Assembly: GCA_000503915.1 (NCBI GenBank)
Contig: CP006915.1
Coordinates: 720,001-752,000, forward strand
Reading direction: 5' to 3'
Origin: Candidatus Saccharimonadota bacterium
GTDB lineage: Bacteria; Patescibacteriota; Saccharimonadia; Saccharimonadales; Saccharimonadaceae
DNA: 32,000 bases
A program made the position numbers and the translations under genes. How positions within the stretch are numbered: the first letter of the stretch is position 1; every line of letters starts with the position of its first letter. This document shows positions 1 through 32,000 of the stretch, piece after piece. Below the pieces are notes generated by a model. The model worked only from the letters and a program-made list of their open reading frames with translations. It had not been told where the DNA came from and did no database searches.

Positions 1-1372
1 GCTGGATCAGATCATTCGATAGCTTAAAGACCTTTTGTTTGTCACCGACTGTTCCGAGCTTGAGTTGCGGTCGCGCATACCAGACTTCTTCGAGCGGACG
101 GCCATACAGCGGCAGGTCGACATGATGCTTTTTGGCAAGCGCCACGAGCGCTGAGTTGAATTCTTCAAAGCGTTCTAGCGGAACCGAAAAACCCTCGAGG
201 AGCGGTGGTGTTGCCGTATCTTTATCGTCTGGGTTGAGCTGCCACTCAGCTAGTGAAAACATCGCATCGAGGTCACTGACTGTCTCGTCCTCGTCAACAA
301 TAATCTCCGCATCAAACGGCTTGAGCACCTTCTGAATTTTCTTCAATTTTTTATGCTTGGCATGAGTACTGAGGTCGCTGATTGTCATGATCAGCACGGC
401 GCCAACTGCCCCGCTGTCATTTTTCATCGTCTCAAACGTTTCGTAGGTTTTACCGAATGCACTCGCTGCCTCGACATAAGCACCATTCAAGTAGGTGAGG
501 TCTCTGAGTTCAAGCTTTTCGAGCGCATCGATTGCATCACGCGCATGCGCCTCCTCTTTAAATGCAGCCACTACGATTGCCGGCGCTTGGTCAACATATT
601 CAGCCTGCAAGATCATCTCTGAGACGACCGCAAGTGTTCCTTGGCTGCCAGCGAGCAGTGGCGTCAGGTCAAATGATCCGTTTTTTTGCTTGACATTCGC
701 AATCGCTGCAAAGCCAAAATGGTCAAGCGGCTCGTCCTCAGACGCGAGACTGCTTATCAGGGCTTCGTTGTCCTCGATCAGAGCGTCGAGTTTACGATAG
801 ATTTCACCTTCAAAGCTCTGTTCGCCCTTCTTTTTGGTGAGTTCCCGTTTTGACAGGGCTTGAGTCTGCAGAATATCGCCATTGGCCAAAACAACCTCAA
901 CTTGATCAATATATTCGAGCGCGTGCCGACAGTTGGCAACCACGCCCCCAAGTGTTGCCTGGCTCAGTGCACTCCGAAGCCGCGGTATACCCGTCCCGTA
1001 CAGATTGAGGGCATTCTGCAACGTTCCCACGGTGACGCCAGGCTGCAGGCGCACAAGCTTCTGTTTGGCGTCGTATTCAAAGATGGTGTTCATATGGCTC
1101 GGAAAGTTGATGATGATACCGCTACCGATTGCCGCGCCAGTCGTATCATTACCATTACCGCGCGCCGTAACTCCCAACACGTGGCCTTTCTCGGCAAGTT
1201 GCCAGGCAAAGCGAGCGATCTTTCGAATGTCATTGGTACGCCGCACAAAGGCCACCATTTCCGGTGTTAACGTGAGTACACTTCCATCGGTTGCGTACGC
1301 CTTTCGTGTCGCACTATTGGTGACGACCTCACCGACCAAGTGCGTGTTCAGATATTCTGCAATTTTGTTCAT
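1..1372 (-). CDS. FAD-binding oxidoreductase (FAD_binding_4 / GlcD-like), 3' end cut by window edge
   Basis: Absent from the ORF track because it has no stop inside the window. My own translation of the minus strand from ATG 1372..1370 stays open for 457 codons: MNKIAEYLNTHLVGEVVTNSATRKAYATDGSVLTLTPEMVAFVRRTNDIRKIARFAWQLAEKGHVLGVTARGNGNDTTGAAIGSGIIINF...VRLQPGVTVGTLQNAL. This is the layout of FAD-linked oxidase N-terminal domains. SD-like AGGGGAAG lies just upstream. The + strand ORFs at 132-1565 are antisense artefacts. Confidence 0.7.
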   Translation of the reverse strand, partial: MNKIAEYLNTHLVGEVVTNSATRKAYATDGSVLTLTPEMVAFVRRTNDIRKIARFAWQLAEKGHVLGVTARGNGNDTTGAAIGSGIIINFPSHMNTIFEYDAKQKLVRLQPGVTVGTLQNALNLYGTGIPRLRSALSQATLGGVVANCRHALEYIDQVEVVLANGDILQTQALSKRELTKKKGEQSFEGEIYRKLDALIEDNEALISSLASEDEPLDHFGFAAIANVKQKNGSFDLTPLLAGSQGTLAVVSEMILQAEYVDQAPAIVVAAFKEEAHARDAIDALEKLELRDLTYLNGAYVEAASAFGKTYETFETMKNDSGAVGAVLIMTISDLSTHAKHKKLKKIQKVLKPFDAEIIVDEDETVSDLDAMFSLAEWQLNPDDKDTATPPLLEGFSVPLERFEEFNSALVALAKKHHVDLPLYGRPLEEVWYARPQLKLGTVGDKQKVFKLSNDLIQ

Positions 1373-1447
1373 CGACTTCCCCTACTCATTGCCTATATCA
1401 TATCACAAGCGGAATGAAACCGGGCACTTTATCGGGTGCCTGTCATC

Positions 1448-1456
1448 TGGTATAGT
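1448..1456 (+). promoter_or_regulatory. candidate extended -10 promoter (TGgTATAGT) for tRNA-Leu
   Basis: TGGTATAGT at 1448-1456, about 20 nt upstream of the mature tRNA 5' end. Weak -35 TTTATC at 1428-1433 with a 17-nt spacer. Confidence 0.4.
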
Positions 1457-1475
1457 AGACGAGTTACCGTTTTAC

Positions 1476-1560
1476 GCGGATGTGGTGGAATTGGTAGACA
1501 CGCTAGCCTTAGGAGCTAGTGCTTTCGGGCGTGAAGGTTCAAGTCCTTTCATCCGCACCA
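1476..1560 (+). tRNA. tRNA-Leu (anticodon UAG), type II with long variable arm, CCA encoded
   Basis: Acceptor GCGGATG/CATCCGC. D arm GTG-GAATTGGTAGA-CAC. Anticodon arm CTAGC-CTTAGGA-GCTAG (anticodon TAG). Variable arm with TTCG loop. T arm GAAGG-TTCAAGT-CCTTT. Terminal ACCA. Confidence 0.9.
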
Positions 1561-1568
1561 AATAAAAA

Positions 1569-1595
1569 AGAGACCTCCTTGGTCTCTATTTTGTT
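1569..1595. terminator. bidirectional intrinsic terminator (tRNA-Leu on +, 61-aa gene on -)
   Basis: 7-bp stem AGAGACC/GGTCTCT (1569-1575 / 1581-1587) with loop TCCTT. An A-run precedes it (a U-run on the minus strand) and ATTTTGTT follows it. Confidence 0.7.
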
Positions 1596-1608
1596 ACACA
1601 TATGAACC

Positions 1609-1640
1609 GCGCCATACCGCCCCGAAGGGCAGTATGGCGC
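1609..1640 (-). other. 14-bp stem-loop with UUCG tetraloop in the 3' UTR of the 61-aa gene
   Basis: Arms at 1609-1622 and 1627-1640. Read as minus-strand RNA every position pairs (one G-U). Read as plus-strand RNA the same position is a C/A mismatch. The loop reads UUCG on the minus strand. Confidence 0.6.
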
Positions 1641-1659
1641 TAGCGGCCGGCGAGTCTGA

Positions 1660-1845
1660 TCAGTCATCAGAGTCGTGGCCGTGGTGGAAGGAGTGTGGCT
1701 CCGGCGAACGCTTCACCACGAAACCATGATCCTCCCCGTCACCGAACGCTTCACCCGAGAGCTGAGCTCTTTCGTAGCTTGACGCCGATTGGTTGATGTA
1801 CGTGGCCGGGTGTTCGTCCCCGAAAGCCATTTCCGATGCAGCCAT
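1660..1845 (-). CDS. orphan small acidic, His-rich protein (61 aa), unknown function
   Basis: ORF track. AAAGGAG lies 6 nt upstream of the ATG. It has its own consensus promoter and is flanked by terminators. Duplicated motif AFGDEH / AFGDGEDH and C-terminal HSFHHGHDSDD. No family recognised. Confidence 0.6.
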   Translation of the reverse strand: MAASEMAFGDEHPATYINQSASSYERAQLSGEAFGDGEDHGFVVKRSPEPHSFHHGHDSDD

Positions 1846-1892
1846 TGCTGGCTCCTTTCGGTCGGTCGATAGCAGCGTGCCATCGTCTTTCT

Positions 1893-1921
1893 ATTATACT
1901 ACTTATGTTTATATTTGTCAA
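1893..1921 (-). promoter_or_regulatory. sigma70 consensus promoter TTGACA-17-TATAAT for the 61-aa gene
   Basis: Minus strand: TTGACA (1921..1916), 17-nt spacer, TATAAT (1898..1893). About 45 nt upstream of ATG 1845. Confidence 0.75.
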
Positions 1922-1934
1922 TATAGCTCGTATT

Positions 1935-1962
1935 AAACAAAAAGACGCTTCATTAAGCGTCT
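1935..1962 (-). terminator. intrinsic terminator of rsmD, stop codon inside the loop
   Basis: Minus strand AGACGCTT-AATG-AAGCGTCT (8-bp stem, 1943-1962) followed by TTTTGTTT. The rsmD TAA (1953-1955) lies in the loop and stem edge. Confidence 0.7.
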
Positions 1963-2489
1963 CGGCGGTAAAGGGTGAAGTTCAGGTTTCCATAACTACG
2001 ATTGTCCACCACAACAACTCCTGATACGGAAGGAACCTCACCCTTACCTGGATGTGATAATACCATAAGCGCACTAGGTTTGAGTAGTCCTAAGAGTCGT
2101 TTAACTGTGGAAAACTGCGGGTCATAATAGGGCGGATCAGCAAATATCAAATCAAATGGCTCGATATCGGCGGTCGTCAGCCAGTTGCTAACTGTCGTCG
2201 CCACAACTGTTCCGTCTTCTTTAAGTCGGGTCAGATTTTCTTCGATGATACGCGCCGCAACCCGGTCGCGCTCGATAAAGGTCGCCGTACGTGCGCCTCT
2301 GCTCAGCGCCTCTAGCCCCAAGCTGCCGGAACCAGCAAACGCGTCGAGTACTCGTGCCCCTTCGACAGAATTACCGAGAATATTGAATAGTGCATTCCGG
2401 GCCCGCTCGCTCATAGCGTGGGTGCTTTGACGGGTCGGTGCCGCAATCGTGCGTCCACCGTGTTTGCCGGCGATGATACGTACGTTCAT
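1953..2489 (-). CDS. rsmD: 16S rRNA (guanine966-N2)-methyltransferase RsmD
   Basis: 178 aa. Contains VLDAFAGSGSLGLEALSRGA (SAM-binding site) and IFADPPY (DPPY motif). Length and order are typical of RsmD. Confidence 0.85.
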   Translation of the reverse strand: MNVRIIAGKHGGRTIAAPTRQSTHAMSERARNALFNILGNSVEGARVLDAFAGSGSLGLEALSRGARTATFIERDRVAARIIEENLTRLKEDGTVVATTVSNWLTTADIEPFDLIFADPPYYDPQFSTVKRLLGLLKPSALMVLSHPGKGEVPSVSGVVVVDNRSYGNLNFTLYRRDA

Positions 2490-3295
2490 AGTCCGGCTGC
2501 CTCACTGTAGGCGTCGTACCAGGCGAAGGTGACGAGATTGATAATCAATGGAATAAGCGTTCTTCGGGTTTGGCGCGCTAATGTTGCGTTCCAGCCGCTG
2601 GTCCAAAAAGTATGGTACATATCGAGCGCAGCAACTGCCTCGAGCGCATCTTGAAATACCGCTTCCAGGCCTTTTGTACGATTTTCCTCAAGCCAGTCAA
2701 GCGAAGGAGCGTATTCATCAAAACGCATCGTCACAATTGCCGACGCAACACCCCATTCAAACATAAAATGAGTCGACCAAACCCCTTTCGCACCCCAATA
2801 CTGCCAGTTTTTTTGTACTGTATCACGGCGAGTGCTGCCGCGTATAATCATCTTTTCACGCACCGATAAACGTTCTTCGTGTGGCTTACCCCATAGTTCT
2901 TCGATCTTTTCTCCTAGCGGGTAATGATGTGCCGGCGTCAAACCATCTACCAATGCGTGCGCTAGCCATGCCGCTTCAAAGGCTGCCCTGGTCTCATCAC
3001 CGGCGCGAAGTGCTGCGACCAGGTTGTGGCGATGGTTGTGCAGCAATTCAATCAACCCTGTATCGTTTGGATCTGTCGGATTGATATGGTGCCACGGCTC
3101 GTCCCGCCCCGGGCTTTTACGCTTGATACCATCGGGGCCGTTCAACCCTTCAAAATGCAGAATATCACGAATCGACGGGAATAGCGCGTGTGCGGGAAGC
3201 TGCCGAACAAGGTGTCGCCGAGCGACACGGTCTATCCGCTGGTGCGCTCCCATGACGCGACCGGATTTTTTATGGATGATGGTTCCTGAATACAT
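2486..3295 (-). CDS. hypothetical protein with phospholipase C / P1 nuclease-like zinc-ligand motif
   Basis: 269 aa. HALVDGLTPAHH (H-x3-D-x5-H) plus GAHQRID, EPWHHINP and HNHRHN. No signal peptide. ATGA overlap with the rsmD start (2486-2489). Confidence 0.45.
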   Translation of the reverse strand: MYSGTIIHKKSGRVMGAHQRIDRVARRHLVRQLPAHALFPSIRDILHFEGLNGPDGIKRKSPGRDEPWHHINPTDPNDTGLIELLHNHRHNLVAALRAGDETRAAFEAAWLAHALVDGLTPAHHYPLGEKIEELWGKPHEERLSVREKMIIRGSTRRDTVQKNWQYWGAKGVWSTHFMFEWGVASAIVTMRFDEYAPSLDWLEENRTKGLEAVFQDALEAVAALDMYHTFWTSGWNATLARQTRRTLIPLIINLVTFAWYDAYSEAAGL

Positions 3296-3387
3296 AGCGG
3301 CTTCGCCTTATGAGACAAACCAAACGGTTTTTATCATCGCGCCGGGAACGGAATAAATCCATTCATCGGGCTGCTCTTTTCCCTTCA

Positions 3388-5418
3388 TTAATTTAATGTG
3401 GTGATGCGCTGGTATTTTTCTACCCGCTTCATTAACTGCTTGTATTGTACCAAACCTTCGCTACTTTCGATAAACTGGCGAGCTACCTGCTGGGCGCGAG
3501 CGATCAGCTTGGTATCGGCTAAGTTCGCTACCTGCAGATTGAGTGCGCCGTGCTGTGCTCGACCGTAAATTTCACCCGGACCGCGCAGCTTCAGGTCGAC
3601 TTCGGCCAGATAAAAACCGTCTTGTGATTTCTCAATCTCACGCAACCGCTGTGATGGCTTTTTCGTATCACTCATCAGTAAGTAGCAGTGGCTTTGCCAA
3701 GACGAACGACCGACTCGTCCACGTAGCTGATGGAGTTGGCTCAGTCCATACTGATCAGCATCCTCGATCAGGATTACACTGGCATTTGGCACATCGACAC
3801 CGACCTCGACAACTGTCGTACTGACTAAGATATCGAGCTTGCCATCTGAGAATTTTGTCATCACTTCTTCTTTTTCGCTCGGCTTCATACGGCCATGAAG
3901 CAAGCCGATCCGACGATGGCCAAAGACGGAGTTTTGTAATTTCTTGTACTCAGCTGAGACGCTTTTGCTATCATTTTGCGGGTTGTCGTCGATCAAACGG
4001 CAGATCACGTAGGCTTGCCGACCGGCAGCAATTTCCGTATCTATCGCCGCATAAAGTTCTTTTCGGCTGACCGGCGACCAGATTTTCGTACTTATCGGCA
4101 GACGGTTTTTGGGTTTTTGGTTGATAATCGAAATATCGAGCTCGCCGTAGACCGTTAGTGCTAGGCTTCGCGGGATTGGTGTGGCGGTCATAGCGAGGAG
4201 ATGTGGCATATGCGTTGATTTTTTGAGTAGTTCCTGGCGCTGCGCCACGCCAAAGCGGTGTTGTTCGTCGATCACCACAAAACCAAGTTTATGAAACTTT
4301 ACCGTCGGCTGCAGCAAAGCGTGCGTACCCACCAGAACATCAATTGAGCCCTCCTTCAAGGCATCGAGCAATACCGCACGCGCTTTGCCTTTGACACTGC
4401 CGGTTAGCAGTGCAACATTGACACCAAACGGCTCAAGCATACCAGAGAGCGTTTCGGCATGTTGACTGGCAAGGATTTCTGTCGGCGCGAGAATTGCCGT
4501 CTGAAAGCCGTGGCTTACTGCTTGTCTGGCAGCGAGGCCAGCAACCACCGTCTTTCCAGAGCCGACATCGCCCTGTAACAAGCGGTTCATTGGCGTTTCG
4601 CGCTCAAGATCCTGCAATATATCCCACGCAGCGACTTTTTGCGCTGGCGTCAGTTCAAATGGTAACGCGGCGACAAATCTTTTGACCGTGGCTTGTTCAA
4701 ACGGAATTGACCAACCTGATAATTTTGCATTTTCCTGCTTGTTCAGCTGTGCTGCGAGTAGTAGTTCAAACAATTCTTCAAAGCCAAAGCGTTCGCGAGC
4801 GCGCTCCACATCTGCCGCCCGGATCGGAAAATGCATGCCGAGTAACGCTTCACCCAGTGGTGCGAGCTTCTGGGAGGTCACAACTGATACAGGTAACGTG
4901 TCCGGTAGCATCGTCATAAGCGGACGTAGTTCAGCTAAGATTTTTCGCACCAATTGACTCTTAAGACCCTTAACCGCCGGATAAATTGGCAGGATTCGAT
5001 CGGTTTGTACCGGTAGATCACTGACTTTCTCGGCGCTCGGATTTGTCAGCTGGTAACGGTTGTAGCTAAACTCAAATTCGCCGGAAAAATAATATTCACC
5101 ACCGCCTTTTAGCTGCGACTCACGATACGCTTGGTTGAACCAGACGGCATTGAGCTTGCCCGTTTCATCTGCGAGTACTGCAGTCGTCAGTCGTAAGCCA
5201 CGCCGCACAGTCTTTGTACTGATCGATTCACAGCGAGCTTTGATCGTCCGTTTGCCAGGCGAAATATCCGCGATTGATACGACTTCGGAAAAATCCTCAA
5301 ACTTGCGCGGAAAGAAATACAGTAAATCTTCGACTGTTTCTAGACCACTCAAACTAAACTGCTCAGCGGTTTTCTTGCCCACACCTTTGATTGATTCTAG
5401 TTTTGTCAGTATGTTCAC
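3388..5418 (-). CDS. recG: ATP-dependent DNA helicase RecG
   Basis: 676 aa. N-terminal wedge/OB region, Walker A GDVGSGKT, DEQHRFG box, C-terminal helicase motifs. GTG start 8 nt after the upstream stop. Confidence 0.9.
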   Translation of the reverse strand: MNILTKLESIKGVGKKTAEQFSLSGLETVEDLLYFFPRKFEDFSEVVSIADISPGKRTIKARCESISTKTVRRGLRLTTAVLADETGKLNAVWFNQAYRESQLKGGGEYYFSGEFEFSYNRYQLTNPSAEKVSDLPVQTDRILPIYPAVKGLKSQLVRKILAELRPLMTMLPDTLPVSVVTSQKLAPLGEALLGMHFPIRAADVERARERFGFEELFELLLAAQLNKQENAKLSGWSIPFEQATVKRFVAALPFELTPAQKVAAWDILQDLERETPMNRLLQGDVGSGKTVVAGLAARQAVSHGFQTAILAPTEILASQHAETLSGMLEPFGVNVALLTGSVKGKARAVLLDALKEGSIDVLVGTHALLQPTVKFHKLGFVVIDEQHRFGVAQRQELLKKSTHMPHLLAMTATPIPRSLALTVYGELDISIINQKPKNRLPISTKIWSPVSRKELYAAIDTEIAAGRQAYVICRLIDDNPQNDSKSVSAEYKKLQNSVFGHRRIGLLHGRMKPSEKEEVMTKFSDGKLDILVSTTVVEVGVDVPNASVILIEDADQYGLSQLHQLRGRVGRSSWQSHCYLLMSDTKKPSQRLREIEKSQDGFYLAEVDLKLRGPGEIYGRAQHGALNLQVANLADTKLIARAQQVARQFIESSEGLVQYKQLMKRVEKYQRITTLN

Positions 5419-5426
5419 AAACTACA

Positions 5427-6188
5427 TTATGACACGCTCAATATGCCACGAACGACATATGGCGTCGTCTCCCAGCCCTCAACTGCAATTGTATCTATTC
5501 CCATTGCTCGCACAGGGTAGTCATTACCACCCTCCTCGAGTCGATCCCCAATAAATAGAGCGTCTGACTTCTTCATGCCCAACGCATCGAGAAGCTTCTG
5601 CATCCCATAAGCCTTGTCGATCCCTTTGGCCGTAATGTCTACGGTTGTAGTACCTCCATAGCGAACCTCAAAATCAGGTAGCTCCTCTGCAATTGCTTCG
5701 GTGAGACTATAGGCATCTTCTTTATGCCTATTAAACCACTCATACTTTGCTTCAGCTGGTGCTTTTTGTCCAAGCAGTGACATAGAGATTTGACTCAGAC
5801 GATCCTCAATCACCTCACCATATGGATCGGCAGGCCATAGACCAGCTGCTTTGGCGTGACGCTCACATACTTCGGCAATTTTGCTCTTTTGTTCATCGGT
5901 AAAGTCCTCTGCATACTCGAGCCTCCAGTTTGCCGCGTCACCCTGGTACGTGTAGTATCTGGTACCACACGTTGGTAAGATATGCATGTTTCTAAGCTCT
6001 TCGGCAGTCGCCGACCCCAGCGGCTCTATAATGTTGGTCTGAAAGATCTCGTAGCGACTCCCTGAAATAATAGCTACTTGATAGTGCTCAAGTAAACGAG
6101 CTAGTAAATCGCGCATCTCATCTGTTATAGGGTTCTTTGACTTAACTAAGGTATCGTCTACGTCAAATGCTATCAACCTCTTTGTCAT
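5427..6188 (-). CDS. HAD-IIB family hydrolase (phosphomannomutase-like)
   Basis: 253 aa. FDVDDTL (DxDxT motif I), GIDKAYG, and FIGDRLEEGGNDYP (motif IV). AAGGAGG SD upstream. Confidence 0.7.
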   Translation of the reverse strand: MTKRLIAFDVDDTLVKSKNPITDEMRDLLARLLEHYQVAIISGSRYEIFQTNIIEPLGSATAEELRNMHILPTCGTRYYTYQGDAANWRLEYAEDFTDEQKSKIAEVCERHAKAAGLWPADPYGEVIEDRLSQISMSLLGQKAPAEAKYEWFNRHKEDAYSLTEAIAEELPDFEVRYGGTTTVDITAKGIDKAYGMQKLLDALGMKKSDALFIGDRLEEGGNDYPVRAMGIDTIAVEGWETTPYVVRGILSVS

Positions 6189-6205
6189 AATCCTCCTTAT
6201 GCGTA

Positions 6206-7414
6206 CTATTTTATCAGTACGAAGCTATTCTTGCCTTTTTTGAGAAGGCTTGGCGCGCTTAATGGCTGGTCGTCGCGTAGCTTTTCACCGTTTACGGAAA
6301 CCGCTCCGCCGGCGATGAGGCGACGAGCCTCACCATTGCTACTGGCCAGGCCGCTTTCAACTAAAACTTGAGTCGCCTTCATCGTAGAAACGACTGGAAG
6401 TTCACCGGCTAGAATATCGACGATATCTCCACCCATAGCTTCCAGCGAGGATGTACTAAACAAGGCTTCGGTAGCTTTTTCGACTAATACGGCTTGTTTG
6501 TCGCCGTGAACCAATGTAGTAACTTCGTGCGCCAGCTGAGCTTGTAAAGCACGTTTTTCCGGTGCCGATCGATGCTCGGCAATCAGCTTTTCGACCGCTG
6601 CTTTATCGAGCAATGTGTAGATTTTTACTAGATCTTCAGCAGTCTCATCATCGACATTCAACCAGAACTGGTAAAACTTGTACGGACTGGTTCTCTTTGG
6701 GTCAAGCCAGACAGCACCAGCTTCAGTCTTGCCAAATTTCACTCCAGTCTGCTTATTGACGATAAGTGGTGTCGTAAAAACGTGTGCTTCAGCCTGCTCG
6801 AGCCGACGGATCAGTTGCACGCCAGTAATACAATTACCCCACTGGTCGGCACCAGATAGCTGTAATGTTGCGCCTTCCTTGCGGTACAGGTGAAGAAAGT
6901 CATACCCCTGGATCAGTGCGTAACTGAATTCGGCATAGCTAATACCTTCTCCACCTTCGCCAATACGCGCCTTTATAAAATCGCGATCCAGCATCTGCGT
7001 CATCGGTGCATGCTTGCCAACGTCACGGAGGAACTCAAGGTAGTGAATGTCTTTAAACCAGTCGTAGTTGTCGACAATCTTAAATTCCTTACCGGCAAAA
7101 ATGGTTTTATACTGTTCGATGATAGCCGCTTTATTATGCTCAATTTCAGCCTGTGTCAGTAGGTCGCGCTCTTGCTTCTTGCCGTCAGGGTCGCCAATCA
7201 TACCAGTTGCCCCGCCGATTAATAAAATCGCGGTGTGTCCATGGTCTAGGAAATGACGAATCATCATGGCCGGCGCTAAGTTTCCGATATGCATACTATC
7301 AGCACTTGGATCGACGCCCCAGTAAAACGTACGCGGCTCGTTAATATCGGTCAGGTTCGCGAGCGTCGTTTGGTTGACGAAGCCACGCCAGGTTAATTCA
7401 TCAGATAAAGCCAT
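6206..7414 (-). CDS. tyrS: tyrosine--tRNA ligase
   Basis: 402 aa. HIGN (HIGH motif), KFGKT (KMSKS motif), C-terminal S4-like domain. AAGGAGA SD upstream. Confidence 0.9.
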   Translation of the reverse strand: MALSDELTWRGFVNQTTLANLTDINEPRTFYWGVDPSADSMHIGNLAPAMMIRHFLDHGHTAILLIGGATGMIGDPDGKKQERDLLTQAEIEHNKAAIIEQYKTIFAGKEFKIVDNYDWFKDIHYLEFLRDVGKHAPMTQMLDRDFIKARIGEGGEGISYAEFSYALIQGYDFLHLYRKEGATLQLSGADQWGNCITGVQLIRRLEQAEAHVFTTPLIVNKQTGVKFGKTEAGAVWLDPKRTSPYKFYQFWLNVDDETAEDLVKIYTLLDKAAVEKLIAEHRSAPEKRALQAQLAHEVTTLVHGDKQAVLVEKATEALFSTSSLEAMGGDIVDILAGELPVVSTMKATQVLVESGLASSNGEARRLIAGGAVSVNGEKLRDDQPLSAPSLLKKGKNSFVLIK

Positions 7415-7438
7415 TCATTCTCCTTGTCTTCTCATTAA

Positions 7439-7467
7439 AGTATACCGAATCATACGCGGATTTTAAA
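7439..7467 (-). promoter_or_regulatory. candidate tyrS promoter TTTAAA-17-TATACT
   Basis: Minus strand -10 TATACT (7444..7439) and -35 TTTAAA (7467..7462). The leader is only about 24 nt. Confidence 0.5.
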
Positions 7468-7475
7468 AACATTAG

Positions 7476-7484
7476 TGCTATAAT
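7476..7484 (+). promoter_or_regulatory. candidate extended -10 promoter (TGcTATAAT) for the PBP gene
   Basis: TGCTATAAT at 7476-7484, divergent from the tyrS promoter. No good -35. Confidence 0.5.
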
Positions 7485-7520
7485 GAGGGAGAATATTGTT
7501 TATGGGGAAGTGTATAGCTC

Positions 7521-10223
7521 GTGGCAAAAAGATCATCGCACCGTCGAATGAATGTTTACTCTAATCTGTCTCACCGTCGACAAACCCGTAAAGACAAAAC
7601 GGCTAGACGTAAGGCAGAATATTTGGCAAGCTTGCCAAAGCATCCTTTCAAACGAACCATCTATCGCCTCCATCCGAAACGTGTGGCTGCTTTTTGGTTT
7701 AGCAAACGCGGCGCTTTCACACTACTGAAACTCTCCGGCGTCGGCATACTATTGATGGTATTGCTCGCTGGCGGCGTATTTGCCTACTACCGCAAAGATA
7801 TCGACCAGATCCGCCCGAGCGAACTTGCCAAGCGCGTCCAGACCACCGTCACAAAGTATTACGACCGTAACGACAAACTTCTATGGGAAGACAAGGGTGA
7901 CGGTGACTACAAGTTGGTAGTTGACGGTAAAGACATCGCCAAGACGATGAAGCAAGCTACTATTGCCATCGAGGATAAAGATTTCTACCACCACAACGGC
8001 GTCAGCGTCAGCGGCCTACTACGTGCGGCTATCAATAATACGACCGGCGACAGCACGCAGGGTGGCTCAACCCTTACTCAGCAGCTCGTCAAACAAGTTT
8101 TTTTTGCTGATGAAGCCCAAGAACGTGGCCTCGCCGGTATTCCCCGTAAGATCAAAGAAGTTATTTTGGCGGTTGAAGTCGAGCGCATGTATAACAAAGA
8201 GCAGATCCTCGACCTGTACCTCAACGAGTCGCCGTATGGTGGCCGACGAAACGGCGTCGAATCTGCCGCTCAAACATACTTTGGTATACCGGCAAAGAAC
8301 CTGACGCTAGCACAATCCGCCCTGCTCGCCGCCATACCAAATCAACCTGGACTTTATGATCCCTATAACTCGGCTGGTCACGAGGCGTTAATTAGTCGTC
8401 AACACCGTGTACTCGACAGAATGGCCGAACAAGGCTATGTCACCAAAGCGCAGGCGGACGAAGCGAAAAAAGTACCGATTCTTGACACGATAAAGCTTGA
8501 ATCAAGTCAGTACAAGAATCTCAAAGCACCTCACTTTATCCAAATGGTAAAGTCAGAACTTGAGCAGAAACTGGGTAAGGCCACAGTAGGACGCGGTGGT
8601 CTGATCGTTAAAACCACGCTTGACATACGTATCCAAGACAAGCTCCAAAGCACCATGAAGGATATGTTCGCCGGCACTAATGGCATTAATTGTTATGGCC
8701 TCGTCTGTCCAACCTACGCCGGTTTCTCCAACGGTGCCGCAACCTTTGAGGACGTAAAGACTGGCCAGATTATCGCTATGGTCGGCAGCCGCGACTTCAA
8801 TTACCCTGGTTTTGGTCAAGACAATGCTGCGGCTGCCTTTATCCAGCCCGGCTCGTCGATCAAGCCCCTTGTATACGCCGAGTTGTTTGAAGATAAGGGC
8901 GAAGGCTCAGTCAACTTCGGAAGCGGTTCAATTCTGTCCGACTCACCGATTAGTTTTGGTAGCTACAAACCGCAAGACGCCGATGGACGCTTCAAGGGCA
9001 ACATCCCGATCCGAAAGAGCCTAGCCTGGTCGCGAAATATCCCGGCTATTAAAGCGATGCAAATCAATGGTGTCGAGCCTACTCTGACGACAATACGAGC
9101 TATGGGTGACAAGTATTACTGTACGCAGGGCGCTGAAAAAGAAGCCGGCCTCTCGTCGGCAATCGGCGGATGCGGTACGCGCATGATCGACCACGTGAAC
9201 GCAATCGCCTCTCTGGCGCGCACCGGTGTCTATATGCCAACCAGTACGGTCCTCAAGGTTACCAACAATAACGGTGACATACTCGAAGAGTACAACAAAG
9301 AGTCAAAACGTATTATCAGCGATCAAGCTGCCTACATCGTCAATGACATTTTGGGAGATGCCGATGCTCGCCGCGGTCTCTTTGGTAGCAGCATCACTCC
9401 CACCCTCGATGCAGCCGGCGTGAAAACAGCCATCAAAACCGGTACGAGCGACAAAAACCGTGAGCCAAAAGACATCTGGACGGTTGGCTACACGCCGACA
9501 GTGGCTGGTGCCGTCTGGCTCGGTAACCCCGATACAACCCCATTGATAAATGGTAACTCGTCGATCCCGGCTCGAGTACTCGACCCAGTGATGGCCTATG
9601 CGGCCACGCTTTATCAAAAAGATGGCATGGCAAAAAGTGGCGATTGGTTCTCAGAGCCAAAAGGCATTCAGCACATTGGCAAAGAACTTTTCCCGTCTTG
9701 GTACAACAAATCAAAAGCTCAGTCCGGTGAGAAGCTGACCTTCGACAAAGTTTCTAAGAAAAAGGCGACAACCTGTACACCTACTGGTGCCAAAATTGAA
9801 TTGACCGTCACAAAGACCAAAGATCCTGTGACCAACGCAGTTATCTATATCGCGCCAGACGGCTACGATGCGACGGCCAATGATGATGTCCACAAGTGTG
9901 GTGATGCCAAGCCGACCATCAATGGTATTACGGTCGATGGCGATCAAATCAGTGTCAATGTCACCAAAGGAAAATACTCGCTTGATACACTGACGATCCG
10001 TGTCGATGGAGAAGCTATCGCAACCCGCAGTATTACGGGTAGCGGTACCTACACGACTACCTACCGATTTAAGTCAGATAAAGTCACTATTTCCGCCAGT
10101 GTTACCGACGAGGCCTACTATGAGGCTACTCGCAGCCTGTCCTACACCGTTCCTACAGGCTCAGGCGATACGGGTGGCGGTTCAACAACTGAATCGCTTA
10201 GACAACATCGTCCTGGTCGTTAA
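7521..10223 (+). CDS. class A penicillin-binding protein (glycosyltransferase GT51 + transpeptidase) with a C-terminal extension of about 165 aa
   Basis: 900 aa. Basic N-terminal tail and one TM segment. IAIEDKDFYHHNGV and GGSTLTQQL (GT51). SSIKP (SxxK) and KTGTS (transpeptidase). The start is uncertain: GTG 7521 or ATG 7548. Confidence 0.85.
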   Translation: MAKRSSHRRMNVYSNLSHRRQTRKDKTARRKAEYLASLPKHPFKRTIYRLHPKRVAAFWFSKRGAFTLLKLSGVGILLMVLLAGGVFAYYRKDIDQIRPSELAKRVQTTVTKYYDRNDKLLWEDKGDGDYKLVVDGKDIAKTMKQATIAIEDKDFYHHNGVSVSGLLRAAINNTTGDSTQGGSTLTQQLVKQVFFADEAQERGLAGIPRKIKEVILAVEVERMYNKEQILDLYLNESPYGGRRNGVESAAQTYFGIPAKNLTLAQSALLAAIPNQPGLYDPYNSAGHEALISRQHRVLDRMAEQGYVTKAQADEAKKVPILDTIKLESSQYKNLKAPHFIQMVKSELEQKLGKATVGRGGLIVKTTLDIRIQDKLQSTMKDMFAGTNGINCYGLVCPTYAGFSNGAATFEDVKTGQIIAMVGSRDFNYPGFGQDNAAAAFIQPGSSIKPLVYAELFEDKGEGSVNFGSGSILSDSPISFGSYKPQDADGRFKGNIPIRKSLAWSRNIPAIKAMQINGVEPTLTTIRAMGDKYYCTQGAEKEAGLSSAIGGCGTRMIDHVNAIASLARTGVYMPTSTVLKVTNNNGDILEEYNKESKRIISDQAAYIVNDILGDADARRGLFGSSITPTLDAAGVKTAIKTGTSDKNREPKDIWTVGYTPTVAGAVWLGNPDTTPLINGNSSIPARVLDPVMAYAATLYQKDGMAKSGDWFSEPKGIQHIGKELFPSWYNKSKAQSGEKLTFDKVSKKKATTCTPTGAKIELTVTKTKDPVTNAVIYIAPDGYDATANDDVHKCGDAKPTINGITVDGDQISVNVTKGKYSLDTLTIRVDGEAIATRSITGSGTYTTTYRFKSDKVTISASVTDEAYYEATRSLSYTVPTGSGDTGGGSTTESLRQHRPGR

Positions 10224-11028
10224 CCAGACGTAAAATACTTTCTTCAGCCGACGCCGGACGCTTCGCCTTTCGTTCAGTACGTGGAGTAGTGCCTTTCGGC
10301 TTAGTGGTCCGAGTAGGCCGTGACGTTACGCCATTCTTTACTTTTCGGGCAAACATCATCCGGCCGGCGGCCGTTTGTAGGCTACGTATAATCTCGATTT
10401 CAACCGTCTTGCCGATACTGTCGGCTGCTTGCTCAACCACTACCATCGTGCCATCCGCCAAGTATCCGACCGCCTGCTTCGCTTCCTGCCCTTTTTGCAC
10501 AAGTTCGAGTGAAAGCTTTTCTCCAGGTAAAAATGCCATGCGTAAGCTTTGAGCGAGCTCGTTGATATTTAAGACGGCGATACCCTCAACCTTGGCAACC
10601 TTACTGAGGTTGAAATCAATCGTACAGATCATACCGTCGTGCTTTTTTGCCAGCTCGATTAAACGACTATCGACGCCACCCGACCCGAGGATCTCATCAT
10701 CGTGTAAAATTTCCACCTTAGTAAAGGCGATATTCTGTAGCTCATTTATGACATCGAGTCCACGACGTGCGCGACTACGTTTGTCGGCATCACCCCCATC
10801 GGCGAGCAGCTGAAGTTCAGCAACGACACTACGCGGTACGATCAAGTGGCCGCTGATAAAGCCGGTCTGAGCTGCGGTCACGATACGTCCATCCATCAAC
10901 GCCGAGGTGTCGACAAAGACCGGCTTTGTAGCAGTTTTTCGTGTAGGCAGCGGGCGCCGATTACGCCATAGTATGTATTGAAGTTCTAGTGCAATAATCA
11001 ACACCAGGATAAATGTCATTTCTTTCAT
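10198..11028 (-). CDS. PIN/TRAM domain protein (YacL-like), N-terminal membrane anchor
   Basis: 276 aa. TM segment, PIN-like FVDTSALMDGRI...PRSVVAELQ, then a TRAM-like C-terminal beta domain and a basic tail. It sits directly downstream of radA, as in Firmicutes. The 3' end overlaps the PBP gene by 26 bp. Confidence 0.7.
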   Translation of the reverse strand: MKEMTFILVLIIALELQYILWRNRRPLPTRKTATKPVFVDTSALMDGRIVTAAQTGFISGHLIVPRSVVAELQLLADGGDADKRSRARRGLDVINELQNIAFTKVEILHDDEILGSGGVDSRLIELAKKHDGMICTIDFNLSKVAKVEGIAVLNINELAQSLRMAFLPGEKLSLELVQKGQEAKQAVGYLADGTMVVVEQAADSIGKTVEIEIIRSLQTAAGRMMFARKVKNGVTSRPTRTTKPKGTTPRTERKAKRPASAEESILRLVNDQDDVV

Positions 11029-11044
11029 GGTAGTTCCTTTTTCG

Positions 11045-12394
11045 TTATTTTAAGTAATCGATCAACGCCTGGCGAAGCGTTGTAACCGGTGTGCTGATAG
11101 CCACCTTTTCAGCATTTTTTGGACCAACCGCATGGATGAAGCCAAGTTTTTTTGCTTCTTGAACGCGGCGCATCGTCGAAGGGACGGAGCGAATCTCTCC
11201 ACCCAACCCAACCTCGCCAAACACGACGGTATGCGGGTCGAGGCGACGCTCAGCGGCTGCGCTGGCAATCGCCATACAGACAGCCAGATCCGCAGCGGAG
11301 TCTGAGAGACGAATGCCGCCGACGACATTGATGAAGATATCCTTGTCCGATAATGTCAGTTTTGTGCGCCGTTCGAGCACGGCGATGAGCAAATTAAGGC
11401 GGTTAAGATCAAAGCCACTGGCCGTCCGTTTAGGATACCCGAAACTGGTCGGATTTACAAGCGCCTGGATCTCCACTAGCAGCGGTCTAGTCCCTTCCAT
11501 TGTCGCCAGTACCACAGAGCCATCGGCGTTTTGCCGCTCGGCTAGAAGTGCCGCCGACGGGTTTTCGACAATCCTCAGCCCCTTTTCATACATCTCAAAG
11601 ATTGCCGCTTCGCTGGTCGACCCAAAACGATTTTTCGAAGCACGAACTATCTTAAATCCGCCGTAGCGATCGCCCTCAAACTGCAATACGACATCGACCA
11701 AATGCTCGAGAACCTTTGGTCCGGCGATACTACCCTCCTTTGTGACATGACCAACTAGTATGACCGCAGCGCCCGCTTCTTTCGCGGCGCGAATAATCAC
11801 GTTACTACTATTAGTTATCTGGCTGACACTGCCCGGCGCGCTGGTAATCACCTCGAGGCTCAGTGTCTGGATCGAATCGATAATCACCAGGCGATACGCG
11901 CCACTGCGAATCGTAGCCGCAATGTCATCGGCGCTGGTGCTGGCGACAAAGCTTAATTCATCACTCTTGTGTGCACCAAGGCGCTCGGCACGCAGGCGTA
12001 CTTGGTGAGCGCTTTCCTCACCGCTTGCGTAGAGTACTGGCTGCGATCCAGCCACATGCGCGGCCAGCTGCAGCAATAGCGTACTCTTGCCAATTCCAGG
12101 CTGTCCGGCGAGTAACGTCACTCCACCGGGAAGAATACCACCTCCCAGCACTGAATCTAGATCAGCAAACCCGCTCAGCAAGCGTGCTGTCCGCTTCTCC
12201 GTAGTGATATCGCGCAACGTTTGAACGGCCAAGGTGCGGCCGCTTGTGGCGCTTTTTGCAACTGCCGAAGCGCCACGCTCCACCATCTGTTCGACAAGCG
12301 TGTTCCACTCACCACAATTTTCGCAGCGGCCAGTCCATTTCGGATAAGTAGCCGCGCAGTTACCGCAGACGAACTGAGTTTTTATCTTTACCAT
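11045..12394 (-). CDS. radA: DNA repair protein RadA/Sms
   Basis: 449 aa. Zn finger CGNC...CENCGEW, Walker A GQPGIGKST, KNRFG motif, Lon-like C-terminal domain. AGGAG SD upstream. Confidence 0.9.
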   Translation of the reverse strand: MVKIKTQFVCGNCAATYPKWTGRCENCGEWNTLVEQMVERGASAVAKSATSGRTLAVQTLRDITTEKRTARLLSGFADLDSVLGGGILPGGVTLLAGQPGIGKSTLLLQLAAHVAGSQPVLYASGEESAHQVRLRAERLGAHKSDELSFVASTSADDIAATIRSGAYRLVIIDSIQTLSLEVITSAPGSVSQITNSSNVIIRAAKEAGAAVILVGHVTKEGSIAGPKVLEHLVDVVLQFEGDRYGGFKIVRASKNRFGSTSEAAIFEMYEKGLRIVENPSAALLAERQNADGSVVLATMEGTRPLLVEIQALVNPTSFGYPKRTASGFDLNRLNLLIAVLERRTKLTLSDKDIFINVVGGIRLSDSAADLAVCMAIASAAAERRLDPHTVVFGEVGLGGEIRSVPSTMRRVQEAKKLGFIHAVGPKNAEKVAISTPVTTLRQALIDYLK

Positions 12395-12446
12395 ACTGCT
12401 CCTATTATACTATGCGCGATAGATCACTTTCTTTCTAGTCAGCCTA

Positions 12447-13442
12447 CTATAACGCAGGTGTTTCTGAGAGTGTACTATCGATACTCTTATTGAGCGAAAT
12501 CGTTTCCGCACTCACGATCTTCAGCTGCGCCACTAAAGAATCATAGGTTGTAATGTCCGCTTTGATCTGCTGGCGCGTTGCATCCAGCACATCACTGCGC
12601 GCGATAAGTGCCGAACGAGCGCTGTCAAGCTCCGCTTGGTCGTTGAATCCGCCCGATCGCTGGGCACGGGCATTAAACGCTGCCACGTCCTCATTGAGCT
12701 GCGCCACGGCTAGATTGTATTTTTTTGTCGCCGTATTGATCGTATCCGCCAGTGCGTTAGCCTGCTTTAAAAGACTATCAGCCTTGTTAGATAAAGAGGT
12801 AAACACCGATTGTACCGATGAATGGAGCGCCACCAGCGAGGCACGATTCGTAAAGTAACGCTCATAATACCGCTCCAATTCTCCGCCCAGGTTGGTAAAC
12901 TCTGTCCCTAGGATCGAGTGTAGCTCATTTACACCTTGGCCTGGCTCGTTTTTATTATAATACGCCATCCGCGTCTCAAGTTCGGTCGTTTTGACCCGTT
13001 GATACGCCGCCTCCAGTAGCGGCTTCAATCGGTCTTTCTCGCTCTGTGATAGGCGATCGTAGGCGGCATGGAGCATTTCGTGAGCCGCTGTCACCGCCTG
13101 AATGCCGTCGAGTTGGTCACTCGTCACGTTGAAGATATAGATACGTCCCAGCGAATAACAGCCAAGGATAGGGCTGTTAGCTTCTTTTCGCTCGCAGCGG
13201 GCGTTGAAGGTGCTCCTGCCGGCGATTTCAGGTTCACTGGCGTAAAATAGGAACTTTCCATCACCGGTCAGTCGAGCCTTACTGGCGACCGACTCAACTG
13301 CGGCACTCGGTGTGTACTGGTTGTAGTGAATCAGGTCGATGACGTACTGGTGATTTAGCCATAGCCACCCGGCAATGCCGAGCGAAATAAACCCGATAAG
13401 CCAACGTGTAATGGTAGTTGGCCTACTTCTCGTCGTCGACAT
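12447..13442 (-). CDS. hypothetical membrane-anchored HExxH (HEMLH) protein with C-terminal coiled coil
   Basis: 331 aa. N-terminal TM segment (WLIGFISLGIAGWLWL), two Cys, AAHEMLHAAY, and a long Ala/Leu/Gln-rich helical C-terminus. The start overlaps the clpC stop by 20 nt. Confidence 0.6.
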   Translation of the reverse strand: MSTTRSRPTTITRWLIGFISLGIAGWLWLNHQYVIDLIHYNQYTPSAAVESVASKARLTGDGKFLFYASEPEIAGRSTFNARCERKEANSPILGCYSLGRIYIFNVTSDQLDGIQAVTAAHEMLHAAYDRLSQSEKDRLKPLLEAAYQRVKTTELETRMAYYNKNEPGQGVNELHSILGTEFTNLGGELERYYERYFTNRASLVALHSSVQSVFTSLSNKADSLLKQANALADTINTATKKYNLAVAQLNEDVAAFNARAQRSGGFNDQAELDSARSALIARSDVLDATRQQIKADITTYDSLVAQLKIVSAETISLNKSIDSTLSETPAL

Positions 13443-15894
13443 CGATGATTACCTTTCCCCGCACAGCCTTGGCCGTAATAACCGTACCTTTTGTAAAAGT
13501 CCCTGTCAGGATACCGTCAGCGATGGCGTGTTCGAGCTCGTCTTGCAGCGCGCGTCGCATTGGACGAGCACCGTAGACTTCATCGTAGCCGATAGCAATA
13601 ATATGCCGCTTTGCGCTCGGTTGTACGACAAGATGGATGCCCTTTCGGATCAAGCGTTCACTGAGTTCGTCTACCAGGTTATTGAATATCTTGCCAATAT
13701 CACGCTTGGTCAGCGCCCGAAATGTTACGACACCGTCAAAACGATTAATTAGCTCTGGTCGCATTAATTTTTCCAGTTCCTTACGGGCAACCTCAGCGTT
13801 GGATTGATGGGCATCGTCGAGTTTTTGCATGTCTTTTTTACTGTTTGCGTGGAAACCAAGGGCGGATTCCTTGCGCATTGCGTCACTACCGAGATTGCTC
13901 GTCAAGATAACAATTGTATTTGTAAAGTCCACCTTGCGACCCTTTGCGTCGGTCAGAGTACCGTCTTCGAGCAGCTGAAGGAGCAGCTGGAAGACTTCCG
14001 GATGCGCCTTTTCAATCTCGTCGAACAACACCACACTGTAGGGTTGGCGGCGGATCTTGTCGGTCAGCTGGCCGCCATCGTCGTAGCCAACATACCCAGC
14101 TGGGGCACCGAGCAGGCGTGCCGTGTTGTGGCGCTCACCGAATTCGCTCATATCAATCTTAACGAGTGCTTCATCACTACCGAACACTTCGCGTGCCAAC
14201 ACGCGGGCAAGCTCGGTCTTACCGACACCGGTCGGCCCCATGAAAACGAATGAGCCAATCGGTCGTTTTTGGCTCGCGACACCACTGCGGCTGCGACGGA
14301 CAGCGCGGGCGATTTTCTCAACGGCCTCTCCTTGGCCAACAATATACTTTGAGAGATGCTTTTCCAGCGAGCGCAGCAACGTTGCTTCCGATTTCCGGAC
14401 GCGTTCTACCGGGATGCCGGTCATCACTGCAATAGCATGTGCCATATGATCTTCGGTGAGCGTGATCGGCGTCTTGTGCTCGTATGCTTCTTTCATTGCC
14501 TCAAGTTTCTCGTTGATCTGGCTACTGCGAGTTTTATAGAGTGCCGCCCGCTCGTAATCTTCGGCTACTACGGCCTCGTCCATTTTATCGTTGAGATTCT
14601 TCAGCTGCTTCAAATAGTCGCGCAGTTTGCTCGGCTTTTGCCCGGATTTGACACGTGCCAGTGCTGCCGCTTCATCAATGACGTCGATTGCTTTATCGGG
14701 CATAAAGCGCTCTGATACATAGCGATCAGCCATATAGACAGCTGCCTCAAGGACATCATCGCTCATTTGCACGCCATGGTGCTTTTCATAGTAGCCGCGC
14801 AGTCCTTTAAGTATACTAATAGTGTCTTTCAGCGACGGCTCCGGAACAACAATCGTCTGGAAGCGGCGTTCAAGTGCACTATCCTTCTCAATATGTTTGC
14901 GATACTCGTCGAGAGTGGTAGCGCCGATAAGATGTAGCTCACCACGTGCCAATGCCGGTTTTAGTATATTGGCAGCATCCAATGCACCTTCGGCCGCACC
15001 TGCACCGACGAGCAGGTGTAGCTCATCAATAAATAAGATAATGTTTCTCTGTTCACGAAGCTCGCGCATGACTTTCTTAAGCCGTTCTTCGAACTCACCA
15101 CGGTATTTCGTACCGGCAATCATTGCCGTCAAATCAAGCTGCAGGACGCGCTTATCAAGTAGGTGATCCGGGACGTCTTCGCGAGCAATACGCTGCGCCA
15201 GCCCTTCGACGATAGCCGTCTTACCAACACCGGCTTCACCGAGTAGCACTGGGTTATTCTTAGTGCGGCGAGTGAGAATAGTCACCAGACGTTCCTGTTC
15301 GTTATCGCGGCCGATCACTGGGTCAAGCTCACCTTTTTGAGCGCGTGCTGTCAGGTCGGTACCAAATGTCCCGAGTACACTGCCCCGTTTTGGTCGAGTA
15401 GGCGTTTCCGTCATGGTGTCACTGTCGTGAAAAGCACTGTGCTGGCGGTCAAAGAATTCCTCAAGATCTGCCTTTAGCTCCTGAGTATCGACTCGCATAT
15501 CGCGTAGCAGTGTCGTCGCTCGGGCATTCTTCTGGCTCAATAAGCTATAAAGAAGATGCTCGGTACCAAGGTAATCCTGGTGAAACTCCTGCGCGACTTC
15601 CCAGCCCATTTTTAGCGTCAATTTCGCCATTTCACTAAGCCCAAGCACCCCCGTACTGACGGTAACAACGCGTGGCGAGAGCTTGAGCGCTAGTTCGGCC
15701 CGCTCTAGTGTCACCTGCGCATCAGCCAGCATTTTGGCGCCGACCGACGAACCCTGCGCTAAAACACCAAGCAGCAGATGCTCGGTACCGATATAAGCGC
15801 TCCCATAGCCCCGCGCCATCGCATTGGCATGCTGTAAGCTTGTTTTAGCGTTATCCGTCAGGCGCGATACGAATTCTGCGAAATCATCTGCCAT
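13423..15894 (-). CDS. clpC: ATP-dependent Clp protease ATP-binding subunit ClpC
   Basis: 823 aa. Two Clp_N repeats, AAA1 GEAGVGKT, a UVR-like linker, AAA2 GPTGVGKT, and an LGF loop. AAGGAGG SD upstream. Confidence 0.9.
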
Positions 15895-15979
15895 ATACTT
15901 ATTATTATCCTCCTTATTGATAAGCGCAAGAGGGTTTCAGATACGATAGTATCCGTTCTGCAAGCACTCTACTACACTT

Positions 15980-16009
15980 AGTATAGCGAAAAATTAGCAC
16001 TCTCGTCAA
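15980..16009 (-). promoter_or_regulatory. candidate clpC promoter TTGACG-18-TATACT
   Basis: Minus strand -35 TTGACG (16009..16004, inside the CIRCE spacer) and -10 TATACT (15985..15980). About 80 nt of 5' UTR before ATG 15894. Confidence 0.6.
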
Positions 16010-16020
16010 TAGAGTGCTAA
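15994..16020. promoter_or_regulatory. CIRCE operator (HrcA binding site), exact consensus; also forms the nusA terminator hairpin
   Basis: TTAGCACTC (15994-16002), a 9-nt spacer, then GAGTGCTAA (16012-16020). This equals the published consensus TTAGCACTC-N9-GAGTGCTAA. On the minus strand the stem extends to 11-13 bp and is followed by TTTTT, 36 nt after the nusA stop. An extra half-site-like AAGCACTCT sits at 15962-15970. Confidence 0.8.
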
Positions 16021-16055
16021 TTCTTTTTTGCTCGGTTGTAGAGCCTACGTGTAGC

Positions 16056-17177
16056 TTATTCTTCGGATGAATCAAGCGCCTCGAGCAAGCTGTCCTCAAT
16101 GTTCTTGCGGGGAGCTTTTGGCTCCTGTTTTACCGGTGTAGCCGTCTCGATATCGAGCTCATAGCCGGTCAGTCGGCTCGCAAGGCGAACATTCTGTCCG
16201 GAACGGCCGATCGCGATCGACTGCTGGTCTTCATTAACAAACACCTTGGCCTTCTTTTCTTTATCATCCAACTCAACTCTCACGACTTCTGCCGGACTCA
16301 ACGCGTTGCGAATAAACGTCTCCGCATCATCGCTAAAGAAAATGATATCGACTTTTTCCTGATCGCCAATTTCGTTCATGACCGCTTGGACACGTGTTCC
16401 ATGGCCTCCGACGAAGGTGCCAACCGGGTCGACACCCGGAACGCTTGAAAATACCGCCAGTTTTGTACGGCGACCGGCTTCACGAGCGATTGCTTTAATC
16501 TCGACCGCACCGGTTTCCATCTCTGGCACTTCCTGGCGGAAGAGAAATTCGACAAAGGCTTCATTGGCACGAGAAAGGATCAGCTGCGGACCTCGATTGT
16601 CACGTTCGATGTCTTTGATAAATACCTTGATACGCGAACCGATACTATAAAACTCTCCTTGCACCTGCTCGCTCTGCGGCAAGATACCGGTCGCTTTACC
16701 AAGCTCGACGCGGACAACGCGCGGTTCGACACGCTGAACCGTGCCGGTTACGATCGTGCCGATTTTATCTTCATATTCCTCAAGTACAATCTCACGTTCA
16801 GCTTCACGGAGACGCTGCAAGACTACCTGCTTGGCCGTCTGAGCTGCTACGCGGCCAAAGCTCGTCACTTCATGCGCTTCCTCAACGATATCGCCCAGCT
16901 GGGCATCTGACTTTATTTTCTTAGCTTCTTCCAGACTAATCTCGACTGCATCTGCCCCCACGGCTTCGACAACTTCACGCTGTACGAATACTTTGGCTGT
17001 ACCGGTATTGATATTTAACTCTGCTCGTACGTCCTGATCTCGTTCACCGTTATCACGGCGCCAAGCCGCAGCAATTGCCTGTTCAATGATACTTAGTACC
17101 GTCTCTTCCGGCAGGTTCTTCTCTTCAGCAATCGTTCGCATCGCCAGCGCCAGCTGTTTTACGTTTAGTTCATCCAT
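16056..17177 (-). CDS. nusA: transcription termination/antitermination factor NusA
   Basis: 373 aa. N-terminal domain, S1 domain and two KH domains (IAIGRSGQNVRLASRLTG). AAAGGATG SD upstream. Confidence 0.9.
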   Translation of the reverse strand: MDELNVKQLALAMRTIAEEKNLPEETVLSIIEQAIAAAWRRDNGERDQDVRAELNINTGTAKVFVQREVVEAVGADAVEISLEEAKKIKSDAQLGDIVEEAHEVTSFGRVAAQTAKQVVLQRLREAEREIVLEEYEDKIGTIVTGTVQRVEPRVVRVELGKATGILPQSEQVQGEFYSIGSRIKVFIKDIERDNRGPQLILSRANEAFVEFLFRQEVPEMETGAVEIKAIAREAGRRTKLAVFSSVPGVDPVGTFVGGHGTRVQAVMNEIGDQEKVDIIFFSDDAETFIRNALSPAEVVRVELDDKEKKAKVFVNEDQQSIAIGRSGQNVRLASRLTGYELDIETATPVKQEPKAPRKNIEDSLLEALDSSEE

Positions 17178-17199
17178 ACGTTCATCCTTTCGTTTTATG

Positions 17200-17224
17200 A
17201 AAAAATCCGACCGAAGCGGCCGGA
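17200..17224 (-). terminator. intrinsic terminator-like hairpin + U6, 22 nt upstream of the nusA start (pilin terminator and/or nusA leader attenuator)
   Basis: Minus strand UCCGGCCG-CUU-CGGUCGGA (17224..17206) followed by UUUUUU (17205..17200). One G-U pair on the minus strand is an A/C mismatch on the plus strand. Confidence 0.65.
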
Positions 17225-17242
17225 ATGTAATGTACTACAGTT

Positions 17243-17271
17243 AGTATAGCAGATGGTTTTAGTTCAGACAA
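17243..17271 (-). promoter_or_regulatory. candidate nusA promoter TTGTCT-17-TATACT
   Basis: Minus strand -35 TTGTCT (17271..17266) and -10 TATACT (17248..17243). It shares the GCTATACTAA context with the clpC and dnaE promoters and lies upstream of the hairpin. Confidence 0.5.
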
Positions 17272-17278
17272 ATACTAG

Positions 17279-18868
17279 TTACGGCAAAGTATAGGTGTAC
17301 GTACAGGTTGTACCACTGAGTGTTCCGCCATCGGCACAGTAGTAATATCCACCATCTTGAGTGGCAGCGTAGCTAGTAGTACACGTTGAGCCGCTCAGAT
17401 TGCCACCACTCGGACAGTAGTAATAACCGCCGCCACTACTGTACGATGCGCTATAGCTACAGGTTGAACCGCTCAGGGTACCACCGTTAGGGCACGAGTA
17501 AGGGTAAGTAGCTGGCTGGGTTTTAGTGCAAGTAATGCTATCAGGGAATGGGCTTCCTGACCCCGTCTGAGTATAGCCTGCTGGACAGCCTGTTTTTGTG
17601 TTTGAACCAACAGTCGATGTGCACGTCTCGTTGGTTGGCCCACTCCAGCCACTTGGGCACGTCGGTGTCGTAGCCGCATTATAGCTACAAGTAGTGCCGC
17701 TCAAGGTACCGCCATTCGGGCAATAATACCCCCCGCTACTATATGTGGCAGGGTATGAACTCTGACAGTTAGTGCCTACTAGAGTACCCCCACTTGGGCA
17801 GCTGTAATATCCGGATGTATAGGTGGCAGACTTGTAACATACGCCGTTATAGGTGTATCCACTTGGGCAGCTGTAGGTTGTCGTAGCAGTAGCCTCGTGC
17901 ATATTATAACAGTTGGATCCACCCCAATTATAGCCGGCTGCTTCACAGCCAGATTGAGTAGTGTAGTTTGGCCGATCATGGCGACAGTTATTAAATTGAT
18001 TGAGAGTGTCGTAATTGGGATGTGCACAGCTATAGGTCGTTGTAGCAGTAGCACTCACTTCACATTTATCGCCCGATAATGCTCCACCGCTAGGACAGGA
18101 ATAATATCCGGCCGTATACGTAGCTGGCGTCGAGGAGTTGCATGTTGTGCCACTTAGGGTACCACCGCTCGGACAAGTATACACGCCCGAACTTTGATAA
18201 CTCGCTGCATACGTACTCGTACACGTCGTACCACTCAATGTGCCACCACTCGGGCAGCTGTAAGTGCCGCTCTGGTAGGTAGCAGCGTAGGTTTTGGTAC
18301 AGGTATTGCCGCTTTGGGTTTCACCGGCGGCACAGGTGGCGGTACCGGCGACTGGCGTGAAGGTATCGTGCAGGCTTTTGGCGATGACGATACTGTTGTC
18401 GCTTTCTTTCTGGTATTGGAGCTGGTAGCCATCACAGTAGCCAGTCAGGCTGGTCTGGCACTGGGTGTTTTTGGTACTGTTGGTGGTGTTGGCACTGTAG
18501 AGCAGCCGGGTGGGGCTAGGACTACTGGTGACGATGGAGTTCTTGGTGGCGTCGTCCGCCAGGGGGAGTTTGAAGGTGTTGGCACTAACGACACCGAGCT
18601 TTTGTCTGAGGGTTGCCACGTCTTGGCTGGTCATAAGAGCAACTGAGGGGTATTCACCGTTTTCACGGTAGTACTTTTCTAGAGCGGTCGAGAGAATCTT
18701 GACGTTAGCGTCACGGGCAGTATCGCGGCTGCTCTTTTGGATTGATGCGGCTGAGAGAGAGACCAGGCCAGCCAGGAGGCCGATGACGATGACGACGATG
18801 GTGAGTTCGACAAGGGTGAAGGCGGGGAGGAAACGATTAATGCGTTGTTGTTTTAGTGTTTTTGCCAT
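17279..18868 (-). CDS. large type IV pilin-like protein (ComGC-type prepilin N-terminus) with a Cys-hairpin repeat domain
   Basis: 529 aa. Class III signal ...RFLPA|FTLVELTIVVIVIGLLAGL with F1 and E5 and Ala at -1, as in streptococcal ComGC. The C-terminal 350 aa is Ser/Thr/Gly/Tyr-rich and carries 30 Cys. Confidence 0.8.
   Translation of the reverse strand: MAKTLKQQRINRFLPAFTLVELTIVVIVIGLLAGLVSLSAASIQKSSRDTARDANVKILSTALEKYYRENGEYPSVALMTSQDVATLRQKLGVVSANTFKLPLADDATKNSIVTSSPSPTRLLYSANTTNSTKNTQCQTSLTGYCDGYQLQYQKESDNSIVIAKSLHDTFTPVAGTATCAAGETQSGNTCTKTYAATYQSGTYSCPSGGTLSGTTCTSTYAASYQSSGVYTCPSGGTLSGTTCNSSTPATYTAGYYSCPSGGALSGDKCEVSATATTTYSCAHPNYDTLNQFNNCRHDRPNYTTQSGCEAAGYNWGGSNCYNMHEATATTTYSCPSGYTYNGVCYKSATYTSGYYSCPSGGTLVGTNCQSSYPATYSSGGYYCPNGGTLSGTTCSYNAATTPTCPSGWSGPTNETCTSTVGSNTKTGCPAGYTQTGSGSPFPDSITCTKTQPATYPYSCPNGGTLSGSTCSYSASYSSGGGYYYCPSGGNLSGSTCTTSYAATQDGGYYYCADGGTLSGTTCTYTYTLP
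17303..18334 (-). repeat. in-frame array of about 14 Cys-x(10-19)-Cys units, core YxCPSGGTLSGTTC, period about 26-27 aa
   Basis: Cys pairs at aa 179/190, 205/216, 232/243, 258/269, 281/295, 308/320, 334/344, 357/368, 383/394, 404/416, 428/447, 459/470, 485/496 and 511/522. Nine have exact C-x10-C spacing. Confidence 0.85.
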
Positions 18869-18877
18869 ACCACTTTA

Positions 18878-18906
18878 AATATAAGCAATATTGTTAAGAA
18901 ATGCAA
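18878..18906 (-). promoter_or_regulatory. candidate pilin promoter TTGCAT-17-TATATT, only 9 nt from the ATG
   Basis: Minus strand -35 TTGCAT (18906..18901) and -10 TATATT (18883..18878). ATG at 18868. No SD is visible. Confidence 0.4.
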
Positions 18907-18979
18907 TGATGCAGGCTAGTTTTTATAGACCTTTTTTATCTATACTATAAGGCCTGTTAAAGATCGTCTTTCACCGTTG

Positions 18980-19648
18980 TTATTGGCATCGAGCTAGAAT
19001 ACTGGCAATTACCTGCTTTTCGCCTTCTGTAACCCATAAGTGATATTTTGCTTTAACGGCGATTTGGCGTGAAATGTACTGACAACGAAACGATTTATTT
19101 GGCGGCAGCCAGGTTGCGGCGTCACCATCTGACTTTTGCTCATTGGCTAGACCGTCAACGGCCAAAAGATTGAGTGGATCATTATAAAATGCCTTCCGCT
19201 GCACATAGTTTAGTTGTTGTGCACCTTTTTGCCAGGCATCGCTCACCGCTACAATATGATCTATCTGAACAGCTACGCTCGTGTCGGAACCACGCTGGAA
19301 ATTGATTATTTTACCGGCATAAGGATCCTGAAGTATACCCGAGAGCACTTCACAGTCGCTATTTACCTGTGGGTTCTTCAGGTCTCGTAGCAAAATTCGA
19401 TTGCGTGTGTCACAGCCGCCAGTCATCTGCCAATCCCCTCCGAACTGATCACGGCTATAGTCGGTTCTTGGTGCCCGCCCCTTTATCTCCAGTTGCTCCA
19501 ATTGCTGCCGAGCGATTTGGACAGACGAGGTCTGGTGATGGACGTCTTTTGTCGGCTGCCCTACATCCGTCTGCGAAACAGGTATCGCAAGCGCGAGCAA
19601 CAAAACAAAAACGAATACAAGCTGACGCCTACGGTAGGAGTGAGTCAT
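18980..19648 (-). CDS. secreted DUF1524 / His-Me finger (HNH-type) nuclease family protein
   Basis: YSRDQFGGDWQMTGGCDTRNRILLRDL, VQIDHIVAVSDAWQKGA, NDPLNLLAVDGLANEQKSDGDAATWLPPNK and RCQYISRQIAVKAKYHLWVT match the actinobacterial-type DUF1524 secreted nuclease family. Signal-like MTHSYRRRQLVFVFVLLLALAIPVS. I prefer ATG 19648. The track ORF extends to GTG 19687, which would overlap pepN. Confidence 0.75.
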   Translation of the reverse strand: MTHSYRRRQLVFVFVLLLALAIPVSQTDVGQPTKDVHHQTSSVQIARQQLEQLEIKGRAPRTDYSRDQFGGDWQMTGGCDTRNRILLRDLKNPQVNSDCEVLSGILQDPYAGKIINFQRGSDTSVAVQIDHIVAVSDAWQKGAQQLNYVQRKAFYNDPLNLLAVDGLANEQKSDGDAATWLPPNKSFRCQYISRQIAVKAKYHLWVTEGEKQVIASILARCQ

Positions 19649-19655
19649 GCTACGT

Positions 19656-19663
19656 AGTATAAT
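19656..19663. promoter_or_regulatory. overlapping divergent -10 boxes (TATACT on -, TATAAT on +)
   Basis: AGTATAAT at 19656-19663. Minus TATACT (19661..19656) is 7 nt from the nuclease ATG at 19648. Plus TATAAT (19658-19663) is 8 nt from the pepN ATG at 19672. Confidence 0.45.
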
Positions 19664-19665
19664 GG

Positions 19666-22176
19666 ATGAACATGCAGACTGTATCACGCCTCATTCAAAA
19701 CTTCACGCCCGAACAGTATCAACTTTCACTCGAGATTGACCGCACCAACAAAACATTCACCGGCACCGTCACAATAAACGGTATCTCACACGTTGAAAAT
19801 GAACTGCGCCTTCACGCCAAAAGTTTGACGATCAAGACCGTCGTTATCGACGGCAAGACAGCGACCTGGACCCAGACTGAGAATGACGAGTTACTACTCA
19901 AGCAGCCAGAGATAAAGCCAGGCAAGCACATTGCAGTGCTTGGGTTCAGTGGCATAATTACCGACGCCATGCACGGCATGTACCCATGCAACTTCGAGCA
20001 TGGTGGCAAAAAGAAGCAGCTGATCGCAACGCAATTTGAAAGCCATCATGCGCGCGAAGTCTTTCCTTGCGTTGACGAACCAGAAGCGAAGGCGATCTAC
20101 GACGTCACCCTAACCACTGAGAAGGGCGTCACCGTACTCGGTAATATGCCAGTGAGGCAGCAGCGCACTGAGGACGGCAAACTCGTCACTACTTTTGAGC
20201 GGACGCCGCGCATGAGTAGCTATCTGCTCGCCTGGGTTGTCGGTGAGCTGCATAAAAAAACTGCCAAGACAAAAAGTGGCGTCGAAGTGAACGTTTGGGC
20301 GACACCCGCCCAAAGTTCGGAAAGTCTCGACTTCGCGCTTCAATTCGCAACACGAACGATTGATTTCTTCGATGAATACTTCGGCGTCGCCTACCCTCTG
20401 CCAAAATCCGACCACGTAGCATTGCCGGACCTTTCGTCCGGTGCCATGGAGAACTGGGGACTAATTACGTACCGCGAGGTTGCTCTTCTAGCTGACCCGA
20501 AAACCACTAGTATTTCGAACCGGCGCTATATCGCCATGGTAGTCGCTCACGAACTGAGCCACCAATGGTTCGGTAACCTCGTCACCATGAAGTGGTGGAA
20601 TAACTTATGGCTCAACGAGAGTTTTGCCAACCTCATGGAATACATCGCTGTTGACGCGCTCCACCCAGAGTGGAATATTTGGCTTGATTATTCTTCCAGT
20701 GAAACAATCATGGCGCTCAGACGCGACGCGCTAGATGGCGTACAGGCTGTACAGACCGAAGTTAACCACCCTGATGAAATCAGTACATTGTTTGACGGCG
20801 CCATCGTCTATGCCAAGGGTGGGCGTCTGCTGCGTATGTTGCAGCATTATATCGGTCACGATGCCTTTCGCGCCGGATTGCAAAGTTATTTTAAAAAATA
20901 TGCCTATCAAAACACTGAAGGTGACGATTTGTGGCACGAATTATCAACGGCAAGTGGCAAAGATATCGCTGGCTTCATGAATGATTGGATTTCCCAACCC
21001 GGCTATCCCGTCGTTCACGTCGAAGAAAATGGGCTTCGCCAGGAGCAGTTTTTCGTCGGGACTCACCAAGCAAGCAACAGACGGTGGCCAATCCCGCTTG
21101 GAGCCAGCTCATCGGTCATGCCACCACTCATGGAAACGAGCTTGCTCGCTACCACTATCGAACCCGGTGAGCGCCTGAACGTCGGCGACACGGCGCACTT
21201 TATCACGCATTATCCGACTGACTATTTAACTGCGCTCGTCGAGCAGGTTCGTATCGGCTCGCTTGAAGCGATCGACCGTTTGCAGCTACTGCACGAACAG
21301 ACCATGCTGGCGCGTGGCGCGATCAGTCCCAGCGCTGAACTGATTCCACTACTTGAAGCCTACAAACATGAACAGGTCGAAAGTGTCTGGGATATTATTG
21401 CGCTTGCGCTTGGCGAGCTTAAGAAATTTGTCGAGACCGACAAAGAAGCTGAAACGAGCTTACGCGAACTTTCGCGCCACATTGCCGAGCGTGAATATAA
21501 ACGGCTCGGCTGGCAGGCGGAAGAGGCTGAACCTGAAACCGATAGCAAACTCCGCGCTATTATCCTCAGCATGACGCTCTACGGCGAAGAAAAGAGTGCA
21601 ATCGACAAAGCTCACACACTCTTTCGGGCTGGAGTCGATACCATTGATCCTGAACTTCGCAGTCTAATCACCGCAAGTGAGGTGCGTCATTTTGAAACAC
21701 CGGAGCTGATCGACTCGCTTATTGAACGGTATCGCACGACGCCATCAAGCGATTTGCAAATGGATATTTGTGCCGGTATCACCAGTACGCGTAATCCCAA
21801 AACCATCCAAAAACTACTACTGACCATAAAAGATCCTTCCATCGTTCGCGCGCAAGATGTCTTCCGTTGGTTCGTTTCCCTCATCCGTGGCCGCGAATCA
21901 CGCGTCGCCACCTGGCAGTGGATGAAAGAGAATTGGGAATGGATTGAGACAACCTACGCCGGCGATAAAAGCTTTGATGATTTCCCGCGCTACGCTGCCA
22001 CGGGTCTTATTACGCAAGAGCAGCTCGAAGATTACCAAGCGTTCTTTGCCCCCATGCAAAGCATCCCAGCCTTAAAGCGTGTCATCCAGCTCGGCATCGC
22101 CGAGATCGCAGCTCGTGTTGAGCTGATTGACCGTGACGCAGCTGCCGTTCGGCGAGCCTTATTCGATCTCGAGTAG
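19666..22176 (+). CDS. pepN: aminopeptidase N (M1 family)
   Basis: 836 aa. GAMENWG exopeptidase motif, HELSHQWFGN...E zinc site, ERAP1-like C-terminal domain. The start may be the second ATG at 19672. Confidence 0.9.
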   Translation: MNMQTVSRLIQNFTPEQYQLSLEIDRTNKTFTGTVTINGISHVENELRLHAKSLTIKTVVIDGKTATWTQTENDELLLKQPEIKPGKHIAVLGFSGIITDAMHGMYPCNFEHGGKKKQLIATQFESHHAREVFPCVDEPEAKAIYDVTLTTEKGVTVLGNMPVRQQRTEDGKLVTTFERTPRMSSYLLAWVVGELHKKTAKTKSGVEVNVWATPAQSSESLDFALQFATRTIDFFDEYFGVAYPLPKSDHVALPDLSSGAMENWGLITYREVALLADPKTTSISNRRYIAMVVAHELSHQWFGNLVTMKWWNNLWLNESFANLMEYIAVDALHPEWNIWLDYSSSETIMALRRDALDGVQAVQTEVNHPDEISTLFDGAIVYAKGGRLLRMLQHYIGHDAFRAGLQSYFKKYAYQNTEGDDLWHELSTASGKDIAGFMNDWISQPGYPVVHVEENGLRQEQFFVGTHQASNRRWPIPLGASSSVMPPLMETSLLATTIEPGERLNVGDTAHFITHYPTDYLTALVEQVRIGSLEAIDRLQLLHEQTMLARGAISPSAELIPLLEAYKHEQVESVWDIIALALGELKKFVETDKEAETSLRELSRHIAEREYKRLGWQAEEAEPETDSKLRAIILSMTLYGEEKSAIDKAHTLFRAGVDTIDPELRSLITASEVRHFETPELIDSLIERYRTTPSSDLQMDICAGITSTRNPKTIQKLLLTIKDPSIVRAQDVFRWFVSLIRGRESRVATWQWMKENWEWIETTYAGDKSFDDFPRYAATGLITQEQLEDYQAFFAPMQSIPALKRVIQLGIAEIAARVELIDRDAAAVRRALFDLE

Positions 22177-23127
22177 TTCTTCAATTACCGGCGACACACC
22201 GACCGTAGTCGCTACCATTAGAAGCGCGTTTGCCTCCGGCGCAAATCTTGTCAGGTATGCCTCAGCCGCAAATTTCATCTGACGCAACTTTTTTGCCGTG
22301 ATTGCCGCTAGTCCACCGCCGCGTACGATATTTTTACGATGCTTAACTTCGACAAAATAAACTGTGTCATTCTTTCTCGCTACGATATCGATTTCGCAGA
22401 ACTTTGTTTTCCAGTTCCTGGCAAGAACCTCATACCCCCGCTTGCGTAATTCGTCCGTCACCAGAGTTTCAGCCGCATCACCAATCTCTTTTGATGAATG
22501 TCTCTCTGACGCGGCAACAGTTTGGGTACTCGCGGGCTTGATACGTTTATTGTACTTTGCAAGTGGCGCAAAGCTGAGTCGATGCAAGGGCGTTACCCCG
22601 TATTTCTCTATCGCCGCACGATGTATAGCAGTACCGTAGCCAACGTGCGAGGCAAAGCCGTAATCCGGATATAGCTCTGCCTGCTGCACCATATATTCAT
22701 CACGGGCGACCTTGGCGACGATACTGGCTGCACTAACGGCTGCTATCAGTAGGTCTGCTTTTTTGAGTGTCGTCACGTAGCGCCCTTTTGGGGTGTCTTT
22801 TAAAAAGTTAACCGTCCCATCGAGAATAATTTCATGATACGCTACCCCTAGCGTGTCGACTGCCTGTACAGCGCGTTGACACGCTAGCGCTAGCGCCTGG
22901 CTCAGGCCTAGCGTGTCGATCTCATCAGCACGCACCCAGCCAAGGCCAACGCCAGCTGCCTTTTCACGAATTTCCAGGGCGAGTTCGGTACGCCGCTTTG
23001 CCGAGAGCTTCTTGCTGTCAGTCAACCCATCGATATCACAGCCCAACACCACTGCTCCGACCACCAATGGACCAGCCCAGGGTCCACGACCTACCTCATC
23101 GATGCCAAGTATCATACTTTCCAGCAT
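22159..23127 (-). CDS. rnhB: RNase HII fused to a YraN-family (UPF0102) endonuclease domain
   Basis: 322 aa. N-terminal GIDEVGRGPWAGPLV...DSKKL...HRLSFAPL (RNase HII, aa 1 to about 192). C-terminal IGDAAETLVTDELRKRGYEVLARNWKTKFCEIDIVARKNDTVYFVEVKHRK (YraN, aa about 214-322, nt about 22162-22488). The 3' end overlaps pepN by 18 bp. Confidence 0.8.
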   Translation of the reverse strand: MLESMILGIDEVGRGPWAGPLVVGAVVLGCDIDGLTDSKKLSAKRRTELALEIREKAAGVGLGWVRADEIDTLGLSQALALACQRAVQAVDTLGVAYHEIILDGTVNFLKDTPKGRYVTTLKKADLLIAAVSAASIVAKVARDEYMVQQAELYPDYGFASHVGYGTAIHRAAIEKYGVTPLHRLSFAPLAKYNKRIKPASTQTVAASERHSSKEIGDAAETLVTDELRKRGYEVLARNWKTKFCEIDIVARKNDTVYFVEVKHRKNIVRGGGLAAITAKKLRQMKFAAEAYLTRFAPEANALLMVATTVGVSPVIEELLEIE

Positions 23128-23133
23128 ACGCTA

Positions 23134-23164
23134 AAAAATACGCCCCATCTAGGGGGCGTATTTT
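23134..23164. terminator. intrinsic terminator after rplS (bidirectional shape)
   Basis: 10-bp stem AATACGCCCC/GGGGCGTATT with loop ATCTAG. A TTTTTT run follows on the minus strand. It sits 17 nt after the rplS stop and only a few nt before the rnhB start. Confidence 0.7.
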
Positions 23165-23180
23165 GATTTCCTTCAGAGAT

Positions 23181-23705
23181 CTATTTGGTTTCTTCGTGAC
23201 GAGCTTCGACTTCCGCCTGCTTTTTGACGAGTTCGGCCTCTTCAGCTTCTTTTTCGGCGGCTTTCGCTTCAGCGGCTTGCTTGGCTTCTTCCTTCAGGCG
23301 CGCTTCTTCGGCCTCGGCGTGCGGGTCACGAATGTCGTTGACACCTTCACGGTCGAAATTAACTGCACTGAGACGTGCACTCTTACCTGAGCGCTGTCGT
23401 AGAAAACTAAGGTAATTGCGGCGCACCTTCGAGCGACGAACAATTTCGACTTTCTCTACTAGCGGGCTATGCAACAGGAAGCTTTTTTCCACGCCGACAC
23501 CACTGGTCACTTTGCGTACCGTGATACGCGAGGTGTGCTGGTTTTTATTGTCGGTACGGATGACCACACCCTCAAAGATCTGGATACGCTCTTTAGCACC
23601 TTCTTTAATCTTCTGGTGGACACGAACCGTGTCACCACTTCGGGTATCGACAACCGCCGCCTTTTTTTGGGCGTCGTTCACCTTCTGGATCAATGCAAAA
23701 CTCAT
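23181..23705 (-). CDS. rplS: 50S ribosomal protein L19 with a Glu/Ala/Lys-rich C-terminal extension of about 59 aa
   Basis: 174 aa. The first 115 aa or so are canonical L19 (GDTVRVH.KI.EG.KERIQ.FEG.VI...VRK...G.GVE..F..HSP). The tail is HAEAEEARLKEEAKQAAEAKAAEKEAEEAELVKKQAEVEARHEETK. AAGGTGAG SD upstream. Confidence 0.9.
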   Translation of the reverse strand: MSFALIQKVNDAQKKAAVVDTRSGDTVRVHQKIKEGAKERIQIFEGVVIRTDNKNQHTSRITVRKVTSGVGVEKSFLLHSPLVEKVEIVRRSKVRRNYLSFLRQRSGKSARLSAVNFDREGVNDIRDPHAEAEEARLKEEAKQAAEAKAAEKEAEEAELVKKQAEVEARHEETK

Positions 23706-23749
23706 CTAATTTCTCACCTTAATCGTTTATATTGCTAATCTAGTTGTAA

Positions 23750-23758
23750 ATTGTAGCA
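23750..23758 (-). promoter_or_regulatory. candidate extended -10 promoter (TGcTACAAT) for rplS
   Basis: Minus strand TGCTACAAT (23758..23750), about 45 nt upstream of ATG 23705. Confidence 0.4.
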
Positions 23759-23781
23759 TAGAACTCGCGGTTTTAAAAGGG

Positions 23782-23787
23782 TATACT
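23782..23787 (+). promoter_or_regulatory. -10 box TATACT, 6 nt upstream of the malic enzyme ATG (leaderless architecture)
   Basis: TATACT-GGGGTA-ATG(23794). No SD. The spacing places +1 on the A of the ATG. Confidence 0.5.
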
Positions 23788-23793
23788 GGGGTA

Positions 23794-24927
23794 ATGGACT
23801 ACGACAAACTCGCTCTTGACCTACATAAACAGTACGGCGGAAAGATAGCCACTCACCTACGCGACACCTCACAGCTCGATACGACCAAACTCAGCGCTTA
23901 CTACACGCCAGGTGTCGCAGCCGTCAGCAAGGCCATCGCCGACGACCCGAGTAAATTGCCCGAATATACCTGGACGAACAATCTCGTTGCGGTTATTTCC
24001 GATGGATCGGCAGTACTTGGCCTTGGCAATATCGGTCCGAAGGGTTCAATGCCAGTCATGGAAGGAAAAAGCCTACTCTTCAAGCACTTTGCTGGTATTG
24101 ATAGCATTCCGATCACGCTCGATGTTCATACGCCCGATGAAATCGTTAGCGTCGTCAAGGCCATCGCGCCCAGTTTTGGCGCCATCAACCTGGAAGATAT
24201 CGCCGCGCCGCAGTGCTTTGAGATCGAAGAGCGGCTGAAGAAGGAGTTGCCAATCCCTGTCTTCCACGACGATCAACATGGTACTGCCACCGTGGTGCTT
24301 GCTGGCCTCATCAATGCTGCAAAAGTGACAGACCGTGATCTCGCGACCAGCAAAATCGTCGTGGTTGGAGCGGGCGCGGCCGGCACGGCGATCATTAAGA
24401 TTCTTAAACTCTACGGCGTCGGAAAGATATTGGCGGTCGATTCAAAAGGTATCGTCTCGCATGCTCGTAGCGACCTCAATAGTGCAAAGAAGCTACTGCT
24501 TGAACACGCCCACGGTGATGAGGACGGCTCGCTCGCTGATGCCCTAACCGATGCCGACGTCTTCATCGGCGTCAGTCAGCCCGGTCTCCTTACAAAAGAG
24601 CTTGTCAGAACTATGGCCAAAGACCCGATCGTTTTCGCACTGGCTAACCCGAAGCCAGAAATTTTACCCGAAGACGCCCATAGTGCGGGTGTTGCCGTCA
24701 TTGCAACTGGTCGTAGCGACTTCCCCAACCAGGTCAACAACGCCATCGCCTTCCCGGGTATCTTTCGCGGCGCTCTTGACCACCAGGTTCGCGATATCAC
24801 CGACCAGCACAAGATTGCTGCCGCCGAAGCAATCGCCAGTATGGTTGCTGAGCCGACGGCTGACTGCATTATTCCAAGCGTCTTTACGGAAGGTTTAGTC
24901 GAAACAATCGCCGACGTCATTCGCTAG
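23794..24927 (+). CDS. NAD(P)-dependent malic enzyme (short form)
   Basis: 377 aa. YTPGVA, VISDGSAVLGLGNIGP, FHDDQHGTA, and the GAGAAG Rossmann motif. Confidence 0.85.
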   Translation: MDYDKLALDLHKQYGGKIATHLRDTSQLDTTKLSAYYTPGVAAVSKAIADDPSKLPEYTWTNNLVAVISDGSAVLGLGNIGPKGSMPVMEGKSLLFKHFAGIDSIPITLDVHTPDEIVSVVKAIAPSFGAINLEDIAAPQCFEIEERLKKELPIPVFHDDQHGTATVVLAGLINAAKVTDRDLATSKIVVVGAGAAGTAIIKILKLYGVGKILAVDSKGIVSHARSDLNSAKKLLLEHAHGDEDGSLADALTDADVFIGVSQPGLLTKELVRTMAKDPIVFALANPKPEILPEDAHSAGVAVIATGRSDFPNQVNNAIAFPGIFRGALDHQVRDITDQHKIAAAEAIASMVAEPTADCIIPSVFTEGLVETIADVIR

Positions 24928-26558
24928 ATAACGCGGTTGACTTCTTCAAGCGTCGTCTCACCACGCAAGGCCGCCAGCACGCCAGCCTGAAGCAGCGTTA
25001 CCATGCCGTTTTCTTTGGCTGACTGCTCGACGATTTCTGTGTGGAATTCATCCTTGTCGCCACGGAGGAACTTCTGGATTTCTTCATCAACAACCAATTG
25101 TTCCATGATAACGATACGACCCTTGTAGCCAAACGGTGTCGCCTCTGAAGGCACCGGTTTCCATAATTTAAAGTTATCAAGATCCGGCTTTTCTACCGAT
25201 TCGGGAAGATCGCTGAGCACTTCGCGCACCCATTTTCTGGTCGCTTCATCGGGTTCGTACTCCTGCTTCGTCTCGTCGTGCAGCCGACGTACCAAGCGCT
25301 GTGCAATCACCAGGCGAATCGCGGTCGAAAAGATAGGGTTCTGGCCAATCAGGTCGATCATACGGCTAAAAGCGGCGGCCGAGGAGTTGGCATGGAAGCT
25401 TGAGAGTACCAAGTGTCCGGTGATCGAGGCCTGGATGGCAGTCTTTGCGGTATCCTGGTCGCGGATCTCACCGACCATGACGACATCTGGGTCAAGCCGA
25501 AGGATTGCGCGTAGACCATCGGCAAAGCTTTGACCTGCCGTAGTATTGACGGGGATCTGTGAAATACCGGAAATCCCGTATTCGATTGGGTCTTCCAGTG
25601 TCAGGATCTTGCGGTCGGTCGTATTGAGCGCATTGAGCATACTGTAGAGTGTCGTGGATTTTCCGCTACCGGTTGGACCGACCATCAGTACCATACCACG
25701 CGGATGCGAGATGATTTCATCGATTTCTTTTCGCTGTTTGGCAGGAATATTGAGTCGATCAAGTTGCAAGAGACTTTCGTCAAAGTTAAATAGTCGCAGC
25801 ACCGCATCTTGGCCATACATGGTTGGCACGGTTTCGACACGCAAGTTTAAAAGATGCGTACCTTGTTCGGTCGTAATCTCTTTTTGCATATGACCGGACT
25901 GTGAACCCTCGGCAGCAATCGAGATATTAGCTCGAGATCCGAGCGCGCCCATGATGACCCGATAGCGGTCTTTACCAAGCTCCGCGACCGGGTGAAGCGC
26001 ACCATCGATACGCATCCGCACCCGTATCACCTCGCGCTGATTCTCGATATGGATATCGCTCGCACCGAGCTTGTCAGCCTGGTCAATTAAATAGTCAAAT
26101 ACTTGATCGGTACCAACGGAATTTAGCGTCCGACTAACTTCAGCCAGTGTATCACTATCACCTTCTCTGGCGATCTGAATGTCTTCATAAATAATTTCCT
26201 TAGGCGGGTCATAGCGGTTCATGAGTGCCTTAAAACCGCTGCCGCTGATCATCAGAAACTGGATCGAATCACCGCGTTCGTTATAGTCACGACGCATTTT
26301 CTCAACGAGTGACTGCGGCGTCTGTGTGGTAATACCAAACCGGTACGGTCCGTCGTCATCGCCGCGTTTTAAGGGGACGAGCCGCCCCTGGTACATCTCA
26401 GGAATTTCTAGTGCGCCCTCGACAAGCGCTAAATCTTTTTCGATCGGCCGCGTATCAAGATACGGTACGCCGAGGATCGCTGCCCGCTGCTTGGTCGCAT
26501 TTTCGTCGTACTCCCGCCGCTCGGCTTGGACTTTATCTTCATTCATTACTCTTATCAT
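24924..26558 (-). CDS. pilB: type IV pilus assembly ATPase PilB (GspE family)
   Basis: T2SSE N-terminal domain, Walker A GPTGSGKST, Asp and His boxes, Walker B. The track ORF extends to TTG 26591. ATG 26558 (MIRVMNEDK) or ATG 26546 is more plausible. The stop shares a CTAG with the malic enzyme stop. Confidence 0.85.
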   Translation of the reverse strand: MIRVMNEDKVQAERREYDENATKQRAAILGVPYLDTRPIEKDLALVEGALEIPEMYQGRLVPLKRGDDDGPYRFGITTQTPQSLVEKMRRDYNERGDSIQFLMISGSGFKALMNRYDPPKEIIYEDIQIAREGDSDTLAEVSRTLNSVGTDQVFDYLIDQADKLGASDIHIENQREVIRVRMRIDGALHPVAELGKDRYRVIMGALGSRANISIAAEGSQSGHMQKEITTEQGTHLLNLRVETVPTMYGQDAVLRLFNFDESLLQLDRLNIPAKQRKEIDEIISHPRGMVLMVGPTGSGKSTTLYSMLNALNTTDRKILTLEDPIEYGISGISQIPVNTTAGQSFADGLRAILRLDPDVVMVGEIRDQDTAKTAIQASITGHLVLSSFHANSSAAAFSRMIDLIGQNPIFSTAIRLVIAQRLVRRLHDETKQEYEPDEATRKWVREVLSDLPESVEKPDLDNFKLWKPVPSEATPFGYKGRIVIMEQLVVDEEIQKFLRGDKDEFHTEIVEQSAKENGMVTLLQAGVLAALRGETTLEEVNRVI

Positions 26559-26583
26559 AGCAAACCGCCTACGCTTTTTATAG

Positions 26584-26592
26584 TGATACAAT
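26584..26592 (+). promoter_or_regulatory. extended -10 (TGaTACAAT), 7 nt upstream of the methyltransferase ATG (leaderless architecture)
   Basis: TGATACAAT-AGAGTCC-ATG(26600). No SD. Confidence 0.5.
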
Positions 26593-26599
26593 AGAGTCC

Positions 26600-27085
26600 A
26601 TGCCGGAAATCACTTTGGTTCTTCACAATATCCGCTCGACCTACAATGTTGGAGCCATTTTTAGAACAGCTGAAGGTTTTGGCATAAATGAGATTATCTG
26701 TAGCGGCTACACACCGTATCCAAAGCGTGAAGCTGACACACGTCTTCCGCACCTCGCGGATAAAATCACCGCCCAGATCCACAAGACCGCGCTCGGTGCG
26801 GAAACAATGGTGCCTTTTGAATATTATGAGACGTTTGAAATGTGGCGCAAAGCGCAGCCAGACCTACCGCTTCTTGCTCTTGAACAAGCCGAAAATAGCA
26901 CTCCACTCCGCGACATAGCCGCACCCAAAAAGTTTGCTTTGCTGCTAGGCGAAGAAGTAAATGGCATCGCGCCAGAACTACTAAAACACGCTGACAACAT
27001 CATCGAGATACCGATGGTTGGGAAAAAAGAATCTTTCAATGTATCGGTCGCAGCCGGTATCGCGCTATATGCTTTGATGGCTTGA
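26600..27085 (+). CDS. SpoU/TrmH-family RNA 2'-O-methyltransferase
   Basis: 161 aa. NVGAIFRTAEGFG, LLLGEEVNGI, and IPMVGKKESFNVSVAAGIALY (SPOUT knot motifs). Confidence 0.8.
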   Translation: MPEITLVLHNIRSTYNVGAIFRTAEGFGINEIICSGYTPYPKREADTRLPHLADKITAQIHKTALGAETMVPFEYYETFEMWRKAQPDLPLLALEQAENSTPLRDIAAPKKFALLLGEEVNGIAPELLKHADNIIEIPMVGKKESFNVSVAAGIALYALMA

Positions 27086-27129
27086 TTATTCGTAGCGTGT
27101 AAGCAGAAGTGTGATTCATTATAAGAGAA

Positions 27130-30100
27130 TTACTTCAAAACGACGCTATCTTCGCCGAGCTGCTTGATGAGCGCGGCCACCAGACTATCACTTGTATCGA
27201 CGCGGAATGGCAAGCGAATGGCTGATTTCTTGTCGGCGCCGAGTACCAGGACGATATCGAAGATGCCGGGATGTTTCGCGCATTCTTCCTTCAAAAACAT
27301 TAGACTTGTATCGTCATCAGGGTCTTTAACGTGGACATACAGCTTCAGGTTCTTCGGCGTTTCCGGCACATAGACCGGCTTCTCGACAACCGCCGGCTTC
27401 TTTGTCACCGTCACGGCGCTTGTTTTACTTGCTTTCGGTGTTTTCATAGCTCGGCCAGTCGATTCGTATTCGGCCAGTTCCTTGTCACTGACTTCGATCA
27501 GCTCATCGGCAATAATCTTCGCTTCGGTTGTTATATTACCATCACGATCGCGCGCGTTGACTTTACCAGTCGTCCGCACCACTTTATCCTGCTGTAAAAT
27601 ATTGATCGACTGTCCGTACAGATCGGGGAAGACAATAATCTCCGACTCACCCATCTTGTCCTCGATACCTACGAAGGCCATCTTCGATCCGGACTTGGTG
27701 ATAATAGTTCGCACCGAAGTGATAATTCCGCCTACTGTCACTTTTTTATTGTCAATTTCCGGCGTCAGACTACTGAGTGGAATCGTTTGTTCGCTAAAGT
27801 ACGCTTCATAGTTATCAAGTGGATGCGCGCTGATGTAGAGGCCGAGTAGTTCTCGCTCCCATGTCAGCCGCTCACGCTCGGTATGATGTACCGGTGCTTG
27901 AGACAGCGTCACACTCGGTTGAATGTCGCTGTTGCCAGTGAGGTCACCAAACAGATCGGTCTGACCGCTCAGTGCATCCTTTTGCAACTTGCTGGCAAAC
28001 GCCTGGATGCTCTCAAGATTGAATAATAGGTCAGAGCGGTTACCGAGTGAGTCGAAACCACCAGATTTAATCAGTGACTCCCAAGCCTTTTTGTTGAACT
28101 TCGAGGTCGAGACACGCTTAGCGAAGTCTTCAACGCTGACGAATTTTCCGTCTTCGCGCGCCCGCAGGATCTCCTCGACAGCACCAACGCCGACACCCTT
28201 GACCGCCGCCATACCAAAGCGGATCGTACGCTCACCCGGCACAACGGCGAACTCGACGAACGATTCGTTAACGTCCGGTGCAAGAACCGTCAGTCCCATA
28301 TGACGACACTCAGCGATCTCAATCGCCAGCCGTTCAATGTCATCCTGGTCGCTGGTCATGAGCGCGGCCATAAAGGCATCCGGATAATGCGACTTTAGGT
28401 ACGCAGTCCAGTACGAGATCAAGCCATAGCAAGCGGCGTGCGATTTGTTGAAACAGTAGTTGGCGAATTCTTCCAGCTGATCCCAAAATTTCTCGGCGAC
28501 CTCTTTCGTTGCGCCACCGTGTTTCACCGCACCCTCGACAAACTCCGGCTTTACCTTTTGCATCAGATCAATCTTCTTCTTACCCACCGCCTTACGCAGC
28601 GTATCAGCCTGGCCACCGGTGAAACCGCACCATTCTTTGGAAATCTGCATAAATTGTTCCTGATAGACGAGAATACCGTAGGTACTCTCGAGCGAGTTTT
28701 TCATACCCTCGTGTAAGTATTTGATCTGCTCGTCGCCATGCTTACGGCGAATAAAGCTATTGATAAATTGCATCGGGCCCGGGCGGTAAAGCGCTACCAT
28801 GGCAATAATATCCTCAAATACCGTCGGTTTCAATTCGCGTAGATATCGTTTCATGCCCGCCGACTCTAGCTGAAAGACGCCCGTGGTATCACCGCGTTGG
28901 AACAGCTCGTAGGTCTTCGCGTCATCGAGTGGAATGTCAGCGAGAATGATATCGTTTTTGTAGACTTTTTTGATGATACGAAGCGCATTATTGATGATCG
29001 TTAAGTTGGAAAGTCCCAGAAAATCCATCTTGAGAAGACCGAGCTCTTCGACTGGCACCATTGGGTACTGCGTTGCAATGACACCCTTTTGTGCCATCTC
29101 AAGCGGCGTATAATTGACGATATCATCGGGCGCAATCACTACACCCGCTGCGTGGACGCCATGCGAGCGGATCGTCCCCTCTAGCCGAATAGCATAGTCA
29201 AATACCCGCTTGGCAGTTGGATTGTTTTCATACTCACGCTGTAAGTCTGGATCGTTTTCAATACTCTTCTTCAGCGGGATGTGCCGACCCTGTACTGGTG
29301 GCGGAATCATTTTCGCCAAACGATCACTTTCTGCGTAGGGTACTTCAAGCACCCGGGCAACGTCGCGTACCGCCGCCCGGGCCGCCATTTTACCAAACGT
29401 CACAATATTGGCGACACGTTCCGAACCATACTTATTCGCACAATATTCGATGACTTCACCACGCCGGGTATCCTGGATGTCGATATCGATGTCGGGCATC
29501 GAGATACGATCCGGGTTGAGAAAGCGCTCAAAAAGGAGATCATACTTTAACGGGTCGAGATCAGTAATATTGAGTGCATAGGCGATAATACTACCTGCCG
29601 CCGAGCCACGACCTGGACCAAAGATAATACCTTGCGACTTGCCCCAGTTGATAAAGTCCTGGACGATTAGGAAATAGCCGTTGTACCCCATTTTGTCGAG
29701 TACTGCAAGCTCCATATCAAGGCGTCCAATGACCTCTTCGCTGAGCTTGGGTCGGATAACTTCGACTGATAGTGCCTCAACCTCGTCAGCATCCATACCG
29801 GTGTAGCGCCTGGCGAGACCACGATAGACCAGCTTATCGAGGTATGACTTCTCTGTTTCGCCGTCTGGCACCGGAAAACGCGGGATCAAGATATTGCCCA
29901 GCTCGATTGTCACCTCGCAGCGGTCAGCAATCCGGCGCGTATTGGCGATTGCCTCGGGATCGGTCTTTTGCCAACGCGCAATGATTTCTTCCGGCTCTGT
30001 GACGTGGAGCTCAAAGTCTTTAAGGCTCATGCGACGCTCATCAGATAAATACGCCGCTGTACCGACACAGAGGAGGATCTCATGCGCCTCTTGGTCGTCG

Positions 30101-30771
30101 TGCCTTAGATAGTGCCCATCACTGGTGACAACGCGCGCGATGCCAAGTTCTTCGGATAGTCTGGCAAGATGCGCGTTTATCTTTACCTGTACTTCCCAGG
30201 CGGCCGGTGACTCCAGATGTCCGTGATCTTGCAGTTCCAAATAGTAGCGGTCACCAAATACCTTTTTATACCAGCTGGCGATACGTTTGGCTTCCTCGTA
30301 GTTATCGAGTTTTAGGTGCTCGCCTAGCTCGCCGCTGGCACAACCACTCAGGACGATAATGCCTTCGTTATACTGCTCAAGTAGTTCATGGTCAACCCGT
30401 GGCTTGTAATACATTCCTTCAAGGTTCGCCTTGGAAGAAAGCATCATCAGGTTTTTATACCCCTGGTTGTTCATTGCCAGTAGTGTCAAATGATAACGCG
30501 CCTTGTCTTTGGCGGGATCGCGATCAAAACGAGAGCGCGCCGCAACGTAGGCCTCAATACCGATGATCGGCTTGACCCCGGCGGCGGTTGCCGCTTTGTA
30601 AAATTCAATCACCCCGCTCATTGTACCGTGATCAGTGACAGCACAAGCCGTCATGCCGAGCTCTTTTACCCTCTCGACTAGCTCATCGACCTTCGTGAGT
30701 CCATCGAGCAGACTATGATGCGTGTGATTATGCAAATGAACATAATCAGACGGCTGCAGCACATTCCCCAT
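27130..30771 (-). CDS. dnaE: DNA polymerase III alpha subunit DnaE
   Basis: 1213 aa. PHP domain HLHNHTHHSLLDG, the polymerase core (palm, thumb, fingers), HhH and OB fold, and a C-terminal domain. Confidence 0.92.
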   Translation of the reverse strand: MGNVLQPSDYVHLHNHTHHSLLDGLTKVDELVERVKELGMTACAVTDHGTMSGVIEFYKAATAAGVKPIIGIEAYVAARSRFDRDPAKDKARYHLTLLAMNNQGYKNLMMLSSKANLEGMYYKPRVDHELLEQYNEGIIVLSGCASGELGEHLKLDNYEEAKRIASWYKKVFGDRYYLELQDHGHLESPAAWEVQVKINAHLARLSEELGIARVVTSDGHYLRHDDQEAHEILLCVGTAAYLSDERRMSLKDFELHVTEPEEIIARWQKTDPEAIANTRRIADRCEVTIELGNILIPRFPVPDGETEKSYLDKLVYRGLARRYTGMDADEVEALSVEVIRPKLSEEVIGRLDMELAVLDKMGYNGYFLIVQDFINWGKSQGIIFGPGRGSAAGSIIAYALNITDLDPLKYDLLFERFLNPDRISMPDIDIDIQDTRRGEVIEYCANKYGSERVANIVTFGKMAARAAVRDVARVLEVPYAESDRLAKMIPPPVQGRHIPLKKSIENDPDLQREYENNPTAKRVFDYAIRLEGTIRSHGVHAAGVVIAPDDIVNYTPLEMAQKGVIATQYPMVPVEELGLLKMDFLGLSNLTIINNALRIIKKVYKNDIILADIPLDDAKTYELFQRGDTTGVFQLESAGMKRYLRELKPTVFEDIIAMVALYRPGPMQFINSFIRRKHGDEQIKYLHEGMKNSLESTYGILVYQEQFMQISKEWCGFTGGQADTLRKAVGKKKIDLMQKVKPEFVEGAVKHGGATKEVAEKFWDQLEEFANYCFNKSHAACYGLISYWTAYLKSHYPDAFMAALMTSDQDDIERLAIEIAECRHMGLTVLAPDVNESFVEFAVVPGERTIRFGMAAVKGVGVGAVEEILRAREDGKFVSVEDFAKRVSTSKFNKKAWESLIKSGGFDSLGNRSDLLFNLESIQAFASKLQKDALSGQTDLFGDLTGNSDIQPSVTLSQAPVHHTERERLTWERELLGLYISAHPLDNYEAYFSEQTIPLSSLTPEIDNKKVTVGGIITSVRTIITKSGSKMAFVGIEDKMGESEIIVFPDLYGQSINILQQDKVVRTTGKVNARDRDGNITTEAKIIADELIEVSDKELAEYESTGRAMKTPKASKTSAVTVTKKPAVVEKPVYVPETPKNLKLYVHVKDPDDDTSLMFLKEECAKHPGIFDIVLVLGADKKSAIRLPFRVDTSDSLVAALIKQLGEDSVVLK

Positions 30772-30779
30772 ATGCCTTT

Positions 30780-30785
30780 AGTATA
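30780..30785 (-). promoter_or_regulatory. -10 box TATACT, 8 nt upstream of the dnaE ATG
   Basis: Minus strand TTCGCTATACTAA-aggcat-ATG. This is the same 13-mer as in the clpC promoter. No convincing -35. Confidence 0.4.
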
Positions 30786-30816
30786 GCGAATTTTTCTGAG
30801 TAGGGGTGTAGTGAAA

Positions 30817-31113
30817 TTAGCGTTTGCCAGCTTCGATCGTTTGGCTAACCCCATGAAAGAAGTCACCGAGCGGTGGCACGACCTGTGCAAGCATACTGAG
30901 TATCCAGAGGATCAGCGCTACTCCTAACGTACCGCCGATAACTGTACCGATACCCATCATCAGGCCGCGAATAAAGTTCATTTTGTAGACCTGAGCACGC
31001 GACCGATTGAAGTCATAAAACAATTCTTCGAGTAGTGCTCGGCGAGCGCCGCGCTCATTGCCTTCTTTGACACTCTGATTGGTAATCTGTGCCACTTCTT
31101 TTACTTTCTTCAT
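30817..31113 (-). CDS. small membrane protein (possibly DUF5665-like)
   Basis: 98 aa. Charged N-terminus, then FIRGLMMGIGTVIGGTLGVALILWILSML. The family assignment is from memory and weak. Confidence 0.5.
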   Translation of the reverse strand: MKKVKEVAQITNQSVKEGNERGARRALLEELFYDFNRSRAQVYKMNFIRGLMMGIGTVIGGTLGVALILWILSMLAQVVPPLGDFFHGVSQTIEAGKR

Positions 31114-31118
31114 ACAAA

Positions 31119-31331
31119 TTACTTCCGACTTTTTCCTAGCTCATCAACCGCAGTTTTTGCCTTTTCGACCAGGCCATCACGCGTTGACTTGGCCTTCGTC
31201 TTTAGGTCACCGGCCTTATCTTTCAGATCTTCACGGACTTCCTTACCGCTTTTTGGAGCTGTCAGAACGCCGGCTACTATACCGACCGCTGCGCCGACAA
31301 TTGCACCGAGAATAGTTCTACTCTTCGCCAT
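31119..31331 (-). CDS. YtxH domain-containing protein
   Basis: 70 aa. ILGAIVGAAVGIVAGVLTAPKSGKEVREDLKDK is the YtxH signature. AAGGAGA SD upstream. Confidence 0.75.
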   Translation of the reverse strand: MAKSRTILGAIVGAAVGIVAGVLTAPKSGKEVREDLKDKAGDLKTKAKSTRDGLVEKAKTAVDELGKSRK

Positions 31332-31352
31332 ATCGTTCTCCTTCTGGAAGGG

Positions 31353-31595
31353 TTATTTTTTAGTTTTTTTCTTGACTTGATCCATCACTAGCTTCAATAG
31401 AAGCATAGGTGAAGTGACTTTACTGACTTTTTTTACAACCGACTCAATCTCCGTGGCGGTTTGTTCCGCCGATGCCGTCACGCGGCGAATCTGTCTGGTT
31501 ACTCGTATCATAAGTACCATGAGAATGATGGCTGCCAGTAGAAATAGAGCTAAGAATACCGATAGGATGATGACGAGGATTTCAAATGCGTTCAT
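31353..31595 (-). CDS. DUF948 (YtxG-like) membrane protein
   Basis: 80 aa. N-terminal TM segment followed by a charged helical region. Sits immediately upstream of ytxH, as in the Firmicutes ytxGH pair. Confidence 0.6.
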   Translation of the reverse strand: MNAFEILVIILSVFLALFLLAAIILMVLMIRVTRQIRRVTASAEQTATEIESVVKKVSKVTSPMLLLKLVMDQVKKKTKK

Positions 31596-31638
31596 GGTCT
31601 TTTGCTGTTCCTTTATACTTAACGATTCGTTCCCTTCT

Positions 31639-31667
31639 AGTATACTGGCTCAATCCGCCAATGACAA
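31639..31667 (-). promoter_or_regulatory. candidate promoter TTGTCA-17-TATACT for the DUF948-ytxH cluster
   Basis: Minus strand -35 TTGTCA (31667..31662, inside the inverted-repeat arm) and -10 TATACT (31644..31639). Confidence 0.5.
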
Positions 31668-31698
31668 ACCTCACCCCGGAATGAGGTGAGGTTTGTCA
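31662..31698. other. perfect 14-bp inverted repeat (TGACAAACCTCACC-N9-GGTGAGGTTTGTCA)
   Basis: Arms at 31662-31675 and 31685-31698. It begins 18 nt after the glsB-like stop. No U-tract on either strand. It overlaps the -35 of the downstream promoter. Confidence 0.7.
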
Positions 31699-31716
31699 AG
31701 GCTTGACGCCGTTTTG

Positions 31717-31992
31717 CTATTCAGCCGTTGGCTTATTGCCCGTAAAGAGCTTGACCAGAAAGAGCAGGACAACTGCACCAATCAAGGCTACCACGAAGCT
31801 CCAAAGATTGAAGCCTGTCGTGCCGCTGGCGCCAAACAGTGGCAGGAGCAAGTTACCGATGACCGCACCGATAATACCGACGAGGATATTCATAAATACC
31901 CCCATCGACGCGTTGGTTTTCATGATCATTGAAGCTACCCAGCCGGCGAGTCCTCCGATAATAAGCGCCCCGAGCCAATTACCTAGATCCAT
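31717..31992 (-). CDS. GlsB/YeaQ/YmgE family (transglycosylase-associated) stress membrane protein
   Basis: 91 aa. GALIIGGLAGWVASMIM...ILVGIIGAVIGNLL...VVALIGAVVLLFLV is the typical three-TM, Gly-rich pattern. Confidence 0.75.
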   Translation of the reverse strand: MDLGNWLGALIIGGLAGWVASMIMKTNASMGVFMNILVGIIGAVIGNLLLPLFGASGTTGFNLWSFVVALIGAVVLLFLVKLFTGNKPTAE

Positions 31993-32000
31993 TACACACC

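Follow-up and report, generated by a model that had tools for sequence, protein, structure and literature searches.

A modular type IV pilin of Candidatus Saccharibacteria RAAC3_TM7_1 carrying 14 predicted cysteine-stapled hairpins as a candidate adhesion stalk

Modular type IV pilins comprise more than 1,200 proteins in 264 architectures, many of them from CPR bacteria. Examples from Streptococcus sanguinis are PilB, whose added module is a vWA domain, and PilC, which carries a lectin, and a Falkowbacteria pilin with 12 copies of one motif illustrates the use of repeat arrays as cargo in CPR bacteria (PMC8179133, PMC9934059). An adhesive function has been documented for modular pilins (PMC8179133). 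For Nanosynbacter lyticus TM7x, the minor pilins, which bear large C-terminal domains, have been proposed as host adhesins, and efficient host binding needs PilX2 (PMC11623550). TraN, the mating-pair stabilisation protein, establishes donor-recipient contact via a tip that varies and includes a Cys-flanked hairpin (PMC9246713); a J Bacteriol 2026 paper on TraN contains no description of the hairpin repeats treated here. How ultrasmall epibiotic CPR bacteria recognize and hold their hosts is poorly understood, type IV pili being the one structure shown to matter, and the RAAC3 genome is reported to encode a complete type IV pilus machinery (PMC3812714).

The protein AHB42675.1 of Ca. Saccharibacteria RAAC3_TM7_1, named “YD repeat protein” in GenBank, is encoded within a 32-kb window (the whole stretch of 32,000 nucleotides analysed here; Table 1). 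The original prediction of a 529-aa prepilin whose leader ends with Ala at position -1 was borne out. The ATG is the first start codon, with an in-frame stop two codons before it, and the N-terminus reads MAKTLKQQRINRFLPA, followed after the predicted cleavage site by FTLVELTIVVIVIG. This region exhibits the N-terminal hallmarks of type IV pilins: a short basic leader (MAKTLKQQRINRFLPA) precedes FTLVELTIVVIVIGLLAG, with Phe at +1, Glu at +5, a FTLVE motif and a hydrophobic stretch. These hallmarks are kept in 20 homologues, in which position -1 is either Gly or Ala. The pilin gene is solitary; its neighbors are nusA, a nuclease gene and pepN, and neither minor-pilin nor assembly genes are adjacent. 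The terminator-like hairpin separates it from nusA, while the gene directly upstream codes for a GmrSD_C-type nuclease that is membrane-anchored or secreted, a neighborhood that is not conserved in the relative examined. A promoter scan upstream of the pilin gene revealed no site above background. Apart from the pilin, the window encodes only one type IV filament component, the T2SSE ATPase.

Table 1. Features of the pilin gene and its surroundings (positions within the window; aa numbering of AHB42675.1).
Feature	Position	Strand	Remark
Complete CDS, 529-aa modular prepilin AHB42675.1	17279..18868	(-)	stop codon counted
Class III (prepilin) leader, aa 1-16	18821..18868	(-)	basic, ends with Ala-1; predicted cleavage before Phe17
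Pilin module, aa 17-170: hydrophobic alpha1 helix with Glu5, then small alpha/beta head	18359..18820	(-)	HMM, PDB, AF2, Foldseek
Head disulfide loop C137-x7-C145 (QCQTSLTGYCDG)	18434..18460	(-)	nearly invariant in family
C-terminal module, aa 171-529: 14 Cys-Cys hairpin units	17282..18358	(-)	Thr/Ser/Gly/Tyr-rich, net charge -4
Units 1-4 (aa 179-269), all C-x10-C	18062..18334	(-)	conserved proximal stalk; pN 0.20 vs orthologue
Central 4-Cys “knob”, units 5-6 (aa 281-320): CxH..D..CxHxR..Y..GC..AG[YWF]xW..C	17909..18028	(-)	
Units 7-11 (aa 334-447), mixed loops x9, x10, x10, x11, x18	17528..17869	(-)	variable, indel-rich among homologues
Units 12-14 (aa 459-522), all C-x10-C	17303..17494	(-)	most conserved part of the protein; pN 0.13
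Intrinsic-terminator-like hairpin, 8 bp stem, 6 GC pairs, T6 tail	17206..17224	(-)	55 nt past stop
PilB/GspE-type assembly ATPase (T2SSE)	24924..26591	(-)	context; not adjacent to pilin gene

The N-terminal part of AHB42675.1 is matched by HMMs of GspG, PilA, and ComGC, the best NCBIfam model for the head being the generic GspG (1.7e-10, below cutoff). Both curated N-terminal methylation models score below their thresholds (N_methyl, PF07963, 10.5 vs 21.2 bits; TIGR02532, 12.6 vs 16.3 bits), whereas the orthologue P0002 lies above both with 23.2 bits and precomputed PF07963 matches exist for the homologues P0005, P0009, P0012, and P0015. PDB sequence matches of the head include geopilin, TcpA, and PilA (among them Myxococcus PilA). 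The AF2 model of the head adopts a lollipop shape, composed of a helix (H19-70) and strands, at a pLDDT of ~90. In Foldseek searches against the PDB, type IV pilins were its sole meaningful fold matches, with the CofA pilus as the best hit (E 3.8e-3, probability 1.00) and Neisseria PilE also retrieved. About 40 head positions show at least 90% invariance, and comparison with an orthologue gave a pN of 0.28 and a dN/dS of about 0.14. A search with the head only returned at least three proteins. The assignment of AHB42675.1 as a type IV prepilin, which had been proposed from its N-terminus, is thus supported by the class III leader, the lollipop fold with its pilin matches, and the orthologues passing N_methyl and TIGR02532.

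Of the 30 cysteines, two are located in the head (C137, C145) and 28 at aa 179-522, where they form 14 consecutive pairs with loops of 10, 10, 10, 10, 13, 11, 9, 10, 10, 11, 18, 10, 10, and 10 residues and start-to-start distances of 21-31 aa (median 26). Count and spacing agree with the proposed 14 Cys-Cys units, nine of them with exact C-x10-C spacing; shuffling the same region 10,000 times yielded a mean of 2.0 and a maximum of 8 such motifs. Eight units fit the pattern C[PA]xGGxLxGxxC. The array consists of 33% Ser+Thr, 14% Gly, and 11% Tyr and contains only 5 K + 2 R vs 6 D + 5 E in 359 aa. Its cysteine positions are invariant across 21-28 homologues. The number of cysteines in the mature protein is even in 29 of 29 pilin-plus-hairpin proteins, including two homologues with an odd total, whose extra cysteine is located in the leader, an indirect hint that the leader is cleaved off. 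AF2 models the array as all-beta hairpins (pLDDT 81.6, pTM 0.34), and, because local confidence is high and global confidence low, the model indicates an elongated shape. Regular cysteine spacing, modeled hairpins and even cysteine counts together support the view that the tail is a genuine array of Cys-stapled hairpins. The central knob is confined to the pilin family and exhibits the highest model confidence within the protein, and the last three units are followed by the C-terminal strand TCTYTYTLP.

When the protein and its homologues were scanned with Pfam and NCBIfam, no family was identified for the hairpin repeat; matches to Zn_ribbon_RRN7, BORA_N, and ODV-E18 were sub-threshold and were rejected as spurious. 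Foldseek searches of the PDB with the full model and with the array-only model gave no match to the array (best E about 1), and a BFVD search returned one viral protein with an E-value of 2.6e-6 but a negligible TM-score. The knob segment (aa 270-350; 17819-18061) found no match in a PDB sequence search. A search of phage genomes yielded no match.

A resemblance to sushi/CCP modules had been suggested and is real at the level of the motif, as short stretches of the type YxCxxGxxLxG recur in CCP modules and the hits of a di-unit profile include CR2, DAF, factor H, and an antifreeze protein of the CTLD type; none of these matches is individually significant. Homologues accumulate sub-threshold Pfam sums for cEGF and Sushi, while AHB42675.1 itself has no Pfam match to either family at E<=1. 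Membership in Sushi (PF00084) was therefore rejected, the unit measuring 26 aa with two cysteines. There is no relation to two further systems, the “Pam” CPR pilus, which is built from donor-strand-exchange pilins, and the “CysRRep” repeats of eukaryotes.

Although the peptide repeats, the DNA does not: Tandem Repeats Finder detected no DNA repeat in the array region. As originally described, the two identical copies of CPSGGTLSGTTC (nt 18221-18256 and 18140-18175) differ in 9 of 12 codons (10 nt), all synonymously. When the eight core units are compared in all pairwise combinations, residues that are identical differ in codon in 63.5% of cases, compared to 63.5-65% in random draws from local codon usage, and synonymous sites are thus fully randomized between units. 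In the comparison with the orthologue, pS is saturated while pN amounts to 0.13-0.40, the highest value belonging to aa 271-456, a segment that spans the knob plus units 7-11; therefore, purifying selection acts on the peptide. Codon randomization and the excess of pS over pN also support the proposal of old duplications that were kept by such selection. The arrays are colinear in species whose heads share only 55-60% identity. The terminal units are the most conserved and the variable part is internal; a linear stalk that binds through its distal tip would not usually be arranged in this way.

The heads of the paralogues AHB42675 and AHB41878 are 98% identical over 220 aa, while the centers of their arrays are unrelated. 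In other Saccharibacteria, the same type of head carries FN3 arrays in place of hairpins; L002 and P0054 combine a relative of the head (42% identity over aa 5-167) with three fn3 domains and with one, respectively. Conversely, the hairpin array is joined to at least five different pilin heads and also to non-pilin proteins. Among three tandem paralogues of one relative, no gene conversion was detected, synonymous sites being saturated. Since the added module also occurs outside of pilus proteins, as in the definition of Raynaud et al. (2021), AHB42675.1 is a modular type IV pilin, an already known kind. The statement that no pilin of such architecture had been described is consequently only half right, as modular and repeat-array CPR pilins (PMC8179133) and large minor pilins proposed as adhesins (PMC11623550) are on record. 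The hairpin cargo itself carries no InterPro, Pfam, or NCBIfam signature and would therefore be missed by surveys of modular pilins.

The hairpin repeat is not pilin-specific. Sphingomonad F-type TraN proteins contain 15-18 copies, which are matched by the pilin-derived unit HMM at i-E<=0.01, and the repeat-bearing sphingomonad proteins possess the PF06986 domain. A Sphingopyxis TraN with 18 units is located in a TraC-TraU-TrbC-TraN-TraF-TraH-TraG operon. AHB42675.1 is not an F-type TraN, a class marked by a C-terminal PF06986/TIGR02750 domain and by location in a tra operon, as this domain is absent from the protein. The unit was also identified in surface proteins of Bacilli, Actinomycetota, Shewanella, Patescibacteria, and others, with the Bacilli arrays following a plain N-terminal transmembrane anchor rather than a prepilin leader. 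Among 1.84 billion proteins, the repeat family comprises about 420 clusters when grouped at 50% identity. Only 24 of 72,556 plasmid records contain the repeat, none of them from Enterobacteriaceae.

These observations are probably best accommodated by a modular type IV pilin that displays its hairpin array as an adhesion stalk on the pilus. In this model, prepilin peptidase would cut off the 16-aa leader, and oxidation of each consecutive cysteine pair outside of the cytoplasm would staple one hairpin. The alpha1 helix would place the subunit in a type IV pilus, where it would most probably be either low in abundance or located at the tip, and the Tyr/Ser/Thr/Gly-rich, almost uncharged array would form a thin, protease-resistant stalk of roughly 20-35 nm, as estimated from unit geometry. 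The conserved central knob and the variable units might then touch the surface of another cell, presumably the bacterial host of the epibiont, and paralogues with near-identical heads and different arrays could provide alternative specificities. The adhesion role, plausible by analogy, rests on the parallels with TraN, PilX2, and modular pilins. Against the model speak the sub-threshold N_methyl and TIGR02532 scores of AHB42675.1, the solitary position of its gene, and the internal placement of the variable units. The original prediction had named host cells or DNA as ligands; a host-cell adhesin is plausible, whereas the near lack of charge in the array makes DNA binding unlikely.

It is unlikely that AHB42675.1 is instead the major structural pilin, in which case every subunit would carry a hairpin rod and the filament would resemble a bottle brush, acting as a protective sheath or being sticky along its length. 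The head is indeed closest to models of major pilins and pseudopilins (GspG, Myxococcus PilA, geopilin), Glu5 is retained, the gene is freestanding and has a terminator of its own, relatives harbor tandem clusters of paralogous pilin genes like those of heteropolymeric major pilins, and a location of modular pilins in the filament body is not excluded by Raynaud et al. (PMC8179133). However, with 529 aa the protein is three to four times as large as a major pilin, the one Saccharibacterium studied has two major pilins of small size and large pilins that are minor (PMC11623550), an appendage of 350 aa per subunit would have to cross the wall during extension and retraction, and array lengths of 310 to 530 aa among close relatives are hard to fit into a fixed filament lattice. 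Little weight is likewise given to the absence of polymerization, with the prepilin-type N-terminus serving as a membrane anchor only and the rod spanning the wall and S-layer as a surface adhesin or spacer. Such a role would agree with the distance of the gene from any pilus operon, with the plain transmembrane anchor of the related Bacilli arrays, and with arrays in TraN and other proteins that work without a pilus. Nevertheless, strong conservation extends over the whole head, its disulfide loop included, as reflected in its low dN/dS; this would be needless for a simple anchor. The head is also shared with other types of cargo, as expected of a display scaffold.

In streptococcal ComGC, Ala is found at position -1. 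This residue had suggested a “ComGC-type” pilin, a weak N-terminal match to ComGC exists (9e-5), and a tail catching extracellular DNA as part of a competence pilus would suit the GmrSD_C-type nuclease gene directly upstream and the idea that CPR pili import DNA (PMC3812714). The assignment did not hold: pilin_ComGC (NF040999) reaches 22.6 bits where 75 are required, GspG is matched best, position -1 varies between Gly and Ala in orthologues, and a ComGC competence major pilin has about 100 aa and belongs to a comG operon, unlike a protein of 529 aa without such an operon. The net charge of -4 with seven K+R in 359 aa is the opposite of known DNA-binding pilin surfaces, and the nuclease neighborhood is not conserved in the relative examined, leaving a DNA-catching competence subunit very improbable. 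Hardly any credence is due to the tail being low-complexity sequence or a mis-annotated YD/RHS-type toxin repeat without specific structure. The GenBank name and the abundance of Ser, Thr, Gly, and Tyr may evoke it, but no RHS/YD Pfam match (PF05593) was obtained at E<=1 and the name was rejected; moreover, the cysteine positions are invariant, the observed motif count was never reached by shuffles, the AF2 model is locally confident, and purifying selection is evident.

As a proposed pilus-displayed adhesion stalk, AHB42675.1 offers a testable attachment candidate, combining a pilin-head scaffold with a disulfide-stapled stalk, a conserved knob, and variable units. The uncurated repeat family connects a pilus subunit of an epibiont with a mating-pair adhesin of conjugative plasmids, and a curated model of the unit would better annotate many “hypothetical,” “YD repeat,” and “Ig-like” proteins. 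A further-reaching and doubtful proposal holds that the array with its pilin-specific knob is an exchangeable cassette that determines host range in this group of Saccharibacteria, in which heads would be homogenized by gene conversion and ancient array types persist across species, so that docking specificities are switched or combined, and that the rod is a general, hitherto unnamed bacterial cell-cell docking module shared with TraN and other surface proteins. If constant heads and variable arrays did reflect cassette exchange, reduced genomes would offer a new case of surface variation.

Compared to known systems, AHB42675.1 resembles the modular pilins in its small N-terminal pilin module and a “grafted” C-terminal module that is not pilus-specific and is probably displayed on the filament for adhesion. 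It differs from them in its cargo, a predicted 14-unit disulfide-hairpin array with an embedded knob instead of a globular domain. PilX1 and PilX2 of TM7x belong to the same phylum and are likewise pilins with large C-terminal accessory domains, proposed as tip adhesins. Their cargo, however, is a beta-jelly roll or beta-propeller, their genes belong to pil loci, and a canonical PilD site is missing from them, whereas AHB42675.1 is solitary and possesses one; no sequence relationship between them was detected. The motif Y-x-C-x-x-G-[YWG]-x-L-x-G recurs in the central strands of CCP/sushi modules, in cEGF, and in the N-terminal hairpin of long-form CTLDs, yet a sushi module spans about 60 aa with four cysteines (paired 1-3 and 2-4) and a conserved Trp. 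In CofB/TcpB-type minor pilins, which are tip-located and adhesion-related (PMC8179133), a pilin module also precedes an elongated beta-repeat region, but the CofB repeats are not disulfide hairpins, end in a beta-sandwich, and show neither sequence nor fold match to AHB42675.1. The sphingomonad F-type TraN (PF06986) shares the hairpin unit itself and is a Cys-rich docking protein with a variable middle and conserved flanks; in contrast to the pilin, it belongs to a conjugative T4SS, resides in the outer membrane, and has a conserved PF06986 domain at its C-terminus.

The window pilin, AHB42675.1 of Candidatus Saccharibacteria bacterium RAAC3_TM7_1 (100% identity; "YD repeat protein" in GenBank), combines a pilin head with an array of Cys-bracketed hairpins, is modular in its construction and evolves under selection. 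Its N-terminal third constitutes a pilin module in which the leader MAKTLKQQRINRFLPA precedes the mature N-terminus FTLVELTIVVIVIGLLAG. NCBIfam matches were confined to aa 9-85 (GspG, 1.7e-10; Myxococcus PilA, 8e-6; ComGC, 9e-5), all scoring far under the equivalog cutoffs, and PDB sequence matches of the head comprised geopilin, TcpA, PilA and GspG. AF2 modeled a long helix (aa 19-70) and a small alpha/beta head with pLDDT ~90, for which type IV pilins were the only meaningful Foldseek matches. Orthologues pass PF07963 and TIGR02532. The designation as a "ComGC-type" pilin was not upheld, as the defining tests for ComGC failed and residue -1 of the orthologues is either G or A.

Two of the 30 Cys residues (C137 and C145) belong to the head, while the remaining 28 form 14 consecutive pairs in the array (aa 179-522; nt 18334-17303) with loop lengths of 10, 10, 10, 10, 13, 11, 9, 10, 10, 11, 18, 10, 10 and 10 and a median unit period of 26 aa. 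The nine C-x10-C motifs exceed the number found in any of 10,000 region shuffles (mean 2.0, maximum 8). The repeat pilin of the original prediction is a real feature: its ORF, Cys pairs, nine loops and span were reproduced exactly, and a recount agreed that two identical CPSGGTLSGTTC peptides differ in 9 of 12 codons, every one synonymously. Identical residues of the eight core units are encoded by different codons in 63.5% of cases, compared with 63.5-65% expected from random draws on local codon usage. TRF detected no DNA repeat in the array region; only the peptide sequence is repetitive. In a comparison with the orthologue in L081, a relative's DNA record, synonymous sites are saturated (pS 0.72-0.93), and the pN values are 0.28 (head), 0.20 (units 1-4), 0.40 (center) and 0.13 (units 12-14). 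Accordingly, the repeats are old and under purifying selection, as originally proposed. An even number of mature Cys residues was counted in 29 of 29 pilin-plus-hairpin proteins, and in the two with odd totals the extra Cys is in the predicted leader, which supports pairwise oxidation and leader removal. The array-only AF2 model consists entirely of beta-hairpins; its pLDDT of 81.6 but pTM of 0.34 indicate a locally defined, globally elongated or flexible structure.

In an alignment of 21 homologues, the head and the first and last array units are conserved and the middle is indel-rich. A conserved 4-Cys knob (aa 281-320), restricted to nine members of the pilin family, has the highest confidence of all parts in both AF2 models, and no relative was found in the PDB. 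A second RAAC3 copy, AHB41878.1 (382 aa), is identical to the pilin at 216 of 220 positions over aa 1-220 (window 18209-18868) and in the last 25 aa, while its shorter, unrelated center is 16% identical, a pattern suggesting that the head underwent gene conversion or that a cassette was replaced. In the homologues P0002 and P0003, heads are only 55-60% identical, yet the 14-unit arrays are colinear. These sequence comparisons indicate that head and array evolve separately. The three tandem paralogues of a related Saccharibacterium are saturated at synonymous sites; the database call for the middle one (P0014) is 29 aa too short and lacks the prepilin leader.

The pilin gene lies in a closed, 845-kb genome among housekeeping genes (clpC, radA, nusA, pepN, rnhB-UPF0102, rplS, malic enzyme and dnaE), and a terminator-like hairpin follows its stop codon. 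GC skew is +0.18 at 18001-19000, the location of the 5' two-thirds of this minus-strand gene, and negative in nearly all of the remaining window. The start of the adjacent GmrSD_C gene overlaps the divergent pepN start by ~22 nt; its product may act in DNA scavenging, as a nuclease located outside the cell or in the membrane. The adjacency to the pilin gene is not kept in the one relative examined. The PilB-type ATPase gene, ~6 kb from the pilin gene, belongs to no pilus operon within the window, and no further prepilin motif was found there. RAAC3_TM7_1 is reported to carry ~60 type II/IV pilus-related genes and a full type IV pilus set (PMC3812714).

Coordinates of the pilin gene, other window features and tandem paralogues
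Feature	Position	Strand	Remarks
Pilin ORF, 529 aa	17279-18868	-	ATG two codons past in-frame stop
GmrSD_C (DUF1524, HNH-type nuclease) protein, 235 aa	18980-19687	-	Immediately 5' of pilin; N-terminal hydrophobic segment
RNase HII-UPF0102 (YraN-like nuclease) fusion, 322 aa	22159-23127	-	Single ORF
PilB/GspE-type ATPase, lone	24924-26591	-	TTG start; between malic enzyme and SpoU methylase genes
ORF, 331 aa	12447-13442	-	No Pfam match
ORF, 269 aa	2486-3295	-	No Pfam match
ORF, 210 aa	933-1565	+	No Pfam match
Three tandem full-length paralogues, 508/369/436 aa	L081 2917-7041 (ENA ERZ27247358 contig, 70.8 kb), and L082		3' of bipA

No curated family for the tail was found in Pfam, NCBIfam or the PDB. 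An exhaustive HMMER search of 1.84 billion proteins returned 424 clusters (50% identity) at E<=1e-3 and 155 at E<=1e-10, with repeat-bearing proteins of 160 to 4,088 aa. According to a unit HMM derived from the window pilin, 15-18 hairpin units each are contained in membrane proteins of gut Bacilli (700-900 aa) and in sphingomonad TraN proteins, which carry the PF06986 C-terminal domain and are encoded in TraC-TraU-TrbC-TraN-TraF-TraH-TraG operons. Surface proteins of Actinomycetota and Patescibacteria have fewer. The Bacilli proteins, whose genes neighbor housekeeping genes (pheST, a DnaJ-domain protein), have an N-terminal transmembrane segment, a pilin-like "AAxxYYxxDRLP" domain that lacks a prepilin site, and 14-18 units across the set; they are abundant in gut Bacilli/Coprovivens MAGs (L007 7377-9896, P0022, P0026, P0033, P0102). 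Among 72,556 plasmids, 24 carry the repeat (sphingomonads, Shewanella and few others), none in an enterobacterial TraN, and no phage genome searched was positive. Among predicted structures of viral proteins, the array model matched only the unnamed BFVD entry A0A6M6DDH0 (981 aa; Foldseek E 2.6e-6 at 20% identity and a very low TM-score), which may contain similar hairpin repeats. Prepilins account for about 30 of the proteins retrieved and represent at least five head families, and the window pilin's own head (42% identity, aa 5-167) is joined to fn3 domains in other Saccharibacteria. Since the array occurs on several heads and the head with other cargo, the protein is a modular type IV pilin sensu Raynaud et al. 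(PMC8179133).

PilD would cleave the leader, the array Cys would be oxidized outside the cytoplasm, and the protein would join a type IV pilus, probably as a low-abundance or tip subunit, so that a thin stapled stalk projects whose knob and variable units could bind the surface of another cell. Such a role as an adhesin is likely by analogy with TraN, in which a variable, Cys-flanked hairpin tip mediates donor-recipient docking (PMC9246713), and with the large minor pilin PilX2, which is needed for host binding in TM7x (PMC11623550). Two other readings, a major pilin building a brush-like fiber and a non-polymerised surface protein anchored by the pilin N-terminus, are equally unlikely. A function as competence receptor is very improbable; with a net charge of -4 and 7 K+R in 359 aa, the array is unlikely to bind DNA, which also argues against the proposed DNA adhesin. 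The reading of the tail as a YD repeat or as nothing but low complexity can be rejected almost entirely, as no RHS match was obtained.

The suggested likeness to sushi modules holds only at motif level: a di-unit profile matched short stretches of the form YxCxxGxxLxG in CR2, DAF and factor H; none of these CCP matches was individually significant. The profile also matched a C-type-lectin-like protein at its CPxGWxxxxxxC hairpin, the one match with significance of its own (i-E 0.01). Membership of the pilin in the Sushi, YD and TraN families fails the respective defining tests. The view that no such pilin had been described stands for the cargo, of which no description was found in searchable family libraries and literature, but not for the architecture, as repeat-array pilins in CPR were previously noted by Raynaud et al. 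(PMC8179133). The protein is of a known kind, a modular pilin of a CPR bacterium and likely an adhesin; new, as far as libraries and papers could be searched, are the pilin-specific knob, the decoupling of head and array, and an uncurated disulfide-hairpin repeat that the array has in common with sphingomonad TraN.
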